Part shown: piece by piece, positions 1-59,084 of the stretch | Position numbering within the stretch: position 1 is the stretch's first letter | Layout of the letters: each line of letters begins with the position of its first letter | Source: a virus | Lineage: Duplodnaviria > Heunggongvirae > Uroviricota > Caudoviricetes | Virus record (IMG/VR): IMGVR_UViG_2703718809_000006 | Strand: one strand, 5' to 3' | Length of the DNA stretch: 59,084 bases | Notes under the pieces: generated by a model | The model's database searches: none | What the model was told of the DNA's origin: nothing | What the model saw: the letters and a program-made list of their open reading frames with translations, nothing else | Made by a program: the position numbers and the translations under genes

Positions 1-12957: not shown

Positions 12958-13044
12958 ATGAACACGGCATTCAAAATCATTATGGCCGCGATCTATTTCT
13001 GGCTGTTCTCTATCACTTTTGGCGGCATCGTCGCACATGGGTAA
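12958..13044 (+). CDS. Small hydrophobic peptide (28 aa, MNTAFKIIMAAIYFWLFSITFGGIVAHG), not in the ORF track
   Basis: ATG preceded by AGGAG and the CCAATCAATCA leader module; single predicted TM segment. Confidence 0.35.
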   Translation: MNTAFKIIMAAIYFWLFSITFGGIVAHG

Positions 13045-13053
13045 GGGGGATGC

Positions 13054-13635
13054 ATGAAAGGCGAAGTGAAAGAGCGCGGCATGATTTTTAACGATGAGAT
13101 GGTCCGGGCAATTCTTGGCGGGAATAAAACACAGACTCGCAGGATTGTTGAAGAAAAATTCTATGGACGGGCAGTGGCCGCAGAGTTGCTTGCCAAGCAT
13201 TGTCCATATGGTCAACCGGGCGATCGTATTTGGGTTCGCGAAACCTACCGGGTACATGGCAAAGCGACGGACGTCGCAACGCTGGTTTATCGCGCAAGCG
13301 TGCGTAACTCCTGGACAGAACAAACGCACCGGGTTCCGGTCGAGGTTTGTAATAAACCAGTATCAGAAAAGTGGACGCCATCAATTCACATGCCGCGCTG
13401 GGCATCGCGCATTCTTCTGGAAATTACCAACGTGCGCGTTGAGCGGTTGAACGATATCAGCGAATGCGATGCAAGGGCTGAGGGCGCACCAACAGAATCG
13501 ACCCTCATTGGCGATAAGCATTACCCAGGGTTCCGTAGCCTATGGAAATCAATTTATGGCGAAGATAGTTGGAACGCTAATCCTTGGGTGTGGGTAATAG
13601 AGTTTGAGCGTATTCAGGGGGCAACCAGTGAGTGA
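13054..13635 (+). CDS. Hypothetical protein (possibly ASCH-like)
   Basis: N-terminal 'MIFNDEMVRAILGGNKTQTRR' motif common in small phage proteins. Confidence 0.4.
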   Translation: MKGEVKERGMIFNDEMVRAILGGNKTQTRRIVEEKFYGRAVAAELLAKHCPYGQPGDRIWVRETYRVHGKATDVATLVYRASVRNSWTEQTHRVPVEVCNKPVSEKWTPSIHMPRWASRILLEITNVRVERLNDISECDARAEGAPTESTLIGDKHYPGFRSLWKSIYGEDSWNANPWVWVIEFERIQGATSE

Positions 13636-13888
13636 GTCAAAATGCCAAATTAATGGCAACAAGATAGAACCGTGCGCGGCGTTGGCACAATCCCTGGAGC
13701 ATGACGCTGAATACACGACGCGAAAAGGTCTGCTGAAATACAAAATCTATAACCATGAATTAATTCATTCACAAGACCTGATCATGCTGCGGTCTGGTGA
13801 ATTTTCTAAATCGCCTATTCGAGTTTCATTTTGCCCGTTCTGTGGTGAAAGTCTGAAAACGTGGGAAGCGGAGGCAACCAGTGAATAA
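13625..13888 (+). CDS. Small Cys-containing protein
   Basis: GTG start overlapping the upstream stop within the GGGGCAACCAGTGA junction module; 'CPFCGESL' motif. Confidence 0.4.
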   Translation, partial: PVSESKCQINGNKIEPCAALAQSLEHDAEYTTRKGLLKYKIYNHELIHSQDLIMLRSGEFSKSPIRVSFCPFCGESLKTWEAEATSE

Positions 13889-14525
13889 CCGCTTTTACAT
13901 GATGTGCTTGCGTGAAACTGTGGGTAATAACGCCTCATTCCATTGCCATAACGGCAATGGTTACAGTTCTGATATCGATCGCGCTCATGTTTACACGCTG
14001 GAAGAAGCCCAAAAAGCCTGGAATTGTGGACGAGATATCGATCAGCCTGTTTGCGCTGATAGCGTGGATGCAATGGCTGTGTGGCACGTTGATTGCCAGT
14101 ACATCCCCACAGAAAGCCTGATTGAGTCAGATTGCACTGCGTATGTGGCCTACAAAAAAGGTAGCTGGAACGGCAACGATGTTTACTGGCTTCAACACGG
14201 TGGATTGCCAACAGATGACTTCAGTAAAGCGACCATCTTTAGCGTCGCCAACAAAAACGAACCAGGAATAGTTTGGTTGCCATTTTCCATTGCTGATGCA
14301 GCAAAGCGTCGGACGTTCAATATCAATAACTTTAACCGCAGAACAATGGTTCAGGGCGCAGGTTTGGTCATGCCTGACTGGTTGAAAGAGCAGAACAGAA
14401 GAAAGAAGTCGCGAAGCGGGAAGGTGCGTTGGAATTGTCCGCATTGCGGAAAAATAACCTGGCAGTACAGCCCATATGATTTTGAAGGCTGTAGTGATTA
14501 CAACTGTGAAGGATGGCGAGAATGA
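13881..14525 (+). CDS. Cys-rich protein with C-terminal zinc-ribbon-like motif
   Basis: GTG start inside the GGAGGCAACCAGTGA junction; 'CPHCG...C..C' near the C-terminus. Confidence 0.45.
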   Translation: MNNRFYMMCLRETVGNNASFHCHNGNGYSSDIDRAHVYTLEEAQKAWNCGRDIDQPVCADSVDAMAVWHVDCQYIPTESLIESDCTAYVAYKKGSWNGNDVYWLQHGGLPTDDFSKATIFSVANKNEPGIVWLPFSIADAAKRRTFNINNFNRRTMVQGAGLVMPDWLKEQNRRKKSRSGKVRWNCPHCGKITWQYSPYDFEGCSDYNCEGWRE

Positions 14526-15109
14526 CAATTGACTATCAGGCACTGCGTGAGGCGGCAGTTGCAGTAGAAACAGAACCTATGCATCAAAATTTTGTGGCGT
14601 TTCGTATGGCGTTCACGCCATCGGTGGCACTGGCACTACTGGATGAAATTAAGCGGCTGGAAGACACAAATATTGATGCTATGTGCCGTATTGCAGAGCT
14701 TGAGACTAATCTCGCGGCGCTGGTGGCAGAGAACGCCGGACTGAAACACGCAATGGCCGTAACTCATGAGCATGTGTCGGTCACGGATGCAGGGCAGGCC
14801 GGAGTTGCTGCAATGATTATCAACGATGCCCTGCACCACAGCGAAACTCCAGCTACCGATGCTTTTCTAGCTGAAGTGAAGACTGAAGCACGCAAGGAAG
14901 GCGCTTATTTTGTGGCGAACAGAATGCTGGCTGCCTGGGAAGCTGGTTTTATTGATGATACTGCGAAGAACGCCGCGGATATTGCCCGGATGATTCTTAC
15001 CTCTACTGAGTTTATGGCTAATGCGCCGGAAGGCGATTTTGACCGCTCATTCTCTGATGGCGTTCTCGAAGATATCGCCGACCAGCTTCGAAAAGGAGGC
15101 AACCAGTGA
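14513..15109 (+). CDS. Hypothetical protein, tandem paralog 1
   Basis: Shares the N-terminal 'IDYQALREAA' block and an identical ~29-nt DNA stretch with the next gene. Confidence 0.45.
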   Translation: MARMTIDYQALREAAVAVETEPMHQNFVAFRMAFTPSVALALLDEIKRLEDTNIDAMCRIAELETNLAALVAENAGLKHAMAVTHEHVSVTDAGQAGVAAMIINDALHHSETPATDAFLAEVKTEARKEGAYFVANRMLAAWEAGFIDDTAKNAADIARMILTSTEFMANAPEGDFDRSFSDGVLEDIADQLRKGGNQ

Positions 15110-15804
15110 GCAAGATTGACTATCAGGCACTGCGTGAGGCGGCGGAACGTGCAATTCCAGCAATGGAACGCCTGTTAATGTTGCCAGCTGATGATGATTT
15201 GTTAAGTGAACAGGAACTTAAAGATTACGGTGTGGATATTGATGCGCTCAACGCCTTCAAATTTCTGGCCGGACCAGAAACCGTGCTGGCACTACTGGAT
15301 GAACGGGAAAGAAACCAGCAATACATCAAACGCCGCGACCAGGAGAACGAGGATATTGCGCTAACGGTAGGGAAGCTGCGTGTTGAGCTTGAGGAGACAA
15401 AATCAAAACTCAACGAGCAGCGTGAGTATTACGAAGGTGTTATCTCGGATGGAAGTAAGCGTATTGCTGAACTGGAGAAAAGCGAAGAGCAACTCATTAA
15501 CGAGCGTGACCATGCTGAGTCTGCTTTAGCTGATATGTATTTTGCAGCAACCGGGGATAGGCCTGAGTGGAGTAACTGGTTCGGTTTTTCAGATGCAGTA
15601 GATGCCGTAGTTGACAGAATTGCTGATTTAGAAGCTAAACAGCCATCGCCAGTAGTACCTGAAGGACTGATTAAAGCGGTGCGTTTTTATGAGCAGGTAA
15701 AACGTGAGAACCCGCCAGTCGAAACCGGAGCATGGAAAGACGCTGTTGACTGGGTGCTCAGAGAAGCTTGCCAGACTGTAAACATTGGTATCAAAGGAGA
15801 GTGA
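15106..15804 (+). CDS. Hypothetical protein, tandem paralog 2 (coiled-coil)
   Basis: GTG start inside the GGAGGCAACCAGTGA junction; N-terminus homologous to the previous ORF. Confidence 0.45.
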   Translation: MSKIDYQALREAAERAIPAMERLLMLPADDDLLSEQELKDYGVDIDALNAFKFLAGPETVLALLDERERNQQYIKRRDQENEDIALTVGKLRVELEETKSKLNEQREYYEGVISDGSKRIAELEKSEEQLINERDHAESALADMYFAATGDRPEWSNWFGFSDAVDAVVDRIADLEAKQPSPVVPEGLIKAVRFYEQVKRENPPVETGAWKDAVDWVLREACQTVNIGIKGE

Positions 15805-16298
15805 GAGTGCAGATTTCACCGGTTACTCTTCGTGTTGCGAAGGCATTTATATCCAGACATCACCGACACAATAAACCCCCGGTGGGGCATAAATTCAGCA
15901 TTGGTCTGAGAAATGATGCCGGAGAATTGATAGGTGTGGCGACAGCCGGTCGACCTGTTGCACGACATTTGGACGATGGATTAACGCTTGAAGTAAATCG
16001 CACATGTACCACAGGAGAACGCAACGCTAACAGCGCGCTTTATGGTGCTGTCTGGCGGGCAGCAAAAGCTATGGGTTATCAACGTTGTATTACGTACACC
16101 CGGGCAGATGAATCAGGAGCATCTCTTCGCGCAGCTGGTTTTGTTCGTGTGAAAGAGCTTCCTCCAAGAAAAAGCTGGGCGGAATCAAGCGTCGCCCTGC
16201 GGAGTAAACGCGATCCGGTCGGAAACGGTGGTGTTCCTCGTGTGCTCTGGGAAATCAGGAGAATGAGTACCACTGGCATTCGCATCAAAGGAGAGTGA
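15804..16298 (+). CDS. Hypothetical protein
   Basis: GTG start after the ATCAAAGGAGAGTGA junction module; 164 codons; no motif I can place. Confidence 0.4.
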   Translation, partial: RVQISPVTLRVAKAFISRHHRHNKPPVGHKFSIGLRNDAGELIGVATAGRPVARHLDDGLTLEVNRTCTTGERNANSALYGAVWRAAKAMGYQRCITYTRADESGASLRAAGFVRVKELPPRKSWAESSVALRSKRDPVGNGGVPRVLWEIRRMSTTGIRIKGE

Positions 16299-16299
16299 T

Positions 16300-16563
16300 A
16301 TGGCAACTTTAACAAAAAAAGAACGGGCATGGTTGAATGAATTACAGGACGTTCTTGATCGCTGCCCATCACCGAAAAAAATTGGTTTTTACACCATTGG
16401 CGATAAAAGCATTTACCTGTATGACCTGCGCCGCATGGATGAAATCATGGAGGCTCTTGATAATCGTTCGTCGATGGATTGGTGTGTTGCTGTTCATGAT
16501 ATGAATGCAGGGTTTGATGAAAAGATTTTGTTCCCCTCATCAGTTGAAAGCACTGCGGGTTAA
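16300..16563 (+). CDS. Small hypothetical protein
   Basis: ATG after a second copy of the ATCAAAGGAGAGTGA junction module. Confidence 0.4.
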   Translation: MATLTKKERAWLNELQDVLDRCPSPKKIGFYTIGDKSIYLYDLRRMDEIMEALDNRSSMDWCVAVHDMNAGFDEKILFPSSVESTAG

Positions 16564-16573
16564 GGAGTAACAC

Positions 16574-17437
16574 ATGACCACTATTACCAAAGAACGTATT
16601 GAATTGTTCATTAAAAATCCGCTTGAAAACGGGCTTACCCGTGGTGAACAAATGGAACTGGCACGGATTGCGCTGGCATCGCTGGAAGCAGAGCCGGCGG
16701 CAAAGATTATAGCTCATTACCCATTAGGGGTTGACGTAGGCAAACAAAAATTCGTACAGGCCATTAGAGAGCTTCCTGACTTTGGCGGATATCTATTTGC
16801 CGCCCCTCCAGCGCCGATAGTGCCGGAAGAAATGTATTGGCAGGATGCGCCAGTTGAAGGCAGCAGCAAAGCGGCTGCATACGCTACAGGCTGGAACGAT
16901 TGCCGCGAAGCCATGCTTCAGTCCGGAAACTTTCGGGAAAACAAGAATTCGTCAACCAATAATTTTCGGGAAATCGCGGAAACGTCAACCAACTATCCGG
17001 TAATTCCTAGTGAGGTGTTGTCCGCAATCTTGAAGGTTGCCAAGATTCGTGCCGATTTCGATGATTTTGACGGTGACAGGCGAGGTATCGGTGATTGTCT
17101 GGATGAGGCTGAGCAAGAGCTTATCGTTACCATTAACAAATATGCCAGTCAGTTGGCAGCAGAACCTATAGCGCCTAATGACGTTCGAGAGCAGACAGCC
17201 ATTCCGCAAGTTCCGGTAACTCCGGATGGTTGGATAAGCTGTAGTGAGCGAATGCCGGATACCAAAACAGCCGTTCTTGTTGCCAGGGAGTTTGACAGGA
17301 AAGGTGACTGGCGAATGAAATGGGCGACTTACATCCCGGGGCATCCTGACGCTAATGATGGGTGGGTAATACCTGGTGCGTCGTGGATTCCATCACACTG
17401 GATGCCGCTACCAGAACCGCCGCAGGAGGCGAAATGA
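16574..17437 (+). CDS. Phage protein with DUF551-like C-terminal domain
   Basis: C-terminal 'W...VLVA...W...HWMPLPEPP' pattern; imperfect intragenic tandem repeat at about 16921-16990. Confidence 0.5.
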   Translation: MTTITKERIELFIKNPLENGLTRGEQMELARIALASLEAEPAAKIIAHYPLGVDVGKQKFVQAIRELPDFGGYLFAAPPAPIVPEEMYWQDAPVEGSSKAAAYATGWNDCREAMLQSGNFRENKNSSTNNFREIAETSTNYPVIPSEVLSAILKVAKIRADFDDFDGDRRGIGDCLDEAEQELIVTINKYASQLAAEPIAPNDVREQTAIPQVPVTPDGWISCSERMPDTKTAVLVAREFDRKGDWRMKWATYIPGHPDANDGWVIPGASWIPSHWMPLPEPPQEAK

Positions 17438-17694
17438 TGGATGTAAAAGAGAAGGTTTTGCAGGTGATGCGTTCCCGTGCTGCCCTACAAGAGAAAGCTC
17501 TCGGCGGTGAATATCCATTCACGATAGCAACCTGGAATCTGCGGTTGGCAATGGAGAAGGAATTTCCTGATGAAGAATGGCGCTCGGCAGATTTGCGCAA
17601 AATTCTTATGGAGCTGGCTAAAGACGGAACAGTATCCAAAGATACCCATGCCAGCCGGATTGGTCAGGCGGTATGGAGACTTGAGGTGCGGTAA
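17434..17694 (+). CDS. Small hypothetical protein
   Basis: ATG overlapping the upstream stop; 86 codons. Confidence 0.4.
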   Translation: MMDVKEKVLQVMRSRAALQEKALGGEYPFTIATWNLRLAMEKEFPDEEWRSADLRKILMELAKDGTVSKDTHASRIGQAVWRLEVR

Positions 17695-17768
17695 TGAGCT
17701 GGCCTGAAGCATTTGCGATTGTAGGCGTAGCTATGGCGATTGCCGCTATTTTTATCTTCTGGGGGTAA
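17694..17768 (+). CDS. Small hydrophobic peptide (24 aa, MSWPEAFAIVGVAMAIAAIFIFWG), not in the ORF track
   Basis: ATG overlaps the upstream TAA; one TM-like segment. Confidence 0.3.
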   Translation: MSWPEAFAIVGVAMAIAAIFIFWG

Positions 17769-17770
17769 CG

Positions 17771-18004
17771 ATGGGAAAATTAACTTTTGTTGTCGAATTT
17801 GAGGATGGCAAAGAGCCACCTGTTAGCGCCAATCTTGATGTTGCTGGTGGCAGGCTGGTTTCGGTTCTATTTGGTGATTACCGCGACGACTTCTTTCAGC
17901 CTGAAGAAGTTGATGTAGTGCGAGAAGCATTAAACGAGCTAAGTGTTGATAACGATGATGCTCATGCGGAAATCATCAAAAAAATGGAACTGCTAACTCA
18001 CTAA
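17771..18004 (+). CDS. Small acidic hypothetical protein
   Basis: 77-aa ORF in operon context. Confidence 0.4.
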   Translation: MGKLTFVVEFEDGKEPPVSANLDVAGGRLVSVLFGDYRDDFFQPEEVDVVREALNELSVDNDDAHAEIIKKMELLTH

Positions 18005-18052
18005 ATTATCAATTATGGTGCTATCACCTACGACACCGAGAGAAAATTTATA

Positions 18053-18175
18053 ATGTCAAAAGTAAATGTTTTGATTTTTTCAGCAATTGTTGGCTTTGGT
18101 TTTACTGCCGGAGTGCAGATTTATATTGCGTGGGAAAAAATCATCAACTACGCATGGAGTTGTTTTATTAAGTGA
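18053..18175 (+). CDS. Small hydrophobic peptide (40 aa, MSKVNVLIFSAIVGFGFTAGVQIYIAWEKIINYAWSCFIK), not in the ORF track
   Basis: ATG-initiated ORF with one TM-like segment upstream of the 18183 gene. Confidence 0.3.
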   Translation: MSKVNVLIFSAIVGFGFTAGVQIYIAWEKIINYAWSCFIK

Positions 18176-18182
18176 GGTAAGT

Positions 18183-18476
18183 ATGTGGAGAGGTAATAGT
18201 CATGGCAAAAGCCAGATGATACTTACCGAATATCAGTTTGACCATAAAACCAATAAATCACGTTCAGTATATTTGCTTCGGCACAATAGCCGCGTAAGGA
18301 ATACCGTGCTGGAGCAAAATCTGACTGTTGAAATGGATAATTACGGTGGCTTCAAGCCAACAATTTCGCTTGATGATTTTCCTCGTGGTTTAAGCGAAAG
18401 AGAAGCAATGCTGAAATTAGCAGAATGGCTACAAAGATTAAGCATTGCTATTGAAGATAACTGGTCTGAACCTTAA
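18183..18476 (+). CDS. Hypothetical protein
   Basis: Probable ATG start at 18183 (MWRGNSHGK...) within track ORF 18087-18476. Confidence 0.4.
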   Translation: MWRGNSHGKSQMILTEYQFDHKTNKSRSVYLLRHNSRVRNTVLEQNLTVEMDNYGGFKPTISLDDFPRGLSEREAMLKLAEWLQRLSIAIEDNWSEP

Positions 18477-18482
18477 ATTTAT

Positions 18483-18857
18483 ATGATGACACTAAAACAT
18501 TTTCTTGACCGCCCATTATGGGCGGCAGCCGCAGGCTATGACTTTAATTATATGGATTGCATGTCTTATACTGCCAATGCATACGACCATTCGTTCAGCC
18601 TGCTGTTTAATTCTTTAAGAATATTGCCGGAAACAGAAGTTGGAGAGCTTCATTTATGGCTATTGGGCTTTATCGCGGCTGTCGTTGGTATTGCTGTATG
18701 GCCTTTTATTTTCTGGCTGGTGGCTGTTGTAGTGTGGTTTAAGTGCAAGACGTACCGGAGAAAGTATTTCTTAGGTGATGGAATGACTGATATTGCCAAA
18801 ATGAACATTGAAAAATGGACTAAGGAATGTGAAAAGAAATGGCGCAAAAAGAAATGA
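18483..18857 (+). CDS. Membrane protein
   Basis: Hydrophobic segment 'LWLLGFIAAVVGIAVWPFIFWLVAVVVWF' followed by a basic tail. Confidence 0.45.
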   Translation: MMTLKHFLDRPLWAAAAGYDFNYMDCMSYTANAYDHSFSLLFNSLRILPETEVGELHLWLLGFIAAVVGIAVWPFIFWLVAVVVWFKCKTYRRKYFLGDGMTDIAKMNIEKWTKECEKKWRKKK

Positions 18858-19771
18858 CCAGAATCACTGAAGAGCGTATATCAGAGATTATTTCCCGTAT
18901 CGAAATGTATGGTCACGGTGCTGGATATACGGCAGATGAAGTATTGGCACTTGCCCAAATGGTTTTGGCGGCTTGCAAAGATGATAAAAAAATGAAGTTT
19001 ATCGACTTGTTAGTGAAGGAGCTGCCTAAGTGCGGCGGGTGGCCTGATGGAATGAGTTATTGTTACCTACCCAGTGTCAATTTAATGGCACCATGCGCGA
19101 CTTTTGCTTTTGGCTCAGACCACAAAAAAGACACTTTCTTTGGGCGCAATTTTTGTTGTGATATTGAGCTTCCAATTGGTGACCTTGATAGCGATGAATA
19201 CCAGTCAGTTGTCACTCGCGAACAATACGAATCAGCTCTCATAGCGTCGCAGAAAGTCGAGTTCAATGGTGATGAACTTGAAAGTAAGACTTACAGGTTG
19301 GATTTTGGGCAATGGCTGGAACAGCAACGCGGGAAAATCGATGTGGACTGTGGTTGTGTGTCCACTGAAACATTCATGCACTGGCTGCGGGTAGCTTACG
19401 AGGCTGGCAACTATCCGGATATTCCGGATAGTTCGGTGCCAGCGCCAGGAAAGGGCGTCACCGGTGAACGTATCCGCATTAAGCCGCATGTTTATCGCGA
19501 ACTGGTTAACCGTCTCCACGATACAGCGATCAAGTGTGCTGGCACCCAGCAATTACGAGAAAGAATTAGCCGTGTTTTGGGCGACGTTATTACGCCATAT
19601 CATCATAAACAAGCCGAGAAAAGCGGTCTGGAAAGGTGTCATCTTGAGGCAGCATTAAACATTAAGCCGGGGCATACGCTTGGCATTATTGATGCACTGT
19701 TGGTTCATAAGATGGCCATGGCTTTATTGTCGTTGGTGGACGCTGGTGATACAAGCGAGGGTGAAGTATGA
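18839..19771 (+). CDS. Hypothetical protein
   Basis: 310-aa ORF overlapping both neighbours. Confidence 0.45.
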   Translation: MAQKEMTRITEERISEIISRIEMYGHGAGYTADEVLALAQMVLAACKDDKKMKFIDLLVKELPKCGGWPDGMSYCYLPSVNLMAPCATFAFGSDHKKDTFFGRNFCCDIELPIGDLDSDEYQSVVTREQYESALIASQKVEFNGDELESKTYRLDFGQWLEQQRGKIDVDCGCVSTETFMHWLRVAYEAGNYPDIPDSSVPAPGKGVTGERIRIKPHVYRELVNRLHDTAIKCAGTQQLRERISRVLGDVITPYHHKQAEKSGLERCHLEAALNIKPGHTLGIIDALLVHKMAMALLSLVDAGDTSEGEV

Positions 19772-20130
19772 GAGTTGCAGATCACATCAAACACCTTGAA
19801 AGAATTATCGAAAACGGTGAACTCTTAAGAGATCAGATGAGACGCACGGCAGAAGCCAGGGAGGCGATAATCCGCAGTCAGGCTGGTAAATTAAAGCAAT
19901 TGTCAGAGATTAACACGCTATACAAGAACAGACGTAACCGGGCGGTGATGCGGCTTCAGAAAGCACGTAATGAAATTAAATTGGTGGAGGCAAAACTGAA
20001 AAAACAGATCCAGCGTTACGATCAGCAAGATGCTTTTTATGCCGCCATCAAGGCGGCTGCTAATGAAATAGGCATCTGGAAGTTGCTGGTGGAGAAAGCA
20101 AAGACGAAGTTAAATGCCAACGAAAGCTGA
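19768..20130 (+). CDS. Coiled-coil protein
   Basis: ATGA overlap with the upstream gene; K/E/R-rich heptad-like sequence. Confidence 0.45.
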   Translation: MRVADHIKHLERIIENGELLRDQMRRTAEAREAIIRSQAGKLKQLSEINTLYKNRRNRAVMRLQKARNEIKLVEAKLKKQIQRYDQQDAFYAAIKAAANEIGIWKLLVEKAKTKLNANES

Positions 20131-20205
20131 ACTACAGGTGCCCACCAGCACATACAGAAAATGATTGTTTCCACATCAAGGAGATTTTAATGTTTCACTG
20201 AAACA

Positions 20206-20343
20206 TTAAGTAAGCCAGTGCATAATTCCATTTTTTACTGACCTTAAAAGCAAAATCAAAACGATGATGAGGATAATAGCCAGAATCTGGCTAATAATAG
20301 GCGCATCTAAAAATGCACTCAGGAACTGAAAAAAAGCGTTCAT
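20206..20343 (-). CDS. Small hydrophobic peptide (45 aa, MNAFFQFLSAFLDAPIISQILAIILIIVLILLLRSVKNGIMHWLT); candidate type I toxin-like or membrane peptide
   Basis: Minus-strand ATG-to-TAA ORF inside an otherwise ORF-poor region; stop lies in the perfect palindrome TTAATGTTTCA/CTGAAACATTAA. Confidence 0.3.
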   Translation of the reverse strand: MNAFFQFLSAFLDAPIISQILAIILIIVLILLLRSVKNGIMHWLT

Positions 20344-21205
20344 TCAGGTGGTTCCTTGTCAAATGTAAAGGTGCACTTGCTCACGTTGACGTAGAAACCC
20401 AACCCCTATATAGTTGGATTCGGTGAATGAAAGTCGTTAACGTGAGCTTACGGCACATGTTTTCGGAAAAACATCAGGGAACGGCTAATTCCTTGATGCG
20501 GGTGGGGTCTGTAATGCAGACCCTATCTATTAACGTCATGATTGCATCTCAAATTTTCTCCTTATCTTCAATTAATCTACATTCATTTCATCTGTTAGCC
20601 ACCACAATATGTAGAAAATGGCCCTCTTGCAAGTGCATAACTTTGTGGATAACTCAGGAAGGAAAAAGTGGCTTTCGCGCACCTTCGGTCAGACAAGGTG
20701 TCCGGGAAAGTCAACGCAAAGAAAAAAATTGTTAAAAATAACGTTTGTTGGAATTGTATATTTCTATCCCCTTCAATGGTTAGCATTCTATTAACATCTT
20801 TTTTTAGAGACAGAAAAACATATCGTAACAACATATATACAGTATTAAGAGGCGAGTATTATCCTGCGGTGGGAATTCTGGGTGCTGTTAGATTCGACTT
20901 TCTCAGCAGGATTACATCGTCAACTTGCGACGTTGCCGTATGACTTTCGTGTAATAGGTGACAATGATGCGGCTAGTGAGTTACTTGTGAAGTTTTTCGG
21001 AAAAGGTTTTGTGGCCTCGGATCTTGATGAGCTACAGCAACATGAAGTGTCTAATTTGATTTTTAGCCATAGCCAATAAGCCTCCCTCCTCCATCAAGGC
21101 CACAATTTGTGACCTTAAACAATTTGTTTTCTGCTTTTTCTTATTTGAGGAAATAACGTTGTTGACAGCTAATAGGCTCGTTGTTGTTATACATGCCTGT
21201 ATAGA

Positions 21206-21562
21206 TTATGACCGTAAATTATTAGCGGATTTTAAGCCATATTCACCGTTGTAGAAATTACTCATGTTCCATTCATTAGGAAGTTCTTTTCTGTCCAATG
21301 TATAGTGGCGCACGATATAACGATCTTCATCTTCTTCGATGGACAGGCGGACATAGCCAATGTGAATCACCGATACGGGCGGTGTTCGTATTGCATAGAT
21401 GTCGCGGAGATATACCGGCAGCTCGACAAATGCATCAGGTGCATCTGTGATGCTCGTTTTTTCACAGTATTCATATAACGCATCGTTGATATCGTTAAGA
21501 GATTCATGATCGTATATTTCCAGGTAATTACCGCGATCACGATGGTACTCGATTTTAGCCAT
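21206..21562 (-). CDS. Hypothetical protein
   Basis: 118-aa ORF, distal gene of the leftward two-gene unit that starts next to the LexA box. Confidence 0.45.
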   Translation of the reverse strand: MAKIEYHRDRGNYLEIYDHESLNDINDALYEYCEKTSITDAPDAFVELPVYLRDIYAIRTPPVSVIHIGYVRLSIEEDEDRYIVRHYTLDRKELPNEWNMSNFYNGEYGLKSANNLRS

Positions 21563-22147
21563 TCAAAATCCCCTGTTATCGTTTTGCATTTCTCTAATCC
21601 GGTTCAGAACTACTTCGTGCTGGACTTGGATAGCGGCTTTTTCGTTTTCAAGCCGGGCAATAGACATCTCTAATTCTTTGCTGTACCAGGCGAGCTGGGC
21701 CAGGTTCATCCGGTTGTGGTCGAGAGTTGGAGACACTTCGACGCGATCCCTTTCTTCCTGCTTTAATGAGAAGAGATTTATCTCATCCCTTGAGGAAAAT
21801 TCAGCAACAATTTCTTGTTGATGATCCGGTCGCTGCGGCATCCTCGCCAGTATAAATGGCGGTTCTTTTGAAAACATGAATGTCGGTTCAGACCGTGTTT
21901 TTACCCAGCTTGCCTGCTGTCTTTCGGCAAGTTCACAGGCTTCATCATAGTTATCTGCCAAACAAAGCACGGATGGACGGTCCCACGCCCCACCATTCAG
22001 ACAATAAACTACAATTTTCCCGTCAGGTTGTGTAACCCCATATGGATGGTCCCACCAGGCGTCCAGCTGAGCTTTAGAGCGTTTCTCGTTAGGAGTGCAG
22101 TCAAAATTTTTGGGCAATACAGGATCGAGAGGAATGCGATTAGGCAT
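21563..22147 (-). CDS. Hypothetical protein, transcribed divergently from humD
   Basis: 194-aa ORF whose start lies about 135 bp from the LexA box at 22283-22302. Confidence 0.45.
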   Translation of the reverse strand: MPNRIPLDPVLPKNFDCTPNEKRSKAQLDAWWDHPYGVTQPDGKIVVYCLNGGAWDRPSVLCLADNYDEACELAERQQASWVKTRSEPTFMFSKEPPFILARMPQRPDHQQEIVAEFSSRDEINLFSLKQEERDRVEVSPTLDHNRMNLAQLAWYSKELEMSIARLENEKAAIQVQHEVVLNRIREMQNDNRGF

Positions 22148-22282
22148 AGCTAATTCCTTATTAACTGATTGGCAACGAGGTTACGCTGATCCGTTGGTGA
22201 TGAATAGTAGCAAAGAGCACAAAATCATCAGCGGTGGTTGATGTACGTAACGCGTTTGCACCAAAGGTGTCTCTTTAATGTA

Positions 22283-22302
22283 TACTGTATAAATGAACAG
22301 TA
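22283..22302. promoter_or_regulatory. LexA (SOS) box
   Basis: TACTGTATAAATGAACAGTA fits CTGT-N8-ACAG; sits between the divergent humD and 22147 starts. Confidence 0.75.
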
Positions 22303-22321
22303 TTATTGAGGTGAAAACGCT

Positions 22322-22711
22322 ATGGGCTTCCCTTCTCCTGCGGCGGATTATGTTGAAAGCCGAATTTCTCTTGATCAGCAACTAATCAGGCATCCATCAG
22401 CAACCTACTTCATGCGGGCAGCTGATAGCCATCACCGTGAGGGAATATTGCAGGGTGCTTTGCTGGTGGTTGATTCCTCGCTTACTCCGGTTGATGGTTC
22501 TCTGCTTGTGTGCGCTATGGAGGGTGAATATCGCATAAAGAGATACAGGAAGTATCCGCGCCAGCACCTGGAGGATTTAAGCACCGGGAAGAAAGAGGCG
22601 TTACCAGTAGATGACGATGGATACACGGGCAGTAATGCTGTTTTTGGTGTGATCACTCATGTCATCAATGATGCCCGAAGTGGGGAATTTGATGATTGTC
22701 CGGTTATTTAA
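22322..22711 (+). CDS. humD: UmuD'-like SOS mutagenesis protein (HumD)
   Basis: S24 peptidase/UmuD-like core; short N-terminus consistent with a pre-processed UmuD' form; LexA box upstream. Confidence 0.8.
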   Translation: MGFPSPAADYVESRISLDQQLIRHPSATYFMRAADSHHREGILQGALLVVDSSLTPVDGSLLVCAMEGEYRIKRYRKYPRQHLEDLSTGKKEALPVDDDGYTGSNAVFGVITHVINDARSGEFDDCPVI

Positions 22712-22752
22712 GCTGCAAAGTGCTGGTGCTTTATGCCTGTGAAGTTTATAAT

Positions 22753-22775
22753 TGTGTACACATAACGAGTACACG
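22753..22775. promoter_or_regulatory. phd-doc promoter/operator palindromes
   Basis: TGTGTACACA and GAGTACAC palindromes immediately upstream of the phd start. Confidence 0.6.
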
Positions 22776-22783
22776 AGGTGTTT

Positions 22784-23005
22784 ATGCAATCCATTAACTT
22801 CCGTACCGCGCGTGGCAACCTTTCTGAAGTGCTCAACAATGTTGAAGCCGGGGAAGAGGTTGAAATCACCCGCAGAGGCCGTGAGCCAGCAGTAATTGTC
22901 AGCAAGGCTACTTTCGAAGCCTACAAAAAAGCGGCGCTGGATGCTGAATTTGCATCCCTGTTTGACACCCTGGACTCCACCAACAAGGAACTGGTTAACC
23001 GATAA
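22784..23005 (+). CDS. phd: Phd antitoxin
   Basis: 73-aa product [19 protein letters not shown]... matches P1 Phd as I recall it. Confidence 0.9.
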
Positions 23006-23385
23006 TGAGGCATATATCACCGGAAGAACTTATTGCGCTTCATGATGCGAATATAAGCCGCTACGGCGGCCTGCCGGGAATGTCTGATCCGGGTAGGGCA
23101 GAGGCCATTATCGGGAGAGTTCAGGCCAGAGTTGCCTACGAAGAGATCACCGACCTTTTCGAAGTCTCCGCCACCTACCTGGTGGCTACAGCGAGAGGGC
23201 ATATATTCAATGATGCCAATAAGCGTACCGCGCTAAACAGTGCGCTGTTATTTCTACGCCGTAACGGGGTGCAGGTATTTGATTCACCTGAACTGGCAGA
23301 CCTTACCGTAGGGGCTGCGACCGGAGAGATATCTGTATCTTCTGTCGCCGACACGTTACGTAGATTGTATGGTTCCGCAGAGTAG
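23005..23385 (+). CDS. doc: Doc toxin (Fic-fold kinase)
   Basis: 126 aa; ATGA overlap with phd; matches P1 Doc as recalled. Confidence 0.9.
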
Positions 23386-23389
23386 ATTA

Positions 23390-23569
23390 ATGGCACGTAA
23401 ATACAACAAATTGTCCCGTGAAGCGTTAAAGATGCTTCTTGATGGCGTGAGTCGCCGCGAGGTAAAGCAATACCTGGTTGGTAAGCAAATTGGTGCCAGG
23501 ACCGCTATTGCTGTGTTATGCCGTCAGGAAATGGTTGTGCTTAAACAGAGAATGCCGGGCAGCAGATAA
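23390..23569 (+). CDS. Small basic protein in the pdcA position
   Basis: ATG 5 nt after the doc stop; 59 codons. Confidence 0.4.
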   Translation: MARKYNKLSREALKMLLDGVSRREVKQYLVGKQIGARTAIAVLCRQEMVVLKQRMPGSR

Positions 23570-23596
23570 AGCCCAATCAGTGATGAAAGGTGTGAT

Positions 23597-24640
23597 GTGA
23601 AAGCCGTAATTACTCCCTTTGTACAAAAAGAGCTTGGCGTCGCCACATTCAAAGTGGATCAGGAAGTCAGAAAGCTGGTGGAGGCTGGCCGTAAATTTAT
23701 TATGGAGCCGGTGCCGCGTGAGTTAATCGAGCACATGGACGACGGCCTCGTTGTTTCCGAGCAGACTATGGCAACAAATGAGGCGTTGCAGCCGTTTTTT
23801 AACAGCGATGAACTGTTTCGCCGTATTGGTGGAATTGACGCGCTGGTGGCGTGGTTGCGTAGGAAAGAGGGTCAATGCCAGGCCGCAGATCGTAGTTGGT
23901 GTGACAACCATATTGTCCACGCTGAACGAGACAATAGCGCGGTGTTGTTGTGCTGGCATCACGATAACCATTACCGGATGCGTGGTTTTAATGAGCTGAA
24001 AGAAACGCTGCATAATAATCGCGTTAACTGGATACTGGATGTCGCCCGTCAGGAAATGGGGCTTTCAGATGGCCATGATTTAAGTATTCAGGAACTGTGC
24101 TGGTGGGCTTTCATGCGCAACATGATGCACCTGATGCCGGAAGAAGTTTGCCGTATATCAATAAATAAGATGAAAGCCGCAACGCAGGATAGCGGACCTC
24201 TGAAAGAGGCGGATATTCGCCCGTATGACGATCGCGCTACAGCATATGTTCAGATGATGGAAGAACGCGCCGCGCCGATGCGTGCAAAAGTATGCCCTGT
24301 GGATGTTGACTCCGACCCTGGCATGGCGCATTTCAAAATACCAAAACTTCAATCGCTAAAATTGCCCGAGTACATGGATTTTGTGGCTTCCCGTCCATGC
24401 TGTGGCTGTGGAGCTGCGGGAGCTGGCGCTCACATTACGCCTTATATCGTTCGTCATAGTCGATTATGCGCGCATGACATTTATGCTATTCCTCTGTGCC
24501 AGTCATGCCAGCGTGATATTGAGCGTGACCGCGATAATTGGGAGAAGACGCACGGTAGGCTGGCGATGCATCAACGATTGTTCTTTGATTACGCGCTTGG
24601 AGTCGGCGCTATCACAAGTCATTCGTCGAGCGTTAGATAA
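23597..24640 (+). CDS. Cys-rich DUF968-like protein in the pdcB position
   Basis: GTG start after AAAGGTG; C-terminal '[17 protein letters not shown]...CQSCQRD' cysteine cluster. Confidence 0.5.
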
Positions 24641-24641
24641 A

Positions 24642-24658
24642 ATTGCTCTAATGTATTG
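24642..24658 (+). promoter_or_regulatory. C1-operator-like 17-mer upstream of lpa
   Basis: ATTGCTCTAATGTATTG, followed by a second overlapping ATTGCT repeat. Confidence 0.55.
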
Positions 24659-24728
24659 CTATTTCTTTAATCGAGGGTATTATATTCGACGTTGATTAGT
24701 TGACATGGGCTAATCAGTAGGTGACAGG

Positions 24729-25181
24729 ATGTTACTTAACTGGCAGGGACGCCACTTCATGGAAATAAATCACTCACGAATAACATCGTACGAGATTGCG
24801 GATTACATGATCCGCACTAAATCTCTTCTATCAGCGAAAGAACTCGCAGCAATTCTTGAAAAGGAATACCCGCATCTGGATGTCGATAAGCGCGATGTTT
24901 ATCTGCGCTTAAAGGCTATCGCTGTGTCTAAGTATTCGTCTGTTTTGATTGATGACAGTACACGCCCACGTAGATTTCAGATCCACTCTCTGAATCCTGA
25001 ATTCTTTCGCCGCAGCCGCGCTCCGCGCCGGTTTGATGAAAAACTCCAGAACGAACTCTATATGACGCAGGACGAAAAGGAACGCCGGGAGCACCAGCCT
25101 TGGGTGATGGCGCGTCAACTTTTCAATAAGGTGGTCCGTCAGCACCGTCATTACGGTAATGCCACATCCGCACGTATCTGA
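24729..25181 (+). CDS. lpa: Late promoter activator (Lpa-like)
   Basis: Position between the pdcB-like gene and pacA with an operator upstream, matching the P1 order; start may be the ATG at 24759. Confidence 0.55.
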   Translation: MLLNWQGRHFMEINHSRITSYEIADYMIRTKSLLSAKELAAILEKEYPHLDVDKRDVYLRLKAIAVSKYSSVLIDDSTRPRRFQIHSLNPEFFRRSRAPRRFDEKLQNELYMTQDEKERREHQPWVMARQLFNKVVRQHRHYGNATSARI

Positions 25182-25267
25182 TTGATTGCTTGCCCGTTCC
25201 GGGCCTTTTGACATGTGACTTTCGTTACCCTCGCGTCAAAAAGAGTTTTATACGAAAGGAAGCATAA

Positions 25268-26461
25268 GTGACCTGGGACGATCACAAGAAGAATTTTGCT
25301 CGCCTGGCGCGAGATGGTGGTTACACCATCGCACAGTATGCCGCCGAGTTTAATCTTAACCCTAATACCGCACGTCGTTATCTCCGTGCCTTCAAAGAAG
25401 ACACCAGGACAGCGGACAGCCGCAAGCCAAATAAGCCAGTCAGGAAGCCTCTAAAAAGCATGATCATTGATCACGCTAATGATCAACGTGCAGGTGATCA
25501 CATTGTGGCTGAAATGGCTGAAAAACAAAGAGTTAATGCTGTTGTCAGTGCCGCAGTCGAGAACGCTAAGCGCCAAAATAAGCGCATAAATGATCGTTCT
25601 GATGATCATGACGTGATCACCCGCGCCCACCGTACCTTACGTGATCGCCTGGAACGCGACACCCTGGATGATGATGGTGAACGCTTTGAATTCGAAGCTG
25701 GCGATTACCTGATAGATAACGTTGAAGCGCGGAAGGCCGCGCGCGCTATGTTGCGTCGGTCCGGGGCCGATGTTCTGGAAACCACTCTTCTGGAAAAGTC
25801 TCTTTCTCATCTCCTTATGCTGGAGAACGCCAGGGATACGTGTATTCGTCTGGTGCAGGAAATGCGCGATCAGCAAAAAGACGATGATGAAGGTACTCCG
25901 CCTGAATACCGTATCGCGAGCATGCTAAACAGCTGTTCCGCGCAGATAAGCAGCCTGATCAACACCATTTACAGCATCCGGAATAACTATCGAAAAGAAA
26001 GCCGGGAGGCGGAAAAGCACGCTTTGTCTATGGGGCAAGCTGGCATTGTTAAGCTGGCATACGAACGAAAGCGTGAAAATAACTGGTCAGTGCTGGAAGC
26101 AGCTGAATTCATCGAGGCGCATGGCGGGAAAGTGCCGCCCCTGATGCTGGAGCAAATCAAAGCCGATCTGCGTGCTCCGAAGACCAATACCGATGATGAG
26201 GAAAGGCAAACAGCCGTCGGTGGCCCTTCTCTTGAAGATCTGGACAAAGTTGCGCGAGAACGGGCCGCCAACCGCCGCGCCGATGCCGCATTGTGGATTG
26301 AGCAGCGTAGGGAAGAAATCGCCGATATCGTTGATACAGGCGGTTATGGAGATGTTGATACTGAAGGTGTATCAAACGAACCATGGCTGGAACAAGACCT
26401 GGACGAAGACGAGGAGGAAGACGAAGAAGTTACCCGCAAGCTATACGGGGATGATGATTAA
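25268..26461 (+). CDS. pacA: Terminase (pacase) small subunit PacA
   Basis: 397 aa; contains the pac site internally; acidic C-terminus. Confidence 0.85.
25461..25619. other. pac packaging site: seven GATC-containing hexamers in two clusters
   Basis: Four TGATCA at 25461-25500 and TGATCG/TGATCA/TGATCA at 25591-25619; matches the P1 pac 4+3 architecture. Confidence 0.8.
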
Positions 26462-27945
26462 TGGCCAGAAGTTGCGTAACGGATCCACGTTGGCGCGAGC
26501 TGGTGGCGCTATATCGTTATGACTGGATTGCGGCCGCTGATGTTTTGTTCGGCAAAACACCTACCTGGCAGCAGGATCTGATTATTGAGTCTGTGCAGGA
26601 ACAGGGTAGCAAGACATCTGTTTCGTCTGGCCACGGTACCGGGAAATCAGACATGACTTCTATCATGATCATGTTGTTCATAATCATGTATCCCGGTGCC
26701 CGAGCCATTATCGTTGCGAACAAAATTCAGCAGGTAATGACCGGTATATTCAAGTACATCAAGATAAACTGGGCTACTGCCACCAGCCGTTTTCCATGGC
26801 TTGCTGATTATTTTGTTCTGACAGAAACCGCTTTCTATGAGGTTACTGGTAAAGGTGTATGGACTGTAGTACCGAAGGGCTTTCGTCTGGGAAGTGAAGA
26901 AGCTCTCGCCGGTGAACACGCAGATCATCTTCTGTATATTATCGATGAAGCCTCCGGTGTCAGTGATAGAGCTTTCGGTATCATCACCGGTGCTCTTACC
27001 GGACAGGATAACCGCATCTTATTGCTGTCACAGCCTACACGCCCAAGCGGCTATTTCTACGATACACACCATAAACTGGCCAAGCGTCCTGGTAACCCTG
27101 ATGGCGTTTATACGGCGATCACGCTTAACAGTGAGGAATCACCGCTGGTAACGCCAGCATTTATCAAAATGAAGCTGGCGGAGTACGGCGGGCGCGATAA
27201 CCCTATGTACATGATTAAGGTACGCGGCCTATTCCCTAAATCACAGGATGGCTTCCTTCTTGGACGTGATGAGGTTGAACGTGCAACGCGGCGGAAAGTC
27301 AAGATTGCCAAAGGATGGGGCTGGCTTGCATGTGTGGACGTTGCTGGTGGTACGGGAAGGGATAAGTCCGTTATCAATATCATGATGGTGTCCGGCCAGC
27401 GAAACAAACGCCGTGTAATCAACTATCGAATGCTGGAATACACAGACGTTACAGAAACGCAGCTTGCCGCCAAAATTTTCGCAGAATGTAATCCTGAGCG
27501 ATTCCCAAATATCACCATAGCGATAGACGGCGATGGCCTGGGTAAAGCAACAGCGGATCTGATGTACGAGTATTATGGTATTACCGTACAGCGTATACGC
27601 TGGGGTAAAAAGATGCATAGCCGTGAAGATAAGAGCCTGTACTTTGATAAACGTGCTTATGCCAATGTTCAAGCCGCAGAGGCCGTAAAATCTGGTCGTA
27701 TGAGACTGGATAAGGGTAATGAAACTATTGAGGAAGCGTCGAAAATCCCTGTAGGGATTAACTCCGCAGGTCAATGGAAGGTGATGAGTAAGGAGGATAT
27801 GAAGAAAAAACTCAACCTGCACTCACCAGACCATTGGGATACATATTGTTTCGCTATGCTGGCGGATTATGTTCCCCAGGATGAAGTGCTTAGCGTCGAA
27901 GACGAAGCGCAGGTTGATGAAGCTCTGGCATGGCTTAATGAATAA
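26461..27945 (+). CDS. pacB: Terminase (pacase) large subunit PacB
   Basis: 494 aa; ATG overlaps the pacA stop. Confidence 0.85.
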
Positions 27946-27969
27946 CTCATTGACCATGCCGGATGGAAA

Positions 27970-28821
27970 CTATTGCGCGCTTTCGGGGTTGTCGTTTACT
28001 GGCTGCCCTTTCTTAGTTTTACGGCTGCGCGTAACTGATGCGGCTGATTTGACCTTTTTCTCTTCGCGAGTGATGGCAATTTGTTTTTTTACATTTTCAA
28101 TATCTGCCAGGCGATATATTTTTGCCTGCGGCCAGCGGTCGCAGATGATCGGTTCTATAGAGTCATAAAGGCTAAATTTTGCTTTCTCGAATTCACCGTT
28201 GATGATAATTCCATCACGGAGAGTTTCATCGCAGATAAACACACCACATAGCGGCACATGGTAACTAACTGATTTACCATCATTGTAGTTAGGGCTACTA
28301 GAAATGTAATGGACGCGCAGCATTGTTTCGCTAAAGCCGTGTACGCGCATACGGAATTTTTCATCCTCCGGGTACTGCTTCATTAGCTCTTTTGTTGCTT
28401 CCAGGTTCTCTATGTATTTCGCACTGTGCTCATTGATCCCTGCGCTTTTCTGGATGCGAATGTCCTTATCAATCAGATGAATAATGCGGCCAGCGGTCAT
28501 GTTGACGCTGTTCACAGCTTCTGTCTGATAAGTCGTAACCTTACGCACACCGCGAAGGATGTTAGGCACTGGATATAAAATAGTCTTTGGGATATTGAGG
28601 TCTGGGTACTGTTCCAGTTCCCGCGCCATTAAAGTCCATTTATCAATTTCAGCCTGAATGCTGTCAGTTTCTTTGAACGGCAGAACGACAACCGGGCGTA
28701 CAGGACGACCGTCGCTGGCGGCATCAACGTGTTGGGCGCGTGCAACAGCTTTTTTTAGAAAGAGATCCCTGAAGCTGACGAACTCCTGGTACAGTTGTTC
28801 GCCGTAGACATAATTTATCAT
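27970..28821 (-). CDS. c1: C1 immunity repressor
   Basis: 283 aa; position downstream of coi; operator-like sites nearby. Confidence 0.85.
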   Translation of the reverse strand: MINYVYGEQLYQEFVSFRDLFLKKAVARAQHVDAASDGRPVRPVVVLPFKETDSIQAEIDKWTLMARELEQYPDLNIPKTILYPVPNILRGVRKVTTYQTEAVNSVNMTAGRIIHLIDKDIRIQKSAGINEHSAKYIENLEATKELMKQYPEDEKFRMRVHGFSETMLRVHYISSSPNYNDGKSVSYHVPLCGVFICDETLRDGIIINGEFEKAKFSLYDSIEPIICDRWPQAKIYRLADIENVKKQIAITREEKKVKSAASVTRSRKTKKGQPVNDNPESAQ

Positions 28822-28915
28822 TGATCCTCCTCCAGAATTGACATGGCCAACAACTCACAGCGGATTACACTGGGAGTTGTTGGCCACCATTATAGAAGGA
28901 TCCAACGAAAATAAT

Positions 28916-28932
28916 AGATTTATTAGTGCATT
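28916..28932 (-). promoter_or_regulatory. C1-operator-like 17-mer between c1 and coi
   Basis: AGATTTATTAGTGCATT (14/17 to the consensus on the minus strand). Confidence 0.45.
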
Positions 28933-29141
28933 TATTGTGAGTCTGGCTGGTTAGTGGCCATGAGATATTCGATTGTGTCAGTGAGATCATCCAGGTCGTC
29001 TTGGGTGATGCGGTACTCCTGATTGGATATCTTTGAGTAGTGTTCAGCAATGGCGCGGGCAGCGTCGGTTTCGGCGGGGTCTACAGATAAAGCGTTAGAG
29101 CAATGTCTAACGTCGTCGATGGTTGGTGGAATGAAAGCCAT
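28932..29141 (-). CDS. coi: Coi, C1 inactivator
   Basis: 69-aa acidic protein immediately upstream of c1 on the same strand. Confidence 0.8.
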   Translation of the reverse strand: MAFIPPTIDDVRHCSNALSVDPAETDAARAIAEHYSKISNQEYRITQDDLDDLTDTIEYLMATNQPDSQ

Positions 29142-29379
29142 AATTATGCCTCACTGTATTGACAACACAGAGCCTGAAGCTCTGACCTACTGTTTCACCC
29201 ATGATCCATGCTGGGGTAATCTAACAACATTGCGCTGTGTGTAAGATGAGCAATGCATAGCTGTAATGCCGTTGTATAAGGTTTCCCTGTTTGCTCATTT
29301 CCTTCTGAGCCGCTCTACAACGCTGAAGACACATTAAATAGTGAATCCAAAGTCGTATTACGAAACGGCGGCAAAACTA

Positions 29380-29396
29380 TAATTTATTAGAGCAAT
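29380..29396 (-). promoter_or_regulatory. C1-operator-like 17-mer
   Basis: TAATTTATTAGAGCAAT (minus-strand ATTGCTCTAATAAATTA, 16/17). Confidence 0.55.
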
Positions 29397-29462
29397 TGTC
29401 AAACAACTATGAAAAACAATCCAGTTTTTGGCTGGTGGAGTGGGATTTTTCTCTCAAAAATT

Positions 29463-29479
29463 ATTGCTCTAATAATTCT
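29463..29479 (+). promoter_or_regulatory. C1-operator-like 17-mer
   Basis: ATTGCTCTAATAATTCT. Confidence 0.55.
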
Positions 29480-29522
29480 TGATTTTTATGCGCAGCTGGA
29501 CGTAAACTCCTCTTCGGACCTA

Positions 29523-29556
29523 ATAACTTCGTATAGCATACATTATACGAAGTTAT
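29523..29556. other. loxP site
   Basis: Exact 34-bp ATAACTTCGTATA-GCATACAT-TATACGAAGTTAT. Confidence 0.97.
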
Positions 29557-29575
29557 CTTAAGGGTTATTGAACAT

Positions 29576-29648
29576 GATCAATTTACCTGTAAATCCATAC
29601 AGTTCAATACCTTATCAGGTCAAATAGTGATCACTTGATCATTTGATC
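29576..29648. promoter_or_regulatory. Cluster of four Dam GATC sites in the cre upstream region
   Basis: GATC at about 29576, 29629, 29637 and 29645; P1 cre promoters are Dam-sensitive (established knowledge). Confidence 0.55.
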
Positions 29649-29745
29649 AAGGTTGCGCTACGTAAAATCTGCGAAATGTTGGCAGTGTTAGTGCTCCAGA
29701 TTTCGCGTAGCGCACTTAGCACCACCAATCAATCAGAGGTGAAAA

Positions 29746-29967
29746 ATGGGATATTCAGCTGCTAAAGTGTCCACTCATCTTGAGCTTGAGAAAAACCGTG
29801 GTTACTGGCGGGCAAAAGGGTTTGATCGTGATAGTTGTCAACTGTCATTATCGCGCGGTGAAGAGAAAATAGAACGCACGCGCGGTCGCTGGCGTTTCTA
29901 TGACGAGAACCATAAACAGGTAAAGGCAGAGCCGATCCTGTACACTTTACTTAAAACCATTATCTGA
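29746..29967 (+). CDS. cra: Cra-like small protein upstream of cre
   Basis: 73-aa ORF ending 7 nt before cre; leader carries the CCAATCAATCA module. Confidence 0.6.
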   Translation: MGYSAAKVSTHLELEKNRGYWRAKGFDRDSCQLSLSRGEEKIERTRGRWRFYDENHKQVKAEPILYTLLKTII

Positions 29968-29974
29968 GTGTTAA

Positions 29975-31006
29975 ATGTCCAATTTACTGACCGTACACCA
30001 AAATTTGCCTGCATTACCGGTCGATGCAACGAGTGATGAGGTTCGCAAGAACCTGATGGACATGTTCAGGGATCGCCAGGCGTTTTCTGAGCATACCTGG
30101 AAAATGCTTCTGTCCGTTTGCCGGTCGTGGGCGGCATGGTGCAAGTTGAATAACCGGAAATGGTTTCCCGCAGAACCTGAAGATGTTCGCGATTATCTTC
30201 TATATCTTCAGGCGCGCGGTCTGGCAGTAAAAACTATCCAGCAACATTTGGGCCAGCTAAACATGCTTCATCGTCGGTCCGGGCTGCCACGACCAAGTGA
30301 CAGCAATGCTGTTTCACTGGTTATGCGGCGGATTCGAAAAGAAAACGTTGATGCCGGTGAACGTGCAAAACAGGCATTGGCGTTCGAACGCACTGATTTC
30401 GACCAGGTTCGTTCACTCATGGGAAATAGCGATCGCTGCCAGGATATACGGAATCTGGCATTTCTGGGGATTGCTTATAACACCCTGTTACGTATAGCCG
30501 AAATTGCCAGGATCAGGGTTAAAGATATCTCACGTACTGACGGTGGGAGAATGTTAATCCATATTGGCAGAACGAAAACGCTGGTTAGCACCGCAGGTGT
30601 AGAGAAGGCACTTAGCCTGGGGGTAACTAAACTGGTCGAGCGATGGATTTCCGTCTCTGGTGTGGCTGATGATCCGAATAACTACTTGTTTTGCCGGGTC
30701 AGAAAAAATGGTGTTGCCTCGCCATCATCCACCAGCCAGCTATCAACTCGCGCCCTGGAAGGGATTTTTGAAGCAACTCACCGATTGATTTACGGGGCTA
30801 AGGATGACTCTGGTCAGAGGTACCTGGCCTGGTCTGGACACAGTGCCCGTGTCGGAGCCGCGCGAGATATGGCCCGCGCCGGAGTTTCAATACCGGAGAT
30901 CATGCAAGCTGGTGGCTGGACCAACGTAAATATTGTCATGAACTATATCCGTAACCTGGATAGTGAAACAGGGGCAATGGTGCGCCTGCTGGAAGATGGC
31001 GATTAG
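29975..31006 (+). CDS. cre: Cre tyrosine recombinase
   Basis: 343 aa, MSNLLTVHQNLPALPVDATSDEVRKNLMDMFRDRQAFSEHTWKMLLSVCRSWAAWCKLNNRKWFPAEPEDVRDYLLYLQARGLAVKTIQQHLGQLNMLHRRSGLPRPSDSNAVSLVMRRIRKENVDAGERAKQALAFERTDFDQVRSLM..., matches Cre as I recall it. Confidence 0.97.
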   Translation: MSNLLTVHQNLPALPVDATSDEVRKNLMDMFRDRQAFSEHTWKMLLSVCRSWAAWCKLNNRKWFPAEPEDVRDYLLYLQARGLAVKTIQQHLGQLNMLHRRSGLPRPSDSNAVSLVMRRIRKENVDAGERAKQALAFERTDFDQVRSLMGNSDRCQDIRNLAFLGIAYNTLLRIAEIARIRVKDISRTDGGRMLIHIGRTKTLVSTAGVEKALSLGVTKLVERWISVSGVADDPNNYLFCRVRKNGVASPSSTSQLSTRALEGIFEATHRLIYGAKDDSGQRYLAWSGHSARVGAARDMARAGVSIPEIMQAGGWTNVNIVMNYIRNLDSETGAMVRLLEDGD

Positions 31007-31023
31007 CCATTAACGCGTAAATG

Positions 31024-31040
31024 ATTGCTCTAATTCTTTG
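31024..31040 (+). promoter_or_regulatory. C1-operator-like 17-mer upstream of c8
   Basis: ATTGCTCTAATTCTTTG. Confidence 0.5.
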
Positions 31041-31056
31041 ATATTTATGGTGACAT

Positions 31057-31368
31057 ATGAGAAAGAATTTCAACATCGACGGAAAATATGTAGTGCTGTC
31101 AGTGAGCACTAATATTCAGTCGCCAGCCGTCATTGTCACTGTAAAGCTGAGCGATAGAATGCCTGATATTGACTCAATATCCGTTGCGTTCCCTGTCAGA
31201 AGTATGCGTAGTGCTGAACATTTCGTGATGAATGCCACCGAGGAAGAAGCACGGCGCGGTTTTGCTAAAGTGATGTCTGAGTTTGGCGAATTTTTGGGGC
31301 ACGTTGACAAAGCCCTCTCAATCAGTTCAGCAAGGTCCAAAGCATTAACAGCTTCCATGATGAAATAA
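31057..31368 (+). CDS. c8: Small protein in the P1 c8 position
   Basis: 103-aa ORF between cre and ref. Confidence 0.5.
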   Translation: MRKNFNIDGKYVVLSVSTNIQSPAVIVTVKLSDRMPDIDSISVAFPVRSMRSAEHFVMNATEEEARRGFAKVMSEFGEFLGHVDKALSISSARSKALTASMMK

Positions 31369-31498
31369 AAAAAGCCTGGCAAGGAGCCAGGCTGCACAAA
31401 AGAGCGGGTTTGTATTCCGCATCCAATCAATCAAGAAGGAGTATAGCACACAGGTACTGAAGTGAAAAAATGTGATTCGCGATAAACAAAATCTCTAC

Positions 31499-31528
31499 CA
31501 TTGCTCTAATTGATTGCTATAATTGAGC
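31499..31528 (+). promoter_or_regulatory. Two overlapping C1-operator-like 17-mers with a -10 TATAAT (ref promoter/operator)
   Basis: ATTGCTCTAATTGATTG and ATTGCTATAATTGAGCC. Confidence 0.6.
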
Positions 31529-31584
31529 CGCAGTTTTTGTCAACTACGAAGACGTTGCCATTACTTAACTCCTTGACATCATTG

Positions 31585-31609
31585 GCGGCCATCAGGCCGC
31601 CTTTTTTTT
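31585..31609 (+). terminator. Terminator-like hairpin immediately upstream of the ref start codon (possible attenuator)
   Basis: GGCGGCC-atca-GGCCGCC followed by TTTTTTTT, ending about 5 nt before the ATG. Confidence 0.5.
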
Positions 31610-31614
31610 GCCAT

Positions 31615-32175
31615 ATGAAAACAATCGAACAAAAAATTGAACAGCACCGTAAGTGGCAGAAGGCAGCCAGAGAACGAGCGATCGCTCGGCAACGGGAGAA
31701 GTTGGCTGATCCGGCCTGGCGAGAATCTCAATATCAGAAAATGCGGAATACTATCGACCGCCGTATCGCTAAACAGAAAGAGCGCCCACCAGCCAGCAAA
31801 ACGCGGAAAAGCGCGGTAAAAATAAAATCTCGTGGCTTGAAGGGACGAACACCGACGGCGGAGGAGCGGCGCATAGCCAATGCTCTTGGCGCTCTCCCCT
31901 GCATTGCCTGCTATATGCATGGAGTAATATCTGAAGAGGTGTCTCTGCACCATATCTCCGGTCGTACCGCGCCTGGTTGTCACAAAAAGCAATTGCCACT
32001 TTGTAGATGGCACCACCAGCATGCAGCACCGGCTGAAGTAAGAGAAAAATACCCCTGGCTGGTCCCTGTTCATGCCGATGGTGTGGTTGGAGGCAAGAAA
32101 GAATTCACCTTGCTGAACAAGTCAGAGATGGAGTTGCTGGCTGACGCCTATGAGATGGCAAACAGCATACACTAA
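31615..32175 (+). CDS. ref: Ref recombination-enhancement HNH endonuclease
   Basis: 186 aa from the ATG at 31615; Cys/His cluster 'CIACYMHG...HHISG...CRWHH'; basic N-terminal region. Confidence 0.8.
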   Translation: MKTIEQKIEQHRKWQKAARERAIARQREKLADPAWRESQYQKMRNTIDRRIAKQKERPPASKTRKSAVKIKSRGLKGRTPTAEERRIANALGALPCIACYMHGVISEEVSLHHISGRTAPGCHKKQLPLCRWHHQHAAPAEVREKYPWLVPVHADGVVGGKKEFTLLNKSEMELLADAYEMANSIH

Positions 32176-32322
32176 TAAATATATTATTTTTAATCTGAAA
32201 TAATTGACAACTGACAAGTGACTTCAGTCAGAATCATCACATGCCCGGTACGGATGGATCCCTTTTCAAATATTCCATGGACGGCACAGTCTGAGTACCG
32301 GGCGCTACCTTCAGTTGTATTG

Positions 32323-32352
32323 CTAAGCCGCCGCTGGTGGCTTTTCTTTTTT
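32323..32352 (+). terminator. Terminator-like hairpin plus T-run just upstream of mat
   Basis: AGCCGCC-gctg-GGTGGCT followed by TTTCTTTTTT. Confidence 0.45.
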
Positions 32353-32364
32353 ATAAGGGGCGCT

Positions 32365-33006
32365 ATGGATAAGAAAATATGCGTTGTTTCGATGAGCGTC
32401 GGCAAACCGGCGTCAATGACTGCCGCATGGATCAACAATGAGCTGATAATGGCTGAGCGGACCAGCTACCCTGAACGCCGCCGCGATATGGAACTCCAGC
32501 TGCTGCGCGAATTGCGAGAAAAAGAGGAAAAGGGTTTTATCGTGCTGGTGGAAGAGGAAAACAGCTTTATTACGGGTCGAGTTGGCCAGCGTGTAAGGTT
32601 GCGCGATCCCTTCATGAACGGCAGGCCGGTACTAATTGAAGCAATGCAGATTTACAAGGAGCTGGAACGCCAGAAAGCGATCAAGTTACCGCGCAAAGAA
32701 TCCGGCAAATACATCCTCCACCAAAGCATCTTCGATTCCGAACACGACAAAAAAGGCGATGAATTTTTCAACATCAACTGGAGCGAAATAACGACAGAGC
32801 ACGTTCTGTCGTTGTTATGCTGCTTCGCAACGGAATATAACAACGTTGCAAGCGCCGACTACATCAGGGCAATGGCTGGAGAAGTTGAGGCCCGCCAGGA
32901 ACCATCGTTACTAAGCCCTCTGATTAACATAATTCGCGGAACCCAATGTCTAGCCGACAAGCGAGTTCCTCAAGGCTTACTTACCGGCAAAGAAAACTAT
33001 TTATAA
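32365..33006 (+). CDS. mat: Mat-like protein (particle maturation)
   Basis: Position after ref as in P1; probable start at ATG 32365 (AAGGGG upstream); the track ORF opens at 32218. Confidence 0.5.
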   Translation: MDKKICVVSMSVGKPASMTAAWINNELIMAERTSYPERRRDMELQLLRELREKEEKGFIVLVEEENSFITGRVGQRVRLRDPFMNGRPVLIEAMQIYKELERQKAIKLPRKESGKYILHQSIFDSEHDKKGDEFFNINWSEITTEHVLSLLCCFATEYNNVASADYIRAMAGEVEARQEPSLLSPLINIIRGTQCLADKRVPQGLLTGKENYL

Positions 33007-33096
33007 TTAATTACGTCAGTAGCCAATAGAGATTTTTGTTGTGGAACAAAAATATATATTTTACAATCTAGTAACTTTGGGTGGAGGATTATTACA

Positions 33097-34137
33097 ATGA
33101 TGAATATTAAGCCGCTGAAAATTAGGAACAAGGTCATGAAGCCTCATAAAGCATCATTAAACCCTGACCTAACCGCAAGGAATGTACTTACATACAGTCA
33201 TTGGGATTTTGTCGAACTCTGGTTAAAGCGAAACGAAAAAGATGAGGCTCTTTTTTATTGGGAGCAAGCAAAAGTATTTAATCAGGCGGCCAATGGTTTA
33301 CCCAACCAATCAGCCCCACTTTTGCACTATTATTCATTCATGAATGCAGTAAAGGCGTTACTTTCATCTCGCAATATAAACTTCAAACAGCATCATGGTG
33401 TTGCTAGGGGTGAAAATGCAGCCCAAATTGATAACTTATCTGATATAAAAGTAAAAATAAAAAATGAGGGTATACTTCCGTCTTTTTCAAAATATATTGA
33501 CGGCACCTCTCATGAGGGGGTGTACAATATAAAAAACCTTTTTTCTGGATTGCCATATATTCATCGTACATATTGCCTTACTTATGATGTAACTGATGAT
33601 ATATTTATTCCACTGATCGATGCTGAGTTCGTTTTGAATGAGTCAGACAATAGCCTGTTTTTCACTGCGATTTTATCCAAGGATTTTCGGTTCGACACAG
33701 TTTTCGACATTCTACCGCCAGCGTTCGAATTGTTTGAAAGAGAAAAGTACAAAATAAAATCAGTAGAATCATTACTTGATTTTAATGAAAATCAATCGTC
33801 CAACATGCCGCAATTAACTGAATTTCATCAAAAAATAAGAAGAAATCTTTACTATATCAATGGCGCAGAGACTCTTTGGTATCTCAAACGTAAAAACAAT
33901 CAATCTGAGCATACTTCTGTTTCAATATCGCCATTGGTTATAACCCTAGCAGCTATGCATCGATTAAGTGAGCTATGTCGGTATGACCCACTTAAGCTAA
34001 GACAGTTACTAAATGAAAAAGAAAACTGGATTATTGCTGAATTTATTCAACAATCTCCGTCACAGTTTATAGATGCAATTTCATCTGAAATTACTGGACA
34101 CCAATTTCTTATCCCAAACGTAAGGTCTGCTTCTTAA
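33097..34137 (+). CDS. Unknown 346-aa protein, first gene of the AT-rich cassette (candidate defence component)
   Basis: AT-rich coding sequence unlike its flanks; GGTGGAGG 8 nt upstream of ATGATG; only an R-x6-H (RNINFKQH) motif noted. Confidence 0.6.
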   Translation: MMNIKPLKIRNKVMKPHKASLNPDLTARNVLTYSHWDFVELWLKRNEKDEALFYWEQAKVFNQAANGLPNQSAPLLHYYSFMNAVKALLSSRNINFKQHHGVARGENAAQIDNLSDIKVKIKNEGILPSFSKYIDGTSHEGVYNIKNLFSGLPYIHRTYCLTYDVTDDIFIPLIDAEFVLNESDNSLFFTAILSKDFRFDTVFDILPPAFELFEREKYKIKSVESLLDFNENQSSNMPQLTEFHQKIRRNLYYINGAETLWYLKRKNNQSEHTSVSISPLVITLAAMHRLSELCRYDPLKLRQLLNEKENWIIAEFIQQSPSQFIDAISSEITGHQFLIPNVRSAS

Positions 34138-34646
34138 TGAATATATATATCGCATGCGCTTTAACTCATGTTCCAAGGGAAATTTTCCATGAGTACAGTA
34201 ATTGGATTCACAGCCTTGCAAAAGGTTTATCTCAAAATAACAACGTAAAATATGCTTTGATAAATAGTGACCCAGAATTATCAAAGCGCCCTGAAAGTAA
34301 CAAATCTAGACTTTGTTACATTTGGGACAGAGATATGGTTGAGAAATCTGATGTAATAATTGCAGAATGTAGTTTTCCATCAACAGGGCTAGGAATAGAG
34401 TTGCAGATTGCTGAACAGAAGAACATTCCTGTAATCATCTGTTATAAAGATTATGGGATAAATAAAACTAAAACCATTGAATACGTGAATCCAGATGAGA
34501 CTACCCATAATCTACAAGTTGGCGAGGGTTTCATTTCTCATATGGTATTAGGACTACCAAACATCCTTGATGTCATATTATGTAAAGATATTGATAACAC
34601 ATGCAGGAAGCTAAAAATACTGTTAGATATGATTAACCATAATTAA
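34137..34646 (+). CDS. Nucleoside 2-deoxyribosyltransferase / DNPH1(Rcl)-like protein, second gene of the cassette
   Basis: TAATG coupling to the upstream ORF; '...DVIIAECSFPSTGLGIELQIAEQKNIPVIICY' matches the catalytic-Glu core of the NDT/DNPH1 fold. Confidence 0.6.
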   Translation: MNIYIACALTHVPREIFHEYSNWIHSLAKGLSQNNNVKYALINSDPELSKRPESNKSRLCYIWDRDMVEKSDVIIAECSFPSTGLGIELQIAEQKNIPVIICYKDYGINKTKTIEYVNPDETTHNLQVGEGFISHMVLGLPNILDVILCKDIDNTCRKLKILLDMINHN

Positions 34647-34667
34647 AAATTAACACCCACTTAAGAT

Positions 34668-34700
34668 GTCTAAACCAGCCCGGTATTAACCGGGCTAGAC
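34668..34700. other. Hairpin at the cassette/lxc junction (weak bidirectional terminator candidate)
   Basis: GTCTAaaccaGCCCGG-tattaa-CCGGGCTAGAC; no strong T-run. Confidence 0.4.
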
Positions 34701-34704
34701 AAAC

Positions 34705-34953
34705 TTAATCAGCATTCAGGAGCAATGCATTATCTATGATGATTTGCTCCCATTCTTCGAATGCCCGGTCGCGGACGCCCTGGGGAACGCTGTTAGTTTT
34801 GAAATCGACGACCGTACGCCATTTCCCGTCCGGGCGGTACATGCGCAGAGCTTTACTTCCCCCTTCCCTGCGCACCTCAACGTTATGCTTATCAGCAAAC
34901 TCTTGTAATGCTCGTAGCGTCCCATGCTTTACTGTGTAGTATCGCTTTTTCAA
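34705..34953 (-). CDS. lxc: Lxc/Bof-like C1 co-repressor
   Basis: 82 aa; position immediately downstream of ulx and darB on the same strand, as in P1. Confidence 0.6.
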   Translation of the reverse strand: MKKRYYTVKHGTLRALQEFADKHNVEVRREGGSKALRMYRPDGKWRTVVDFKTNSVPQGVRDRAFEEWEQIIIDNALLLNAD

Positions 34954-35390
34954 GTTTTCTCTCCAGCCTGTGCCAAGGCTTCAACTTCCAAATCGTAAGA
35001 CTCAAACTCATAGTCCTGGTCGTCAACTTCTTCAGGCACTGGCAGTAAATGCCAGGCTGAGTATATCTGACCATTATCAAAACGCTCCTGGCTGTAGAGC
35101 GTCGCGGCTATGAGTGTTAGCGCCGGGCGGTCATAACGGTAAATTTTGCGAACGTCACGGTCAACGAGACGACCGAAATTACCATAACCGCGCTCCAGTA
35201 ATAATTTTTTAATTTCCGGCCAGTATGGACCATAGCTGCGGTACAGGCGGGGATTTTTCAGTAATCGCCCGCGTAGCCCTGACAGGAAGAAATCAACGTA
35301 TTCGTCTTCTGTCTTTCCTAACAACGCTGTACGGAGTACCGCCTCAAGATATGTTTTATTCGGTTTTATTGTATCAGATAGTGTGGCCAT
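34950..35390 (-). CDS. ulx: Ulx-like protein
   Basis: 146-aa ORF between darB and lxc with overlapping termini. Confidence 0.55.
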   Translation of the reverse strand: MATLSDTIKPNKTYLEAVLRTALLGKTEDEYVDFFLSGLRGRLLKNPRLYRSYGPYWPEIKKLLLERGYGNFGRLVDRDVRKIYRYDRPALTLIAATLYSQERFDNGQIYSAWHLLPVPEEVDDQDYEFESYDLEVEALAQAGEKT

Positions 35391-35423
35391 ATTATGCGAC
35401 GCCCGGCGAACCGGGCGCTCCTG

Positions 35424-38400
35424 TTATGCGTATTGTTGGATGACGGCCAGAACGTCCGCCACGTTGTGTTTTGTCTCGATAATCCACCAGTTACCCGGGA
35501 AATCGCTGTTCTTCGCCTTCGCTGGCAGCCAGCGAGCGCCGAATTTCGCCTTGATTGCGTCTTTCGCACGGAAAAGAACGCCTTTCATGCCTGAGGCTTC
35601 CTGAAGCCCAAATACCTCGCCAGCGGCGAATTTTGGTGCGTACATCATCTTCAGGTCGGCGGTGGATACGCGATAATTCAGACCAAGAGACTGAGCTATG
35701 CTGGTGGCATCACCCTGTATTGATGATAACTCTTCTTGTTTCTCGTTTCTGGCGGCAATCTCTTCCTCCGTGATGTTGCCAAGGGCTAGGTTTATCCGAT
35801 CAGCGTCGGCCTGTTTCTCTTCATCGGTGCGCCCGGCAAGAACCGTGTTAATTCTCTGCAATATCTCCACATGATTCTTGCGCATGCTGAGCAATTCCGG
35901 CGTAACCTCGTTAAGATCCACCAGCCCAAGGATGGCAAGGTCGGAAAACATTGATACCAGGTTGTAGGTCATGCGATAGCTGAGTTGACCATAGGCTGAT
36001 GGCAACTTCACCGCATCCATTTGATAGGCATCCATAAATTTAGAGCCGTCGTTTACGACATCCGCTATTGCAGGTGTGATTTTCCCTGTGGTGGCGGCCT
36101 CCCTGATTGCTGTTACCCACGATTGAGTCAGCGCGGCGACTGCATGATTCAGATTGGCTTCCCGTTCTGCTGCGATGCGCGCGCTTGCTGCGTCCATTGC
36201 CTGCTTGATCTCGGCTTTATTGCTGTAAATGCCAATGGTGCCAAACTGTGCTGTGGTGATCTCATAATCTGACGCCCGGAACTCATTGGTACCGAAAATG
36301 GCATTGGTGACTTCAAGTTCAGAATCCCCGTTACGAGTAGCCCCCTGGCTTGTTTTTTCCGGCATTCTGGCGATCGCATCCGCTATTTTCTCCTGAATTG
36401 CTTCAGGGGATAGCGTATCTCCGTATGACGCGATTACATCGCCATAATTGGAGCCAAACAGTTCAACCAGGAATGTTTCTGCCGAACGGATCTGGCGGTT
36501 ATTCCCTTCCGACATCATACCAAGCACCCATTTTGCAATTGACGACTTCAGCGCGCCGTCACGGCGATCCGGGTAAACCGCATGCTTCAGTGGGTCCGTA
36601 TAGGTACCAACAAAATCGATGCTATAGCCTGACTCTGTAGTCTGAACGCCGTATGAGTCAGTGATTTTGATCATGCCGCGCTGCTGGAAACGGTAGAAAT
36701 CGTCACAGGAAATGATGTCGTTAATCCCGGCGATGGAGACGCCACCACTGATTTTCTGCATAACAGCATCTTCATCGGGAGTTACATCAACCTGTTTATC
36801 CAGCGTCTTCACATCCCAGTTACCCGATTTGGTGCCTTTGAAGGTAAAGATGATCTCCACGTCTGCGCGCTGGCTGTCGAAGTCCAGCGACTTAATGCGA
36901 ACGATATCACCGGCACAATCATAGTATTGGCCTACACGCCATGAGCGATCGCCGATAACAAGGAACTCATTCGCATGGTTAACCAGATCAGGATCAACAT
37001 CCAGAATGCCTTTATTTATTGCATCCTCCACCAGCGGGCGCAGGCGTTTGATATCCGTCGCGGCCTTCTGAGTACGGTTCAATAATTTCTCATAGCGGGA
37101 GATGGCCTGAGAGATATTAGCCTTGCGCTGAATGGCGCTTTTCAACGACGCGCGATACTGTGCTAACAACGTACGGTCTGTGTGATGGACGCTACCCCAG
37201 CGGGCTTTCCAGTCTGCGTTATCAGCTGCTTTGGCCATTACCGCCTGTTTGAATTTGGCGACGTCGGCGGTGGTCTTTTCAAGTTCCGCTTTGCTTCGCT
37301 CTAATTCAGCGGTAAGCACCTCCACATCCTCACCAGCTGCGTGCTGCGCCTTGATGTAGTTCTGAAGGTCGATAGTAGCCTGTTCTTTCTGGCGAGCGCG
37401 TTGCGCGGCTTTCGCCTTATCCATTTGAACCTGCATCATTGCCAGACGTTCGCCATCATCCTTAGCGGTATACATCTGCATTTCGATCATATCGTTGGCG
37501 TCGGCGTTCTCCATTTCTGACTTATCTGAACGGAGGATATCGGAGATCCAGCCTGCTTTACGCTTCAGCGTCTTCAGTCGGTATTCATCGAAAGAACCCT
37601 TGCCGCAGTAGTAGTGAACGCGAACGCTTGCACGGTTGGAGCCAACTCGGGCACCGCGACCGTTTCGTTGCGCAATACTGGCTGGAGTCCATGGCAACGT
37701 CAGATGATGGATGTCAGTCGTTCCTCGATGCAGGTTGATACCCACCTCTGCCTTTTTGTTGCAGATGATGATCGGAGTCCGGCCCTCCTGGAAGTCGGCT
37801 GCAATCTTTTCCAGACCGCCCAACGACATTTCATTTTGCTGCGCGATATAGGCGTCATACAGAGCCATTTGCTCGTTGTATTTCGCTATCTGTGCATCTG
37901 TTGGTTCATCCGGTAACTCTTTCGGCGGTTTAACCGCTTTCAGTTTCTTACCGGTTTTACCTGCCTCGGCAACCGTCTGAGCATTCAGTATCCCCACCTT
38001 TGAAGGTTCAAGGTTAAGAGCATTGCAGATAATGCGCTTGAGCTTCTGGTGCTGCGTTTTTTCATCGGTGAAGATGATTTGCTTACCTTCCGGGAAAAAC
38101 TCCTTCAGCGTGGCAATCAGCTTCGCGTATTTGGGCGTAACGGGGTGAGTTACGGTCTGTTCGTCAATGCCAAACCTGGCCAGGCGCTTATTCACTTCCT
38201 GCTCGAACGCTTCCGGAACCTGCAACTGAATAAACTCGCCCTTATCTATCAGGGAGTATTGCGATTGCTGCGTGATTGAATCATCACTGTCGTCGTCTTC
38301 GCTGGTGGCTTGTTTAGGCAAACTGTCTGCCAGCTGCTGCACCGCATCGGCGTACTCCGGCAGGAAACGATAGGTGATCCGGCGATAGTACAGGTCCATG

Positions 38401-41400
38401 TCAGTACATACGCGGTCCATATCCCTGATTATTGAGAAGATCGGACGGGCTTTCTCGTGCTCAATCACGCCGTCTTCATTGACCGAGGTCGTTACACCAT
38501 TGTTGGCTTTGGCCGCCGCTTCCGCCTGCTGACGCAATTCTTCATACGCCGCCAGTTGTTCTTCAGTAAGTGGTGCATCCTGCTGGTGTTCGTCCAGTTC
38601 CGGGATCTCCACGGTATCCTTAACGTCTTCCGCTGTTTTAAGCGTTGTCCAGCGATGGAATATGCCGCGCAGCGCATCAAGGTTTTCAAAACCCACCAGC
38701 GCCATTTTTTCTTCAACTTCGCCGCTGATTTTCTGTACCGTTTCCAGCCTGGTCTTGCCGAAGAATTTTACGAAGTCATCAGGACTGTAGATCCCCATCT
38801 TCTGCCAGTATTCCTTCGGCAGAACATGAGAAAGCATGTTGTATGCATCGATCGGGGTGTTAACGACTGGTGTTGCAGTCAGGAGAACCGGTCCGCGCCC
38901 GCCATTCTTTTTCATCAAGTACGCGTTTTTGATTGCCATATCTCGCGCCGATTGCGCCACCGCGCTGGTGGGCAGATAGGCCAGCTGTGACGCTTCGCGA
39001 CCATTTTTATAGCTATTGCGGTAGTTGTGGCCTTCGTCAGCAATCACGCTGTCGAAGCCCATATCCTCAAAGTACGGATACTTCTCTGCTTTTTCGGTAC
39101 CGGTATCTGAATACTCCGACAATACCCGGCGACGCGCCGCCTCTTTGCGGTGGGAGTCGGAGTCCATTGCGCTGGCTACGCGCCCGGCGGCAACGAAGTC
39201 ATAAAGCATGTCTTGTGCATGCTCATCTACGGTGTCATCACGTAGCGGAATGCGGGCGTATTGTTCTTTGGTAAACACGACTGCACGGTAATTTGAGTGC
39301 GGGATCGCGTTCATCCGCGCCGTGATAGTGGCTTCATCTGCCAGCTTAAGAGCATCGCGCATAACTGGAGTGCCATCAGTACCAAGAACAGGTTTACCGT
39401 TCTCATTGAGCACCGGCACCTGGCGAATCTGATCGCCATCCATCAGCACATCAAGACCGACGAACAAGTAGTTACTGAATGCCTCTTCACTCAGGAATTC
39501 TTTTGCTTCGTAATACCAATTTTCCAGCACTGATTTAGGCACTACATACGCAGTACGGGTGGAGCGACCGTTCTCATAGTTGAACGCCTCAAGCGCCAGC
39601 GCGGTCGTGGTTTTACCCAGCCCGGTGCCGAAGCCCAGGATGCCGCGCCCATCTTCGGACAGTCGGCGCACCTCGCTATTCTGGTAATCAAATGGCTGGC
39701 GCTTACCGCTTAATCCCTTCAACCCAAGCGGATCGCCAGAGTGTTCATACGGGATATTGCTATTGAACACATCGTTGTATTTGGCAACCAGCTCATCGTA
39801 GCGATCGTGCGTCTTGATCCACTTATTGAACTGGTCCTCAAGCAGTGCCATCTGCTCGCGGTAGCCGTTCGCCGTCGCGCTATCTTTGCCACCGATACGC
39901 GCACCATTGAGATACTTTTCCAGCTGTGCCGGGAACCCGGTCGCGTTTTCACCTGATTTACGGTCCCACTCGTAGCGAATCTCACCTGTTTCTTTATCCT
40001 TGCGCTGGACGACACCGTATCGGTGCCCGACGAACAGACCATCACCACCGTGATAGGTGTCAGAAACCATTTCGTCGCCTTCCAGCTGCACTGACTGCAC
40101 ATAGCGCAGATCCGGATAGCCGTTTTCCTGCAAAAATTCCAGAATGACGGAACGGTCGAACCAACGGCTATTGAGCTTAAACCGGATATTCTCTGCTGGC
40201 GTCTTGATGCGCTTCTCTTCGATAGCTGCCAGCTGATTAAGGACGTTGTTCTTTACTGGACCGTCGGGGAGTGTGGCGAGGAATTCCTGTTTTGGAGCCA
40301 CTATCTCGTTAATGTCGCCGCTGGTGGCGCGGGCGAACGGAACAATCCCGCCATACGGTGAAACCGCAATACCAGGGGTGCTGGCCAATAAATTAAGCAA
40401 CTCTTCATCACTGGCTGGCAGTTCGCCGGTAAACGCAAGGCGGAAATCATCGAGCTGGATTGGATCGCGGGTGAGATCGCTATAGAGATAACGCAGGGTG
40501 TCCTGATAGCTGGTGGAGTCATAACTTGCGCTGGAATCATGCGTAACCAGCTTCCCTGTCAGCTCGTCAGAAATAGTGCCATCCAGCTTAATTGCACCAC
40601 GGAAAGCAAACCAGGCGCGCGCACCGCTCCCCGACAATTTCGCTATCGGACCGCGACCGGGGTTACCAAAACGGTCAATCTCTGCCTGCAAACGGGATAC
40701 CAGAGAAAGGCGCTGCTGTTCGATTTGTTCAGCACTATGCCCGGCGGCCTTCATGTCCTGATATTCAATTAACATCCGGCCAATCATCGCCCCGCGATAC
40801 AAGCGTTCACGGTATTTTTCAGGCTGGCTGTTAATCCAGTCCACCAGCTGCACCATATCGTCGCTGATTGATGTGGTGTACTTATCGCGGACATTTGCCA
40901 TCTGGGTAAATGTCATGCCGAGACGGCCTTCTGTTGTAGTCAGGTTACGCTGAAGAGCCTCCCAGCTATCCGCGCCATAACTGGCAGCATCGATCTTAAG
41001 TTCCTTCCCGGCATCAGCTTCAATCCAGCGACCACCAGCATATTTTTGCCATACGCCATTAATCAGGCGCATTTCCCCTTCACCAACAACGTCTGCGGTC
41101 GGTGACGGTTCAGCCATATCGAGCAAAGACCAGTCGATACGGCTTTCGAAACGATGAATCAGCTTCGCTTTAAGAGCCTGGTTATCAATCTGACCGTCGG
41201 CACGAACCTCAATACGCCCCTGGAAGCCCTTTTCCTGGGTGCCATGAACAAACCGGCGGCCGTCCTTTTCAAACCACTTGCCAGAAATAAACGTTGGCCA
41301 AAGCACATTTGCCGATTCGAGAGTGCTTTCATCCACCAGGGGGATTTTCTCAGCCATCTCTGCCGGATGTTTGCGCATCAGCACCACATCAACAACTGTA

Positions 41401-42191
41401 CTGGTCCCGTTTGCGTCAAAAGTACCGGTAGGCAAGCGGTGGGCACCAAGAAATTCAGCTTTCCGTGATAGGCGCAGGCGTAACCGCTTCATGTTTGAAC
41501 CTGAAACAATGGACGGCGGCACAATCACGCACATGAATCCGCCTGGCTTTATCTTGTCCAGCATGCGGAGCATGAAGTAAGAACCCATGTCCGTTTCTTC
41601 TGCGTAAGGCTTATCGATGTTGCGTGTGTTATCACGACCACCGAACGGAACGTTACCCACAACATGGTCGAATGAATCGTTAGGCGTGCTTACAGCCAGT
41701 TGTTCGAACGGAGAAATCTGTACGCTGTCTTCCGGGTGCAACAGCTGGTTTATACGACCGGAAACACTGCTGATCTCAGTCGCGGTCATCACCGTACCAA
41801 CCGGTTTTGTCTCATTAAAAACGCCGGTTCCCGCCGATGGTTCCAGAGTGTTACCTACGTCCGCGCCGTAGAGCTTCATGATCTCCCAGACACCTTCAGC
41901 GATCGGCTTTGGTGTGTAATATTCGGAGACGGACCCGCCAATGCCGCCTTCGCCGGTGTACCCAGCCAGGATCTGGCGCTGTTCATCTGTCAGTGTCGCG
42001 CCGTCCACCAGCGAATTAAGCAAATCTATCGCCTTCTGATTCGCCTCCCGGCGTAGTCGGTCATAGCTTTTGCCTTCCACCTTTTCCACGCCGTATCTAA
42101 TCGGCGCTCGGTGAGATGTTATTGCACTAATGTATTTCAATATTTCGCTGACACTTGAACAGCGAAACACCCCCATAGATAGCTTGTTCAT
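35424..42191 (-). CDS. darB: DarB antirestriction protein (N6-adenine methyltransferase fused to a DExH helicase)
   Basis: 2255 aa; 'VGNVPFGG' MTase motif IV-like; helicase Walker A 'GFGTGLGKTT' and 'VIADEGHNYRN'. Confidence 0.9.
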   Translation of the reverse strand: MNKLSMGVFRCSSVSEILKYISAITSHRAPIRYGVEKVEGKSYDRLRREANQKAIDLLNSLVDGATLTDEQRQILAGYTGEGGIGGSVSEYYTPKPIAEGVWEIMKLYGADVGNTLEPSAGTGVFNETKPVGTVMTATEISSVSGRINQLLHPEDSVQISPFEQLAVSTPNDSFDHVVGNVPFGGRDNTRNIDKPYAEETDMGSYFMLRMLDKIKPGGFMCVIVPPSIVSGSNMKRLRLRLSRKAEFLGAHRLPTGTFDANGTSTVVDVVLMRKHPAEMAEKIPLVDESTLESANVLWPTFISGKWFEKDGRRFVHGTQEKGFQGRIEVRADGQIDNQALKAKLIHRFESRIDWSLLDMAEPSPTADVVGEGEMRLINGVWQKYAGGRWIEADAGKELKIDAASYGADSWEALQRNLTTTEGRLGMTFTQMANVRDKYTTSISDDMVQLVDWINSQPEKYRERLYRGAMIGRMLIEYQDMKAAGHSAEQIEQQRLSLVSRLQAEIDRFGNPGRGPIAKLSGSGARAWFAFRGAIKLDGTISDELTGKLVTHDSSASYDSTSYQDTLRYLYSDLTRDPIQLDDFRLAFTGELPASDEELLNLLASTPGIAVSPYGGIVPFARATSGDINEIVAPKQEFLATLPDGPVKNNVLNQLAAIEEKRIKTPAENIRFKLNSRWFDRSVILEFLQENGYPDLRYVQSVQLEGDEMVSDTYHGGDGLFVGHRYGVVQRKDKETGEIRYEWDRKSGENATGFPAQLEKYLNGARIGGKDSATANGYREQMALLEDQFNKWIKTHDRYDELVAKYNDVFNSNIPYEHSGDPLGLKGLSGKRQPFDYQNSEVRRLSEDGRGILGFGTGLGKTTTALALEAFNYENGRSTRTAYVVPKSVLENWYYEAKEFLSEEAFSNYLFVGLDVLMDGDQIRQVPVLNENGKPVLGTDGTPVMRDALKLADEATITARMNAIPHSNYRAVVFTKEQYARIPLRDDTVDEHAQDMLYDFVAAGRVASAMDSDSHRKEAARRRVLSEYSDTGTEKAEKYPYFEDMGFDSVIADEGHNYRNSYKNGREASQLAYLPTSAVAQSARDMAIKNAYLMKKNGGRGPVLLTATPVVNTPIDAYNMLSHVLPKEYWQKMGIYSPDDFVKFFGKTRLETVQKISGEVEEKMALVGFENLDALRGIFHRWTTLKTAEDVKDTVEIPELDEHQQDAPLTEEQLAAYEELRQQAEAAAKANNGVTTSVNEDGVIEHEKARPIFSIIRDMDRVCTDMDLYYRRITYRFLPEYADAVQQLADSLPKQATSEDDDSDDSITQQSQYSLIDKGEFIQLQVPEAFEQEVNKRLARFGIDEQTVTHPVTPKYAKLIATLKEFFPEGKQIIFTDEKTQHQKLKRIICNALNLEPSKVGILNAQTVAEAGKTGKKLKAVKPPKELPDEPTDAQIAKYNEQMALYDAYIAQQNEMSLGGLEKIAADFQEGRTPIIICNKKAEVGINLHRGTTDIHHLTLPWTPASIAQRNGRGARVGSNRASVRVHYYCGKGSFDEYRLKTLKRKAGWISDILRSDKSEMENADANDMIEMQMYTAKDDGERLAMMQVQMDKAKAAQRARQKEQATIDLQNYIKAQHAAGEDVEVLTAELERSKAELEKTTADVAKFKQAVMAKAADNADWKARWGSVHHTDRTLLAQYRASLKSAIQRKANISQAISRYEKLLNRTQKAATDIKRLRPLVEDAINKGILDVDPDLVNHANEFLVIGDRSWRVGQYYDCAGDIVRIKSLDFDSQRADVEIIFTFKGTKSGNWDVKTLDKQVDVTPDEDAVMQKISGGVSIAGINDIISCDDFYRFQQRGMIKITDSYGVQTTESGYSIDFVGTYTDPLKHAVYPDRRDGALKSSIAKWVLGMMSEGNNRQIRSAETFLVELFGSNYGDVIASYGDTLSPEAIQEKIADAIARMPEKTSQGATRNGDSELEVTNAIFGTNEFRASDYEITTAQFGTIGIYSNKAEIKQAMDAASARIAAEREANLNHAVAALTQSWVTAIREAATTGKITPAIADVVNDGSKFMDAYQMDAVKLPSAYGQLSYRMTYNLVSMFSDLAILGLVDLNEVTPELLSMRKNHVEILQRINTVLAGRTDEEKQADADRINLALGNITEEEIAARNEKQEELSSIQGDATSIAQSLGLNYRVSTADLKMMYAPKFAAGEVFGLQEASGMKGVLFRAKDAIKAKFGARWLPAKAKNSDFPGNWWIIETKHNVADVLAVIQQYA

Positions 42192-42258
42192 TGGTAATCC
42201 TTAACAAGTGACTAGTGTTAAATTTCCGTTCAAACACGATGCGAATTATTCTAATTAA

Positions 42259-44989
<2,731 letters not shown>

Positions 44990-44994
44990 CCACC

Positions 44995-45027
44995 AAAAAT
45001 AACCCCGGCAGCTGCCGGGGTTCTCGT
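44995..45027. terminator. Bidirectional rho-independent terminator
   Basis: AACCCCGGCAGCTGCCGGGGTT flanked by A-run and T-rich sequence. Confidence 0.7.
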
Positions 45028-45033
45028 TAACTA

Positions 45034-45288
45034 TTATCGCCTTCGTGCCATATATTTGCGCACCGCGCGGCGTGGACAATCTGAAGCGGTTTCTTTCTGC
45101 TGCATCAATCTCGCAGCCATGCTCAAAAATGTCAGGCACAGCCGAAGCCCGGCATACAATAGCGGTTCCAGTGGCCACGTCTCATTGAGCACATATACCG
45201 CCATGAAAATCGAGTCAAAAACTATCGCCGCCAGCGATAACTTCATTGTCGAAAGTCGGCGGAGCTGCCGGAGTTTATTCATTGACAA
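45034..45288 (-). CDS. Two-TM small membrane protein downstream of lyz (holin/antiholin-like, LydD-like)
   Basis: 84 aa with two hydrophobic segments; overlaps the lyz 3' end. Confidence 0.4.
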   Translation of the reverse strand: MSMNKLRQLRRLSTMKLSLAAIVFDSIFMAVYVLNETWPLEPLLYAGLRLCLTFLSMAARLMQQKETASDCPRRAVRKYMARRR

Positions 45289-45832
45289 GCCCCGTCAGGC
45301 AAAGCTGGCGTTCTTTTTCACGGCGAATCTTTAAACCTCGCAGGGGCACGCCGTTACTGTTCACGAAATCAGGGAGATGGTTACACATATTCACCCATTC
45401 CCCTTTCTGCGCCCACTTGTGGATGGACGTTTCTACTCGCATGCCTCGCGCTTTGCTGTAGTAGGTCCGTAAGCTATTGCATCCCATATTGAATGCCGCG
45501 CTTGTCATTGCACTGAAGGCATTATCGGGCATGTCTTTGCCCCGGAAGTGCTGATTAATACAGCGTTCAGCGATCAGGATATTCTTTTCCCAATCAGCGG
45601 CGATTTGCTGGTCGGTTTTTCGCACACCCGGCGTTACCCCGTGTGTATTACCGATCCCGTCAGTCCATACCCCCGCCGGGCACATGTATGGATCACGTCG
45701 GCAACCTTCAGCGTTACCAATCAGCTCAAGCCCCGCCTGGTTGGTTCGCACATTGCCATTACCCATCACGATGGTAATCATCACCGCGATAGCGCAAATT
45801 GCACCGCCTCCTGCGGCTGTTTTTCCCTTCAT
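45275..45832 (-). CDS. lyz: SAR endolysin (P1 Lyz-type lysozyme)
   Basis: 185 aa from the internal ATG; N-terminal Gly/Ala-rich signal-anchor 'MKGKTAAGGGAICAIAVMITIVMG'. Confidence 0.85.
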   Translation of the reverse strand: MKGKTAAGGGAICAIAVMITIVMGNGNVRTNQAGLELIGNAEGCRRDPYMCPAGVWTDGIGNTHGVTPGVRKTDQQIAADWEKNILIAERCINQHFRGKDMPDNAFSAMTSAAFNMGCNSLRTYYSKARGMRVETSIHKWAQKGEWVNMCNHLPDFVNSNGVPLRGLKIRREKERQLCLTGLVNE

Positions 45833-45965
45833 AAAGACCTCATAAGCGAATTTTTTACGCTCCAGGACAAACACCCATTCACAGCCAATACCGACTGACT
45901 CGATCCCTTTAGAAGGCACAGGATAATGCAAATCACTTGTTAGCTACGTTTCAAAGATATACATT

Positions 45966-45982
45966 ATTGCTCTAATTAATTT
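45966..45982 (+). promoter_or_regulatory. C1-operator-like 17-mer upstream of ssb
   Basis: ATTGCTCTAATTAATTT (16/17). Confidence 0.5.
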
Positions 45983-46001
45983 ATTTTATTAGGTAAGATA
46001 A

Positions 46002-46490
46002 GTGGCACAACGCGGTGTAAACAAAGTCATCCTGATTGGTACCCTGGGGCAAGACCCGGAGATCAGGTATATACCAAATGGCGGAGCGGTCGGAAGACTC
46101 AGCATCGCAACGAATGAATCATGGCGCGACAAGCAAACGGGCCAACAGAAAGAGCAAACAGAATGGCATAGAGTCGTTTTGTTCGGGAAACTTGCTGAAA
46201 TTGCGAGTGAGTATTTACGAAAAGGTTCTCAGGTCTACATCGAAGGGAAACTTAAAACCCGTAAGTGGACAGATGACGCCGGTGTAGAACGTTACACGAC
46301 GGAAATTATCGTCAGCCAGGGCGGAACTATGCAAATGATCGGCGCCCGCCGCGACGATTCACAGTCCTCAAATGGCTGGGGGCAATCAAACCAACCTCAA
46401 AACCACCAGCAATACAGCGGTGGCGGCAAACCTCAGAGCAGCGCCAATAACGAACCTCCAATGGACTTTGACGACGATATTCCGTTTTAG
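46002..46490 (+). CDS. ssb: Single-stranded DNA-binding protein
   Basis: GTG start; OB-fold core near-identical to E. coli SSB; acidic tail 'MDFDDDIPF'. Confidence 0.92.
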
Positions 46491-46738
46491 AGTTAACTTG
46501 TGAGTTATTTGTAAATAGTTCATACACAGGCCCATGTTAATACAGGGGATTTTTATTTCTAGTAACTATAAGAGGTGTTAATTATTAATTGACAATCTTT
46601 AGTGTTTCGCGCACCTTGCAAGTATCCAATATTTACTGATTGTGGACGCATAAAGAAGATCCACAGCGTTACAAATTTGTATTTCTTTCTTCAGCAATTA
46701 AGCAGGCGACTTGCTCTATCCTGCCCAAAGGAACACGT

Positions 46739-48094
46739 ATGACACACTGCAAAGAAAATACTTGGTATGAGCGTCAAGGGTACAATACCACCCGCCCGAA
46801 TGAGATAAGGTCGGAGTATGAACGTGATCTTTCCCGGTTAATCCACTCTTCCGCTTTTAGGAGATTACAATCGAAGACGCAGGTGTTGGGATTGGGCGAA
46901 AGCGATTTCTACCGTACGCGGCTAACTCACTCTATGGAAGTAGCGCAAATTGGCGGCGGTATCTTGTCTCAGTTGTCTAAGCGCGATACAGATGAGGGGG
47001 GTAAATTCTTACCTGACCCAAGCCTGATGCAGGCTATCTGCCTTGCTCATGATATAGGACATCCCCCCTTCGGTCATGGTGGTGAGGTCGCACTAAACTA
47101 CTGCATGAGATCCTATGGCGGCTTTGAAGGTAACGGGCAGACACTGCGTATACTCTCCAAACTGGATAAGTACACCGAAACCAATGGGCTGGATCCCACC
47201 CGTAGACTTATTTTAGGCGTACTGAAATATCCAGCAAGCTATTCAGAGGTCGTCAATGAGAGGGCTTACAGCCAGTTACAGCCAAGAAGCAATGAGTGGT
47301 TGTTTAAATCATCCGAATTTAAGCCCCCGAAATGTTACCTGGACTCTGAGGAGAACACTGTTAGATTCGCACTCCAACCTTTTGATAGTGATGATGTTAA
47401 GTTATTCAAAACGGTAAAAACTACCGCGTTGAATAAGCACAAGGAAACAATATATAAAGCACTGGATACAACGATTATGGACTTGGCTGATGAGATATCC
47501 TACTCACTCCATGATCTTGAAGACGCAATTTCTCTGAAGATGATCGACAAAAAAATGTGGGAGGAGCACTTCGAGGACAAATCCCATTTATTTGCAGCTT
47601 GCCAATGCGACTCGTTTAATCTAAAAGCCGATGATGTAGCTGAAAAACTGTTCGGCGAAAGTTATCTACGCAAGGAGTGCATAGGGACACTTGTTCATCT
47701 GATGATCACTAGCGTTAAGCTTGAAGTGCAGAACTCTGATTTCAAAAGTAAAATTTTACGCTATAAAGTAGCACTTCCTGCCGCGGTAGAAGAGTTACGT
47801 AAAGCCATTTTTGAGCTGGTTAGGAACAAAGTTATTCAGCACGAAAACGTCCAACTATTAGAGTTCAAAGGTCAGAAACTGATTGTGGAACTATTCAATG
47901 TACTGGCAAATGACCCAATACGTTTTCTCCCGACAGAAACTCGAAAGAAATATAATCAAGAGGAAGCAAAAGGTGATGATAAAAAAATGCGCGTCATTTG
48001 CGACTATGTTTCAGGCATGACAGATGATTACGCTACTCGACTGTATGAGAAAATATTTGTACCGAGAAAAGGCTCTATTTTTGATAGACTCTGA
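46739..48094 (+). CDS. Dgt-family dNTP triphosphohydrolase (dGTPase-like, HD domain)
   Basis: 'FRRLQSKTQV...RTRLTHSMEVAQIG' and 'HDIGHPPFGH' match the Dgt N-terminal/HD motifs; AAGGA 7 nt upstream of the ATG; AT-rich. Confidence 0.8.
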   Translation: MTHCKENTWYERQGYNTTRPNEIRSEYERDLSRLIHSSAFRRLQSKTQVLGLGESDFYRTRLTHSMEVAQIGGGILSQLSKRDTDEGGKFLPDPSLMQAICLAHDIGHPPFGHGGEVALNYCMRSYGGFEGNGQTLRILSKLDKYTETNGLDPTRRLILGVLKYPASYSEVVNERAYSQLQPRSNEWLFKSSEFKPPKCYLDSEENTVRFALQPFDSDDVKLFKTVKTTALNKHKETIYKALDTTIMDLADEISYSLHDLEDAISLKMIDKKMWEEHFEDKSHLFAACQCDSFNLKADDVAEKLFGESYLRKECIGTLVHLMITSVKLEVQNSDFKSKILRYKVALPAAVEELRKAIFELVRNKVIQHENVQLLEFKGQKLIVELFNVLANDPIRFLPTETRKKYNQEEAKGDDKKMRVICDYVSGMTDDYATRLYEKIFVPRKGSIFDRL

Positions 48095-48258
48095 TTTTTT
48101 TCTATTATATAGTACGTAGCCGGGTTCCAGAACCGCATAAAATTAGATCTGGATATAATTCATTTAATTATCTGTTATATGCCAAACATAACGATATATA
48201 ATAGTGGATTAGATGTTACAACTTGACGCAGAATAAATAGCTTTTATTGGCGCATGAT

Positions 48259-48286
48259 GCAAACCCCGCAATGAAGCGGGGTTTTA
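48259..48286. terminator. Bidirectional rho-independent terminator between convergent genes
   Basis: AAACCCCGC-aatgaa-GCGGGGTTTT. Confidence 0.65.
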
Positions 48287-48301
48287 ACTGTGGTAAATGA
48301 G

Positions 48302-48670
48302 TTATAATCTTTTAATCAGGCTCTCAATATTAGTTGGTTCAAAGTAATGCTTATTAACCTCTCCATTTATGAGGAAACCGTCTTTTAGTAGTCGGTCTAG
48401 CTCACGCTCTGCTTCTTTGTTGAACATACCTGGATATATTCTCTTGTACAACTGAAACGTACCATTCATATTCCTGTAAGCATTCTCAGCAATTTCAATG
48501 GAGATTTCATTTCCGGCGTTAAATACAGGAATGAATATCTCAAGAATATCATTCTTTAACTTCTGTTTAAGTTTCTTTTTTTCAACAATATTAGAATAAA
48601 AGATACCTAAAAAAAATGTGCAGATACCAGGAAGCCAATTATTAACGAAAACCTCAGACAAAGCGTCCAC
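48302..48670 (-). CDS. AT-rich hypothetical protein with N-terminal hydrophobic segment
   Basis: 122-aa ORF convergent with the dGTPase-like gene. Confidence 0.45.
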   Translation of the reverse strand: MDALSEVFVNNWLPGICTFFLGIFYSNIVEKKKLKQKLKNDILEIFIPVFNAGNEISIEIAENAYRNMNGTFQLYKRIYPGMFNKEAERELDRLLKDGFLINGEVNKHYFEPTNIESLIKRL

Positions 48671-48876
48671 TATCTTACTCCAGAGTTAAGATTGATTCTC
48701 ATAACGCACAAACTCCGTTCAAGGCGATTTTTATATTACAAACTATACATAAACGCTGATCAATATCTCCAGATTTTGTGTGCCTGTGCATGAATATGCA
48801 CTAATCATAATCGACCAGAACTTCCGTTAATCGCTAAACTCGAACGATTCTAGCCACATAGACGATCTGTTAGTAT

Positions 48877-49185
48877 CTAATATACAAACTGATCCACATG
48901 ATCACCCAAATCATCGTCGTCGTCCTCATCGCCACCATCTACTGCTGGCCAATCAACAAACCAGCCAGCGTAAAGATGCAGCGTTCGGAGAACATCACTT
49001 GCGGGAGCATCAAGGGTGTTAACGAATCCCATATAGCTATTGGGATTTGCTCCAGCTATGGCTTCAGCGATCATGTCCTCGGTAATGTCACCGGAGATAA
49101 TGCTTAAACGCCCGGAAACTTCTTCATTATCATCAAATTCGATAATGGCATCTCCACCTAATGGCGCTGCGATTTTAATCTGCAT
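48877..49185 (-). CDS. Acidic hypothetical protein (P1 hxr position)
   Basis: 102-aa ORF with a poly-Asp tail, downstream of the ddrB-like gene. Confidence 0.4.
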   Translation of the reverse strand: MQIKIAAPLGGDAIIEFDDNEEVSGRLSIISGDITEDMIAEAIAGANPNSYMGFVNTLDAPASDVLRTLHLYAGWFVDWPAVDGGDEDDDDDLGDHVDQFVY

Positions 49186-52162
49186 TATTTAGCTCCTTTG
49201 CCACACCTAATAACAGTTCCAGCAATCCGTCACCATTCATCAGTGATGCGGCAGCGGCCTCTTTGTCATGATACAACTGAAGAGCCATAGAGAATACTTC
49301 CGTTGCTGACGTTTTGGAAATAGTCGGTGATTTCTGCCGAATTTTCCCGGTGTTACTTACTGAGGCTGGCGGGTATACCTTCGCCATATAAATATTACTC
49401 AATCGAGATCTGAAGCACCATTCAGGCTTGCCACGCCCACCGATATTGACGAAAGATGGCTTATCCCCTTCAACATTGGCCTTCAGGAATGACCGGGCTT
49501 TCTCTAACAAACCAGGGTTACTGTACTCAAGATGATGACCCAGCTCGTGCCACAGTGCACTTGCATTTTCATCGTTCAAATTGACAGCAACAACACCATT
49601 TAGATTTGCATATGCCCTTCCCTGGTGGTGAACTACCTTTGATAAGGTCGATATTTTCCCGCCGGTCAGGCGATAAATATCAGCAAGTTCCTTGCGCAGG
49701 TCTATCCCACCATTCTGTCCAGCGCGGGCTTCTTCCACTTCTTCTGTGATAAAAGAGTCGGCCCACTCAAGAGCTTTTTCTTCAGATACGGATGAGTTTG
49801 CGATCGCACTGTTCATGGCAGATAACACTTTCTCGTGGACCGAACCCATACTTCGCTGATTCATTTGCCAGCGTGTCTGCGGGTTATATGAGAATCGCTT
49901 AAGTAGTTGGTCAAGCTGCTCAAGTTCTTCTTCACTGACATACTTTTTAGCCTCACCAATAATGCCAGGGAGAATATTGCCGTTAGGATTAAACGCTCGC
50001 GAAAGGAAGAGTTTCAGCGCCCCCATGCCCTCCGATGCTTCAATATCACCAATAACCCGGTTAACAATGGCCGCACTCTTCGGATTAGCATCCGCCAACG
50101 CTCTGGCTACGATTTGCAGGGACGATACGACCTCACGCTGCATATCAGTCCTGATCTCATCAATAAACTCTGGCGTTATGCCGTGCTCTTTAAGGATATC
50201 CCGGCCTTCCGCCGTTACCCCATAGATATCACCGACATGTTTATTAACACGACTTTGCAATGCCTTAAATGCCTTCAGAATTCCACGGGCATCATCCGCT
50301 TTACTAACGGCCTTCCTGAATGCTGGCAAGAAGTCTGAGTTAACCTCATTTTGTTGATCGGCCCACTGAATGGAGGCTTCTTTCATCTCGTCCAGAGTCA
50401 GATCACCCAACGCGGTATGGTCTGTGAATATGAGCGACAACCTCTGAACCATTTCTGCCAATGGTGATGCCGAATGCGCCGCGCTAAGGAATGCTTTCAC
50501 CCTGGTTGGGCGAATGGAAAACCAGTCAATAGCTGGTGGCATATCTCCGTTTTTTATCGCCTGCGCTATCTCGTCAAAGCCATCGCGCCCAAGGGAAGAT
50601 GCGTGATTTAACAAGCCGCGAAGTAACGAATTGCTGATACCGAATAATCGGCACCATTTTTTCACGTCGGCAACAGGCATTCGAACAAAATGCGCAAGCA
50701 CTTGAACAAGCTGTTCATCCTGGGGATCTGTACGGGAAAGCAGCCTGATCAGATGAATAATGTCTTTGATGCCGGATGCCCGATGTAATAGCAAGCTGGT
50801 ATATGGAGCAACACCGTTGTAACTACCGCCAGAAGCTGACTCGAAAAGACCGCCAGATATCCCTTGCATACCTTCGTTTTCCAGTTCCTGAGATACTTGG
50901 CGAAGGATATCCTGTAACGACACATCGCCGCCGCCAAACATATCCCCGAGCGCCTGGCCCTGGTGCTGTAACTCATCATTGATACGTTGCGCCATCAACT
51001 TAAAGGCGGTGGCCATACGCTTCGCGCTACGGTTATTCGCGACGATGAACAACGCGAGTGCTTTCACCTCCGGGGCCGTTTCGCTGAACATATCCCCCTG
51101 AGCAATAACATCGGTAATATGCTGGCCTGACTCCTTCGATTGCCTTACCAGGTCTACCGCATCTTTCAATGCCGCCAGCGCCTTTTTATCGAGGCTATCC
51201 GCTGTCTCAATGCCATCAACAATAGTTGTCACAGCCTGCTTGTGCGCTTCTCCTGATAAAGCCTGCATCTGGACAAAATCATTGGCTGCCGCATTAAGCG
51301 CCGTCAGAACATTACGCATATCCGGATCAGGTTCTTCTGCAACCATCCTTACCAGGCGCGCATCCTTATATGCCTTGGCAAAGATCGCGTTTTGTATACG
51401 GTCAACAAGTTGCCGTGTTGGTCGCCCATCTTCAGTTACAAGGCCAGCCGCCTGTGTGGCACCAACTTGCGTCATAAATCCGCGAATAAACGCGTCATTA
51501 CTGCGGCTAAGCAGATCTCCGCTTTCTGACGGGTTAAAAAGCGCCATCATCGCCGGTGTTATGCTGTCGGCATCAACAAAAGCCTTTTCACTGGCTGCCA
51601 TTTCCTGGAGATCAGAAATATTTGAGTCCTTGGCAAACTGAACACGGTCAACCGTCGTTAACCGGCGGCGCACCAGTACCGGAGCCGTCATTGATTCAAC
51701 CTTTTCAGGCCGTATGCCGAATTCGGTCGCATGTTCAATCAGGTACTCCCGATACCGATCCGCATTACCGTCCTGATAGGCTTTAATGATCCCCATGGTC
51801 CGCCCATTACCTGACTCAACGGCATTGTCCTCACCAATTATTGGCGCGCCATGGCTGGATAAACCGGAATCGGTAAGCTGGGCAGGACGCAAATCCTTGG
51901 ATATCTGGTTGACCTGAAGAAGGCTGGATGCGCGGGTCCGGTCGCGCGGCTGAAGTTCCTGGGGATAGTCTGGATTAATTTTCCCATCCAGAGTATTGGA
52001 TACCAAAAGAGCTGAGGCATCGACGATATCAAACGCTGTTTTTACCTCGTCTCCCTTCGCTGTCACCACATACGAAACCCGCCCATAATCGGGCAGGTTC
52101 TTTAGCAGCTCGATCAGCGTTTCTATGCTGGTGGCCATTACCACCTGATCGCTTAAGCTCAT
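49175..52162 (-). CDS. ddrB: Large darA-operon protein (DdrB-like)
   Basis: 995-aa ORF downstream of darA on the same strand; assigned by position only. Confidence 0.5.
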   Translation of the reverse strand: MSLSDQVVMATSIETLIELLKNLPDYGRVSYVVTAKGDEVKTAFDIVDASALLVSNTLDGKINPDYPQELQPRDRTRASSLLQVNQISKDLRPAQLTDSGLSSHGAPIIGEDNAVESGNGRTMGIIKAYQDGNADRYREYLIEHATEFGIRPEKVESMTAPVLVRRRLTTVDRVQFAKDSNISDLQEMAASEKAFVDADSITPAMMALFNPSESGDLLSRSNDAFIRGFMTQVGATQAAGLVTEDGRPTRQLVDRIQNAIFAKAYKDARLVRMVAEEPDPDMRNVLTALNAAANDFVQMQALSGEAHKQAVTTIVDGIETADSLDKKALAALKDAVDLVRQSKESGQHITDVIAQGDMFSETAPEVKALALFIVANNRSAKRMATAFKLMAQRINDELQHQGQALGDMFGGGDVSLQDILRQVSQELENEGMQGISGGLFESASGGSYNGVAPYTSLLLHRASGIKDIIHLIRLLSRTDPQDEQLVQVLAHFVRMPVADVKKWCRLFGISNSLLRGLLNHASSLGRDGFDEIAQAIKNGDMPPAIDWFSIRPTRVKAFLSAAHSASPLAEMVQRLSLIFTDHTALGDLTLDEMKEASIQWADQQNEVNSDFLPAFRKAVSKADDARGILKAFKALQSRVNKHVGDIYGVTAEGRDILKEHGITPEFIDEIRTDMQREVVSSLQIVARALADANPKSAAIVNRVIGDIEASEGMGALKLFLSRAFNPNGNILPGIIGEAKKYVSEEELEQLDQLLKRFSYNPQTRWQMNQRSMGSVHEKVLSAMNSAIANSSVSEEKALEWADSFITEEVEEARAGQNGGIDLRKELADIYRLTGGKISTLSKVVHHQGRAYANLNGVVAVNLNDENASALWHELGHHLEYSNPGLLEKARSFLKANVEGDKPSFVNIGGRGKPEWCFRSRLSNIYMAKVYPPASVSNTGKIRQKSPTISKTSATEVFSMALQLYHDKEAAAASLMNGDGLLELLLGVAKELNNAD

Positions 52163-53509
52163 CCCTGTTACGCCTTATCCAATGTGCCGCCCCCTACGCT
52201 CCTCATAGTGGGGATATAAGGCACAGTTTTCCTCCCGGCTATTTTTGCTTAAAATAGTGACATGAAACAACAGGTGTCATTCAAATTCCGGTTAAAACCA
52301 GATGGTCAACAGGAGTGTCAAATGAGGCGCTTTGCCGGAGCTTGTCGTTTCGTTTTCAACCGTGCTCTGGCGCTTCAGAATGAGAATCATGAGGCCGGTA
52401 AAAAATACATCCCTTACACGAAAATGGCTTCCTGGTTGGTTGAGTGGAAAAAAGACACTGAAACCGAATGGCTTATAGATTCTCCCTCACAGCCATTGCA
52501 ACAGTCACTGAAAGACCTTGAGCGGGCTTACAAAAACTTCTTCCAGAATCGGGCTGCTTTTCCCCGATTCAAAAAGCGGGGACAGAATGATGCATTTCGC
52601 TACCCGCAGGGCGTTAAGCTCGATCAGGAAAACAGCCGTATTTTTCTGCCGAAACTGGGCTGGATGCGCTACCGGAATAGCCGTCAGGTCACGGGAGTTG
52701 TGAAAAATGTCACTGTCAGCCAGTCCTGCGGTAAGTGGTACATCAGTATTCAGACAGAAAGTGAAATATCCACTCCGGTTCACCCTTCAGCATCAATGAT
52801 CGGGCTGGATGCTGGCGTGGCTAAACTCGCCACGCTGTCAGATGGCACAGTCTTTGAGCCTGTAAACAGTTTTCAGAAAAACCAGAAGAAGCTGGCGAGA
52901 CTTCAGCGACAGTTAAGCCGCAAGGTCAAATTCAGCAACAACTGGCAGAAGCAGAAACGCAAAATACAGCGACTGCATTTTCGTATCGCAAATATCCGCA
53001 GAGACTACCTTCATAAAGTCACAACGATCATCAGCAAAAACCACGCAATGATTGTCATTGAGGATTTGAAGGTTAAATACATGTCAAAGTCAGCGGCGGG
53101 AACGATAAGTCATCCGGGTCGCAATGTCCGGGCAAAATCAGGTTTAAACCGTTCGATACTGGATCAGGGCTGGTATGAAATGCGCCGCCAGCTTGAGTAC
53201 AAGCAGCTCTGGCGTGGCGGTCAGGTGCTTGCTGTTCCGCCAGCGTACACAAGCCAGCGTTGCGCGTGCTGTGGTCATACAGCGAAAGAAAATCGCCTGT
53301 CACAAAGTAAATTCAGATGCCAGGTATGTGGATATACAGCGAACGCCGATGTAAACGGCGCTCGTAACATTTTAGCGGCGGGGCACGCCGTACTTGCCTG
53401 TGGAGGGATGGTGCAGTCAGGCCGCCCGTTGAAGCAGGAACCCACCGAAATGATTCAGGCGACAGCCTGAACGTAGCAGGAATCCACGCCCCGAAGGGCG
53501 TGGAGGATG
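52163..53509 (+). mobile_element. IS200/IS605-family tnpB-only insertion element (IS1341-like)
   Basis: About 1.35 kb exactly filling the gap between the ddrA-like stop and the ddrB-like start; TnpB ORF plus 3' hairpin CCACGCCC-cgaa-GGGCGTGG. Confidence 0.7.
52262..53470 (+). CDS. tnpB: TnpB (OrfB) RNA-guided nuclease/transposase accessory protein
   Basis: 402 aa; RuvC-like 'GLDAGV' and 'MIVIEDLKV'; C-terminal zinc finger 'CACCGH...CQVCGY'; '[10 protein letters not shown]'. Confidence 0.85.
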
Positions 53510-53875
53510 TCACGCTGCCTCTTTAATGTTGGCGGCTATCCATGCCGCCGTGTGCTGTTTAACTTGGTCCAGGTCGATGTATGTGCCAACATATTGACTC
53601 AAGTCCTGTAACGTACCGATAAATGCATCAGTGCTCTGATCGACGAATTTATCAGCCAGGAAATCAGCAATCAGTTTTGGCACACCATCATGTTCCGAAG
53701 GTTGTTTTTCCTCGTCACTACTGCCGCCGGACACGCCGTACCCCATCTGTTGCATGATCTGGTCAATTTCATCGCTGATATCCAGCAACTCCATGCCACT
53801 CGCGGTAGCCGCTTTGGACATCAGAGCATCCAACTTATCGCTGAGATCCATTAACTCAATAGCTGATAGTGTCAT
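53510..53875 (-). CDS. Small acidic darA-operon protein (DdrA-like)
   Basis: 121-aa ORF directly downstream of darA. Confidence 0.45.
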   Translation of the reverse strand: MTLSAIELMDLSDKLDALMSKAATASGMELLDISDEIDQIMQQMGYGVSGGSSDEEKQPSEHDGVPKLIADFLADKFVDQSTDAFIGTLQDLSQYVGTYIDLDQVKQHTAAWIAANIKEAA

Positions 53876-55791
53876 GCCGCTACCCCCGCTTTCTGGATTG
53901 CTACCAGCAGATCAGCCAGGTGGCGAGCAGCGCCATTAACCAGCTCTTCGTTTTCCTCAAAACGCCCGGCAGCCTGAAGGGCTGCAATCGCTTCCCGGAC
54001 ATTACCCCGGGCGTTACGGATCTCCGCCATGTCAGTGCTTTGCATATCCATCACGTTATTGAGATATTCAATGGCTTTATTAGCCTCTGCATCTGCTTCG
54101 CTAACCGTTTCATCAGGCTGTGCCGGGGCAGGTTCTGGCTGAGTAATCTCACCGACTTCGGCCTGCAATGCATTGATCATGCTCTGCACCATTTTCTCGG
54201 TGCCAGCGCCCCCCGGATACGCAATATTGGGGAAAGTTTTTTGAAACTGAGTTTTCAGCATTACGCGGAACTCGTCTGGTGAGCTGGTGGCCAGCTCCAG
54301 AGCTTTTTGTGCATATTTGCCAAACGGACCATTAGTAAGTGTCTTCGCCAGGAAGTCGAAAGAATCCTCGCGAGGCAATAACTTCAGGTCGTACTCACTC
54401 ATTTGCTGATCAGAAAGCGGGGTATCGTAAGTAGCAATGCCGTAGCGTGCATATTCATAATACGGGTCACCTTCATCAGGGCGCGGCAGAATTGCTTTGT
54501 TACCTTCAGGTATTGCGCCAGGGGCCGCCGGACGCATTTGCAGGGCATATCGATATGCACCTACAGAGACTTCTGGTTCAGGCGAAGAGCTACCGGTATC
54601 CTCCGCTGGTTCAGGTTCGACGTTTTCCGGTTTATGTTCTTCTGGTTGGACCAGGTATTCCGATACATTACCCGCTTTATAGGCTTTAAACAGCTTGCCG
54701 ATCGCATCTGCCATGTCCACACCCTGTATGGATTTAGCCTTGATCATGTACACGCTGCCATCCGAATCGGTTAACTGGATATACCCTTCGCCGTCCTCAA
54801 TGAATTGCTTCATTGATGCACCATTACTGAGCGTCACTTCCCCGTTCATATGCATACGATTTTTGATACTGGCAAGGCGATCCGTCATCGCGCGAGAGTG
54901 TCCACCAGTCATCCCCGCAGGAGCAATGGTATCGCGCCCACCAGTGCGATTGAGCTGATCAATCTCCGTCTGTAAACGCTCATTCTCTTCATAAAGAGAA
55001 TCCGCTTCCGATGCAACAGCGTTAATTTTCTGCTCCAGATCTACCTTCTGCCCTTCTACCGCTGCCACCTGATCCACGAGGTCGCTCATGGCATCCTCTT
55101 TCTGGTCACTGTCAGCCTGTAGTTGGGTTATTTCATCAACAAGGGCTTTTTTCTTCTTCTGCGCACGCTGAAATTTTGCCGAGTTTTTCTCTGCAAGGTT
55201 GGCAAGTTTCATGGTGACCTGCGCCAGCGTCATATCACGTCCACTCATCGGAGCAACGGTGTGAGTAACGTCTTTTTTATTCAGTAAGAACTGGAAAGCA
55301 ACCAGCGTATCGCTATTGGTGATCCGGTTTTCCGCTGTCGGGCTATGAAACAGAATGCTGATAGTCTGACCATCACTGAGCGGAATAATGGCTGGCAGGA
55401 CCGGCAGCCCGTTAACGTTACGTGCCCGGCCAATTTCAGCACCGCCGATCGCGCGCGCGCCGCTCTGGGCCACATCCCCCGTTTTATCACTCCCCGCAGA
55501 GATTCCGGTACCATTCAGCTTCTGGTTCAATGCCCGGACAAATGCCTGCATGGTCCGGTGTAACTGCAAACGAGTAGAACTAATCGCCTCCAGTAAATCC
55601 GTAGCACACCAGTGGATCGGCGTGTCATAGAAGAACGTAGCCTCGATTTCCTCCAGGGTGTTGGATTCCGTCATCAGATAGCGGTCCTCACCGGCCATTA
55701 ATGCGCGATATTCATCATCAGTCACTGGCGGGGGAAGCACGTCAAGCCCAGGCTTGATCGTCACCCCTTTATTGATATTGAACTGTTCCAT
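53872..55791 (-). CDS. darA: DarA antirestriction/head protein
   Basis: 639-aa ORF; shares the 'KNSAKFQ' segment with the upstream Hdf-like ORF; operon position. Confidence 0.6.
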   Translation of the reverse strand: MEQFNINKGVTIKPGLDVLPPPVTDDEYRALMAGEDRYLMTESNTLEEIEATFFYDTPIHWCATDLLEAISSTRLQLHRTMQAFVRALNQKLNGTGISAGSDKTGDVAQSGARAIGGAEIGRARNVNGLPVLPAIIPLSDGQTISILFHSPTAENRITNSDTLVAFQFLLNKKDVTHTVAPMSGRDMTLAQVTMKLANLAEKNSAKFQRAQKKKKALVDEITQLQADSDQKEDAMSDLVDQVAAVEGQKVDLEQKINAVASEADSLYEENERLQTEIDQLNRTGGRDTIAPAGMTGGHSRAMTDRLASIKNRMHMNGEVTLSNGASMKQFIEDGEGYIQLTDSDGSVYMIKAKSIQGVDMADAIGKLFKAYKAGNVSEYLVQPEEHKPENVEPEPAEDTGSSSPEPEVSVGAYRYALQMRPAAPGAIPEGNKAILPRPDEGDPYYEYARYGIATYDTPLSDQQMSEYDLKLLPREDSFDFLAKTLTNGPFGKYAQKALELATSSPDEFRVMLKTQFQKTFPNIAYPGGAGTEKMVQSMINALQAEVGEITQPEPAPAQPDETVSEADAEANKAIEYLNNVMDMQSTDMAEIRNARGNVREAIAALQAAGRFEENEELVNGAARHLADLLVAIQKAGVAA

Positions 55792-55792
55792 G

Positions 55793-56404
55793 TTAATTTC
55801 CTGCTTTCAGTTGCTTAAGACGGCGTTTGAGTTCGCCATTTCGGGCCTTTTCGTTATTGAGTCGGCCTGTCTCCTTATCCAGCTTCGCCCGCAAATCAGT
55901 GATCTGCTGTTGATTGAAAGACACCGAGTTCTGCGCTGATTTATAAGCGGCAACCACCTGAGCATTCCGCTGTTTTGCCTCTTGCAGGCGCTGAAAGTTG
56001 GATTTTACTGCCGGTTTCTTGTCTACCGGATTGGCAACACGTTTCGCTTTGGCGATCAGTGATTTCTGGAATTTTGCGGAGTTTTTGCGGGCCGCTTGCC
56101 CCATGACGGTACCAAGCGTCTTGATATCCGGCGACAGAGCGTTAGGAATAGCTTTTCCATTCAGCCTCACAGACGATATATCGCCAGTATCGTTTACCTG
56201 TATGGCAAGAATTTGTCCGTCGTTAAGAACCAGCTTTGCGGTTTTAACTTTAACGCCATCTTTCGTTGTTGCGCGGTTGCTGGAGTCAACCTCAATTACC
56301 GTAACACCGGTTTTATTGATCGCCGCGATAAGGGATTTCAGCCCCTTTTCATTAACCTGGTCAAAATCGACCGTTGCATACTTATTTTTCGTCATCTGAC
56401 ACAT
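55793..56404 (-). CDS. hdf: Hdf (homolog of a DarA fragment)
   Basis: 203 aa; local similarity to DarA (LNDGQILAIQ / KNSAKFQ blocks). Confidence 0.55.
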   Translation of the reverse strand: MCQMTKNKYATVDFDQVNEKGLKSLIAAINKTGVTVIEVDSSNRATTKDGVKVKTAKLVLNDGQILAIQVNDTGDISSVRLNGKAIPNALSPDIKTLGTVMGQAARKNSAKFQKSLIAKAKRVANPVDKKPAVKSNFQRLQEAKQRNAQVVAAYKSAQNSVSFNQQQITDLRAKLDKETGRLNNEKARNGELKRRLKQLKAGN

Positions 56405-56825
56405 CCTGTGCGAGATTTATTACGTAACTTCTGCGGATTTGCTGAGTAACAGGGAAAATCCGATACAACGGGTTAATGAACGAGTCGCCATGCGTAACCA
56501 TGACGTTGAAATGCCACAGTCGCTCTCCTTTACCCATATATTCAGTGGGTATGTACAACCATTCACTGTTTTCGCCCTGTTCAGCCGACGTCAAACAACG
56601 TTGTTCGCCTTCAATCACTGTCGTCGGCTTCTGAACATCGCGGATCCAATATCTGACCGTTGCGCCGCGCAAAAACGGGAATTTAGACCGGTATTTGAAC
56701 GGCACCCGGATGAAACCCGGTTTAATTTCCACATCACCAAGTTCTAAATGCGTGATGTCCTTGCGTTTTAGCAAATAGCGATCGGCTAAGGCTAACGCAA
56801 GAACGCATACACCCCAGCCAATCAT
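56382..56825 (-). CDS. lydB: LydB-like antiholin
   Basis: 147 aa downstream of the holin-like gene; size and order as in P1. Confidence 0.5.
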   Translation of the reverse strand: MIGWGVCVLALALADRYLLKRKDITHLELGDVEIKPGFIRVPFKYRSKFPFLRGATVRYWIRDVQKPTTVIEGEQRCLTSAEQGENSEWLYIPTEYMGKGERLWHFNVMVTHGDSFINPLYRIFPVTQQIRRSYVINLAQDVSDDEK

Positions 56826-57151
56826 TTCCCGCCTCCCTTTTTCACCAAACTTGTAAGAACATTCAGAATGCTATCGATATTCACTCGTTTCATCCCTGAA
56901 ATCACCTCATGACCGTTATTGCTGGCTATCGTTACCATTAAGTACGTAATTGATAACTCCCAGCCCTCGTGTTGCCCCAATAGGTACGCCACCGCGCCAG
57001 CTGTCACTGCAACAAAGATCTCCGTAACCAATCCCAACAAATTGCCAGACTGGCGACCGTCTCGGACATCCATCAGGAACGTGCCTATCCCACCAATTAC
57101 TGAAAGCAGGAGCGCAATAGCAACTGGAGCTAATTCCTGTGTGTCAAGCAC
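56822..57151 (-). CDS. lydA: LydA-like holin
   Basis: 109 aa with hydrophobic TM segments. Confidence 0.55.
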   Translation of the reverse strand: MLDTQELAPVAIALLLSVIGGIGTFLMDVRDGRQSGNLLGLVTEIFVAVTAGAVAYLLGQHEGWELSITYLMVTIASNNGHEVISGMKRVNIDSILNVLTSLVKKGGGK

Positions 57152-57225
57152 AAGTTCCCTCCTACGTTGTCAGGAGGTAATGGTATGCAAAGTAACTTCT
57201 CAACCGGTTATGTTGCATAAGAGAC

Positions 57226-57489
57226 TTACCTATTCAACCGACTTTTGGAACCTTCAATAATAAGCCTGCTATTGGCGCTGAAAATAAGAACCATGCAGCT
57301 CTGAAGGCTTTCATTCATGTCCTTATATTCCGCGAGATACATGCCAATAAAGCCAGCAAGTACGGCGGAAATACATTCGGCCAGCAATTTCTTGCATGAA
57401 GACTCGTAACGGTTTTCACATAGCCCACTCAAATACGAATACACCCCACCAAGAAGGGATAACATCACGATATGTACATAAAATGTCAT
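57226..57489 (-). CDS. Small membrane protein (holin-like, LydC-like)
   Basis: 87 aa with TM-like segments, upstream of lydA. Confidence 0.4.
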   Translation of the reverse strand: MTFYVHIVMLSLLGGVYSYLSGLCENRYESSCKKLLAECISAVLAGFIGMYLAEYKDMNESLQSCMVLIFSANSRLIIEGSKSRLNR

Positions 57490-57616
57490 TTTTTACCTAT
57501 ACAACAGTAAGTTGAACAACATTTGAGAACGGTATGCACTTTGTGATTTCCACACACACTGGTTTTGTTAATTAAAACCTGTAGCTTGCAATAAATAACG
57601 ATAGTGGGCAGAAAAT

Positions 57617-57793
57617 ATGCTAATAGGCTATGTACGCATATAGACAAATGAACAAAACACAGCTATGCAGTGAAAAGCACTTGAAAGCGCAGGATGTGAG
57701 CTAATTTTTGCGAATAAGGCGAGCAGCAAAAAAGCTGGGCACCCTGGGTTAAAAAAGGTTCTGCGTATGCTTTCCAGAGGTGATACCCTAGTC
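57617..57793 (+). pseudogene. Disrupted 5' fragment of a second serine invertase gene (Pin/Gin/Hin-like)
   Basis: Translates as MLIGYVRI*TNEQNTAMQ*KALESAGCELIF...GDTLV with two in-frame stops, ending at the palindrome CCCTAGTC-tcg-GACTAGGG. Confidence 0.6.
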
Positions 57794-57924
57794 TCGGACT
57801 AGGGACAACATTTCGAGAACAGTTTTCATTAGCGGTCAGCAGGCGCTAGATACATCGAATTGATGTGCCGCGCGATAAATGTACCTATTCTATCAAGATA
57901 AATTACACCGACGCGGCATTAGAA

Positions 57925-58497
57925 TTACAGCTCAGATTGAGTTTGGCGCTTCTCTACAGGATGATAACGATAAATCGTCGATACACCGATATCGTAAATA
58001 ATTGCCAACTGTTTCCTGCTGTAGCCATTTTCGATCAACCTCGCTATTTGCTCATGTTGTTCTTTTGTCAACTTCGGGCGACGTCCGCCAATGCGTCCCT
58101 GTTCGCGTGCAGCTGCCAGTCCGGCCAGTGTTCTCTCAACAATTAATTCACGTTCCATTTCTGCTAAAGCACCCATGACATGAAAAAAGAAACGCCCCAT
58201 GGGTGTTGATGTGTCAATACTGTCTGTCAGACTACGGAAATTAACACCTTTTTCCCGCAACTCCTCTATAAGCGTGATAAGGTGTTTCATACTTCTGCCA
58301 AGCCTATCCAGCTTCCAGACAACCAGCGTATCTCCTTCTGATAACGTTCTGAGCAGCTTTTTCAAGCCTGGTCTGGCTGACTTTGTTCCGCTTATTTTAT
58401 CTTCAAAAATCAGTTCACATCCTGCGCAGTTCAGTGCATTTCTTTGTAAATCTGTGTTTTGGTCATTTGTTGACACACGAATGTAGCCAATTTGCAT
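57925..58497 (-). CDS. cin: Cin DNA invertase (serine recombinase)
   Basis: MQIGYIRVSTNDQNTDLQRNAL...; resolvase catalytic domain plus C-terminal HTH; track ORF has 3 extra N-terminal codons. Confidence 0.85.
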   Translation of the reverse strand: MQIGYIRVSTNDQNTDLQRNALNCAGCELIFEDKISGTKSARPGLKKLLRTLSEGDTLVVWKLDRLGRSMKHLITLIEELREKGVNFRSLTDSIDTSTPMGRFFFHVMGALAEMERELIVERTLAGLAAAREQGRIGGRRPKLTKEQHEQIARLIENGYSRKQLAIIYDIGVSTIYRYHPVEKRQTQSEL

Positions 58498-58552
58498 GAA
58501 AAACAACCTCTTTGTTTAGTTAAAAATACATCGTTGGTATAGGTAGGGATTA

Positions 58553-58575
58553 AGACTAAAACGTTGGTTTGGGGG
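58553..58575. other. cix-like inversion crossover site
   Basis: ...CTAAACGTTGGTTTGGG... resembles the gix/hix/cix core (AAAACC..GGTTT) and lies at the 5' edge of the fibre segment. Confidence 0.5.
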
Positions 58576-59072
58576 AAGGCTCTGCACTGCCTGTTGGTGT
58601 GCCCGTTCCGTGGCCCTCAGCCACACCGCCAACGGGGTGGCTGAAATGTAACGGAGCAGCATTTTCTTCTGAAAAGTACCCAAATCTGGCAAAGGTTTAC
58701 CCAACGTTAAAATTACCTGATTTACGCGGTGAGTTTATCCGTGGTTGGGATGATTCGAGAGGGATTGATACAGGGCGTTCATTGCTAAGTGGTCAGACTG
58801 CAACATTTATTCGTACAGCTTTGCAGGATTATTACGGTTACGATCTGAATACTAATGTCAAAGTAGGTATCGCTTATGCTACTGCTGATTCTGTTATAAC
58901 TGTTGGAAACCCTGCTAATCCTAAAGCAGGAAATAATAGCGATTATGTTCCAGCATCATCAGATAACTCCATAACAGGCACTCAAAGGACGGCAGAGGAT
59001 AATTTTACCGGGGCATGGATATCAATGCGCCCCCGCAACGTTGCTTTTAATTACATTGTAAGGGCCACATAA
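58569..59072 (+). CDS. Tail-fibre variable C-terminal segment (Sv/Sv'-like, tail-collar fibre domain) inside the invertible region
   Basis: 'PWPSATPPTGWLKCNGAAFSSEKYPNLAKVYP...LPDLRGEFIRGWDD' is the conserved tail-fibre C-terminal module; no canonical start (promoterless segment). Confidence 0.6.
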   Translation: MGEGSALPVGVPVPWPSATPPTGWLKCNGAAFSSEKYPNLAKVYPTLKLPDLRGEFIRGWDDSRGIDTGRSLLSGQTATFIRTALQDYYGYDLNTNVKVGIAYATADSVITVGNPANPKAGNNSDYVPASSDNSITGTQRTAEDNFTGAWISMRPRNVAFNYIVRAT

Positions 59073-59084
59073 AAACGTTGGTTT
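59066..59084. other. Second cix-like site immediately after the fibre segment stop
   Basis: ACATAAAAACGTTGGTTT shares the 12-bp AAACGTTGGTTT core with the site at about 58558; truncated by the window edge. Confidence 0.45.

Follow-up and report, generated by a model that had tools for sequence, protein, structure and literature searches.

Probable small membrane-protein genes in a C1-controlled operon of a P1-like phage-plasmid, and a family of phage microproteins sharing the heptapeptide MSWPEAF

Bacteria are known to encode small inner-membrane regulators such as AcrZ, MgrB, MgtS, KdpF and CydX/CydH, which are single-pass proteins of 25–50 residues that pack against a larger membrane protein. 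Small and very hydrophobic single helices also occur on mobile elements as type I toxins (Ibs, Ldr, TisB, Hok and ShoB), and GxxxG or glycine-zipper motifs are known from pore-forming helices. Small membrane proteins are also found among the known exclusion and antiholin proteins, and exclusion proteins have to be produced in the lysogen. A short acidic N-tail followed by one helix and a basic C-tail favors YidC-dependent translocation of the N-tail, as in the Pf3 coat protein (N-out/C-in).

The window analyzed here, which is the whole stretch of 59,084 nt, is a P1/P7/SJ46-like phage-plasmid. An earlier note pointed to three short ORFs of 28, 24 and 40 aa in it (ORF1, ORF2 and ORF3). All three are present with ATG starts, and they share the coding strand of a single operon, which is headed by the C1-repressor operator OpmgT (Op88) at 12859 and extends to about 20.2 kb. 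The relevant features are as follows.

12859..12875, plus strand: C1 repressor operator OpmgT (formerly Op88 in P1; Op(hea) in P7), ATTGCTCTAATAAATAT
12860..12903, plus strand: predicted sigma-70 promoters P2pmgT and P1pmgT, overlapping the operator (curated P1 annotation, aligned)
12908..12930, no strand assigned: 10-bp GC-rich hairpin (terminator scan)
12945..12949, plus strand: ORF1 ribosome-binding site AGGAG, 8 nt before the ATG (read from the sequence)
12958..13044, plus strand: ORF1, 28-aa single-pass hydrophobic peptide with ATG start, MNTAFKIIMAAIYFWLFSITFGGIVAHG
17683..17688, plus strand: ORF2 ribosome-binding site GAGGTG, 5 nt before the ATG, within the 3' end of the upstream eaa-like gene
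17694..17768, plus strand: ORF2, 24 aa, MSWPEAF family, ATG start, MSWPEAFAIVGVAMAIAAIFIFWG
17771..18004, plus strand: 77-aa soluble acidic protein, phrog_3876, between ORF2 and ORF3
18053..18175, plus strand: ORF3, 40 aa, phrog_5525, ATG start, MSKVNVLIFSAIVGFGFTAGVQIYIAWEKIINYAWSCFIK
18183..18476, plus strand: 97-aa protein, phrog_1258, whose ribosome-binding site GAGG overlaps the ORF3 stop codon

Our main reading, to which we assign a probability of roughly 0.6, is that these are three translated genes for small single-pass inner-membrane proteins which are carried in a repressor-controlled early operon and modulate membrane proteins. Two of them coincide with described entries. ORF3 is a full-length member of phrog_5525 (PHROGs v4, about 40 aa), with no difference in kind, and the "membrane protein" YP_009293555 (44 aa) of SJ46 lies at the ORF1 locus, its C-terminal 28 residues being ORF1. 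The description of the three ORFs as missed genes holds for RefSeq/PGAP, which annotates none of them in identical copies. It does not hold for the SJ46 GenBank record, where ORF3 and, over-extended to 44 aa, ORF1 are annotated, nor for phrog_5525 or the record of 813R1 (vB_EcoM-813R1), which has ORF3; in SJ46 and vB_EcoM-813R1 ORF3 is labeled "hypothetical protein".

Each peptide bears one hydrophobic segment on the Kyte-Doolittle (KD) scale, in agreement with the single transmembrane-like segment proposed earlier; the best 17-residue means are 1.84 (ORF1), 2.77 (ORF2) and 1.85 (ORF3). Among the 270 ATG ORFs of 24–45 aa within the window, about 6% score as high as ORF1 or ORF3 and 0.7% as high as ORF2, and hydrophobicity by itself is not beyond chance. 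When base composition is controlled for, the hydrophobic segment has P = 0.0007 in ORF2, P = 0.028 in ORF1 and P = 0.19 in ORF3. The hydrophobicity of ORF3 is accounted for by its T content (38%), and only 4% of its composition-matched shuffles stay open. It is the conservation of the frame in relatives that raises all three ORFs above chance, and the proposed refuting test, a loss of frame in relatives, refutes none of them. The proposed ribosome-binding context or overlap is clear for ORF1 (AGGAG) and ORF2 (GAGGTG, with an ATG overlapping the upstream TAA as TAATG); ORF3 has only a weak GAGAG, 10 nt upstream.

ORF2 has never been annotated, yet it is the best supported of the three. In a scan of viral contigs using the first seven ORF2 codons (MSWPEAF) alone as the query, 125 hits were found, comprising 32 distinct peptides in about 10 deep groups. 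All 125 lead into a hydrophobic stretch (core KD 1.2–3.0), and 122 of them (30 of the 32 distinct peptides) end after 23–29 codons. The stop lies 16–22 codons past MSWPEAF in 30 of 32 peptides, for which the chance is 0.13 per lineage, and K or R is found among the last five residues in 30 of 32 (commonly ...ICRWG/W). The heptapeptide is common to all 32 peptides, including the window allele, with codons varying synonymously. The family layout is thus a conserved MSWPEAF, a highly variable hydrophobic helix and then usually a K/R-containing tail. Among 11 diverged alleles, the variable sites at codon positions 1, 2 and 3 number 11, 10 and 21, pN/pS is about 0.1–0.5 (P down to 0.001 or less), and M1, W3, P4, E5, A6, F7, V10, G11, A17 and W26 are invariant despite synonymous variation. 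Nearly every context supplies a strong ribosome-binding site or an ATGA overlap, and related alleles have GGAGGTG or AGGAGG at the position of the ORF2 ribosome-binding site. The family travels as a small independent module, occurring downstream of a wide range of genes, and its neighbors are heterogeneous across contexts. These results make it very probable that members of the ORF2 family are real genes, and the family (23–29 residues) is a widespread, previously undescribed one among phage proteins.

The window allele has the family's helix and length (24 aa, KD mean 2.77) and is a shortened one without the usual Y-S-I-C-R/basic tail; it ends in ...IFIFWG and is one of only two among the 32 peptides without a basic residue there. 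In about 40% of the loci with this allele, ATA takes the place of ATG. Because the tail is lost and ATA is so frequent, the window copy may be under relaxed selection.

Relatives were retrieved with the neighboring phrog_3876 gene (17771..18004) as an anchor; its 22 synonymous against 13 nonsynonymous events show that this gene is itself under strong purifying selection. Of 62 close loci, 60 keep ORF3 intact, and among these the most divergent copy carries a 9-nt insertion that preserves the frame. Substitution among these close relatives is neutral-like (6 synonymous and 17 nonsynonymous events, P = 0.51), and the chance of the frame staying open by luck is 11%. ORF3 matches the phrog_5525 profile over its entire length (E = 1.1e-24, 86.9 bits, residues 1–40 on positions 1–40 of 40). 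Distant homologs, found in a search of 1.84 billion proteins (E = 2e-10 to 1e-4), share about half of the core residues, also match the phrog_5525 profile, and possess strong ribosome-binding sites and stop-start overlaps. In the 38-codon core, pS is 0.7–0.84 versus a pN of 0.25–0.45 (P from 1e-4 to 0.03), and K3, G14, F15, G16, G20 and W27 are invariant in seven homologs despite synonymous variation. The transmembrane helix carries a GFGxxxG motif together with the conserved W27. What is new for phrog_5525 is this GFGxxxG...W core and the evidence that it is kept by purifying selection, and we regard ORF3 as a real gene with high confidence. The comparison of synonymous with nonsynonymous changes suggested earlier is therefore borne out for ORF2 and ORF3, where diverged homologs exist, and not for ORF1, where it is not significant.

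ORF1 is the first cistron of the C1-controlled operon. The operator upstream of it is annotated in P7 and P1, from which the window coordinates were mapped via alignment; its sequence ATTGCTCTAATAAATAT is identical to the P7 copy and one base off the P1 copy. P2pmgT and P1pmgT are predictions, and a simple promoter scan did not recover them at its threshold. The hairpin at 12908..12930 lies, on the plus strand, at about the predicted mRNA 5' end, and the leader folds better than shuffles (z = −2.17). ORF1 travels with this promoter module, with at least three different sequences after its stop. The frame is intact in 139 of 140 loci (75 of 76 from viral contigs and 64 of 64 from metagenomes), and AGGAG is invariant in all 64 metagenome loci, the only set by which this invariance is tested since the viral-contig extraction required part of AGGAG. 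In SJ46 the start is annotated at 12910. Because this position has no ribosome-binding site and falls within the hairpin, and because a 4-nt leader deletion in two loci breaks only the 44-aa frame while sparing the 28-aa ORF and its ribosome-binding site, the 28-aa form is the conserved unit and the ORF1 start is better than the 44-aa call.

Alternatively, ORF1 may not be a functional protein gene. The conserved 150 nt from the OpmgT promoters to the first large gene would then be a 5' leader with a hairpin and regulatory sequence, in which the frame persists only through the very recent kinship of all known copies. No family match was found for ORF1, and its relatives are all 89–100% identical, with none more diverged found. 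There are about 7–8 synonymous versus 10 nonsynonymous events, which is borderline selection at best; the synonymous excess is not significant (P = 0.13, a value that takes in artefactual mismatches from a truncated locus), and the substitution density is similar to that of the leader. Under neutrality, the chance of gaining no stop is about 0.44. Moreover, ORF1 has no CDS in the curated annotations of P1 and P7, its frame is seen among database proteins fused by read-through (...VAHGY...) and, rarely, frameshifted, and a startless 84-nt remnant survives in IncF plasmids. A mere leader, however, does not readily agree with a near-ideal AGGAG that never varies among the metagenome loci, with the nearly universal intactness of the frame, with a hydrophobic segment that is improbable for its composition, or with leader indels that avoid ORF1. 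Selection on ORF1 is unproven because only relatives of at least 89% identity are available. We consider the leader explanation somewhat unlikely, and ORF1 is probably a real gene.

It could also be argued that the act of translation alone matters, such that the ORFs bridge gaps left by module shuffling, prevent Rho-dependent polarity and couple to the next gene, the peptides being incidental. The packing is indeed tight. Besides its TAATG start, ORF2 ends 2 nt before the next ATG (17771) and occupies 75 nt of a 76-nt gap; the ORF1 stop is 9 nt from the next ATG (13054), and the stops of ORF1 and ORF3 (TGA) adjoin the ribosome-binding site of the next gene. ATGA overlaps occur in 11 of 16 ORF2-family contexts, and in the minimum-energy fold the ORF1 coding segment 13005–13011 pairs with the ribosome-binding site of the next gene. 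The near-neutral substitution in ORF1 and in the close ORF3 relatives and the hypervariable transmembrane segment of ORF2 point in the same direction. Coupling alone, however, would not explain why MSWPEAF is conserved through synonymous codon variation, why a length of 23–29 codons, a hydrophobic core and a basic tail are kept over about 10 deep ORF2 lineages, or why six residues never change in ORF3 homologs; and ORF1 is retained with its promoter even without a co-directional gene downstream. This explanation is thus unlikely.

The earlier note also suggested that such peptides could be superinfection-exclusion or lysis-timing factors, which would accord with the small membrane proteins known in both roles; nothing specific to this locus speaks for it, and we find this very improbable. 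Repressor control of the operon makes superinfection exclusion unlikely: with a C1 operator at its head, and no internal plus-strand promoter detected near ORF2 or ORF3 by the promoter scan, the operon is expected to be silent in the lysogen. The neighbors are Ead/Ea22 (two copies), DUF551, eaa-type and unknown-function PHROGs, that is, accessory genes of the lambdoid "ea" type, and no holin, endolysin or spanin gene is found among them; a lysis-timing role has no support. PADLOC gave no matches.

Another possibility is that the peptides act as toxins of a type I or holin-like kind, which damage and depolarize the inner membrane and are possibly controlled by antisense RNA. Like Ibs, Ldr, TisB and the Hok-type toxins, they are small, very hydrophobic single-helix peptides on a mobile element, and ORF3 has a GxxxG-type motif. 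The hairpin just upstream of ORF1 is followed on the minus strand by TTTTATTTTC and resembles an intrinsic terminator, and the minus strand bears two promoter-like sites just downstream of ORF3. These two sites, however, are not above chance (shuffle mean 2.5), and a consensus scan, which a weak promoter could escape, detected no minus-strand promoter downstream of ORF1. Scans found no antisense RNA, with no Rfam match above threshold and no unusual RNA structure at ORF3. Unlike type I toxins, which are stand-alone, translationally silenced loci, these ORFs sit inside an operon as cistrons served by AGGAG or GAGGTG sites or by coupling, and they lie far from lysis genes and outside any late operon. 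A toxin function is therefore quite improbable.

We return to the reading that the three peptides are small membrane proteins of the early operon. C1 would keep all three ORFs silent in the lysogen, and they would be expressed once the repressor is lifted. ORF2-family peptides resemble the Pf3 coat protein in their acidic N-tail (E5), single hydrophobic helix and basic C-tail, and ORF2 would insert with the acidic N-tail outside and the C-terminus inside; this topology is judged from charge distribution only, and the window allele lacks the basic tail. In contrast to Pf3 coat protein (44 aa), the family members have 23–29 aa and are not virion proteins. The conserved small-xxx-small motifs (G11/A15/A17 in ORF2 and G14/G16/G20 in ORF3) may pack against another transmembrane helix, so that in early lytic development the peptides might bind a membrane protein of host or phage and modulate it, much as AcrZ, MgrB, MgtS, KdpF and CydX/CydH do. 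The peptides have no sequence homology with these bacterial regulators (the best match in an NCBIfam search is CydH, with E = 0.15, far below cut-off), and the present peptides differ from them in being phage-encoded within a repressor-controlled early operon. The modulator step rests on analogy, because no partner protein has been found and the neighbors of the ORF2 family are heterogeneous, and it is a tentative proposal with somewhat less than even odds. ORF1 most likely would act as ORF2 and ORF3 do, or else would be mainly a translated leader for the operon. A more specific and rather doubtful idea is that MSWPEAF peptides are widespread early-expressed phage microproteins whose conserved periplasm-facing heptapeptide, anchored in the membrane by a helix that can be exchanged, is directed at a single conserved machine of the host envelope, perhaps a component of the divisome, of transport or of energy coupling.

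Phage and plasmid annotation has a systematic blind spot for small hydrophobic proteins; RefSeq/PGAP skips all three here, two of which, with fewer than 30 codons, are under the minimum length of common gene callers. The finding is useful and not surprising, as abundant small membrane proteins in phages were already expected. In P1-type phage-plasmids, which serve as model elements and also carry resistance genes, the C1-controlled pmgT/"hea" operon gains a first cistron and two internal membrane peptides. The combination of MSWPEAF, helix and basic tail defines a compact and easily searchable microprotein family in many temperate phages, and the members of both the ORF2 family and phrog_5525 are short enough to be synthesized directly, tagged and used to fish for partners. 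If the idea of a common envelope target is true, MSWPEAF peptides would be a common overlooked host-takeover effector, ranging from enterobacterial temperate phages to phages with GapR-like genes.

The three short ORFs that an earlier note took to be overlooked genes for hydrophobic peptides are all present in the window as described, in a region that shows 99.5-100% identity with Salmonella phage SJ46 and also matches phage P7 and other P1-like phage-plasmids (genus Punavirus). They lie downstream of pap, among the following features:

12353-12859, pap
12859-12875, C1-repressor operator, ATTGCTCTAATAAATAT, 'Op(hea)' in the P7 record and OpmgT (formerly Op88) in the curated P1 record
12908-12930, GC-rich hairpin of 10 bp, then TTTTATTTTC on the minus strand
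12958-13044, + strand, ORF1, 28 aa, AGGAG 8 nt upstream, end 9 nt before the ATG of the next gene
17694-17768, + strand, ORF2, 24 aa, TAATG overlap with the upstream stop, GAGGTG 5 nt upstream, end 2 nt before the next ATG
17771-18004, + strand, gene of a 77-aa protein (phrog_3876)
18053-18175, + strand, ORF3, 40 aa, weak GAGAG 10 nt upstream, stop abutting the ribosome-binding site of the next gene

ORF2 almost exactly fills a gap of 76 nt. One hydrophobic segment was found in each peptide, in agreement with the single TM-like segment ascribed to them. Such a segment alone is not special: among the 270 ATG ORFs of similar size in the window, about 6% reach the hydrophobicity of ORF1 and ORF3. 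With control for base composition, ORF2 (P = 0.0007) and ORF1 (P = 0.028) still stand out by this segment, but the T-rich ORF3 does not (P = 0.19). Of the ORF3 shuffles, only 4% keep an open frame. On a rough gene map, 6 of 34 small ORFs in gaps are hydrophobic versus 20 of 351 inside genes, an enrichment to which little weight is given, since ORF2 and ORF3 are partly hidden by spurious long ORFs that make the map noisy. The view that annotation missed all three holds for RefSeq/PGAP, where none is annotated in identical plasmid copies, but not for the GenBank record of SJ46, which has a 44-aa 'membrane protein' at ORF1 and a hypothetical protein at ORF3, nor for the 813R1 record, which annotates ORF3. 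ORF2 is annotated in none of the records inspected, and no CDS is called at ORF1 in the P1, P7 and RCS47 records. None of the three peptides has a match in Pfam, NCBIfam or PADLOC, and the sole PHROGs match is that of ORF3 with phrog_5525. No paper containing the three peptide strings or the MSWPEAF motif was found, and tblastn against phage records gave no match for a 24-mer, presumably because of low-complexity masking, and only noise (E of at least 5) for a 32-mer.

The operator lies directly after pap in the P7 record, and the curated P1 record places two predicted sigma-70 promoters at OpmgT. The operator sequence in the window is that of P7 and differs from P1 at one base. From the operator to about 20.2 kb all genes are on the + strand, and ORF1, ORF2 and ORF3 therefore belong to one repressor-controlled operon. 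Its content is that of lambdoid 'ea'-type accessory genes, with two Ead/Ea22 genes, a Mom-like protein, DUF551, an eaa-type gene and several unknown PHROGs. The literature found on pmgT consists only of unrelated papers. Two genes downstream of ORF3, a 124-aa protein (phrog_2638, 18483-18857) has a long hydrophobic stretch, LHLWLLGFIAAVVGIAVWPFIFWLVAVVVWF, so that at least three membrane proteins are encoded in a short stretch of the operon. At 20206-20343 on the minus strand, antisense to the pmgV/upfM/upfN-equivalent region, there is also a very hydrophobic 45-aa ATG ORF, MNAFFQFLSAFLDAPIISQILAIILIIVLILLLRSVKNGIMHWLT (best 17-residue KD 3.34), to which the feature lists of P1, P7 and SJ46, given without strands, hold no pointer over this stretch.

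To collect ORF2 relatives, 90 loci were fetched with the 77-aa gene just downstream as anchor. Close relatives carry one of two alleles, the window-type 24-aa form or a 27-aa form, MSWPEAF[TA]TVGIVMAAALGLYSICRWW. The two begin and end at the same positions but differ through numerous substitutions and a 9-nt indel that keeps the frame. In a Superficieibacter genome, MTWPLAILGCVVFVSGCALIAWMVWLDYRGSK abuts a distant homolog of the 77-aa gene. A protein database search using the three alleles concatenated as a query returned intermediate forms, for example MSWPEAFAIVGVAISIALIIFSICRWG and MSWPEAFSNVGIAMAVALAVYSICRWG, located before a DUF4222 gene adjoining xis/int, before an AAA-type ATPase gene, or fused to a second helix. 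Among 11 alleles, variable sites number 11, 10 and 21 at the three codon positions, pN/pS ranges from 0.11 to 0.5 with many pairs significant, and ten residues never change, even where their codons differ synonymously. The viral collection was also scanned using only the seven N-terminal codons (MSWPEAF) as a query, which yielded 125 occurrences, comprising 40 DNA alleles, 32 peptides and about ten deep groups. Thirty of the 32 peptides have lengths of 23-29 residues (chance 0.13 per lineage), all 32 contain a hydrophobic core, and 30 bear K or R among the last five residues. Upstream of the most divergent members are MazG, GapR-like and other unrelated genes, whose stop usually overlaps the start of the peptide gene in an ATGA. 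MSWPEAF is a real protein family, one without a match in Pfam, PHROGs, NCBIfam or PADLOC. That ORF2 might be a filler tied to the 77-aa gene was rejected, because ORF2 is missing from the majority of the distant homologs of that gene, and is also countered by the presence of the peptide before many unrelated genes.

The window allele itself has lost the conserved Y-S-I-C-R/basic tail. In about 40% of the loci with this allele type (e.g., L008, L009, L012, L013, L021 and L022), ATA replaces ATG, and a second change, TGA to GGA, makes another ATG available in frame, eight codons further upstream (METGGEVISWPEAF...). These loci represent either a start-site shift or decay of the allele, and selection on the window-type allele may be relaxed. 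The homology shared with many Stx and lambdoid phages stops at the first 13 nt of ORF2 (ATGAGCTGGCCTG, 17694-17706), and the RCS47 record (L003 4974-5255) places the start of an ASCH-domain gene at the equivalent stop-start overlap. The 5' end of ORF2 looks like a recurrent recombination junction just inside the gene start, the RCS47 side being taken from annotation alone.

The whole length of ORF3 matches phrog_5525. Of 62 close loci, 60 have an intact ORF3; of the other two, one has CTG in place of the ATG and one a +1 frameshift within a T-run. The close copy that diverges most carries a 9-nt insertion that keeps the frame. Synonymous events number 6 and nonsynonymous events 17 among the close relatives (P = 0.51), a neutral-looking pattern, with an 11% probability that the frame survived by luck; the ratios in the flanking genes are 22:13 and 26:18. 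This apparent neutrality, attributed to low power, was overturned by deep homologs that a profile search found among 1.84 billion representative proteins (E = 2e-10 to 1e-4; e.g., MDKCNALLYAMVIGFGLAAGVRVYIAWESLINLAWSAIR... and MSKIDLLFYSVIVGFGFSGGMRAFIVWDSLISNLMKLVIPF). The genes encoding them follow DUF551- or Ead-type genes; their ribosome-binding sites are of the GGAGGTG type, and stop-start overlaps occur. Over the 38-codon core pS is 0.7-0.84 (saturated) and pN 0.25-0.45 (P = 1e-4 to 0.03), and K3, G14, F15, G16, G20 and W27 do not vary. On this basis ORF3 is a genuine gene. Structured RNA at ORF3 was not unusual (z = 0.03), and there was no Rfam match.

For ORF1, 80 viral-contig loci were anchored on the DNA of the hairpin just upstream, and 64 metagenome loci were fetched with an alignment query. 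The 28-codon frame is intact in 75 of the 76 informative viral-contig loci, the exception being truncated by an insertion, and in all 64 metagenome loci, where AGGAG is invariant. Copies are 89-100% identical throughout, and only about 7-8 synonymous versus 10 nonsynonymous events are available, a borderline result. The 44-aa reading in SJ46 (12910-13044) begins at an ATG inside the hairpin stem that lacks a ribosome-binding site; its start is probably over-extended, because a 4-nt leader deletion in two loci (L127 and L129) frameshifts the 44-aa reading and spares the 28-aa ORF1.

On the minus strand, the hairpin with its TTTTATTTTC tract resembles an intrinsic terminator directed away from the operon, and no minus-strand promoter or gene served by it was found. 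On the + strand its position roughly coincides with the 5' end predicted for the OpmgT transcript. The main alternative to a gene is that ORF1 acts as a translated leader. ORF1 stays linked with the promoter, while the sequence behind its stop is of at least three kinds. One of these contexts has no co-directional gene and, by comparison with an IncF locus, is probably next to a convergent type I restriction locus. A search for a minus-strand promoter for an antisense RNA found none, and Rfam gave only a sub-threshold GcvB match at the hairpin (20 bits versus a gathering score of 42). We regard ORF1 as a probable gene, at roughly 0.7.

The databases also hold read-through fusions at the ORF1 stop and a few disrupted copies. 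In several database proteins (P0009-P0013) the stop (13042-13044) is read through (…VAHGY…) into unrelated sequence, including a DUF551 C-terminus, which indicates a recurrent recombination breakpoint exactly at GGGTA|A. ORF1 was found in 885 of 5,426 complete E. coli genomes, a count that includes a start-less 84-nt fragment. In the E. coli ST131 plasmid pMB8236_1 (L179 1501-1584, equal to 12965-13048) this fragment, lacking ribosome-binding site and ATG, adjoins IS1 downstream of a convergent hsdR, and it recurs on many IncF-type plasmids. It is a remnant, and suggests a past junction of a P1-like element with a type I restriction locus.

Conserved reading frames, translation signals, purifying selection on the ORF2 and ORF3 families and a C1 operator heading the operon are established. 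The peptides would be silent in the lysogen, produced on induction or infection, and inserted into the inner membrane; the acidic N-tail and basic C-tail of the ORF2 family suggest an N-out/C-in orientation, and the conserved small-residue motifs may mediate helix-helix contact with a membrane protein. Neither role proposed in the earlier note finds support: superinfection exclusion is unlikely because the operon is repressor-controlled, and lysis timing lacks positional support. Promoter scans and Rfam around ORF1 and ORF3 revealed no toxin-antitoxin architecture. The gene call itself is supported, most strongly for ORF2 at the family level, strongly for ORF3 and moderately for ORF1; the proposed comparison of synonymous with nonsynonymous changes favored the ORF2 family, and ORF3 once deep homologs were included, and left ORF1 borderline. 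The finding is ordinary in kind, as small phage membrane proteins are expected; the MSWPEAF microprotein family is its only new and useful element.

Follow-up and report, generated by a model that had tools for sequence, protein, structure and literature searches.

Ever since Susskind and Botstein put forward their modular theory, the origin of phage mosaicism has been disputed, homologous exchange at short linkers being opposed to random illegitimate joining followed by selection. Short conserved boundary sequences, or linkers, are said to lie between lambdoid modules, and were reportedly described by Clark et al. in 2001 for phage HK620 (cited in PMC3029335 and PMC3945230). Clear examples of linkers are few. 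The locus analysed here is small enough to be counted through (a few junctions of 13–37 nt and dozens of gene families), and is a clear, well-quantified new instance of an old concept that is known but rarely documented. Like the lambdoid boundary sequences, the linkers of this locus are short, are conserved between unrelated flanks, lie at gene or module boundaries and are proposed foci of the homologous recombination that assorts modules; for most carriers, the phage group and the side of the operon (early left) are also the same. They differ in that they separate single small genes and not functional modules, are themselves ribosome-binding and start–stop junctions, are read in two frames, and occur in P1-like phage-plasmids as well. 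A literature search for the motif strings and for junction descriptions, whose scope did not include the content of Clark et al. 2001, gave no publication in which these motifs are named.

Two kinds of gene cassettes are also comparable. In T4-type phages, promoter-early stem-loop (PeSL) elements are mobile regulatory cassettes for which mini-circles have been shown (Arbiol et al., 2010, PMC2839356; Comeau et al., 2014, PMC4122927). As with the linkers studied here, small non-essential genes of hyperplastic regions lie between copies of an expression signal, and recombination between these copies would explain insertions, deletions and replacements; however, PeSLs are intergenic transcription signals (promoter plus terminator hairpin), whereas the linkers are translation signals within overlapping coding ends. 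Integron cassettes (attC plus IntI) share with this operon an array of promoterless single genes, a recurring junction element and a variable order, but the operon has no integrase among its searched ORFs and no attC-like imperfect palindrome, its junctions are coding and bear ribosome-binding sites, and its crossovers also fall in ordinary identical patches within genes.

Both the location and part of the gene content of the locus have been described previously. P1-like phage-plasmids are known to carry a hypervariable region 8 (pmgT-humD), and in phage JL22 clusters that include an Ea22-type gene take the place of pmgT (PMC9603915). The location of region 8, directly 3' of pap, is that of the present small-gene operon; the published work concerns variability in gene content only, and treats neither junction motifs nor mechanism. 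The Ead/Ea22-like family (PF13935) of the lambda exo-xis region, to which the two tandem genes of this operon belong, consists of very diverse multidomain proteins, for which Stx phages show insertions and partial duplications (PMC8614690). New with respect to this family is that a conserved 5' box, an internal box and the 3' tail coincide with the breakpoints of recombination; its tails, ..GGNQ or ..IKGE, behave as interchangeable linkers and not as family-specific domains.

Results

The window, that is, the whole stretch of 59,084 nucleotides analysed, is a P1/P7-like phage-plasmid, 98.7% identical to phage P7 across the matched half of the query. The region studied is its C1-controlled operon of small genes 3' of pap, a known hypervariable region. 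A C1 repressor operator, ATTGCTCTAATAAATAT (12859–12875; this and all features below are on the + strand), lies directly after pap, at the position of the annotated Op(hea) of P7, which brings the small genes under the control of the phage repressor. The 39 pap-linked loci compared have 34 distinct gene orders, a count somewhat inflated by the differing lengths to which the loci were cut, and no phage or plasmid record covered at least 80% of a 4.7-kb query. Genes of this pool are also found in a lambdoid phage, where they are flanked by the exo/RecT genes on one side and xis/int on the other. An Rfam scan of 12000–18500 gave a sub-threshold GcvB match alone, on the opposite strand, and a tandem-repeat scan gave nothing relevant.

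The operon begins with a 193-aa gene (13054–13635; homolog of P7 Upf86.8, phrog_874) and an 86-aa gene (13628–13888; Upf87.4 homolog, phrog_4030) that has no in-frame ATG close to its 5' end. The next gene (214 aa, 13881–14525; Upf87.6 homolog, phrog_2457) starts with a GTG that is ATG in its homolog in a related contig, and overlaps by ATGA with Ead/Ea22-like gene 1 (14522–15109). Ead/Ea22-like gene 2 follows (15106–15804; PF13935, E 4.5e-38). Both Ea22-like reading frames match PF13935 above the gathering score of 27 bits (44.3 bits for 14513–15109 and 131.4 bits for 15106–15804), and the start of gene 1 is most likely the ATG at 14522, within the ATGA overlap, and not 14513, as its RefSeq homolog is annotated in this way. 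Downstream are an XF1762-family, Mom-like gene of 163 aa (15807–16298), with a GTG start in the window and ATG in most homologs, an 87-aa gene (16300–16563; phrog_1714), with 15 downstream families behind one junction type, and a 287-aa gene with a C-terminal DUF551 domain (16574–17437), whose N-terminus, MTTITKER.., is common to other genes that follow the junction motif J-B. The start codons assigned here are those of the P7 and RefSeq annotations.

Two motifs recur at the gene junctions, as the first-pass annotation of this DNA had noticed. J-A, GGRGGCAACCAGTGA, is present in three copies in the window, J-A1 (GGGGGCAACCAGTGA, 13617–13631), J-A2 (GGAGGCAACCAGTGA, 13870–13884) and J-A3 (GGAGGCAACCAGTGA, 15095–15109). 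The count remains exactly three when two mismatches are allowed, for a chance expectation of 0.15, and three copies were reached in none of 100 shuffles. J-B, ATCAAAGGAGAGTGA, is present twice, as J-B1 (15790–15804) and J-B2 (16284–16298), for an expectation of 0.09, and two copies were likewise reached in 0/100 shuffles. The repetition is thus real and far above chance; three of the approximate positions given by the annotation (now 15095, 15790 and 16284) were 2–3 nt off.

All five copies span a stop/start junction. At J-A1, an SD-like GGGGG is followed by a 6-nt spacer and the GTG start at 13628, and at J-A2 the SD GGAGG is followed by a 6-nt spacer and the GTG at 13881. The annotation also had the GTG start overlapping the preceding stop at the three J-A copies, which needs correction: the TGA of the motif is the upstream stop at J-A3 only, where it ends Ea22-like gene 1 (..QLRKGGNQ*) and forms a 4-nt overlap, GTGA, with the GTG at 15106 that starts Ea22-like gene 2. 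At J-A1 and J-A2, the upstream gene uses another frame (..ATSE*, the 193-aa gene ending in ..QGATSE* encoded by J-A1) and ends 4 nt further on (TGA 13633–13635 and TAA 13886–13888), giving 8-nt overlaps. At J-B, the stop is the TGA of the motif itself, preceded by the SD AAGGAG (15794–15799 and 16288–16293), and the next start comes 2 nt (GTG 15807) or 1 nt (ATG 16300) later; J-B1 encodes the tail ..NIGIKGE* of Ea22-like gene 2 and J-B2 the tail ..TGIRIKGE* of the XF1762 protein. This is the anatomy of coupled genes, in which the SD is contained in the terminal part of the preceding ORF and lies 5–9 nt from the start: for J-A, it is 6 nt from the GTG, with 4- or 8-nt overlaps, and for J-B 6–7 nt from the start, with 1–2 nt gaps; translational coupling across these junctions would fit it. 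In RNA folding, none of the five junctions was better than shuffles (z-scores from −1.5 to +0.8) and no SD-sequestering hairpin was found; as no stable structure hides the SD, folding does not predict a strict dependence on upstream translation. A scan of the five junctions found no promoter-like or terminator-like sites, and a PeSL-like transcription cassette was rejected on this ground together with the lack of significant folding.

The two motifs are not read in the same way. Of the 107 distinct J-A contexts that remained once chance hits had been filtered out, 73 have the motif translated as ..GGNQ* at the end of the upstream gene and 32 as ..EATSE..*; the downstream ORF starting with GTG is open in 98, a GTG that is exchanged for ATG in some homologs. 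Because upstream genes read it in two frames, J-A is conserved as DNA and not as a peptide. The idea that J-A is merely the C-terminus of Ea22-like proteins was rejected, since non-Ea22 genes lie on both sides and two frames are used. In contrast, the upstream gene ends in J-B, always in one frame, in 92 of 93 distinct contexts; frame alone is uninformative here and leaves room for a conserved C-terminal peptide instead of conserved DNA.

Our main claims rest on loci anchored on proteins, that is, on viral contigs chosen by protein and blind to the motif. When sampled in this way, the 214-aa gene is preceded by J-A or a one-base variant at 80 of 81 junctions, with 14 different upstream protein families, and the XF1762 gene is joined through J-B to 12 downstream families. 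A census of 1162 adjacent junctions (loci anchored on the 214-aa and XF1762 proteins, the window, the P7 locus and an E. albertii plasmid locus) puts J-B and J-A at the top of all junction types for promiscuity. When as many as 3 mismatches are tolerated, J-B joins 22 upstream to 21 downstream families, and J-A joins 13 to 21 in frame a and 6 to 3 in frame b. The related loci come for the most part from prophages of Escherichia, Shigella and Salmonella and lack phylogenetic independence. As expected of a boundary sequence, a short sequence sited at gene boundaries is therefore conserved between genomes with unrelated flanks on both sides. Of complete E. coli genomes, at least a fifth to a quarter carry J-A/J-B junctions. 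In species-representative genomes (~600 Gb), the first 120 matches listed for the exact 15-mer scatter over unrelated phyla, as chance predicts, and are uninformative on host range. Some hits of the motif-anchored viral scans must consequently be due to chance, which is why 18 unrelated loci were removed from these scans and protein-anchored loci were preferred.

The breakpoints of homology between related genomes fall on the linkers. In 80 viral contigs anchored on the 214-aa protein, homology to the window begins exactly at 13870, the first base of J-A2, in 60, and ends at 14556–14559 in 61 and at 14647 in 11; as the ends of BLAST segments are drawn to identity patches, these figures localise the crossover at best to the linker and not to a position inside it. 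The two end points correspond to boxes in Ea22-like gene 1 that are repeated in gene 2. The N-terminal box (IDYQALREAA) is the 29-nt identity reported by the first-pass annotation, which we recover at 14528–14556 and 15115–15143. A further 18-nt identity, absent from that annotation, constitutes an internal box (LALLDE; 14630–14647 and 15286–15303). Like the motifs, both identities far exceed what chance would give.

Several related loci carry joints in which the two parental arrangements share exactly the linker. The 86-aa cassette, which lies between J-A1 and J-A2, is missing in locus L320 (joint 13633|13870, 17 nt shared), Ea22-like gene 1 is missing in 16 loci (joint 14556/8|15115, 29–31 nt shared), and 15 loci have a hybrid Ea22 gene formed at the internal box (joint 14647|15283/6, 18–21 nt shared). 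Locus L342 shows a permuted order (joint 15109|13870, 15 nt shared), and the XF1762 cassette, which lies between J-B1 and J-B2, can be present or missing while its flanks stay the same (13 nt shared). When close relatives are compared, repeat copies thus delimit their insertions, deletions and replacements, as for PeSLs. The recombination events at the linkers are those that we infer from these sequence comparisons, and the shuffling of cassettes at conserved junctions suggested by the first-pass annotation is strongly supported by breakpoints that fall on the motifs in protein-anchored loci and by junctions that join many unrelated families.

Discussion

We consider it likely that these junctions are translation-initiation sites that double as short-homology recombination linkers, or boundary sequences. 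The linker is the initiation region of the downstream gene: the SD, a spacer of 6–7 nt, and a start codon in overlap with the stop of the preceding gene or directly next to it. A small set of linkers (J-A, J-B, the Ea22 5' and internal boxes and a few more) serves a large pool of unrelated accessory genes. Lambdoid prophages house this pool in their early-left (exo-xis) operon, and P1/P7-like phage-plasmids in the operon 3' of pap that C1 controls. Because they are identical between otherwise unrelated neighbours, linkers offer 13–37 nt patches of identity, at which homologous or short-homology crossover could take place. Each crossover would move, delete, insert or permute one whole gene, in a direction that sequence comparison can only suggest, with reading frames intact; in an operon this compact, whose genes are probably coupled in translation, none of them would lose its functional ribosome-binding site. 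The C-terminal residues of many proteins (..GGNQ, ..ATSE, ..IRIKGE) are simply the translated linker. The enzymes are probably phage annealing proteins of the RecT/Red-beta type, or RecA. Phage recombinases of the Rad52-like type can use homology that is short or has diverged, and the minimal efficient pairing segment is 23–27 bp for Red-beta vs 31–34 bp for RecA (PMC3945230); the shortest linkers (13–17 nt: J-A1 x J-A2, J-B variant) are below these lengths and such events would be rare.

The linkers may be maintained for exchange or for initiation only. In the latter case, as in a Hendrix-type model, the junctions would be kept only for an efficient ribosome-binding site with stop–start coupling and/or a useful tail peptide, recombination would be illegitimate and random, and selection would keep the joints at gene boundaries. 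The near-invariance of the SD, its spacing and the start, next to a mid-spacer base that varies between A, G and T, speaks for such a model, as do the single reading frame of J-B and the finding that most phage mosaic boundaries have no conserved sequences (PMC3029335). Random joining would however not yield the same 15–37 nt, non-SD spacer included, between dozens of unrelated gene pairs, nor joints whose parental arrangements share exactly the linker, and a useful tail peptide is at odds with the use of J-A in two upstream frames. Moreover, XF1762 homologs that are ~85% identical are devoid of the J-B-encoded tail, so this tail is not needed by the protein. We therefore judge conservation for function alone to be quite unlikely. 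A dedicated site-specific system of the integron type, in which the motifs would be recognition sites of a recombinase, could account for arrays of small promoterless genes with a recurring short separator and for single cassettes present or missing in relatives, but it appears highly improbable: no recombinase was matched among the ORFs of 12353–18476 searched against Pfam, NCBIfam or PHROGs, the motifs have no inverted repeats, dyad symmetry or stable hairpin, and crossovers also occur at the 29-nt and 18-nt boxes inside genes, as general homologous recombination predicts. We know of no recombinase common to the P1-like and lambdoid elements that carry the motifs.

For the tandem Ea22-like genes, the first-pass annotation had also suggested duplication, as an alternative to shuffling. 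A recent local duplication within this element, which would have produced both these genes and the repeated junctions, is suggested by the adjacency of two genes of one Pfam family and by the full identity of the 29-nt and 18-nt stretches. High full-length identity is nevertheless lacking: an alignment of the two proteins covers 93 aa at 31% identity and 32% gaps, and no relationship exists between their C-terminal halves. In addition, each gene occurs elsewhere without the other, the window allele of the 29-nt box is the commonest one family-wide (41 of 272 copies), and pairs of boxes are on average no more similar within loci than between loci (24.2 vs 24.4 of 29). This explanation is already essentially refuted and retains hardly any probability; the two genes are diverged members of one family that have come to be neighbours, and the islands of identity in them are boxes found throughout the family which, from the joints described above, act as crossover points. 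A test for gene conversion of the boxes within a genome gave the same equality of mean identity within and between loci; identical pairs are somewhat more frequent within loci (11% vs 3% between), in data too redundant to bear a claim.

These junctions connect two very different temperate lineages, the P1-like phage-plasmids and the lambdoid prophages, which include Stx-converting phages. As they are short and defined, the hypothesis is directly testable by recoding. Annotators should note that in many prophage proteins listed as 'hypothetical' it is the linker that sets the C-terminal tail and the GTG start. A further reading, speculative and in our opinion unlikely, is that the linkers form an integron-like exchange code that needs no dedicated recombinase. 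Recombination between the direct repeats on its two sides could release a linker-flanked gene as a small circle, which could re-enter at a matching linker in a co-resident lambdoid prophage or P1-like plasmid, and linkers and shared tails would persist by making the accessory pool exchangeable across unrelated phage families. If so, the circle would arrive already fitted with a working ribosome-binding site. In the window, this exchange-code reading predicts that the 86-aa gene would form a circle of 253 bp and the XF1762 gene one of 494 bp.

Results

Between 12800 and 17000, sequence reading and the ORF listing place plus-strand genes tightly packed in one run, and two junction motifs recur within it. 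J-A (GGRGGCAACCAGTGA) is present at 13617, 13870 and 15095 (copies J-A1, J-A2 and J-A3), and the 59-kb window contains no further copy with up to two mismatches; 0.15 copies are expected by chance, and three were reached in 0 of 100 shuffles. J-B (ATCAAAGGAGAGTGA) is present at 15790 and 16284, with 0.09 copies expected in the window; according to the repeat finder, both copies are part of a longer repeat of 37 nt with 78% identity. The first-pass annotation, made from the sequence alone, had proposed that three junctions share one motif and two share another, which the exact copies and their counts above chance confirm. It also stated that the GTG start overlaps the upstream stop at J-A. This is true of J-A3, where the TGA of the motif is the stop of the upstream gene (GTGA overlap, protein end ..GGNQ*), but not of J-A1 and J-A2, where the upstream gene uses the other frame (..ATSE*) and stops 4 nt further on, giving 8-nt overlaps. 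The GTG starts are identical in the P7 annotation and in the RefSeq record of an Escherichia albertii plasmid, which starts Ea22-like gene 1 at the ATGA overlap, at window 14522. The junctions show no promoter, terminator or hairpin and match no known RNA family, the repeat finder detected no dyad symmetry in the motifs, and there was no recombinase among the operon ORFs put through family searches.

These searches identified pap as a PNKP-type phosphatase, two Ead/Ea22-like proteins (PF13935; 14522..15109 and 15106..15804), an XF1762-family/Mom-like protein (15807..16298) and a DUF551 protein (16574..17437); the other operon genes belong to phage families without assigned function. In P7 the homologous genes, upf86.8, upf87.4, upf87.6 and the Ead-like upf88.3, come after pap and after a C1 operator to which the annotation assigns control of the 'hea' operon. 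The region matches P7, Salmonella phage SJ46 and many P1-like plasmids at 98-99% identity, in patches, and also, piecewise, hundreds of lambdoid and Stx-converting phages. In the phage and plasmid collections no record covering at least 80% of the 4.7-kb query was found, and the gene combination is therefore unique in those collections. The stretch downstream of pap is among the eight hypervariable regions known in P1-like phage-plasmids (PMC9603915), and in a lambdoid phage this pool of genes occupies the exo-xis region, flanked by exo/RecT/gam on one side and xis/int on the other. The 39 pap-containing loci have 34 distinct gene orders downstream, a count that partly reflects unequal locus lengths.

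In a collection of viral contigs, exact-motif scans gave more than 120 loci for each motif, from which 18 unrelated loci were discarded because the 15-mer proved, when scanned against the genome collection, to gather chance matches as well. After this removal, J-A is found in 107 distinct contexts, with 33 sequence classes upstream and 34 downstream, and J-B in 93, with 16 and 28. In a motif-blind sample, gathered only via the 214-aa protein (gene 13881..14525) and the XF1762 protein, the upstream neighbours of the 214-aa gene come from 14 protein families, with J-A or a one-base variant (GGAGGCA[A/G/T]CCAGTGA) at 80 of 81 junctions, and 12 families follow the XF1762 gene via J-B. In a census of all 1162 adjacent junctions in the motif-blind loci, the window and the loci of P7 and the E. 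albertii plasmid, no junction type is more promiscuous than J-B and J-A: with up to three mismatches, J-B links 22 x 21 families, J-A frame a 13 x 21 and J-A frame b 6 x 3. Among other junctions, TAAGGAGTAACACATG (16563-16576), after the 87-aa gene, precedes 15 different families in related loci and may be a third linker type; further promiscuous junctions occur in related loci, such as GGAGGTGAAGTGATGAAC with 10 upstream families.

Breakpoints fall on the motifs. In the set anchored on the 214-aa gene, 60 of 80 loci have 13870 as the exact first position of the alignment segment containing the gene; this segment stops where the Ea22 5' box ends (14556-14559) in 61 loci and where the internal box ends (14647) in 11. 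For the set anchored on XF1762, the left end lies at 15783-15799 in 30 of 80 cases, and the right end at 16302-16321 in 25. Chaining alignment segments yielded precise joints relative to the window: 13633 to 13870, with 17 nt shared, in two loci (L320 among them) that lack the 86-aa gene; 14556/8 to 15115, with 29-31 nt shared, in 16 loci that lack Ea22-like gene 1; 14647 to 15283/6, with 18-21 nt shared, in 15 loci with a hybrid Ea22 gene; and 15109 to 13870, with 15 nt shared, in one locus (L342), where the order is permuted to an Ea22-like gene followed by the 214-aa gene. The XF1762 gene, too, is present in some loci and absent from others while its neighbours on both sides stay the same; 13 nt are shared there at a junction of the J-B type. 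With breakpoints on the motifs, many families joined and joints in shared identity, the proposal that cassettes are shuffled at these junctions is strongly supported. Window 16320 is also joined to 16574 in five loci, with 21 nt shared. Genes after J-B (16300-16320, 16574-16597; also in related loci such as L231) often share first codons (MATLTKKER, MTTITKER, MSAITKER, MTTITDK), so that the linker seems to reach into the N-terminus of unrelated proteins.

Discussion

Short identities of this kind could reflect gene duplication or selection on a protein end as well as exchange. Duplication had been proposed for the two Ea22-like genes, which do share the 29-nt stretch (14528-14556 and 15115-15143), and the repeat finder added an unlisted 18-nt identity (14630-14647 and 15286-15303). 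However, their proteins are only 31% identical over 93 aa, with 32% gaps, and have unrelated C-terminal parts; the 29-mer represents a box that recurs throughout the family, of which it is the most frequent allele (41 of 272 copies in the collected loci), and box pairs from one locus are on average no more similar than pairs from different loci. Origin of the pair by recent cassette-like duplication is therefore very unlikely. As to a conserved C-terminal peptide, the gene upstream of J-A reads it as ..GGNQ* in 73 of the 107 contexts and as ..EATSE..* in 32, and the GTG-started ORF downstream is open in 98; two upstream frames and an open downstream ORF indicate that J-A is conserved as nucleotides in register with the downstream start. 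Judged from these reading frames, the conserved object at J-A is the DNA sequence and not the peptide. J-B is always read as ..IKGE* by the upstream gene, with one exception (92 of 93 contexts). XF1762 homologs about 85% identical end directly after ..LWEIRR, without the J-B tail, and two others (80% and 82% identity) have a diverged tail, ..AAGIKWEAE* or ..AAGIKVEVK*. In several homologs ATG replaces GTG, a swap that fits a start-codon role.

We consider it probable that the junctions are translation-initiation sites that double as short-homology recombination linkers. A crossover within such a linker would exchange whole genes while preserving frames and ribosome-binding sites; the enzymes, the direction of events, translational coupling and selection for exchangeability are what we infer. 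Phage Rad52-like recombinases are reported to favour short and diverged homologies, with 23-27 bp as the minimal efficient pairing segment of Red-beta (PMC3945230). This range accommodates the longer linkers, which measure about 25-37 nt for J-B if its upstream tail is counted and up to about 65 nt for the Ea22 junction plus box; joints of 13-17 nt would be rare events. The linker concept is already known: the 'boundary sequence' idea of modular theory is regarded in the literature as plausible yet seldom documented (PMC3029335), and mechanistically the PeSL cassette of T4-type phages comes closest (PMC2839356), although PeSLs are transcription signals and the junctions described here are translation signals. 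In the literature compared, with Clark et al. (2001) outside the comparison, we found no description of J-A or J-B linkers, of their two-frame use or of a part played by them in linking the gene pools of P1-like and lambdoid phages. The case is clean and quantifiable, and brings an old question within experimental reach.

The linkers are widespread. Among 5426 complete E. coli genomes searched with extended versions, at least 1480 carry the 65-nt version of J-A and at least 1150 the 41-nt version of J-B, with most copies in the chromosome, i.e. in prophages. Cassettes are 95-98% identical between the window and Stx2c-converting phages (13870-15395) or other phage records (13870-15767), and such identity in lambdoid Stx-converting phages points to recent gene flow between P1-like and lambdoid phages; an earlier survey reported mosaics within the lambda-like and P1-P2-Mu groups only, none between them (PMC3945230). 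Ea22/EaA-type cassettes 98% identical to the window also occur in Escherichia phage 24-2-1 (L354, OK181861.1; Vequintavirinae/Avunavirus), which may be a mixed or chimeric assembly and not a genuine lytic-phage locus.

The P1 genome is known to be rich in Chi. The Chi octamer (GCTGGTGG) occurs 47 times in the 59 kb (30 plus, 17 minus; 1.5 expected), for instance at 14719-14726 in Ea22-like gene 1, and this richness may favour RecBCD/RecA-dependent exchange in this element. A terminator-like hairpin just 3' of shtB (12300-12328; AATGCTGGTGGAGTGCGCCCACCAGCATT, then a T-run) carries Chi in each arm (12303-12310 plus, 12318-12325 minus). Downstream of the C1 operator and ahead of the operon's first gene, a small ORF (12910-13044 or 12958-13044) encodes a hydrophobic peptide (..FKIIMAAIYFWLFSITFGGIVAHG), annotated in SJ46 as 'membrane protein', and a minus-strand terminator-like hairpin (12908-12930) overlaps its start. 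The DUF551 gene contains an in-frame 33-nt tandem duplication (16928-16992, 78% identity; NFRENKNSSTN / NFREIAETSTN).

Follow-up and report, generated by a model that had tools for sequence, protein, structure and literature searches.

Layout of the Convergent Gap

The 59,084-nucleotide stretch of viral DNA analyzed here (the window) derives from a P1-like phage-plasmid, and the region of interest is identical to that of Salmonella phage SJ46, 99.7% identical to that of P7, and 96% identical to that of P1 across 20142–20682. Positions 20131–21205 form a gap between two convergent genes, a pmgV homologue on the plus strand that ends at 20130 and a homologue of P7 upf93.6 on the minus strand with its stop at 21206. 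The longest ORFs within the gap encode 102, 91, 79, and 65 residues and each is either non-conserved or a remnant, in agreement with the initial annotation, where the region was described as poor in ORFs. P1-like phage-plasmids have eight hypervariable regions, among them the pmgT–humD stretch (PMC9603915).

The gap has a mosaic structure composed of two parts. A conserved module (about 20140–20660) contains a minus-strand gene for a 45-residue peptide, its structured leader, a predicted nrdA-type promoter, and a predicted convergent plus-strand promoter, and is followed by a gene-remnant part (about 20660–21205), in which the truncated 5′ region of a umuD-type gene is fused to the end of a primase-like one. 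The chances are about even that this arrangement represents one functional module joined to recombination debris. The P1 sequence runs on into hot, and those of SJ46 and P7 run on into gene remnants and upf93.6. Comparison with relatives effectively spans one deep split, between SJ46/P7/P1 and a lineage about 78% identical (the 78% lineage), which has moved as a 1.3-kb block, together with hot, between P1-like and SSU5-like elements. A scan for tRNAs and tmRNAs gave no matches, and no description was found in the literature on the genes, the peptide, or the core sequence. A second copy of the module was sought across the window and none was found, a weak match to the peptide at 54800–54886 being discarded as it lies out of frame inside a 639-aa gene.

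The Right Half Consists of Gene Remnants

The right part of the gap is non-functional scar tissue. The initial annotation had allowed that the region might prove to be a decayed gene when aligned to relatives, and this is what was found for 20660–21205, where intact homologues exist in relatives and part of the sequence is missing here. Positions 20701–20866 (plus strand) are a umuD/humD-type upstream remnant, about 87% identical to the region upstream of umuD in phage Cyrano. Only the right half of a LexA box is left (TATACAGTA, 20835–20843, plus strand), as judged against the window's own humD LexA box at 22283–22302, and the Shine-Dalgarno sequence AAGAGG (20847–20852) is followed by a start codon that has decayed to ATC (20861–20863); the counterpart in Cyrano retains a full LexA box and an ATG.

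Adjacent to this, positions 20868–21132 (plus strand) hold the 3′ third of a primase-like gene and sequence downstream of it (phrog_17952, “DNA primase,” 1.7e-37). The 65-aa ORF at 20882–21079 (plus strand) is a pseudogene fragment corresponding to the last ∼65 residues (about 111–174) of the 174-aa primase-like protein of PhiR41_1, the gene for which matches phrog_849 at 9.5e-54. The remnant is about 90% identical at the DNA level to the 3′ end of the PhiR41_1 gene, with the first ∼110 codons missing, and in P7 it is interrupted by an IS903 insertion after 20951.

A Conserved Gene for a Hydrophobic Peptide

The 45-residue peptide (MNAFFQFLSAFLDAPIISQILAIILIIVLILLLRSVKNGIMHWLT) reported in the initial annotation is encoded on the minus strand at 20343–20206, with a Shine-Dalgarno sequence, AAGGA, at 20357–20353, 9 nt ahead of the ATG. 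A single membrane helix is predicted, with a GRAVY of 1.56 and a best 19-residue window of 3.10. As would be sought in a type I toxin, the product is shorter than 60 aa, hydrophobic, predicted to span the membrane, and located in an otherwise unannotated gap. The ORF is annotated as a hypothetical protein in SJ46 and has also been called by PGAP (WP_000123562.1).

Between the window and the 78% lineage, 33 of the 138 nucleotides of the ORF differ, and the start, stop, length, and frame are all kept with zero indels, as compared with six gap columns in the 75 nt to the left and one in the 35 nt to the right. In simulations of random substitution only 11% of copies stayed open, and 0.4% stayed open while remaining as similar and as hydrophobic. 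The dN/dS of about 0.41 against the 78% lineage denotes only moderate constraint, and variants with altered C termini exist in the databases. Taken together, comparison with relatives indicates that the ORF is a real gene.

Searches of Pfam and of NCBIfam, the latter relaxed to E ≤ 10, matched the peptide to no type I toxin family; the families considered included Hok/Gef, Ldr, TisB, ShoB, Ibs, DinQ/Dql, ZorO, and others. PADLOC gave nothing for the peptide, and its sole match in PHROGs was a weak one to phrog_1184 (E = 0.058). All that a word-indexed protein search and phmmer against the whole library recovered were copies from the same three lineages, truncated or frameshifted. The one further candidate, a possible 33-aa relative carried by IncFII plasmids and with no similarity in the flanks, came from tblastn searches of phages and plasmids. 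Kinship with Ldr, to which a pairwise likeness of motif had pointed, was not upheld, the profile–profile comparison (hhalign) giving a probability of 7.9%.

The TAA stop codon of the ORF sits in the right arm of a perfect palindrome at 20187–20209, TTAATGTTTCA-c-TGAAACATTAA, which has 11-bp arms and is present as the initial annotation had noted. The window contains four perfect inverted repeats of this kind (arms ≥11 nt, loops ≤5 nt), where first-order Markov simulations yield 0.11. Among the sequences compared, the palindrome is lineage-specific: many P1-type copies carry a 1-nt deletion, and only TTAAT/ATTAA is left in the 78% lineage. The stem is AT-rich, a T-run follows on neither strand, and the palindrome was not reported in a scan for terminators. 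A role as a terminator or conserved site was ruled out on these grounds (AT-rich, no U-tract, not conserved). Because it is not conserved and lacks a U-tract, the palindrome is unlikely to be a key part of the locus, and it probably either arose incidentally or acts as a weak 3′ hairpin.

A Predicted nrdA-type Promoter and Structured Leader

Upstream of the peptide gene, an 87-bp segment (20614–20700) is 97.7–98.9% identical to the nrdA/ypaB upstream region of E. coli, and was matched in 5426 of 5426 complete E. coli chromosomes. By its sequence, this segment is a captured host regulatory region. It contributes to a predicted nrdA-type promoter on the minus strand (20604–20654), with a −10 box TATTGT at 20609–20604, a −35 box TTGCAA at 20632–20627, and two DnaA boxes, TTATGCACT (20640–20632) and TTATCCACA (20652–20644). 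The alignment to the E. coli nrdA promoter is in the same orientation, with nrdA on the same strand as the 45-aa ORF, so that identity, the presence of two DnaA boxes upstream of the −35 box, and direction all point to a promoter of the nrdA type. The promoter is conserved across all lineages, and the depositors of the P1 record M95666 likewise annotated an “nrdA-like promoter” and a dnaA box on the minus strand. Over the 87 bp, the similarity to E. coli nrdAB takes in both DnaA boxes and the −35 hexamer, as well as most of the spacer, and the homology stops at the −10 box, which reads TATTGT here and TATCTT in the E. coli promoter. The module lacks the nrdA leader, no convincing NrdR box could be read from the alignment, and the promoter faces the peptide gene rather than a ribonucleotide reductase.

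Transcription from this promoter is predicted to start near 20597 on the minus strand, which would give the peptide mRNA a leader of about 254 nt. The minus-strand RNA 20597–20180 folds at −111.3 kcal/mol (z = −4.4), and sequestration of the Shine-Dalgarno sequence of the peptide gene is predicted in both lineages, through different partners. Near the 5′ end of the leader (20474–20564), a strong and invariant Shine-Dalgarno sequence, UAAGGAG (20564–20558), precedes two overlapping mini-ORFs. The first, from the AUG at 20547, has three codons here and is a bare start–stop in the 78% lineage; the second, from the AUG at 20539, has 21 codons and ends at 20474. The peptide of this second ORF is not conserved (one synonymous and six non-synonymous changes), and the element may be either a leader ORF or a ribosome-loading site.

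The leader also contains a long bulged hairpin at 20379–20447 (minus strand), with a 13-bp outer stem and an inner stem at 20394–20421. The arms of the outer stem, GCTCACGTTGACG (20379–20391) and CGTTAACGTGAGC (20435–20447), are complementary at 12 of 13 positions with 43 nt between them. A 13-bp stem with a large loop had been described in the initial annotation; the hairpin is present, about 8 nt to the left of where it had been placed, and the loop is not empty, being occupied by the inner 8–10-bp stem and by the −10 box of the predicted promoter on the plus strand, which the hairpin as a whole encloses. The hairpin falls within the most conserved stretch of the region, 20380–20470, which has about four variable columns among 17 sequences. 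All 19 of its pairs are invariant, and covariation neither supports nor contradicts it.

The same sequence might alternatively act as DNA, with the arms CACGTTGACG and CGTTAACGTG serving as operators of a dimeric regulator on either side of the plus-strand promoter, or as part of a DnaA-dependent element that also includes the two DnaA boxes and the AT-rich spacer. Each arm is nearly palindromic, both are invariant, they are spaced 56 bp centre to centre, and the DnaA boxes and the AT-rich variable stretch all fall inside 200 bp. This reading is nevertheless very remote: invariance is not confined to the arms but covers all of the 90 bp that lie between them and on either side, the DnaA boxes are accounted for by the copied nrdA promoter, and the arm motif with at most one mismatch is found 10 times in the window against 5.6 ± 2.2 expected, the only exact matches being the two arms. 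Recurrence within the window is therefore not beyond chance, and the arms as a recurring operator are unsupported.

A Predicted Convergent Promoter and a Candidate Antisense RNA

Within the leader, on the plus strand, lies a predicted sigma-70-type promoter, TTGACG–17 nt–TATAGT (20386–20414), which has 10 of 12 matches to consensus and is convergent with the promoter of the peptide gene. It is the top sigma-70 match within 19700–21700, is invariant in 17 of 17 sequences, and corresponds to the predicted PupfN of P1, with a predicted start site near 20421. Transcription from it would yield a candidate antisense RNA of about 110 nt (20421–20531), wholly complementary to the leader of the peptide mRNA and folding into three stem-loops, of which SL2 spans 20472–20498 and SL3 spans 20500–20528. 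The core of SL3, GGGTCTG/CAGACCC, is the second stem-loop of the initial annotation and is located at 20505–20523 rather than at 20497–20517. Because the sequence after SL3, UAUCUAUU, does not form a canonical U-tract, the 3′ end is uncertain; a terminator scan identified a canonical intrinsic terminator in neither the plus- nor the minus-strand RNA.

Folding of the region, proposed as a check in the initial annotation, gave energies beyond those of shuffled sequences on both strands, with z-scores of −4.9 (plus) and −4.4 (minus). The plus-strand RNA 20421–20535 folds at −43.2 kcal/mol, with 0 of 200 shuffles as good, and the same three-stem fold is predicted for the 78% lineage (z = −3.4). 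The minus-strand version of this RNA is weaker at −29.1 kcal/mol, 14 kcal/mol behind the plus strand, because five G·U pairs in the candidate RNA favor the plus-strand fold. Of 42 proposed pairs, 39 are invariant, 2 have one-sided changes to wobble, none is broken, and 1, a U-A to C-G change in SL3, is compensatory. With the consensus fold, variable columns make up 3 of 82 paired and 23 of 90 unpaired positions; when the structure is instead predicted from the window alone, stems are not significantly depleted of substitutions (p = 0.09–0.4). Depletion of variation in stems was accordingly rejected as support, having been seen with the consensus fold and lost with the window-only structure. 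A search of both strands of 19000–22500 with Rfam covariance models, the other computational check proposed at the outset, gave no match up to E = 1; the models covered antitoxin and regulatory RNAs including Sok, RdlD, Sib, IstR, OhsC, and SymR.

The only RNA-seq found, an unstranded data set for P1vir, places roughly 10-fold more signal on the leader interval (upfN) than on upfO, just past the promoter (PMC8201110 supplement).

The greater stability of the plus-strand fold, with its G·U pairs, raises the question of whether the functional product is instead on the plus strand, either as a structured leader with its promoter or as an independent small RNA, for downstream hot or umuD-type genes or for targets in trans, with the 45-aa ORF incidental. 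In P1-type and 78%-lineage elements hot does lie downstream on the plus strand and moves with the core, and the plus-strand promoter was predicted by the P1 annotators themselves. SJ46 and P7, however, keep the core with nothing intact downstream on that strand, and in P1 hot is served by a late promoter of its own and humD by a separate LexA-controlled region. As neither the frame, length, and hydrophobicity of the ORF, kept without indels, nor the nrdA-type promoter aimed at it would be explained, a plus-strand product as the sole function is quite unlikely.

Conservation across Lineages

Segmentwise identity to the 78% lineage is 0.64 in the left flank, 0.76 in the ORF, 0.63 in the spacer, about 0.91 in the core, and 0.86 in the promoter with its DnaA boxes. 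In this alignment the pattern is one of two conserved islands parted by a variable AT-rich stretch. Scans with the DNA core of IMG/VR, the GTDB representative genomes, and JGI metagenomes recovered the same three lineages only; 34 further matches to the hairpin-arm pattern were dismissed as unrelated coding sequences.

These data also bear on whether the whole kilobase is recombination debris, its conservation reflecting recent horizontal exchange rather than selection. The hypervariability of pmgT–humD (PMC9603915), the gene fragments of the right half with IS903 in P7, the recovery of only three closely grouped lineages from the databases scanned, and the minimal covariation are all as expected from such an origin. 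It does not account for the patchiness of the identity, in which the ORF without indels, the core, and the promoter stand above flanks of 0.63–0.64 with indels, nor for folding z-scores of −4.4 to −4.9, and random substitution would be unlikely to leave the ORF standing. Absence of any function from the whole kilobase is considered highly unlikely.

In P1, the same DNA at 96% identity is annotated with three plus-strand ORFs (upfM, upfN, and upfO) and with the promoters P1/P2upfM and PupfN. None of the three ORFs is kept in the 78% lineage, where upfM and upfN are lost, whereas the minus-strand 45-aa ORF, unannotated in P1, is kept. In a CRISPRi knockdown screen, P1 upfN and upfO were non-essential for lytic growth, and upfM, which was not targetable, was listed as non-essential from an earlier deletion survey (PMC10695390). 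Non-essentiality of all three fits an accessory module.

Comparison with Known Type I Loci

The initial annotation had likened the region to type I toxin–antitoxin or small RNA loci. The resemblance holds for the layout of the left half, with a retained ORF and a predicted convergent promoter in its leader, and does not extend to the right half, which consists of decayed genes. A type I toxin–antitoxin reading of the left module is plausible, and the closest parallels in organization are with hok/sok and its kin pnd, srnB, and flm. In both, a folded mRNA of ∼400 nt encodes a single-helix membrane peptide at its 3′ end, and a promoter within the leader is directed toward the mRNA 5′ end to give a short, structured, complementary RNA, the mRNA and antisense RNA being predictions here. 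A ribosome-loading element lies upstream of the peptide (mok in hok/sok and, putatively, the invariant UAAGGAG with its mini-ORFs here), and both reside on plasmid-like replicons with other addiction genes, phd/doc being 2.4 kb away in this case. The module differs from hok/sok in having no Hok_Gef domain, no sequence similarity, and no match to Sok in Rfam. The upstream ORF (20539–20474) ends about 130 nt before the peptide ORF and does not overlap it, and 5′–3′ pairing, present in the single-sequence fold, is lost in the consensus fold, so that neither a mok-like overlap nor a conserved fold-back was found. Nor does hok/sok have a counterpart to the promoter of the module, copied from host nrdA together with its DnaA boxes.

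The ldr/rdl loci of E. coli (Ldr_toxin, PF13940) share with the module a cis-antisense RNA, a candidate here, opposite the 5′ leader rather than the ORF, together with a similar peptide size and a short, local resemblance in the helix, L(D/A)AP(I/V)I(S/A)(Q/G)ILA, with 7 of 15 residues identical. The Pfam Ldr model does not match, however, the profile–profile probability is the low value given above, no Rdl match was found in Rfam, and the ldr loci lie in chromosomal long direct repeats whereas the module is carried by phage-plasmids. The loci tisB/istR, dinQ/agrB, zorO/orzO, and shoB/ohsC also resemble the module in that a long structured leader precedes the gene for a small hydrophobic peptide. 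These loci are likewise wired to DNA-metabolism signals, and the neighbors of the module (lxr-like and humD) are LexA-regulated. In loci of the tisB/istR type, the RNA is divergent and partly complementary and control is by LexA; in the module, the candidate RNA is convergent and fully complementary, and the promoter has DnaA boxes and no LexA box. There is no sequence similarity between them.

Many bacterial small membrane proteins are regulators and not toxins. The ORF and promoter evidence applies equally to a non-toxic small membrane protein with an accessory or regulatory role, expressed from a DnaA-box promoter with the conserved leader serving as a normal regulatory 5′ UTR and no RNA dedicated to an antitoxin role, and perhaps linked to the neighboring replication and SOS genes hot, lxr, and humD. 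Consistent with this, the peptide has no homology to known toxins, and the module travels with hot in the 1.3-kb block and adjoins LexA-controlled genes. Such a protein would leave unexplained the invariant, near-consensus convergent promoter with its strongly folding complementary RNA, as well as a leader that is conserved better than the coding sequence, and on this evidence is unlikely.

Proposed Model

As to the gap as a whole, we regard it as roughly an even call that the left half is an antisense-controlled membrane peptide with a type I toxin–antitoxin layout and the right half debris. With both promoters taken as predictions, we infer two transcripts, control by RNA–RNA pairing, and any toxicity of the product as follows. 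The minus-strand mRNA would start near 20597 from the promoter copied from host nrdA and carry a highly structured leader of ∼254 nt, with the 45-residue single-helix membrane peptide encoded at its end. Inside the leader, the plus-strand promoter at 20386–20414 would fire toward the nrdA-type promoter, giving rise to the three-hairpin RNA, a perfect complement to the leader with a length of ∼110 nt. The antisense RNA and collisions between converging polymerases may together keep the peptide off. A shift in this balance would allow the peptide to be made, for example upon activation of the nrdA-type promoter by DnaA or replication status or, alternatively, upon loss of the element and decay of the antisense RNA. 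The logic would be that of a type I toxin–antitoxin system or of another antisense-controlled small membrane protein.

More tentatively, and with well below even likelihood, the module may represent an undescribed type I family, in which a 45-aa toxin and a cis-antisense RNA of ∼110 nt are combined with a captured nrdA promoter, such that killing or growth arrest is coupled to DnaA or replication state. It would have been exchanged between P1-like and SSU5-like phage-plasmids and gone unnoticed in P1, hidden by three annotated ORFs that are probably spurious.

Few phages have been studied as thoroughly as P1, which is also in standard use as a tool of genetics, and resistance genes are spread in Enterobacteriaceae by phage-plasmids of the P1-like and SSU5-like types. 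Should the left half encode an antisense-controlled membrane peptide, these elements would possess a second maintenance or stress module beside phd/doc, the upfM/N/O annotation of P1 would need correction, and the locus would clearly exemplify how a mobile element can borrow a host cell-cycle promoter (nrdA, with its DnaA boxes) to time a gene of its own. Should it not, the analysis still accounts for half of the kilobase, which carries the scars of recombination in a region already known to be hypervariable.

Location and Composition of the Region

The kilobase at 20130–21205 fills a gap between two convergent genes, a plus-strand pmgV homologue (19768–20130) on its left and a minus-strand homologue of P7 upf93.6 (21206–21562, 118 aa) on its right, beyond which lie an lxr-like gene, a LexA box, humD, and phd/doc. 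The stretch from pmgT to humD is one of eight hypervariable regions in P1-like phage-plasmids (PMC9603915). Salmonella phage SJ46 has the same sequence across 20000–21300 (100% identity), phage P7 matches it at 99.7% and differs by an IS903 insertion, and phage P1 matches the left part (20142–20682) at 96% identity. The kilobase is half conserved module (∼20140–20660) and half scar. On the minus strand at 21206–22147, the upf93.6 homologue and a 194-aa lxr-like protein stand in place of the hot gene of P1, between the module and the humD LexA box (22283–22302); neither received a Pfam, PADLOC, or functional PHROG assignment.

Gene Remnants and a Captured Host Promoter

The initial annotation proposed a small-toxin or RNA locus across the whole kilobase. 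Over 20660–21205 this gives way to a decayed coding gene, because the sequence aligns with a umuD upstream region and a primase-like gene. The segment at ∼20628–20866 matches the sequence immediately preceding umuD in Cyrano, an SSU5-like phage, where the LexA box is complete and the ribosome-binding site and umuD ATG are present; the window's remnant has lost half of the LexA box and has ATC in place of the ATG. At 20868 homology passes to the 3′ end of a gene for 174 aa in phage PhiR41_1. That gene matches PHROG "DNA primase" families at 9.5e-54, and a 65-aa ORF (20882–21079) is the last third of a gene of this type (phrog_17952 at 1.7e-37). The IS903 of P7 sits within this primase-like remnant.

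All 5426 complete E. coli genomes match the 87 bp at 20614–20700 in their nrdA/ypaB upstream region, with 97.7–98.9% identity. Judged by sequence, the phage-plasmid captured this stretch of regulatory DNA from the host, and the minus-strand promoter, TTATCCACA-AAG-TTATGCACT-TGCAA-17 nt-TATTGT, is the E. coli nrdA promoter with two DnaA boxes, oriented into a gene for a 45-aa peptide. Homology to E. coli nrdA ends at the −10 box, and transcription is predicted to start at ∼20597, giving a leader of ∼254 nt. The label "nrdA-like promoter" had already been given to it by those who deposited the phd/doc sequence of P1. In SSU5-like phages, Cyrano among them, umuD is preceded by shorter, more diverged copies of the nrdA/ypaB segment.

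Conservation of the Module

In collections covering phages, plasmids, E. coli, IMG/VR, GTDB, and metagenomes, the module was found in three lineages only: the SJ46/P7 type, the P1 type (95% identical), and a ∼78%-identical lineage found in both P1-like elements and SSU5-like phage-plasmids, within a 1.3-kb block that also bears hot. Identity to this most diverged lineage is 0.64 with indels in the left flank, 0.76 and indel-free in the 45-aa ORF, 0.63 in the ribosome-binding spacer, ∼0.91 in the core (20379–20567) save for one 17-nt insertion at its edge, and 0.86 in the promoter and DnaA boxes.

The block, comprising a small ORF, the module, and hot, is 97% identical between an SSU5-like phage-plasmid and an Escherichia albertii P1-like element (loci L008 and L009, 2119–3419 in each), which indicates that two unrelated families of phage-plasmids have exchanged DNA recently; the SSU5-like copy adjoins a type I restriction-modification operon. 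Pure debris kept through recent transfer, third in weight among the alternatives, would accommodate such exchange and has to be set beside the indel-free ORF and the conserved core.

The 45-aa Peptide Gene

The minus-strand ORF (20343..20206), a hypothetical protein according to the SJ46 annotators and PGAP, encodes one strongly hydrophobic helix and a short tail of basic and aromatic residues. Its frame, start and stop codons, and length are retained in the 78% lineage with 33 of 138 nt substituted, dN/dS is ∼0.41, and the replacements are mostly conservative hydrophobic ones (e.g. I/V, L/F). Only 0.4% of simulated copies carrying the same number and type of substitutions were open and also as similar and as hydrophobic (11% kept the ORF open). 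The plus-strand ORFs upfM and upfN of P1 are not retained in that lineage, and upfM, upfN, and upfO are probably not genes. A P1 CRISPRi knockdown screen found upfN and upfO non-essential for lytic growth; upfM, which has no PAM site in the screen, is non-essential according to an earlier deletion survey (PMC10695390). At 20313–20426 and 20427–20735, indels in the 78% lineage break the annotated plus-strand ORFs of P1 and P7, whereas the minus-strand ORF, left unannotated in P1, is retained.

As initially described, a perfect palindrome (20187–20209) overlaps the stop of the peptide ORF. Counting perfect palindromes with arms ≥11 nt and loops ≤5 nt, the window has this one and three others (2244–2270, 19409–19433, and 45001–45022), four in all against 0.11 expected. 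As the palindrome at the stop codon is not conserved among relatives and is without a U-tract, we assign it no specific role.

Leader and Plus-strand RNA

Besides two stable hairpins and one long bulged hairpin, the predicted leader has an invariant UAAGGAG, and the mini-ORFs that come after it are not conserved in peptide sequence. The 13-nt inverted arms (20379–20391 and 20435–20447) and the stem-loop GGGTCTG-taatg-CAGACCC (20505–20523) recognized in the initial annotation are both present, ∼8 nt from where it had put them. Both strands of the central part fold far better than shuffled controls (z = −4.9 for plus-strand 20421–20535 and −4.4 for minus-strand 20597..20180), with no match to an Rfam family or in a tRNA search. 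The arms lie in the conserved core and could conceivably form a DNA-level operator; this explanation carries the least weight, the arm motif having no recurrence elsewhere in the window.

Inside the long hairpin, the plus-strand TTGACG-17-TATAGT is the best σ70 match of the region, invariant in 17 of 17 distinct sequences, and is the predicted promoter PupfN of P1. The RNA predicted from ∼20421 would be complementary to the leader throughout and fold into three stem-loops, as also predicted for the 78% lineage, the last being GC-rich and followed by UAUCUAUU (terminator-like, not canonical). Five G·U pairs make folding of the plus strand more favorable than that of the minus strand by 14 kcal/mol, which points to selection on the plus-strand RNA. 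Direct covariation is thin: 39 of 42 pairs are invariant, one is compensatory (U-A to C-G), two change to wobble, and none is broken. Substitutions are depleted in stems with the consensus fold, not significantly with the fold from the window alone. That the plus-strand RNA or the leader is the true product ranks second among the alternatives; the G·U pairs would favor it, and the retained peptide frame would not.

YUNR (U-turn) motifs are typical of recognition loops in antisense RNAs. Three positions of the SL2 loop (the second stem-loop; 20472–20498, minus-strand reading) differ between lineages, and the motif on its 5′ side is kept (UUAG versus UUCA), a weak, post hoc sign of antisense recognition.

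In unstranded RNA-seq of P1vir, signal is ∼10 times higher over the leader interval (upfN) than past the promoter (upfO) (PMC8201110); this strand-blind step is compatible with a transcript boundary at the promoter.

A Proposed Antisense-controlled Cassette

The best-supported reading of the left half, drawn from one deep evolutionary comparison and from predictions, is that it may be an antisense-controlled cassette for a small membrane peptide. The nrdA-type promoter would produce a folded, poorly translated mRNA and the convergent promoter a complementary RNA, which, together with polymerase collisions, would keep the peptide low; a shifted promoter balance or loss of the element would allow it to be made. 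The layout is the same as in hok/sok and ldr/rdl, so that the proposed type I toxin-antitoxin locus is reasonable for the left half, whereas the right half is debris. The alternative of greatest weight is a non-toxic small membrane protein, which the hydrophobic helix and its conservative replacements would suit as well and for which that layout would be less expected. Comparisons with known toxin and RNA families were all negative, and no description of the module was found in the searchable literature. If real, the antisense-controlled cassette would be a new family of an already known type of system, unusual in its captured host cell-cycle promoter, and the hypothesis is concrete and cheap to test in a model phage.

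Related Peptides

The peptide matched no family in Pfam, NCBIfam, or PADLOC, and a whole-library search returned only variants from the same lineages, some with altered C termini. A relationship to Ldr toxins was rejected, the resemblance being local only (profile comparison probability 7.9%). Four public database copies (P0001–P0004) conserve the first 34–37 residues and differ at their C termini. Junctions, or frameshifts in the A-run close to codon 37, may account for the differences, and the copies may represent either errors of sequencing or naturally occurring alleles that are inactivated or altered.

Klebsiella pneumoniae plasmid NZ_CP080366 (L066, 2492–2593) and 21 further IncFII plasmids from Klebsiella, Enterobacter, and Citrobacter carry an unannotated ORF for a hydrophobic 33-aa peptide, MVLLLDAFLSAPLLSQCAATVFLLLLIWLKKME; its ribosome-binding site reads AAGGA. 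The flanks have no DNA similarity, and one of these plasmids has a gene for a DinQ-like type I toxin at a distance of 1 kb. The 33-aa peptide has 16 of 28 residues in common with the 78%-lineage peptide, including AFLxAPxLSQ and LIW, and may be either a remote relative or a hydrophobic match due to chance.

Follow-up and report, generated by a model that had tools for sequence, protein, structure and literature searches.

The LexA box between humD and the leftward genes lxr and upf93.6 is probably the SOS operator of humD, while lxr and upf93.6 would be transcribed mainly from a promoter of their own in the 135-bp spacer, so that LexA control of this pair would be absent or marginal. We give this explanation as a whole a probability of roughly 0.6. 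The window, which is the whole 59,084-nucleotide stretch of viral DNA that was analysed, carries the box where the original prediction had placed it, with humD on one side and a divergent gene pair on the other, and the coordinates also confirm two leftward genes for proteins of 194 and 118 aa whose start is about 135 bp from the box (Table 1). The further suggestion that both directions are SOS-induced fared less well, since the box is absent where humD is absent, is kept where lxr is absent, and is overlapped on the leftward side by weak promoter candidates only.

Table 1. Genes, domains, operator and predicted promoters of the lxr-humD locus (positions in the window)
Feature	Position	Strand	Basis
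upf93.6 (P7 Upf93.6), 118 aa, acidic, pI 4.8	21206-21562	-	99% identity to AAQ07573; phrog_5797
lxr (P1 Lxr, P7 Upf94.2), 194 aa	21563-22147	-	93% identity to P1 Lxr; phrog_6164
Lxr C-terminal coiled coil (predicted), aa ~140-192	21566-21772	-	AF2 model
Lxr N-terminal conserved domain, aa 1-125	21773-22147	-	family alignment
Best leftward lxr promoter candidate: -35 CTGATG 22231-22226, 16-nt spacer, extended -10 TGcTACTAT 22212-22204	22204-22231	-	PWM scan
Predicted humD promoter: -35 TTGCAC 22256-22261, 19-nt spacer, -10 TATACT 22281-22286	22256-22286	+	PWM scan
LexA (SOS) box TACTGTATAAATGAACAGTA	22283-22302		consensus match and P1/P7 annotation
Weak leftward candidate: -35 TTCACC 22315-22310, 18-nt spacer, -10 TATACA 22291-22286	22286-22315	-	PWM scan
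humD, UmuD'-like, 129 aa	22322-22711	+	Peptidase_S24 match

The window is a phage-plasmid of the P1/P7/SJ46 type. Over positions 20100-23400 it shares 99.8% identity with Salmonella phage SJ46, 99.4% with several 'Punavirus P1' isolates, and 99.1% with phage P7, and this region aligns to P1 over 72% of its length. The genes follow in the order pmgT/U/V-like genes, small upf ORFs, lxr and upf93.6 (leftward), humD, phd, doc, pdcA, pdcB, and lpa. The alignment between P1 and the window fails from ~20675 to the 3' end of lxr, and this stretch is therefore a replaced cassette. In P1, hot (a plus-strand homologue of the theta subunit, with a late promoter) lies downstream of lxr and upf93.6 is absent, whereas the window, P7, and SJ46 have upf93.6 and an ORF for a primase fragment in place of hot. 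P7 differs from the window in that its cassette downstream of lxr also contains IS903. The hot-lxr-humD stretch has been described as one of eight variable regions in P1-like phage-plasmids (PMC9603915), and a CRISPRi screen found lxr, hot, and humD to be non-essential for P1 lytic growth (PMC10695390).

The box differs from the consensus TACTG(TA)5CAGTA at 3 of 20 positions, all of them central, and both CTGT/ACAG half-sites are perfect. It is the sole site with three mismatches or fewer in the 59-kb window, and 100 dinucleotide shuffles yielded no match of this quality. The window contains the core CTGT-N8-ACAG three times, where 0.47 copies are expected. A 16-bp CTGT-N8-ACAG palindrome with an AT-rich spacer is the form of an E. 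coli-type LexA operator. The start of humD lies 19 nt to the right of the box and the lxr ATG 135 nt to its left; the intergenic sites of P1 and P7 agree with the window in the box, in both of these distances, and in the genes on either side. The GenBank records of P7 (AF503408) and P1 (NC_005856 / AF234172) already carry a LexA protein_bind feature at this position, worded in the P1 record as 'LexA binding site in the regulatory region of lxr and humD'. With both records carrying the site, the box in the window is the known and annotated P1/P7 LexA site rediscovered, and the finding of the box as first stated adds little.

HumD of the window is 99–100% identical to HumD of P1 and P7. It matches Peptidase_S24 (PF00717, E=5.7e-9, profile positions 8–86 from residue 1 of 129 aa), and this domain comes without the N-terminal pre-cleavage segment, which places the protein with UmuD'. 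HumD is a pre-processed UmuD' homologue, and its established role, reported by McLenigan et al. in 1999, is that of an accessory subunit for host polymerase V. Our PWM promoter scan was calibrated on the whole window, using the best score in each 245-bp block (median 6.4, 90th percentile 9.5). The best plus-strand candidate (TTGCAC-19-TATACT, upstream of humD) scores 8.3, between the background median and the 90th percentile, and its predicted -10 overlaps the box. A consensus promoter scan of the lxr-humD intergenic region returned no promoter-like site; sigma-70 prediction is unreliable, and all promoters given here are to be read as predictions. In the elements D6 and RCS47, the layout of TATACT plus box is kept, with a better -35 (TTCACA, 18-nt spacer).

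In undamaged cells, host LexA bound at the box would cover the -10 and the start region of the humD promoter, and after DNA damage RecA-stimulated cleavage of LexA would release HumD expression. We infer from this layout that LexA represses humD by occluding its -10. In E. coli umuDC, a CTGT-N8-ACAG box lies over the -10 of the promoter that drives a UmuD-family gene. The phage box likewise lies over the predicted -10 of humD, also a member of the UmuD family, but HumD is pre-truncated (UmuD'-like), no umuC adjoins it, and the phage box is found in a divergent intergenic region.

To which of the two flanking units the operator belongs can be read from relatives. We scanned 400 bp upstream of the gene at ~130 loci encoding Lxr relatives, taken from plasmid sequences as well as viral and genome collections. 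Wherever humD is divergent to lxr, the box is found 134–136 nt before the lxr ATG, or 124 nt at one locus. More than 60 P1-like loci carry eight variants of the box, which vary only within the central spacer or at the outermost base, with invariant CTGT/ACAG half-sites. At loci without humD, no good-match CTG-N10-CAG box was found within 400 bp upstream; these include ~60 loci of short homologues and seven with full-length lxr from P1-like elements of Salmonella and E. albertii (L012, L013, and L065–L069), three of which also have upf93.6. D6 and RCS47 have no lxr, yet '...aatgTATACTGTATGAATAAACAGTAtcattgagg...ATG' precedes their humD, with the box 19 nt from the ATG. One of the Salmonella/E. 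albertii loci (L065) has a distant S24-peptidase gene convergent to lxr, and there a CTGG-N8-ACAG box lies at the 5' end of the S24 gene and not on the lxr side. The operator is thus conserved together with humD and not with lxr. Because the box tracks the presence of humD and not that of lxr, it appears to be co-inherited with the umuD-like gene, which suggests that it belongs to humD and not to lxr-upf93.6; LexA control is probably not intrinsic to lxr. Taken with the lack of any leftward promoter scoring above background in the spacer, this leaves LexA control of lxr-upf93.6 unproven. The gene was named 'LexA regulated function' because of the LexA box nearby, and this label, now 20 years old, appears to be based on proximity alone. 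Given such an origin and an operator that goes with humD, annotations propagated from the label may mislead.

The leftward promoter candidates bear on the same question. The best of them (CTGATG-16-(TGc)TACTAT, with the -10 hexamer at 22209-22204) has a score of 6.4, equal to the background median. It lies ~70 bp to the left of the box, where bound LexA would be near -90, and its sequence is conserved in P1 and in two further loci (L014 and L064). Two weaker candidates overlap the box: ATAATA-18-TACATT (score 4.6) and TTCACC-18-TATACA, which at 4.4 falls below the median of 6.4 and has no T at -7. The latter is, on promoter geometry, the sole arrangement that would give LexA control of lxr. 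An inverted repeat of 11 nt with 91% complementarity (22252-22262 / 22310-22320) surrounds the box, and the -35-like hexamers of the predicted humD promoter and of the TTCACC candidate fall within its left and right arm, respectively, a symmetry that would suit back-to-back promoters. For other kinds of control, no C1 operator was found nearer to lxr than Olpa at 24642, and no late-promoter -22 element was found near lxr.

Expression data from lytic infection with P1vir are only indicative on whether lxr and humD are co-regulated: values are logFC relative to uninfected cells, the library may not be strand-specific, and host SOS is induced at 30 min. In that RNA-seq data set, lxr reached logFC 5.9 at 10 min and 10.4 at 30 min, hot 6.3 and 9.6, and humD 3.8 and 6.8, the last being among the lowest of the P1 genes (PMC8201110 Table S1). 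These values put lxr transcripts at ~12-fold the level of humD at 30 min, a ratio that does not point to equal promoters sharing an operator.

The main alternative is an operator that works in both directions, in which back-to-back promoters (TTGCAC-19-TATACT rightward, TTCACC-18-TATACA leftward) are both repressed by LexA, and humD and lxr-upf93.6 are both induced by damage. We regard this as possible but doubtful. Shared regulation is what the note of the P1 annotators and the name of lxr both assume, and the placement of the -35-like hexamers inside the inverted repeat would fit it; lxr transcripts also increase 24-fold from 10 min to 30 min after infection, with host SOS (recA) up as well (PMC8201110). 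However, the leftward promoter that it requires scores below the background median and is missing the near-invariant T at -7, and a promoter weaker than that of humD, under the same operator, would hardly yield the excess of lxr over humD transcripts late in infection. The nearly constant spacing of 134–136 nt between box and lxr across P1-like loci could be taken as a sign of joint regulation, but it is expected anyway because the intergenic region is ~95% identical among P1-like elements. In the comparison across loci, homologues of lxr outside the humD context are box-free, and humD keeps its box in D6 and RCS47, where lxr is missing.

The two leftward genes can be identified with genes of P1 and P7. 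Lxr is 93% identical over 189 aa to P1 Lxr (YP_006568) and 99% identical to P7 Upf94.2; it matches phrog_6164 (E=3.5e-135) and has the same neighbourhood as in P1 and P7, divergent from humD. The original prediction had been unable to match either protein to the P1 hot or lxr products, which is corrected here for the 194-aa protein. It had also held that homology to well-characterised P1 core proteins would count against it. Homology to known P1/P7 genes, lxr and upf93.6, is there and goes half of the way, although we came across no work in the literature on the function of either product. Upf93.6 matches phrog_5797 (E=3.8e-77) and lies directly downstream of lxr as it does in P7. Its ATG begins on the base directly after the lxr stop codon; a Shine-Dalgarno sequence (AGGA) lies 8 nt before the lxr ATG, and one for upf93.6 is also plausible. 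The two are tightly packed and probably co-translated cargo genes in a variable cassette. Neither protein has a match in Pfam, NCBIfam, or PADLOC, and in PHROGs both match families of unknown function only.

The AlphaFold2 model of Lxr (pLDDT 84) has two beta3-alpha units followed by a helix of 44 residues. The first unit consists of strands 36–39, 45–50, and 58–64 and helix 67–85, and the second of strands 90–92, 98–102, and 112–117 and helix 120–134. Both the protein (pI 5.2) and its N-terminal domain (pI 5.0) are acidic, and the coiled coil at the C-terminus of the P1-like form probably serves oligomerisation. Structural comparison of Lxr, including against the PDB, gave no recognisable match. 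The Upf93.6 model, of moderate confidence (pLDDT 68), shows a beta2-alpha-beta3 topology, for which fold comparison gave nothing interpretable. Several readings of the Lxr sequence were considered and set aside. An AP2/ERF-like fold, raised by the beta3-alpha units and an 'LG.a..yeEA' motif, received 2% in hhalign and a Foldseek probability of 0.28 (E=2.9) against 1gcc, Pfam AP2 matched 0 of 35 family members, and the domain is acidic; an internal duplication of the two beta3-alpha units is likewise not supported, at a probability of 1.4%. The short homologues do not conserve the segment 'EINLF' (residues 122–126), which by eye resembles a QL[SD]LF-type beta-clamp motif and is part of a predicted helix.

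The N-terminal alpha/beta domain of Lxr extends far beyond P1-like elements. A search for close homologues gave 125 proteins, and an exhaustive profile search gave 466 cluster representatives at E<=1e-3. Residues 1–125 are found at 50–69% identity in stand-alone proteins of 130–135 aa, which are carried by Klebsiella phage-plasmids and by plasmids and ICEs of Pseudomonas, Xanthomonas, Burkholderia, Bradyrhizobium, Mesorhizobium, and sphingomonads. In taxonomic terms, the plasmids, ICEs, and phage-plasmids that carry the domain belong to Alpha-, Beta-, and Gammaproteobacteria. Its alignment contains 25 invariant residues, in the motifs LDAWWDHPYG, CLNGGAWDR, and QRPD, and identity remains at 50–60% from E. 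coli to Bradyrhizobium. In contrast, the C-terminal 70 residues of Lxr are found in P1-like elements only, and the stand-alone proteins have neither the C-terminal coiled coil nor the upstream LexA box. The long homologues contain no enzyme domain, only an extra helical N-terminal module of ~55 aa (with sub-threshold matches to the Glyoxalase_8 N-terminus) and, in one case, a PaaA2 motif, and a Pfam scan of 35 family members gave nothing recurrent. NCBI labels the family 'DNA-binding protein'; we found no source for this label, and the acidic pI of Lxr fits it poorly, though the label may be right. Widespread, unusually well conserved, and without a family model or any structural relative, the domain would be worth studying functionally, also in view of its neighbours hot and humD in P1 and the recurrent adjacency to umuDC-like genes.

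The genes around the stand-alone copies vary with the host element. In Pseudomonas and Xanthomonas plasmids, the Lxr-N gene forms an operon with a 67-aa ORF and a resolvase gene, close to repA and Fic/VbhA; in Klebsiella phage-plasmids it lies between genes for RecA, an exonuclease, and gp32 and a HEPN-Toprim gene, near that for Pol III alpha. In metagenomic plasmids it closes an extended series of small genes without known function, and in five alphaproteobacterial elements it directly follows TraG/VirD4 coupling-protein genes. Neighbours of umuD/umuC type recur, as divergent humD in P1-like elements, as a convergent S24 gene (L065), and as convergent umuC in sphingomonads, and on a large Salmonella plasmid umuC is 4 kb from the Lxr-N gene. 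This amounts to 3–4 independent contexts out of ~40, which by a rough estimate is weakly above expectation; since plasmids often carry such genes, the association may also be due to chance. We take it as a weak hint that Lxr may have a role in DNA damage tolerance. Since the domain is acidic and is found repeatedly beside umuD/umuC-like genes, hot, and replication genes, our tentative guess is that Lxr binds other proteins, as an accessory factor in DNA replication or in damage tolerance, and is not a DNA-binding regulator. A more specific version, which we consider somewhat less likely still, is that Lxr-N is an unrecognised, strongly conserved family of mobile elements that would bind host Pol V/UmuD', RecA, the beta clamp, or the Pol III core. 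The P1 hot-humD stretch would then be an island for 'replisome tuning', and the umuD/umuC-like adjacency in Salmonella and sphingomonads would have arisen independently for the same reason.

Two other functions proposed for such genes have to be weighed against a replication-related role. The original prediction had pointed to anti-defence, toxin, or repair functions for the leftward genes, for which there is no PADLOC, Pfam, NCBIfam, or structural match and, as regards a toxin, no obligate pairing. On one hand, Lxr and/or Upf93.6 might serve in anti-defence or in establishment, for example as DNA mimics or by inhibiting a host nuclease, in the manner of the small acidic proteins that plasmid leading regions encode. 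Both proteins are indeed small and acidic (pI 4.8–5.2), homologues of Lxr-N lie in long runs of small unknown genes and beside T4SS coupling-protein genes of conjugative elements, P1-like elements have a hotspot for variable cargo at this locus (PMC9603915), and lxr is dispensable for lytic growth in a laboratory host (PMC10695390). However, among Pfam and PHROGs families known for anti-restriction or anti-defence, none resembles either protein, there is no structural match, and the high conservation of Lxr-N across proteobacterial classes agrees more with a housekeeping target that is itself conserved than with a defence target that evolves fast, which makes an anti-defence role improbable in our view.

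On the other hand, lxr and upf93.6, lying close to phd-doc, could form a toxin-antitoxin or addiction module of their own, with a DNA-binding antitoxin encoded first and the toxin second. The genes abut without a gap and look translationally coupled, the pair is found at 58–68% identity in Salmonella P1-like elements without humD (L066, L067, L069, and L145), and one distant Lxr-N homologue contains a PaaA2 antitoxin motif (E=6e-8). But no ParE-like gene neighbours the PaaA2-bearing homologue, the short Lxr-N homologues are mostly solitary, and neither protein contains a toxin or antitoxin domain of Pfam, NCBIfam, or PADLOC; both are also acidic. The pairing itself is not obligate, which argues against such a module: lxr occurs alone in P1 and many relatives, and upf93.6 is found behind an unrelated 320-aa gene in Salmonella CcdAB plasmids (L141–L144). 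We consider this reading very improbable. Upf93.6, whose 18 homologues are enterobacterial without exception, is, we infer, an independent small acidic cargo protein.

The humD promoter/operator cassette seems to recur at other genes. On a P1-like Salmonella plasmid that carries lxr without humD (locus L013), a near-copy of this cassette, whose TATACT element overlaps TACTGTATGAAAATACAGTA, is predicted to control a conserved and unrelated 88-aa ORF, for which no Pfam match was found. A similar box lies ~1 kb downstream of lxr-upf93.6 in two of the collected loci (L066 and L067). Small cargo genes other than humD seem to have come under this SOS promoter cassette as well. In the window, the LexA box between lxr and humD is flanked on both sides by an 11-nt inverted repeat; the predicted humD -35 falls in its left arm and the ribosome-binding region of humD in its right arm. 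A second repeat lies on the lxr side (see table).

Sequence features of the window and of one related plasmid
Feature	Location	Strand	Details
Inverted repeat, 11 nt	22252-22262 and 22310-22320		arms GCGTTTGCACC / GGTGAAAACGC; 91% complementary
Second inverted repeat, imperfect	22184-22199 / 22218-22233		flanks candidate lxr extended -10
Second CTGT-N8-ACAG match	29587-29602	+	CTGTAAATCCATACAG; ~6 mismatches vs 20-mer consensus
Third CTGT-N8-ACAG match	52835		GC-rich spacer
C1 operator matches, 11 sites	e.g. 12859, 24642, 29380, 29463, 45966		consensus ATTGCTCTAATAAATTT
Primase-like ORF, 65 aa	20882-21079	+	phrog_17952 E=1.7e-37; phrog_849
Near-copy of humD promoter/operator cassette	L013 1690-1755 (Salmonella plasmid NZ_CP146848)		TTGACC, 16-nt spacer, TATACT

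Elsewhere in the window, the second CTGT-N8-ACAG match is preceded by ~30 nt by a loxP-like arm (ACATTATACGAAGTTAT) and followed by a small ORF; it could represent a weak LexA site close to lox/cra-cre. The third looks like a chance occurrence. The 11 sites that match the C1 operator consensus of P1, against 0.23 expected, fit a complete P1-type immunity circuit; across the whole window, none is close to lxr or humD.

Many distant high-GC proteobacterial homologues of the Lxr N-terminal region (Lxr-N), including P0141, P0145, P0147, P0170, P0182 and P0189, share a conserved N-terminal module of ~55 aa (consensus 'TAT L.A..KR.AK...R......HS.ALE..AR..GY.SWH.L'), which gives a sub-threshold match to the N-terminus of Pfam Glyoxalase_8; in P0155, a PaaA2 ('stability determinant') motif is also present, above threshold. 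In Sphingopyxis terrae (L097, 2932-4671), the Lxr-N gene and a umuC-type Y-family polymerase gene (domains IMS, IMS_C and DUF4113) are arranged tail-to-tail with 30 nt between them, as they are in identical sphingomonad contigs.

Upf93.6 also occurs in other company. In Salmonella contigs with ccdAB (L141-L144), a 55% identical homologue follows 81-aa and 320-aa proteins, which are unrelated to Lxr and had no Pfam match. At least two different partners can thus lie upstream of Upf93.6. Within the cassette that replaces P1 hot, the similarity of the 65-aa ORF to phage DNA primase families covers their C-terminal part, and the ORF looks like the remnant of a primase gene. Shortly after this ORF, an imperfect hairpin leads into a run of T (~21096-21140).

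Follow-up and report, generated by a model that had tools for sequence, protein, structure and literature searches.

Predicted transcription terminators in the 5' leaders of ref and mat of a P1-like phage-plasmid, and a conserved structured leader RNA before mat

In a P1-like phage-plasmid, the start codons of ref and mat are each preceded by a hairpin and a run of T residues. Do these hairpins act as transcription terminators on the genes that follow them, and does the region before mat form a structured leader RNA? The window, which is the whole stretch of DNA that was analyzed (59,084 nt, Caudoviricetes, IMGVR_UViG_2703718809_000006), is a P1-like phage-plasmid: its positions 31000-33007 are 95.4% identical to positions 1461-3468 of the phage P1 record AF234172, and the gene order cre, c8, ref and mat is the same in the two. 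Through this identity, the operators, promoters, ref and mat of phage P1 were carried over to the window by adding 29538 to the P1 coordinate. The P1 record annotates a C1 operator (Oref) over the promoter P2ref, a predicted promoter P1ref, ref, the operator Omat, a dual mat promoter and a mat coding sequence of 250 aa. When the C1 operator consensus was searched with up to three mismatches, 11 sites were found in the window versus 0.23 expected. Throughout, we infer start sites and termination from the sequence and the predicted promoter annotations.

A generic terminator scan scored both the ref and the mat hairpins as terminator-like. The 2.3-kb stretch contained 6 such signals versus 2.9 +/- 1.8 in shuffles, which alone is not significant. 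A stricter scan of both strands of the whole 59-kb window returned only 12 signals, and the ref and mat hairpins were the sole plus-strand signals to lie 13-21 nt ahead of a confirmed gene's ATG. It is their conservation, and not these counts, that places the two hairpins beyond chance. Each has a GC-rich stem-loop (7 G-C pairs in ref; 8 pairs, 5 of them G-C, in mat) with a U-run directly 3' of the stem (U8 in ref and UUUUCUUUUUU in mat). With moderate confidence, we read both hairpins as intrinsic (Rho-independent) terminators within 5' leaders, where they would limit transcripts in cis.

The ref hairpin and the published ref attenuator

The ref gene is preceded on the plus strand by two promoters. 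P2ref (31495-31523), carried over from the P1 annotation by the 95% identity, has a perfect -10 element TATAAT at 31518-31523 and is overlapped by the C1 operator Oref (ATTGCTCTAATTGATTG, 31500-31516), which matches the C1 consensus with three mismatches. The second promoter, P1ref (TTGCCA-16-CATCAT, 31555-31582), is labeled 'predicted' in the P1 annotation and matched 9 of 12 positions, with a TG, in our promoter scan. Directly downstream is the putative ref leader terminator (31584-31609, plus strand), which is indicated by the scans, the fold and its conservation. It consists of the hairpin GGCGGCC-ATCA-GGCCGCC (31584-31601), with an all-G/C stem of 7 bp and a 4-nt loop, followed by T8 (31602-31609), GCCAT and the ref ATG at 31615. 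As RNA, the hairpin has a folding energy of -16.2 kcal/mol (z = -4.6 versus shuffles). The preliminary description of this DNA had placed the hairpin past the operator-overlapped promoter, with its T8 about 5 nt before the ref ATG, and the distance is indeed 5 nt.

The ref coding sequence (31615-32175, plus strand) encodes a RecA-dependent nuclease of 186 aa (Pfam PF16786, E = 1e-50). An in-frame ORF that runs into ref from a TTG at 31510 is broken by indels in relatives, and the ATG at 31615 is therefore taken as the ref start. No purine-rich Shine-Dalgarno motif was found upstream of this ATG, as had been noticed before. Among 37 distinct P1-clade upstream sequences, about 33 kept the stem and the T8, and the hairpin loop varied (ATCA, ATTA, TAAA).

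A paper on ref (Windle, Laufer, Hays 1988, J Bacteriol 170:4881; cited in PMC4713147 and PMC10695390) names "attenuator-antiterminator control" in its title. The locus is the same, the window is 95% identical to phage P1 there, and the arrangement is a C1 operator/promoter followed by a GC hairpin and T8 directly before the ref ATG, at identical positions relative to Oref, P2ref and the ATG. The only difference is one base of the loop, which is ATCA in the window and ATTA in most relatives. As far as the title of the 1988 paper describes it, the ref hairpin is the element behind the ref attenuator; it was already known, and our analysis adds nothing to it.

If transcription from P2ref starts near 31530, the whole hairpin will be inside those RNAs. 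A transcript from this C1-repressed promoter would meet the hairpin and the U8 just ahead of the AUG. The -10 element of P1ref ends at 31582, so RNAs from this predicted promoter would start within the 5' arm or the loop of the hairpin, and the hairpin could not form. Ref would then be encoded only by read-through RNA or by P1ref RNA that lacks the 5' arm, from a weak internal promoter, and the missing Shine-Dalgarno site would further lower ref translation. A leader terminator combined with weak translation would suit a toxic nuclease.

The two hairpins could also be gene-end terminators or insulators of the upstream units (cre-c8 before ref, and ref before mat), and the promoters upstream of them could be coincidental. 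Each hairpin does lie downstream of a co-directional gene. The c8 gene has no plus-strand terminator of its own, as the hairpin at 31373-31393 carries its T-run on the minus strand, and shielding of the toxic ref from cre/c8 transcription in lysogens is plausible. However, a C1-controlled promoter is annotated upstream of the ref hairpin, so this hairpin must act on the transcripts of ref itself as well. The upstream neighbors of the mat hairpin, described below, speak further to this explanation.

The start codon of mat

In the GenBank and RefSeq records of phage P1, mat starts at P1 position 2716 (window 32254), 111 nt upstream of the ATG at 32365, and the product has 250 aa. Under that annotation, the leader would count as coding sequence, and the hairpin before 32365 would be incidental coding sequence for the N-terminus of Mat (32254-32364). 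In both phage P1 and the window, the frame of the ATG at 32254 is that of mat and stays open into it, and some gene callers give products of 247-262 aa. The peptide in question is MDPFSNIPWTAQ... (MDPFSN...). The preliminary description had assumed a start at 32365, and the evidence that follows backs that assumption.

Indels in the T-run and the G-run (32345-32361) leave the ATG at 32254 in frame in 37 of 84 P1-clade loci and out of frame in the other 47. In the would-be frame upstream of 32365, third positions vary at only 2 of 37 sites, versus 60 of 174 in mat. Mat homologues with 31-73% identity, including those of D6, a Klebsiella plasmid and an E. coli plasmid, align from residue 1 (MDKK). 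Most database homologues have 213 aa, among them products named 'maturation control protein' by NCBI; phrog_1837, whose function is listed as unknown in PHROGs, spans Mat residues 1-213, and it and the NCBI-named products have 212-213 aa. A direct reading of the sequence also finds a Shine-Dalgarno site, AAGGGG (32355-32360, plus strand), 4 nt ahead of the start codon at 32365, and other clades have GGAGG, AGAGG or AGGGG at this position. No Shine-Dalgarno site is present before the ATG at 32254, and the D6-type leader has no ATG upstream of the terminator loop. It is extremely unlikely that 32254-32364 encodes the N-terminus of a 250-aa Mat. A start at 32365 is supported, giving a mat coding sequence of 213 aa (MDKKICVV..., 32365-33006, plus strand), and the GenBank start of P1 mat is 111 nt too early. 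With this start, 32241-32364 is a non-coding leader. A Pfam search of Mat returned no match, and the structure model of Mat (mean pLDDT 45.9) was too poor to use.

Structure and conservation of the mat leader

Upstream of the leader, Omat (32166-32183, no strand assigned) is placed by homology to P1 2628-2645 only; it has more than three mismatches to the C1 consensus, which is why it is outside the list from the consensus scan. The dual mat promoter (32204-32234, plus strand), known from the P1 annotation and a pattern match, combines the sigma-70 promoter Pmat and the late promoter LPmat. The -35 element of Pmat is TTGACA at 32204-32209, where the preliminary description had seen it near 32205; the -22 box of LPmat is AAGTGACTT at 32216-32224; and the common -10 element is CAGAAT at 32229-32234. 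Nucleotide diversity in the promoter is low (pi = 0.013). We infer that the mat RNA starts at about 32241, 7 nt past the annotated -10 element.

The first part of this RNA is predicted to fold into a three-way junction (32243-32303, plus strand) by single-sequence folds, the consensus fold and a sliding control. In the folds, helix P1 pairs GCCCGGUAC (32243-32251) with GUACCGGGC (32295-32303) and contains the inverted repeat CCCGGTAC (32244-32251)/GTACCGGG (32296-32303) that had been noticed upstream of mat. Hairpin P2 pairs AUGGA (32254-32258) with UCCAU (32274-32278) and has a conserved CUUUUCAAA loop of about 15 nt, and the small hairpin P3 folds within 32279-32292. An unpaired linker (32304-32324), near-invariant in the P1 clade except for one polymorphic spot, connects the junction to the putative mat leader terminator. 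Between clades, the linker is variable in sequence and in length (about 11-40 nt). The terminator (32325-32352, plus strand), indicated by the scans, the fold and its conservation, has an 8-bp stem (AAGCCGCC/GGUGGCUU), a 3-nt loop and the U-run; in the DNA it reads AAGCCGCC-GCT-GGTGGCTT at 32325-32343 and then TTTTCTTTTTT to 32352, so that it ends 12 nt before the ATG, as first reported. As RNA, the hairpin has a folding energy of -11.5 kcal/mol (z = -3.2). The U-run can pair with mat codons 3-5, a pairing that probably arises because a U-run lies opposite the codons of a Lys-rich N-terminus.

The leader is present once in the window, with no other copies there. A search of Rfam 15 gave only sub-threshold noise in the window and no match at E up to 1 in five related loci, and the P1 transcriptome papers contain no mention of the mat leader.

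To compare the leader with the gene, we computed nucleotide diversity on 53 distinct sequences. For the leader, pi was 0.009 in the 5' part and 0.0025 in the hairpin; for mat, it was 0.011, 0.003 and 0.074 at codon positions 1, 2 and 3. Variation is lower in the leader than in mat. Among the records of the plasmid collection, 696 have the leader and 696 have Mat at a minimum identity of 60%, one to one. The leader is at least 95% identical over 129 nt in 681 of the 696 copies, and the identity of Mat in these is 74-100%. In several loci, unrelated DNA abuts at about 32203, which indicates that promoter, leader and mat travel together.

All P1-clade variants share the same fold, namely the three-way junction, linker, terminator, U-run and Shine-Dalgarno site. 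Seven loci in which Mat is 57-74% identical (L084, L085, L088 and L251-L254) keep the fold and differ in their terminator stems and linkers. Helix P1 occurs in compensatory versions: CCCGGUAC/GUACCGGG in the window, and CCCGGUGC/GCACCGGG or CCCGGCGC/GCGCCGGG in these relatives; the natural pair changes include UA to CG and AU to GC. In the consensus fold, three pairs of helix P1 are changed on both sides, 98.8% of the cells are paired versus 34-47% when the partners are slid, and the covariation score was reached by 0 of 500 shuffles; this support is moderate because there are only about seven independent lineages. In nearly all lineages, the hairpin and its U-rich tail are retained, with folding energies of -10.6 to -17.5 kcal/mol and 5-7 U in the next 8 nt, and in the natural variants L049 and L085 the hairpin is weakened. 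Degenerate DNA pattern scans of viral and metagenome collections gave nearly all chance hits. Of their loci, 4 of 80 and 1 of 80 were confirmed by the covariance model; all of the confirmed ones were P1-like, so these scans added no diversity.

The leader layout is also the same in D6- and Klebsiella-type elements, in which Mat is only 30-35% identical: a promoter, a three-way junction, a linker, a GC hairpin with U-run, a Shine-Dalgarno site and mat. Helix P1 in these elements is GGCUCCC/GGGAGUC, GGUUCCC/GGGAGCC or GUGUUCCC/GGGAACAU, the P2 loop is CUUUUGAC, and P3 is small. The covariance model of the P1 type gave weak matches to them (E 0.01 to about 7), all at the expected site before mat, and the D6 leader has a near-isoenergetic alternative fold (-46.7 vs -45.6 kcal/mol). 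A MAFFT alignment did not bring the D6 and Klebsiella leaders into register, and the consensus fold drawn from it carried no information, so we used single-sequence folds and helix searches for these types. In the Klebsiella type, there is an overlap between mat and the baseplate gene that follows it, so the leader there heads a morphogenesis operon.

Upstream of the mat leader, the neighbor is a gene on the opposite strand in D6, and a HigB/HTH pair or inserted DNA in other elements. The mat hairpin stays after the promoter and the junction whatever adjoins them, which argues that it is not simply the terminator of the upstream gene. A gene-end terminator would also leave the conserved three-way junction unexplained. 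We consider it very unlikely that the two hairpins serve only the ends of the units upstream.

Taken together, the mat leader is non-coding, structured, more conserved than the gene and always linked to mat. The possible leader RNA of about 100 nt that had been proposed before mat is borne out by the comparative data as a non-coding structured leader of about 125 nt. By its sequence, it would be a structured leader with an intrinsic terminator, which is a known kind of element in a new instance.

Possible functions of the mat leader

The terminator of the mat leader is placed between the transcription start and the start codon, given promoters from the P1 annotation and a start codon assigned by comparison. 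Most likely, the leader works in cis as an attenuator, a leader terminator by which mat expression is limited or made conditional. From the dual promoter, with its early sigma-70 and late Lpa-dependent parts, the RNA would start at about 32241. The RNA would fold the three-way junction first and then reach the terminator, where the hairpin would terminate transcription. A transcript that ends there would be about 107-112 nt long, one that reads through would be the mat mRNA, and the junction may set stability or let some factor modulate read-through. Since the terminator is kept between promoter and gene across clades, Mat would require read-through. The strict linkage to mat also favors a role in cis.

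We searched the leader for a switch. No conserved antiterminator pairing that is mutually exclusive with the terminator was found, and when the consensus fold was cut before the 3' arm of the terminator, the 5' arm remained unpaired. When helix P1 was blocked, the folds did not draw in the terminator arms. An in-frame leader peptide is not conserved either: the ORF from the ATG at 32254 shifts frame between lineages and is absent in D6. The P2 loop was considered as an anti-Shine-Dalgarno element and rejected, because the duplex energies of the loop with the ribosome-binding site were no better than those of shuffled loops. Transcriptional riboswitches and attenuators share with the mat leader a three-way junction in the 5' UTR followed by an intrinsic terminator and then a ribosome-binding site. 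The mat leader differs from them in having no conserved antiterminator pairing, leader peptide or Rfam match, and the variable length of its linker (about 11-40 nt) speaks against a switch of the classical riboswitch type. With no switch found, 'attenuator' may mean constitutive partial termination only, and the junction would either stabilize the 5' end of the RNA or bind polymerase, a protein or a ligand.

The observations of the preliminary description are confirmed, and its interpretation is partly supported. It had proposed that both genes are controlled by attenuation or antitermination. The putative leader terminators are supported, for ref by the title of the 1988 paper and for mat by comparison; on the other hand, the mat leader offers neither an antiterminator pairing nor a conserved leader peptide.

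The absence of an antiterminator switch would fit another explanation, in which the terminated leader of about 107-112 nt is a small RNA derived from the 5' UTR that acts in trans on phage or host, and read-through into mat is secondary. Its unpaired loops and linker, and not the stems alone, are almost invariant in the P1 clade; it has its own promoter (Pmat/LPmat) and terminator; and its 3' end, a terminator hairpin with a long U-tail, is like that of Hfq-binding small RNAs. However, the leader never occurs without mat directly downstream (696 versus 696 records, and a single copy in the window), the linker, as the likeliest seed region, is not conserved between clades, and targets of the P2 loop within the 59-kb window are at chance level only. 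An independent small-RNA gene should occur independently of mat or have a conserved target-pairing region, and neither was found. Such a trans-acting role appears doubtful. The c4 antisense RNA of P1 and P7 is likewise small and structured; it is regulatory, its ends pair and it forms two hairpin loops. The mat leader resembles it as a small structured RNA of the same phage, but c4 belongs to another locus (immI), no match to the Rfam family C4 was found here even at E up to 10, and the mat loop has no complementary target in the window.

The three-way junction could also be a cis platform for factor-dependent antitermination that binds RNA polymerase, a phage or host protein, or a small molecule and allows read-through under defined conditions such as late infection. 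The structured domain adjoins the promoter and shows conservation together with covariation, a mechanism that does not depend on distance would suit the variable spacing before the terminator, and a terminator that is kept between promoter and gene across clades means that read-through must happen. Against this, the junction has no Rfam similarity and no ligand or protein candidate (the Mat model has a pLDDT of 46), no P1 antiterminator is known, and the late transcription of phage P1 is described as driven by an activator. The title of the 1988 ref paper, on the other hand, names an antiterminator as well as an attenuator. We regard this explanation as unlikely.

Two phage systems invite comparison. 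In the lambda pR'-tR' unit, transcripts from a late promoter soon reach an intrinsic terminator, which yields a short RNA (6S RNA) except where polymerase continues past it (Q antitermination). The HK022 put RNA is promoter-proximal, has two stem-loops and makes RNA polymerase terminator-resistant at variable distance. Late transcription of phage P1 is described as activator-driven, by Lpa with the host protein SspA. The mat leader shares with pR'-tR' a promoter and an intrinsic terminator within about 100-200 nt, but it has a folded RNA domain before the terminator, and neither a qut-like DNA site nor a Q homologue was identified for mat. With put it shares a promoter-proximal folded RNA upstream of a terminator, a likeness that serves as a lead only; the mat domain is a closed three-way junction, and put was not among the Rfam matches. 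P1 late transcription also differs from that of lambda, being described as activated by Lpa (PMC10695390) and not Q-like.

It is possible, if unlikely, that the junction represents an undescribed class of cis-regulatory RNA, common to phage-plasmids of the P1, D6 and Klebsiella types, that binds polymerase, a protein or a metabolite and governs read-through of the leader terminator. If so, the junction would set the timing of Mat and also, in elements of the D6 and Klebsiella types, that of the baseplate and tail genes downstream. The ref leader terminator could then answer to the same P1 antitermination activity that the title of the 1988 paper hints at.

Phage P1 is both a reference among phages and a vector in common use, and widespread phage-plasmids of the P1 type carry resistance genes. 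The start at 32365 corrects mat in the GenBank and RefSeq records of phage P1 by 111 nt, and the stretch annotated there as protein proves to be a folded, conserved leader RNA that includes a putative terminator. The leader gives the 'dual control' of this particle-maturation gene a defined element. Should the junction turn out to sense a signal or to serve as a platform for antitermination, the late regulation of phage P1, which is now described via Lpa only, would gain a layer of RNA control.

Start of the mat gene and its leader

In the P1 GenBank and RefSeq records, the mat coding sequence (250 amino acids) starts 111 nt too early, and the misassigned 5' segment (P1 AF234172 / NC_005856 2716-2826) corresponds to 32254-32364 of the window. 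The supported Mat product has 213 amino acids and begins with MDKKICVV. UUUUCUU, in the U-run on the 3' side of the mat terminator (32342-32348), is complementary to AAGAAAA in mat codons 3-5 (32371-32377); therefore, the Shine-Dalgarno site and the AUG of mat could occupy a loop of about 22 nt in the read-through RNA. On the other hand, this pairing may be a mere side effect of a U-run standing opposite a Lys-rich N-terminus.

Other regulatory candidates in the window

The c8-ref gap contains a candidate small-RNA gene on the minus strand (31366-31468). Transcription from its extended -10 promoter (TTTTCA-17-TGnTATACT, 31468-31440), with the start inferred near 31433, would end at a canonical terminator on the same strand (AGCCUGGCUCCUUGCCAGGCU followed by U7, 31393-31366), for a predicted RNA of about 68 nt. 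The candidate is near-invariant (22 distinct variants, 63 P1-like loci), even when the divergent locus L059 is included. It carries no annotation in the P1 record, and the Rfam search returned only a sub-threshold match to SorX.

Elsewhere, a terminator-like hairpin (10745-10768, -11.1 kcal/mol) is followed by TTTTATTA. This hairpin lies between two matches to the C1 operator in opposite orientations, one on the plus strand (10718-10734) and the other on the minus strand (10767-10783), and the region 10718-10783 is a further case of an operator adjoining a hairpin.

Variable gene content around mat

Downstream of mat, in the slot that P1 fills with res and mod, the window has two co-directional ORFs on the plus strand (33097-34646). 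One encodes a YaaC-like protein of 346 amino acids (PF14175, E = 6e-46), and the other a 169-amino-acid protein with weak, below-cut-off similarity to nucleoside 2-deoxyribosyltransferases (PF05014). Neither ORF had a match in PADLOC or PHROGs. Together they may be a module of defence genes or cargo, so far uncharacterised, that occupies the variable slot.

On the other side of mat, three Salmonella- and Citrobacter-type relatives (L084, L087 and L088) have extra genes between ref and mat, including Tad2-like/Sequestin-domain proteins and a HigB/HTH pair. Despite these insertions, the mat promoter and leader remain joined to mat. Because relatives carry extra genes in this space, the ref-mat interval is a cargo insertion spot.

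Follow-up and report, generated by a model that had tools for sequence, protein, structure and literature searches.

The window analysed here, a stretch of 59,084 nucleotides from a P1-like phage-plasmid, holds only two ORFs between mat and lxc, where phage P1 keeps its EcoP1I restriction-modification genes. The question is what these two genes do for the element that carries them. The best reading of the cassette is that it was acquired horizontally and stands in for the EcoP1I genes, and the best explanation for its two products is that they form an obligate pair in an operon of the abortive-infection type. Judged from its context, the cassette is quite probably some form of defence or conflict pair.

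A sequence-only reading had described two coupled plus-strand genes with a TAATG overlap, AT-rich and located in the P1 res-mod slot, and all of this is present (Table 1). The RefSeq annotation of an identical plasmid has the same two CDSs. In P1 (NC_005856), mat (2716-3468) is followed by res (3544-6456), mod with an IS5 and lxc (9750-9998). This gene order confirms the slot, and so does the homology between the window and P1, which restarts exactly at 34705, the stop codon of lxc. In phage RCS47 the slot is empty. A foreign origin, proposed earlier from composition, agrees with the data. The GC content is 0.34-0.36 over 33000-34600 and 0.46-0.55 in the flanks, that is 34-36% against roughly 50%, and low GC is also found in related loci.

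The cassette shares with EcoP1I the mat-lxc slot and presumably the role of shielding the lysogen from other phages. The proteins, however, are unrelated, and the cassette covers 1.7 kb against approximately 6.2 kb in P1 (3544-9700) and lies on the opposite strand. EcoP1I-type III genes or remnants of them were rejected as an identity for the cassette, as both the Mod methyltransferase and the Res helicase-nuclease are missing from the slot. Other cargos of the P1 mat-lxc slot match the PADLOC candidate systems PDC-S33 and PDC-S34. The slot in P1-like elements is an exchangeable defence-cargo site, comparable to the P2/P4 hotspots.

Table 1. Features of the cassette and its surroundings, in window coordinates.
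Feature	Position	Strand	Remarks
mat	32365-33006	+	left edge of cargo slot; annotation of identical plasmid and P1
AT-rich leader, mat stop to ORF A	33007-33096	+	from sequence
Inverted repeat, 16-nt	33025-33060		88% complementary; fold z -3.8
Core palindrome TTTTTGTT-gtgg-AACAAAAA	33033-33052		within the 16-nt inverted repeat
Weak candidate promoter	TTGTGG 33039-33044; TACAAT 33062-33067		17-nt spacer; by eye only
Shine-Dalgarno GGAGG	33083-33087	+	
ORF A	33097-34137	+	346 aa; YaaC-family protein with split HEPN domain
ORF A HEPN helices 1-2, aa 49-91	33241-33369	+	model secondary structure
ORF A alpha/beta insert, aa 92-278	33370-33930	+	between HEPN helix-2 and helix-3
ORF A HEPN helices 3-4, aa 279-333	33931-34095	+	model
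TAATG stop/start overlap	34133-34139	+	couples ORF A to ORF B; from sequence
ORF B	34137-34646	+	169 aa; NDT/DNPH1/MilB-fold (DrHyd superfamily), predicted N-glycosidase
GC-rich hairpin between convergent ORF B and lxc	34667-34701	.	-21.2 kcal/mol; z -5.8
lxc and ulx	34705-35390	-	right edge of cargo slot
darB	35424-42191		beyond lxc/ulx

ORF A had been called unplaceable. It is a clear member of the Pfam family YaaC (PF14175; 157.7 bits against a cut-off of 27, E 5.9e-46), residues 34-332 aligning to positions 18-307 of 307, and RefSeq names its product 'YaaC family protein'. The family has 1,223 clusters at 50% identity. Its Pfam description gives no function, and YaaC is not named in the HEPN survey (PMC3710099). 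Searching PDB sequences with ORF A alone and with the YaaC family profile gave no match. By structure match the fold of ORF A is that of the HEPN superfamily, and the matches include the HEPN-MNT PDB entries 7ae2, 5yep and 8xdj.

The earlier suggestion of a HEPN-like protein therefore stands as far as the fold is concerned. The motif put forward for it, an R-x6-H (RNINFKQH), does not: of 99 family representatives, 57 have K and 18 have R at position 92, and only the histidine of the motif, H100 (33394-33396), is conserved (98%), being the first conserved residue of the insert. In canonical HEPN domains an Rx4-6H motif is found at the end of helix-3 (PMC3710099). In ORF A, R295 (33979-33981; 98% conserved) occupies the position of the canonical arginine in the fold, and is followed by Y-D-P-L-K-L with no histidine. 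Since the canonical motif is absent, the HEPN domain could be non-catalytic. In total approximately 14 polar residues, spread over the HEPN helices and the insert, are near-invariant. N83 and K86 on helices 1-2 are 99% conserved across the family, the helix-3 residues H288, S291, E292, R295 and Y296 are 87-98% conserved in 99 distant representatives, and the insert carries the conserved H100-G101, H156-R157 and R248. With its roughly 180 aa, the insert is a candidate domain for the sensing of a ligand or trigger.

HEPN domains whose active site is an alternative one are known, namely AF0298-like HEPN-T/UPF0332 and AbiV. These have a short loop where YaaC has its folded alpha/beta insert, and YaaC helix-3 has the extra conserved H288, S291 and E292. 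They further differ in that the YaaC profile finds no PDB sequence, and that RNase activity of YaaC is a prediction. None of 150 YaaC family representatives is fused to the ORF B domain. Long members of the family have a mis-called N-terminus or a low-complexity insert.

For ORF B the proposed NDT/DNPH1 fold is borne out by structure and profile matches, and the peptide motifs quoted for both ORFs are found in the translations. The fold is Rossmann-like with three layers, common to NDT, DNPH1 and MilB, and belongs to the DrHyd superfamily, which was reportedly defined by Burroughs et al. in 2015 (in NAR). The nearest structures are the nucleotide N-glycosidases MilB and BcmB, DNPH1 and NDTs. 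MilB and BcmB act on CMP and hydroxymethyl-CMP. With Pfam, ORF B scores 22.1 bits (E 1.8e-4) against PF05014 of clan Nribosyltransf, below the cut-off of 28.8, and 12.8 bits against PF15891; some of its homologues have a precomputed PF05014 match.

The candidate catalytic residues of ORF B are D64 (34326-34328) and E88 (34398-34400), which align with D80 and E104 of DNPH1 and are invariant in 36 homologues; the catalytic glutamate had thus been placed correctly. We take D80 and E104 to be the catalytic pair of DNPH1, and the names of PDB entries for the D80A and D80N mutants agree with this. S82, at least 90% conserved, aligns with S98, the 5'-phosphate-binding serine of human DNPH1, and Y4 is invariant. 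From these alignments ORF B is predicted to be an N-glycosidase whose DNPH1-like Asp/Glu/Ser active site is intact. Although DNPH1/Rcl (2'-deoxynucleoside 5'-phosphate N-hydrolase) and MilB/BcmB are its best sequence and structure matches, identity to ORF B is only about 15-20%, and the match falls below the Pfam threshold. Two features set ORF B apart, a conserved and distinct 'LTHVPR' loop that follows strand 1 and an additional beta-hairpin region (approximately aa 104-134). Furthermore, the known enzymes are metabolic or biosynthetic and are not encoded in operons with HEPN proteins. A HEPN-MNT toxin-antitoxin pair, in which a minimal nucleotidyltransferase (MNT) AMPylates the toxin, was rejected, as the partner here has the NDT/DNPH1 fold and is not a nucleotidyltransferase.

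Directly upstream of ORF B, on the same strand, a YaaC homologue is found in 48 of 52 loci, from phyla that include Proteobacteria, Bacteroidota, Planctomycetota, Cyanobacteria, Spirochaetota, Nitrospirota and Acidobacteriota. The gap between the two genes ranges from -1 to 22 nt in all but one of 51 loci, with a 1-nt overlap in 13, and the pairing was also recovered from a search of viral contigs that started from YaaC. Mean column identity across phyla is 54% and 58% for the two proteins. The pair has a lower GC content than its flanks in 48 of 51 loci (mean 7.5 points lower). Approximately 2% of the complete E. coli genomes carry it, as do approximately 12% of the P1-like plasmids in PLSDB; plasmids that bear lxc number 699. 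In one locus (L004) the ORF A homologue is frameshifted, and in another (L047) an IS element lies between the two genes; both cases are anecdotal.

Most copies of the pair are found on bacterial chromosomes beside defence genes and not in phage genomes, and the cassette had no near-identical match among the INPHARED phage records. Enterobacteria have the pair in three cargo sites, the P1 res-mod slot, a P2-like prophage (Yersinia) between gpS and gpV, and an integrase/BrxR/Dpd island. The nearest or second-nearest neighbours include Gabija A and B, type I R-M, a Pycsar cyclase, a dGTPase, CBASS E1-E2, MADS, AriA-like proteins, PDC-M19, PDC-S31 and AbiD, and at L062 the pair is flanked by AbiEi/AbiEii. 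The defence hotspot assumed earlier is thus seen both in the P1 slot and in every other context of the pair, all of which are defence or cargo hotspots. We favour a role in defence because the operon is conserved, the cargo is foreign by its low GC content and defence genes adjoin the pair.

The sequence-only reading did not recognise a named system, and no PADLOC model, those of ThsA/ThsB included, matched either protein. Scans of both proteins with NCBIfam and PHROGs gave nothing meaningful. Neither a description nor an experimental phenotype of the YaaC and ORF B pair was found in the literature, RefSeq accessions included, and the P2/P4 hotspot paper is silent on it. Among the novel defence genes predicted by DefensePredictor is that of a 346-aa YaaC protein of E. 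coli (WP_059338150.1; log-odds 11.0). In that study 94 transcription units were cloned (PMC13092281), and no sign was found that this protein was assayed.

Loci where one of the two partners has been exchanged bear on how the pair may work. In 3 of the 52 ORF B loci YaaC is replaced upstream by a domain of the dCTP-deaminase fold, which has a hydrophobic tail at its C-terminus. It had no match to the PADLOC dCTP-deaminase models. A domain shared between this partner and YaaC was ruled out (hhalign probability 0.1%). A nucleotide-binding domain together with a membrane segment is the typical layout of a signal-activated effector. Distant YaaC genes, on the other side, are without ORF B, keep the conserved site and have between one and three TPR-TIR_2 proteins as neighbours. 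That the small unannotated partners in this distant clade might be cryptic TIR or NDT proteins was also considered and rejected, as they have only weak matches to membrane-protein families.

We tentatively propose that the pair is a Thoeris-like signalling relay, a model to which we give somewhat less than an even chance. Upon infection, ORF B would cut the N-glycosidic bond of a 5'-phosphorylated nucleotide, either NAD+ or a (d)NMP. The nucleotide-derived product, or the changed nucleotide pool, would be read by the insert domain of ORF A, and a non-canonical HEPN site formed by R295, H288 and S291 of helix-3 together with H100 of the insert would be switched on. Activated ORF A would then cut RNA, and the cell would arrest before the invading phage finishes its cycle.

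This direction of information flow is suggested because the partner with the dCTP-deaminase fold and membrane tail fits the layout of a signal-activated effector, and because the distant YaaC loci, one YaaC gene with several TIR_2 genes, resemble Thoeris. Thoeris loci have one effector gene with several TIR genes, and the order thsA-thsB, effector then TIR-like enzyme, is that of the cassette. The two-gene abortive-infection layout, an effector followed by a small enzyme of the TIR/DrHyd class, points the same way, and some DefenseFinder ThsB clusters are annotated as NDT-like (PF15891). Additionally, TIR and DrHyd are sister folds, both described as signal generators (PMC9503650; PMC7159879). 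The resemblance to Thoeris is nevertheless architectural and not one of membership, as neither protein matches PADLOC ThsA/ThsB. ORF B is nearer to MilB, NDT and DNPH1 than to TIR, and where Thoeris has SIR2-SLOG or Macro-TM the putative effector here combines HEPN with a novel insert. The signal is hypothetical.

Several observations speak against the signalling model. Both proteins are unusually conserved for phage sensors, and sensors of the ThsB type diversify fast. ORF A is without a canonical Rx4-6H, and the scans with PADLOC, NCBIfam and PHROGs give no support. The large TPR/WD40 TIR neighbours of distant YaaC genes could be self-contained sensor-effectors that merely share an island with them.

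A wider form of the model, a Thoeris-like pathway free of TIR, is doubtful. Here a DNPH1/MilB-type enzyme would make a new signal that is read by the YaaC-HEPN insert and activates a non-canonical RNase; ORF B would also drive the membrane effector with the dCTP-deaminase fold, and TIR enzymes would drive the distant YaaC proteins. The substrate of ORF B might in this pathway be phage-specific, e.g. a modified pyrimidine dNMP.

Of the alternatives to the relay, the one that survives best reverses the roles, and we consider it rather unlikely. ORF B would be the effector, which once triggered destroys an essential nucleotide pool by N-glycosidic cleavage, and YaaC-HEPN would be the sensor or regulator, perhaps non-catalytic. 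The target could be NAD+, or dNMPs and modified pyrimidine dNMPs (5hm-dCMP, 5hm-dUMP). The complete DNPH1-type core of ORF B (D64, E88 and the phosphate-binding S82), its structural nearness to nucleotide N-glycosidases and NDTs, and the missing Rx4-6H of ORF A are all in line with this. Moreover, a dCTP-deaminase-like partner next to a dNMP glycosidase could be a two-step destruction of deoxypyrimidines. There is also precedent, as the NDT-like effector of retron Ec86 (Eco1) and the TIR-like NADase DUF4062 'Swarozyc' are validated effectors in which an NDT/TIR-class N-glycosidase depletes adenine nucleotides or NAD+ in anti-phage abortive infection. In contrast to Ec86, the cassette has no reverse transcriptase or msr/msd RNA, and ORF B consists of its 169-aa domain alone, lacks an auxiliary lobe and has a HEPN protein as partner. 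Against ORF B as effector, the near-invariant polar residues of ORF A form the pattern of an enzyme rather than a scaffold, a membrane tail on the dCTP-deaminase partner would be needless for a soluble metabolic partner, and the distant YaaC proteins keep their site and associate with TIR proteins that already have TPR sensors.

A retron with an NDT-like effector was rejected for the cassette itself, as the slot has two ORFs only and neither Rfam (32800-34900) nor PADLOC gave a retron match. The retron effector structure is absent from the results of the ORF B family profile and from the top fold matches listed.

A toxin-antitoxin (addiction) module that stabilises the phage-plasmid and replaces post-segregational killing by EcoP1I is quite improbable as the main function. 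Either the HEPN RNase or the N-glycosidase would act as the toxin, to be neutralised by the remaining protein through binding or enzymatic action. The architecture, two small genes closely coupled and found on plasmids and prophages, would suit such a module, there are known HEPN toxins that a nucleotide-handling partner neutralises (HEPN-MNT; 7ae2, 5yep, 8xdj), and the two anecdotal single-gene disruptions (L004, L047) count in its favour. R-M systems act as addiction modules, which gives a precedent (PMC10879196). Furthermore, the inverted repeat in the leader overlaps the candidate -35 hexamer, as in autoregulated toxin-antitoxin operons. The palindrome is present as first described, but when sought upstream of divergent cassettes (L066, L067 and those in other mobile elements) it was not conserved. 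A sigma-70 consensus promoter scan of 32900-34800 called nothing upstream of ORF A, and the promoter or operator of its own that had been assigned to the cassette is therefore unsupported. In addition, both proteins are large, strongly conserved and enzyme-like, with no labile antitoxin, and the many chromosomal copies in defence islands would gain nothing from addiction. Toxin-antitoxin and abortive-infection roles are compatible, so that this alternative overlaps the main reading.

That the pair serves the phage, by counter-defence (e.g. degrading host immune nucleotide signals) or by remodelling the nucleotide pool for P1 replication, is very improbable: the cassette does adjoin the anti-restriction genes ulx and darB, and DrHyd/TIR/SLOG-class enzymes can process ADP-ribose-type signals (PMC9503650), but most copies are chromosomal beside defence genes, the slot otherwise holds defence-type cargo, DrHyd domains are rare in viruses (PMC9503650) and the cassette was not found in INPHARED at near identity.

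If the pair does act in defence, it would influence how phage therapy and transduction turn out in clinical Enterobacteriaceae. HEPN with a DrHyd-fold N-glycosidase would then be a new pairing in nucleotide-centred bacterial immunity, and the YaaC family, on which nothing was found in the literature, would have its first functional lead. The pair could reveal a new immune signal or a new means of nucleotide destruction, possibly a selective attack on the modified nucleotides needed by T-even-like phages. Should the pathway free of TIR be true, it would be a modular signalling family that extends across phyla and is carried by P1-like and P2-like phages.

The hairpin behind ORF B, reported earlier at 34668-34700, is real and one nucleotide longer at each side; none of 200 shuffles was equally stable. 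It is likely to be a terminator. An intrinsic terminator scan of 32900-34800 called none, because the T-run is missing, and Rfam had no match in 32800-34900. The empty slot of phage RCS47, 39 bp in length, has a similar GCCCGG..CCGGGC hairpin, so the hairpin in the window may be part of the backbone, and its assignment to cassette or backbone is ambiguous. The L066 and L067 cassettes each have a hairpin of their own.

The window, a P1-like phage-plasmid, has the gene order cre, c8, ref, mat, ORF A, ORF B, lxc, ulx, darB. The P1 reference carries res and mod (with IS5) between mat and lxc, and homology between the window and P1 restarts precisely at the lxc stop codon, so the cassette of ORF A and ORF B occupies the EcoP1I slot. 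An earlier sequence-only reading had placed it there, and its two ORFs with a TAATG overlap and its AT-rich composition were likewise recovered (GC 0.34-0.36 in the cassette versus 0.46-0.55 in both flanks). The same reading had proposed a promoter region with a palindrome and a hairpin at the right end. Both structures exist, but no consensus promoter or terminator was called in a scan around the cassette, and the region preceding divergent cassette copies does not conserve the palindrome. A GC-rich hairpin (GCCCGG..CCGGGC) resembling that of the window is carried by the 39 bp separating the mat and lxc stop codons in phage RCS47, where the slot is empty (L065:1507-1547); the window hairpin may therefore belong to the backbone rather than to the cassette. 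The final few codons of mat differ among P1, RCS47 and the window.

Coordinates of the cassette, its surroundings and related modules (L numbers denote comparison loci, with positions inside the locus)
Feature	Position	Remark
cre	29975-31006	
mat	ends 33006	directly 5' of cassette
Inverted repeat, 16-nt	33025-33060	encloses palindrome 33033-33052
ORF A	33097-34137	346 aa
ORF B	34137-34646	169 aa
Hairpin	34667-34701	-21.2 kcal/mol, z -5.8; stability far above shuffled sequence
lxc	34705-34953	minus strand
Alternative upstream partner + ORF B	L009:5009-6540	
Alternative upstream partner + ORF B	L022:4946-6531	
Alternative upstream partner + ORF B	L052:5046-6492	
Distant-clade YaaC module, example	L078:1545-9010	

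A family profile of ORF B searched against PDB found DNPH1/Rcl (E 7e-5), which agrees with the NDT/DNPH1-type protein suspected earlier. The hhalign probability against DNPH1 was 94.6%, with D64, S82 and E88 aligned to D80, S98 and E104. Among 36 homologues D64, E88 and Y4 are invariant, while S82 and a distinctive LTHVPR loop are at least 90% conserved. On the basis of the DNPH1 match and this conservation, ORF B looks like a functional N-glycosidase acting on a 5'-phosphorylated nucleotide.

ORF A, which the earlier reading could not place, is a clear member of the Pfam family YaaC (PF14175, E 5.9e-46); PADLOC, NCBIfam and PHROGs gave nothing useful for either protein. In HEPN domains the Rx4-6H motif sits at the end of helix-3 (PMC3710099). 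Helix-3 of ORF A is closed by R295-Y296 with no His thereafter, and H100-G101 begin an insert. Conservation was evaluated on 99 full-length representatives with pairwise identity below 50%. The value is 98% for H100, R295 and Y296 and 99% for G101; values of 87-99% were found for H288, S291 and E292, which form a single face of helix-3, and for N83, K86 (both helix-2), H156, R157, R248, E315 and E331. The position of R92 holds Lys in 57 representatives and Arg in 18. The HEPN-like R-x6-H proposed previously was thus correct for the fold and the His (H100), and incorrect for the Arg (R92). Judged from its sequence, ORF A may belong to the AF0298/AbiV-type HEPN variant, where the basic residue of the motif is kept and an alternative His comes from the insert.

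Relatives of ORF B were searched in one genome per GTDB species, giving 52 loci spread over many phyla. A YaaC homologue lies immediately 5' on the same strand in 48 of these; one exception (L050) is truncated and lies at the end of its contig. In three loci (L009, L022, L052) a different gene precedes ORF B with overlapping stop and start codons. It encodes approximately 320-350 aa, comprising a dCTP-deaminase-like domain (PF22769, ~1e-26) and a hydrophobic C-terminal tail that probably spans the membrane. This partner was considered as a YaaC relative and rejected, having no domain in common, and it did not match the dCTP-deaminase models of PADLOC. Of 51 intact junctions between the two genes, 50 have a gap of -1 to 22 nt, and in 48 of 51 loci the pair has a lower GC content than the sequence on either side. 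A YaaC-seeded search of viral contigs returned four elements of P1 type plus three others, and in each of them ORF B follows YaaC. Two MAG copies among the 48 are disrupted: an IS3-family insertion lies between YaaC and an ORF B with a truncated N-terminus (L047:507-1855), and YaaC is frameshifted beside an intact ORF B (L004:746-1665). The two cases hint, anecdotally, that neither gene is lethal by itself.

The genes one or two places away from the 52 loci include Gabija A and B, type I R-M, Pycsar cyclase, dGTPase, CBASS E1-E2, MADS, AriA-like ATPases, PDC-M19, PDC-M45 and PDC-S31, as well as transposases and conjugation genes. AbiD adjoins the dCTP-deaminase-like partner and ORF B in L052, and AbiEi/AbiEii adjoin the pair in a viral contig (L062). 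The P1-slot cassette is 95-100% identical in 85 of the 699 PLSDB plasmids bearing lxc-ulx (at least 99% in 71), and the cassette is found in 109 of 5,426 complete E. coli genomes; the exact ORF A and ORF B proteins each occur in at least 1,000 contigs.

Enterobacterial copies occupy three cargo sites that are unrelated to one another. The first, the mat-lxc slot of P1, behaves like a defence hotspot with exchangeable content: besides EcoP1I in P1 and the empty RCS47 slot, vB_EcoM-673R5 (L055:1601-2700) and SJ46 carry a RelA/SpoT-family protein and partner that match the two halves of the PADLOC candidate PDC-S33, and phage JL22 carries a 316-aa protein partially matching PDC-S34 (L056:1550-2500). 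In a P2-like prophage of Yersinia enterocolitica (L067:6518-11879) a 60%-identical pair lies between tail genes S and V, which looks like a second P2-like cargo locus, separate from the published cos-adjacent hotspot. An unannotated 263-aa protein and an 8xMP membrane protein surround this pair, with a Gp49/HTH_37 (HigB/HigA-like) pair past gpV. The third copy (59%/72% identical) lies in an island of an E. coli chromosome contig (L066:3510-16488), between a phage integrase with a BrxR-type WYL regulator and a Dpd-like cluster (PTPS/QueD, DpdD, PLD nuclease, large DEAD helicase).

The YaaC family comprises 1,223 clusters at 50% identity, and no YaaC-NDT fusion was found among 150 representatives. 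A distant clade (seed P0383; metagenome contigs L070-L079) lacks ORF B and has YaaC as the last gene of a module with overlapping stop and start codons, after Band_7_1 (SPFH) and a likely membrane protein of ~233 aa. One to three large TPR-TIR_2 (+DUF6273/WD40) proteins are directly adjacent in four of six contexts examined; of the other two, one lies inside a type I R-M locus and one has unannotated neighbours only. This module may represent another candidate defence system, made up of several genes. A eukaryotic-type RdRP family protein (PF05183; L076:1-624) was seen a few kb from one module, beside a resolvase and TnpV. The ORF B pairing and the TPR-TIR_2 neighbours together make a recurrent YaaC association with TIR/DrHyd-class enzymes. 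TIR and DrHyd are described as sister folds, serving as NAD+-consuming effectors or signal generators (PMC9503650, PMC7159879).

Going beyond the demonstrated folds, conserved residues, operon, mobility and defence neighbourhoods, we tentatively favour a Thoeris-like relay. ORF B would be its constant small enzyme, and the protein encoded upstream the effector, either a HEPN protein carrying an insert domain or a membrane-tailed protein of nucleotide-binding fold. Small nucleotides are well known to gate HEPN RNases such as Csm6 and RNase L. We prefer the relay because ORF B stays constant while its partner swaps between two effector-looking proteins, because distant YaaC accompanies several TIR genes as one thsA does multiple thsB, and because some annotated ThsB clusters are NDT-like. 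In the DefensePredictor domain tables (PMC13092281), some UniRef50 'Thoeris~ThsB_Global' (DefenseFinder) clusters are annotated PF15891 (Nuc_deoxyri_tr2), so the proteins classed as ThsB-type already include NDT-like folds. The main rival, in which ORF B itself depletes nucleotides and YaaC regulates it, as with the NDT-like effector of retron Ec86 and Swarozyc, is somewhat unlikely; it draws on plain hydrolases being the closest relatives of ORF B and on the unusual conservation of both proteins (mean column identities of 54% and 58%). With so many copies in chromosomal defence islands, a pure addiction or toxin-antitoxin module is improbable and a role serving the phage itself very improbable.

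No description of the YaaC/N-glycosidase pair was found in the literature searched. Given this and a DefensePredictor listing, we rate the pair as a nucleotide-centred two-gene abortive-infection system that is predicted but uncharacterised, and not categorically new. In the part of that supplement available (PMC13092281) there was no sign of the listed protein, WP_059338150.1, among the 42 validated systems. It appears there as a 346-aa E. coli 'YaaC family protein' and 'Predicted novel defense gene' (log-odds 11.0), and agrees with the ORF A cluster in length and species, the two properties compared.

Follow-up and report, generated by a model that had tools for sequence, protein, structure and literature searches.

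The stretch of viral DNA analysed here (59,084 nucleotides, hereafter the window) carries on its minus strand, at 45034..45288, a small open reading frame (ORF) that overlaps the 3' end of an endolysin gene, and the question raised by this locus is what such a product contributes to lysis and by what mechanism. A preliminary description of this DNA, made from the letters alone, regarded the ORF as a candidate for a pinholin or antiholin partner of a SAR endolysin, possibly LydD of phage P1. The analysis presented below makes it very probable that the ORF is lydD, the second gene of a late lyz-lydD operon, and that its product is an 82-aa, two-helix pinholin of the inner membrane which acts together with the endolysin Lyz. 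The gene is one that has already been characterised, and its role as a pinholin in P1 was published before; for the window, the annotation can be settled as lydD, pinholin, with the start at 45282.

According to the ORF listing and its translation, the small ORF encodes 84 aa from a TTG start on the minus strand and reads MSMNKLRQLRR...ARRR. It matches, in sequence as well as in position, the annotated lydD gene of P1 (AF234172, 20078..20332); the records for LydD of P1 and P7 are AAQ13988.1, AAQ07492.1 and P1_gp014. Read from the ATG at 45282, the window protein is 100% identical to residues 1-82 of P1 and P7 LydD, and at the DNA level the window is separated from the lydD genes of P1 and P7 by one in-frame gap of 6 nt, all remaining differences being synonymous. 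The protein also matches the PHROG profile phrog_21930, labelled 'holin' (E 1.2e-57, profile positions 1-82 of 84); NCBIfam contains no model for LydD, LydA, LydB or LydC. Judged from these sequence comparisons, the small ORF is lydD, as the preliminary description had guessed, and the window belongs to a P1-like phage or plasmid prophage. The identity with LydD, the wide occurrence and the substitution pattern (see below) place the ORF far above chance expectation.

The length of 84 aa given in the preliminary description holds for the raw ORF, and the conserved product is shorter. In the raw sequence, the 5' end of the ORF reads TTG-TCA-ATG-AAT-AAA, so that the two extra codons, TTG TCA (45283..45288, minus strand), yield the 84-aa reading. 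The DNA alignment pairs the TTG at 45288 with TGG of P1 and with TGA of P7. For polymorphism, 86 P1-type loci were sampled, mostly from IMG/VR, which contain 37 different core alleles and 31 polymorphic sites; 28 of the loci carry the upstream TTG and 12 an in-frame TGA at this codon, as opposed to the ATG at 45282, which is retained in all 86. The TTG, being replaced by TGG or TGA in P1, P7 and most relatives, was rejected as a start codon, and the 84-aa reading is an accident of the window allele. Because the ATG is conserved in all loci, the coding sequence of lydD extends from the ATG at 45282 to the TAA at 45034-45036 (45034..45282, minus strand), the product is 82 aa long and the overlap with lyz is 8 nt.

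The gene immediately upstream, lyz (45275..45832, minus strand), encodes 185 aa and can be identified as the P1 endolysin Lyz with a SAR-type N-terminus: its product matches the Pfam family PF00959 (Phage_lysozyme) with 80.3 bits and the PDB entries 1XJT and 1XJU over residues 1-185 (E 1.8e-128 for 1XJT), and its N-terminal membrane segment (approximately residues 6-23) is rich in Gly and Ala (best 18-aa mean Kyte-Doolittle hydropathy (KD) 2.21; G/A/S/T fraction 0.50). The small ORF does start inside the last codons of lyz on the same strand, given that lyz ends at 45275. The junction, read directly, is the 8-nt overlap ATGAATAA (45275..45282, minus strand), within which the lyz stop codon TAA (45275-45277) is located. 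It is unchanged in 86 of the 86 P1-type loci, and distant relatives likewise show overlaps of 8 or 4 nt between the lysozyme gene and the small gene; translation of lydD is probably coupled to termination of lyz through this overlap.

Between lydD and the convergent plus-strand gene pro, the 3' end of which is at 44989, lies an intrinsic terminator hairpin (AACCCCGGCAGCTGCCGGGGTT followed by ATTTTTGG; 45001..45022, minus strand). It begins 11 nt past the lydD stop codon, consists of a 9-bp stem with 7 GC pairs followed by a T run (-20.7 kcal/mol, z -3.0) and is retained in relatives, and is the predicted terminator of the lyz-lydD operon. On the other side of the operon, the window agrees with P1 and P7 in the alignment columns of the late promoter LPlyz (-22 box and -10), so that the promoter, carried over from the P1 annotation (20969..20987), is placed at 45920..45938 on the minus strand. 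The layout of P1 (AF234172) comprises prt and pro, then lydE, lydD and lyz on the opposite strand, followed by LPlyz and the divergent ssb gene with a C1 operator; P7 is arranged alike, except that lydE is not annotated there.

Farther away, the window departs from P1 in several places. Downstream of ssb, the region occupied in P1 by isaA/IS1/isaB is taken by a plus-strand gene (46640..48094) for a protein of approximately 450-484 aa with HD and HD_assoc domains, resembling a dGTP triphosphohydrolase, which may be anti-phage or nucleotide-depletion cargo. The adjacent ORF of 122 aa (48302..48670, minus strand) has no match in Pfam. An IS605-family OrfB/TnpB gene (52262..53470, plus strand; domains OrfB_IS605, Cas12f1-like TNB and HTH_OrfB_IS605) is inserted, relative to P1, between ddrB and ddrA, where the alignment with P1 breaks at 52178/53514.

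A megablast search of positions 44900-46000 against phage records gave 19 matches, all of them P1-like (Punavirus) at 97.7-99.8% identity, and the lydD stretch occurs in 495 plasmid records from Escherichia, Salmonella, Klebsiella and Shigella. A scan of genome contigs for related loci recovered three near-identical loci only, a search of viral contigs for further related loci with one family alignment found none, and a word-index protein search retrieved only P1-type relatives with 77-85% identity (Salmonella, Klebsiella aerogenes, Enterobacteriaceae). Within the polymorphism sample, the changes are 31 synonymous and 3 non-synonymous in the lydD frame, against 2 and 31 in the -1 frame (that of lydE) and 5 and 28 in the +1 frame; compared with the other two frames, the 31:3 pattern indicates clear purifying selection on LydD. 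The preliminary description had named non-conservation as one point that would speak against its reading of the ORF; the 86 loci, the 495 plasmid records and this purifying selection show the opposite.

The P1 annotation includes in this region another ORF, lydE ('putative antiholin'), which in the window corresponds to 44969..45178 on the minus strand (GTG start, 69 aa) and lies in the -1 frame over the 3' half of lydD. Within the overlap with lydD, its frame accumulates approximately 1 synonymous versus approximately 19 non-synonymous changes, with a premature stop in 3 loci, and its products number 39 distinct sequences in 86 loci, with lengths of 71, 70, 69, 67, 63, 50 or 11 aa (63, 50 or 11 aa in 19 of the 86). 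The ORF crosses the terminator hairpin and enters pro at its 3' end; the Salmonella relative (L004) lacks this ORF, and the lydE product has no match in Pfam. Removal of lydE has no lysis phenotype (PMC9025707). On the basis of the substitution pattern, the truncations, the read-through of the terminator and the lack of a phenotype (PMC9025707; PMC10695390), lydE was rejected as an antiholin partner. Its frame changes in the manner of non-coding DNA, and lydE, being probably no gene, should probably not be annotated as one.

Three database proteins (P0004, P0006 and P0008) consist of the N-terminus of LydD fused to a C-terminus in the lydE frame, one of them switching exactly at a T5 run, ACATTTTTGAG (window positions about 45124-45134). 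Because of these fusions, a programmed -1 frameshift at ACATTTTTGAG was considered; it is not supported, given that there is no canonical slippery heptamer, that the fusions switch at different points and that each is an entry from a single contig. The three fusions are most likely indel or sequencing errors.

The two hydrophobic segments noted in the preliminary description are present, as seen in Kyte-Doolittle scans. Numbered from the ATG at 45282, the first predicted transmembrane segment (TMD1, LSLAAIVFDSIFMAVYVLN; residues 15-33, 45184..45240, minus strand) has a mean KD of 1.89 and contains the family-invariant Asp23, and the second (TMD2, LLYAGLRLCLTFLSMAARL; residues 41-59, 45106..45162, minus strand) has a mean KD of 1.42 and contains R47 and R58. 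TMD2 is amphipathic (hydrophobic moment, muH, 1.23): on a helical wheel, Y43, R47, T51, S54 and R58 all fall inside an 80-degree arc, and 12 family members all retain four of these residues (Y43, R47, T51 and R58). This polar stripe is a candidate lumen-lining or helix-helix face. Residues 1-14 carry a net charge of +5, the NETWPLEP loop one of -2 and the tail one of +6; under the positive-inside rule, this distribution predicts an N-in/C-in topology. By hydropathy and charge, LydD has the two hydrophobic helices and basic ends of a class II holin-like protein.

The AlphaFold2 model, built from a shallow alignment, has helices at residues 2-35 and 40-81 with low confidence (pLDDT 64.8), and a Foldseek search of this model against viral structures gave no match at E <= 0.001 (best 0.22), an outcome that is uninformative because the model is a generic helical hairpin of low confidence. 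A PDB profile search with the family alignment gave no match at E <= 1. Internal initiation at Met13-Lys14 could yield a shorter, less basic product; Met13 is nonetheless a doubtful candidate for a dual-start motif, as the codon has no Shine-Dalgarno-like sequence in front of it and distant relatives carry another residue here.

The only strongly polymorphic part of the protein is its C-terminus, amino-acid variation being located mostly in the Arg tail or just upstream of it. The tail is RRR in the window (45037..45045, minus strand) and RRRRR in P1, the difference being the 6-nt in-frame gap. Among the 86 loci, 61 have RRRRR (the P1 type), 13 have RRRR through a nonsense change of CGA to TGA, 4 (the window included) have RRR through the 6-nt deletion, and the missense variants RRRKR and RRRSR are found in 4 loci each; three plasmids are 100% identical to the window across a 341-nt region. 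RRR is thus a minority natural allele of lydD. A natural allele with the perfect tandem CGAAGGCGAAGGCGA exists, and loss of one unit from it gives the window sequence; by this comparison, the window allele appears to have arisen by loss of one CGAAGG unit. The charge of the C-terminus tunes lysis timing in the S holin of phage lambda. A similar effect of Arg-tail length in LydD is plausible by this analogy, and the shortened tail would then only modulate the timing of lysis; the natural length variants provide a ready allelic series for lysis-timing studies.

The function of LydD is indicated by published experiments on the P1 and P7 protein (Bednarek et al. 2022, PMC9025707), all performed with the 84-aa RRRRR form, as distinct from the RRR allele of the window. 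A plasmid with lyz and lydD causes faster and fuller lysis of Escherichia coli than lyz alone, and addition of lydE to this plasmid makes no difference (PMC9025707). P1 lydA and lydA lydC mutants form plaques and the lydA lydD double mutant does not; lydD mutants lyse late in liquid culture (PMC9025707). When lyz is swapped for the gene of the soluble lambda endolysin R, LydD contributes nothing, and in a two-plasmid test LydD together with R gave no lysis, yet LydD reduced viable counts (PMC9025707). Wild-type P1 lysis shows the shorten-and-round morphology typical of a SAR endolysin with a pinholin, and in a lydC lydD mutant the morphology shifts to the polar rupture of canonical holins (PMC9025707). 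The inability to work with the soluble R endolysin identifies LydD as a pinholin, and the gene is listed as 'pinholin' in a later paper of the same laboratory (PMC10067587). In a lydA lydC mutant, LydD alone gave no lysis of E. coli in liquid culture (PMC9025707), so that its role under these conditions is accessory; likewise, a CRISPRi screen found lydD and lydE to be non-essential and lyz to be essential (PMC10695390). The pinholin half of the partnership suggested in the preliminary description is borne out by the genetics with Lyz (PMC9025707), and the antiholin half is not. What the window itself contributes is directly observed, namely the identity, position, conservation and two-helix, charge-polarised layout of its LydD.

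Combining these lines of evidence, the following course of events can be proposed. LPlyz would drive late transcription of lyz-lydD, and lydD would be translated by coupling to the termination of lyz at ATGAATAA. LydD would build up in the cytoplasmic membrane, in the predicted N-in/C-in topology, and at a set time would form small lesions that collapse the proton-motive force, with the stripe Y43-R47-T51-S54-R58 of TMD2 possibly lining the pore. Depolarisation would free the membrane-tethered Lyz into the periplasm in active form, and this release is proposed to make lysis faster and more uniform. Its partners in P1 are LydA, a holin that makes large holes, the antiholin LydB and, as accessory holin, LydC. 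The three respective genes are present in the window, approximately 11 kb from lydD (56382..57489, minus strand), as mapped to the P1 annotation: lydB at 56382..56825, lydA, the main holin, at 56822..57151 and lydC at 57226..57489. The lydC product of the window (87 aa) is 63% identical to P1 LydC (93 aa), in a ddrA-lydC DNA segment that is 95.8% identical to P1, and looks like a divergent allele of the accessory holin.

Several other readings of the locus have to be weighed against a pinholin that acts with Lyz. That LydD is a canonical large-hole holin, redundant with LydA, would agree with its general class II holin anatomy, with the plain label 'holin' in PHROGs and GenBank, with the occurrence of distant relatives of the family DUF7940 (see below) in the holin slot beside soluble lambda-R-like or GH19 endolysins, and with the finding that a P1 lyz::R lydA mutant still plaqued on Enterobacter cloacae (PMC9025707); nevertheless, LydD did not support lysis with lambda R in liquid cultures of E. 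coli or E. cloacae or in the two-plasmid test, despite killing the cells, and the lysis morphology follows the pinholin pattern (PMC9025707), which makes this reading very improbable. Still less credible is a role of LydD as antiholin, or otherwise as a negative regulator of the release of Lyz, in which, for example, the basic N-terminus would lock the protein in an inhibitory topology in the manner of irsS21-68. The N-terminal net charge of +5 fits this proposal, two added positive charges suffice to turn S21-68 into an inhibitor (PMC9025707), and in distant DUF7940 cassettes a membrane-protein gene, possibly the true holin, often precedes the lysozyme gene; against this, LydD speeds Lyz-dependent lysis, its loss delays lysis and LydD alone is lethal (PMC9025707).

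The other two readings concern the state of the gene and the identity of its product. The RRR allele might be weakened or non-functional, which LydA, as the main holin, would make tolerable: compared with P1, two arginines are missing from the tail, the only part of the protein to vary much, and lydD is not essential in P1 (PMC10695390). The deletion, however, is in frame, the other 79 residues are the same as in P1, RRR recurs in 4 of the 86 loci and in the three plasmids that match the window perfectly over the region, and tails of 3-5 basic residues all keep the C-terminus strongly positive (+6 in the window); a weakened allele is accordingly improbable, albeit the least so of these four readings. 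Barely any credence attaches to the proposal that LydE, or a frameshift fusion of LydD with LydE, makes up all or part of the functional product and serves as an antipinholin. The 'putative antiholin' label of lydE in P1 and the database fusions P0004, P0006 and P0008, with the switch of one of them at the T5 run, speak for it, but the lydE frame shows the ratio of about 1:19, gives 39 different products across the 86 loci, is truncated in some of them and in some interrupted by a premature stop, is missing from the Salmonella relative and reads through the operon terminator, its removal is without phenotype (PMC9025707) and it is non-essential (PMC10695390), and the fusions, as single-contig entries, fit indel errors. 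The pinholin reading remains the preferred one.

Beyond P1-like phages, LydD leads to a Pfam family of 'unknown function', DUF7940 (PF25612). LydD itself matches this family with 22.8 bits (E 1.4e-4), below the gathering cut-off of 27 bits, as does the related protein P0003 with 22.9 bits, and it has a weak match to phrog_1356, also labelled 'holin'. Searching 1.84 billion representative sequences with a profile of five LydD-type proteins recovered 14 proteins, of which P0009-P0016 were found at E values from 8e-18 to 1.5e-6. Six of these eight were scanned (70-82 aa), and all pass the DUF7940 threshold with 35.7-49.8 bits; distant relatives in this set match both holin PHROGs. P0009 is an intermediate with high scores on both sides (8e-18 to the LydD profile and 49.8 bits to DUF7940), and A20, D23, E34, Y43, R47, T51, A57 and R58 (LydD numbering) are invariant in 12 aligned sequences. 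Through these intermediates and invariant residues, LydD can be recognised as an outlying relative of DUF7940.

Gene neighbourhoods mark DUF7940 as a family of lysis-cassette membrane proteins, the gene adjoining an endolysin gene in 14 of 15 sampled loci (L088-L102). At nine loci (L088-L095 and L004), a DUF7940-type gene follows a PF00959 lysozyme gene, usually with an overlap of 4 to 13 nt; all lysozyme N-termini examined (L088-L095) have a SAR-type segment, and at those loci whose downstream ORFs were read, the next gene is a candidate for an Rz-like spanin (DUF2570, DUF2514, or an N-terminal TMD with a coiled coil). Distant DUF7940 members are also found upstream of a lambda-R-like soluble endolysin (L098 and L100-L102), downstream of a GH19 enzyme (L099) and downstream of an uncharacterised protein of 168 aa (L096 and L097). 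Since some relatives lie beside soluble endolysins, the family is not uniformly one of pinholins; it could be annotated as holin/pinholin-like. In some of the DUF7940 cassettes, a further gene for a protein with a single TMD and a coiled coil precedes the SAR lysozyme gene (L092, 2151..2480; L090, 1866..2444), and such cassettes may hold two membrane-lesion proteins, as P1 does.

LydD of the window can be compared with several known systems. The closest is LydD of P1 and P7, which is the same gene, second in the lyz operon, joined to lyz by the ATGAATAA overlap and located between lyz and the convergent pro, and differs in being 84 aa long with an RRRRR tail, as against 82 aa and RRR in the window. 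P1 LydA and LydC, likewise two-TMD, holin-like proteins, come from the same phage as LydD, act together with Lyz and are encoded in the window, but they are unrelated to LydD in sequence and belong to another operon; LydA acts as a canonical holin, for which LydB is the antiholin (PMC9025707). Typical members of DUF7940/PHROG 1356 share with LydD the length class, the two-helix layout, the invariant residues and the endolysin-gene neighbours; they are 70-74 aa long, with a K-x-I-D-N-W-R start and short, often acidic C-termini, which indicates that the Arg-rich C-terminal extension of P1 is lineage-specific.

The comparison with the prototype pinholin, S21-68 of the lambdoid phage 21 (OL657228.1), concerns mechanism. 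The S21-71 sequence used agrees in full (100% identity) with the gene that is annotated as antiholin/holin in phage 21. S21-68 and LydD have in common their small size, two TMDs, a basic C-terminus and a gene next to that of a SAR endolysin, and each is reported to support SAR endolysins only. In sequence they show no similarity: BLASTP of LydD against S21 gave no alignment at E <= 100, and a Pfam scan of LydD at E <= 1 gave nothing besides DUF7940. The gene order is endolysin then pinholin at the LydD locus and the reverse in phage 21, and the dual-start holin/antiholin gene is a feature of S21, with none evident in lydD. TMD1 of S21-68 is weakly hydrophobic, rich in Gly, Ala and Ser and SAR-like (mean KD 0.42; G/A/S/T fraction 0.67; no charged residue), whereas TMD1 of LydD is strongly hydrophobic and not SAR-like (1.89; 0.26; Asp23). 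The net charge of the N-terminus is +5 in LydD and about +1 in S21-68. TMD2 of LydD (LLYAGLRLCLTFLSMAARL), read directly, contains no G/A/S-xxx-G/A/S series of the glycine-zipper type, and the published description of LydD likewise notes a strongly basic N-terminus, with four positive charges among the 12 residues that precede TMD1, and no glycine zipper (PMC9025707). LydD thus works like a pinholin but is outside the S21 family. It is possible, though on balance doubtful, that LydD and its DUF7940 relatives represent a second, mechanistically distinct type of pinholin, in which the lesion would be formed or gated by the invariant intramembrane Asp23 together with the Tyr-Arg-Thr-Ser-Arg stripe of TMD2, and the slippage-prone Arg tail would serve as a timing dial; both helices would stay in the membrane, because TMD1 is not SAR-like and the N-terminus is strongly basic. 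If so, the characterisation of LydD in P1 would provide a function for Pfam DUF7940.
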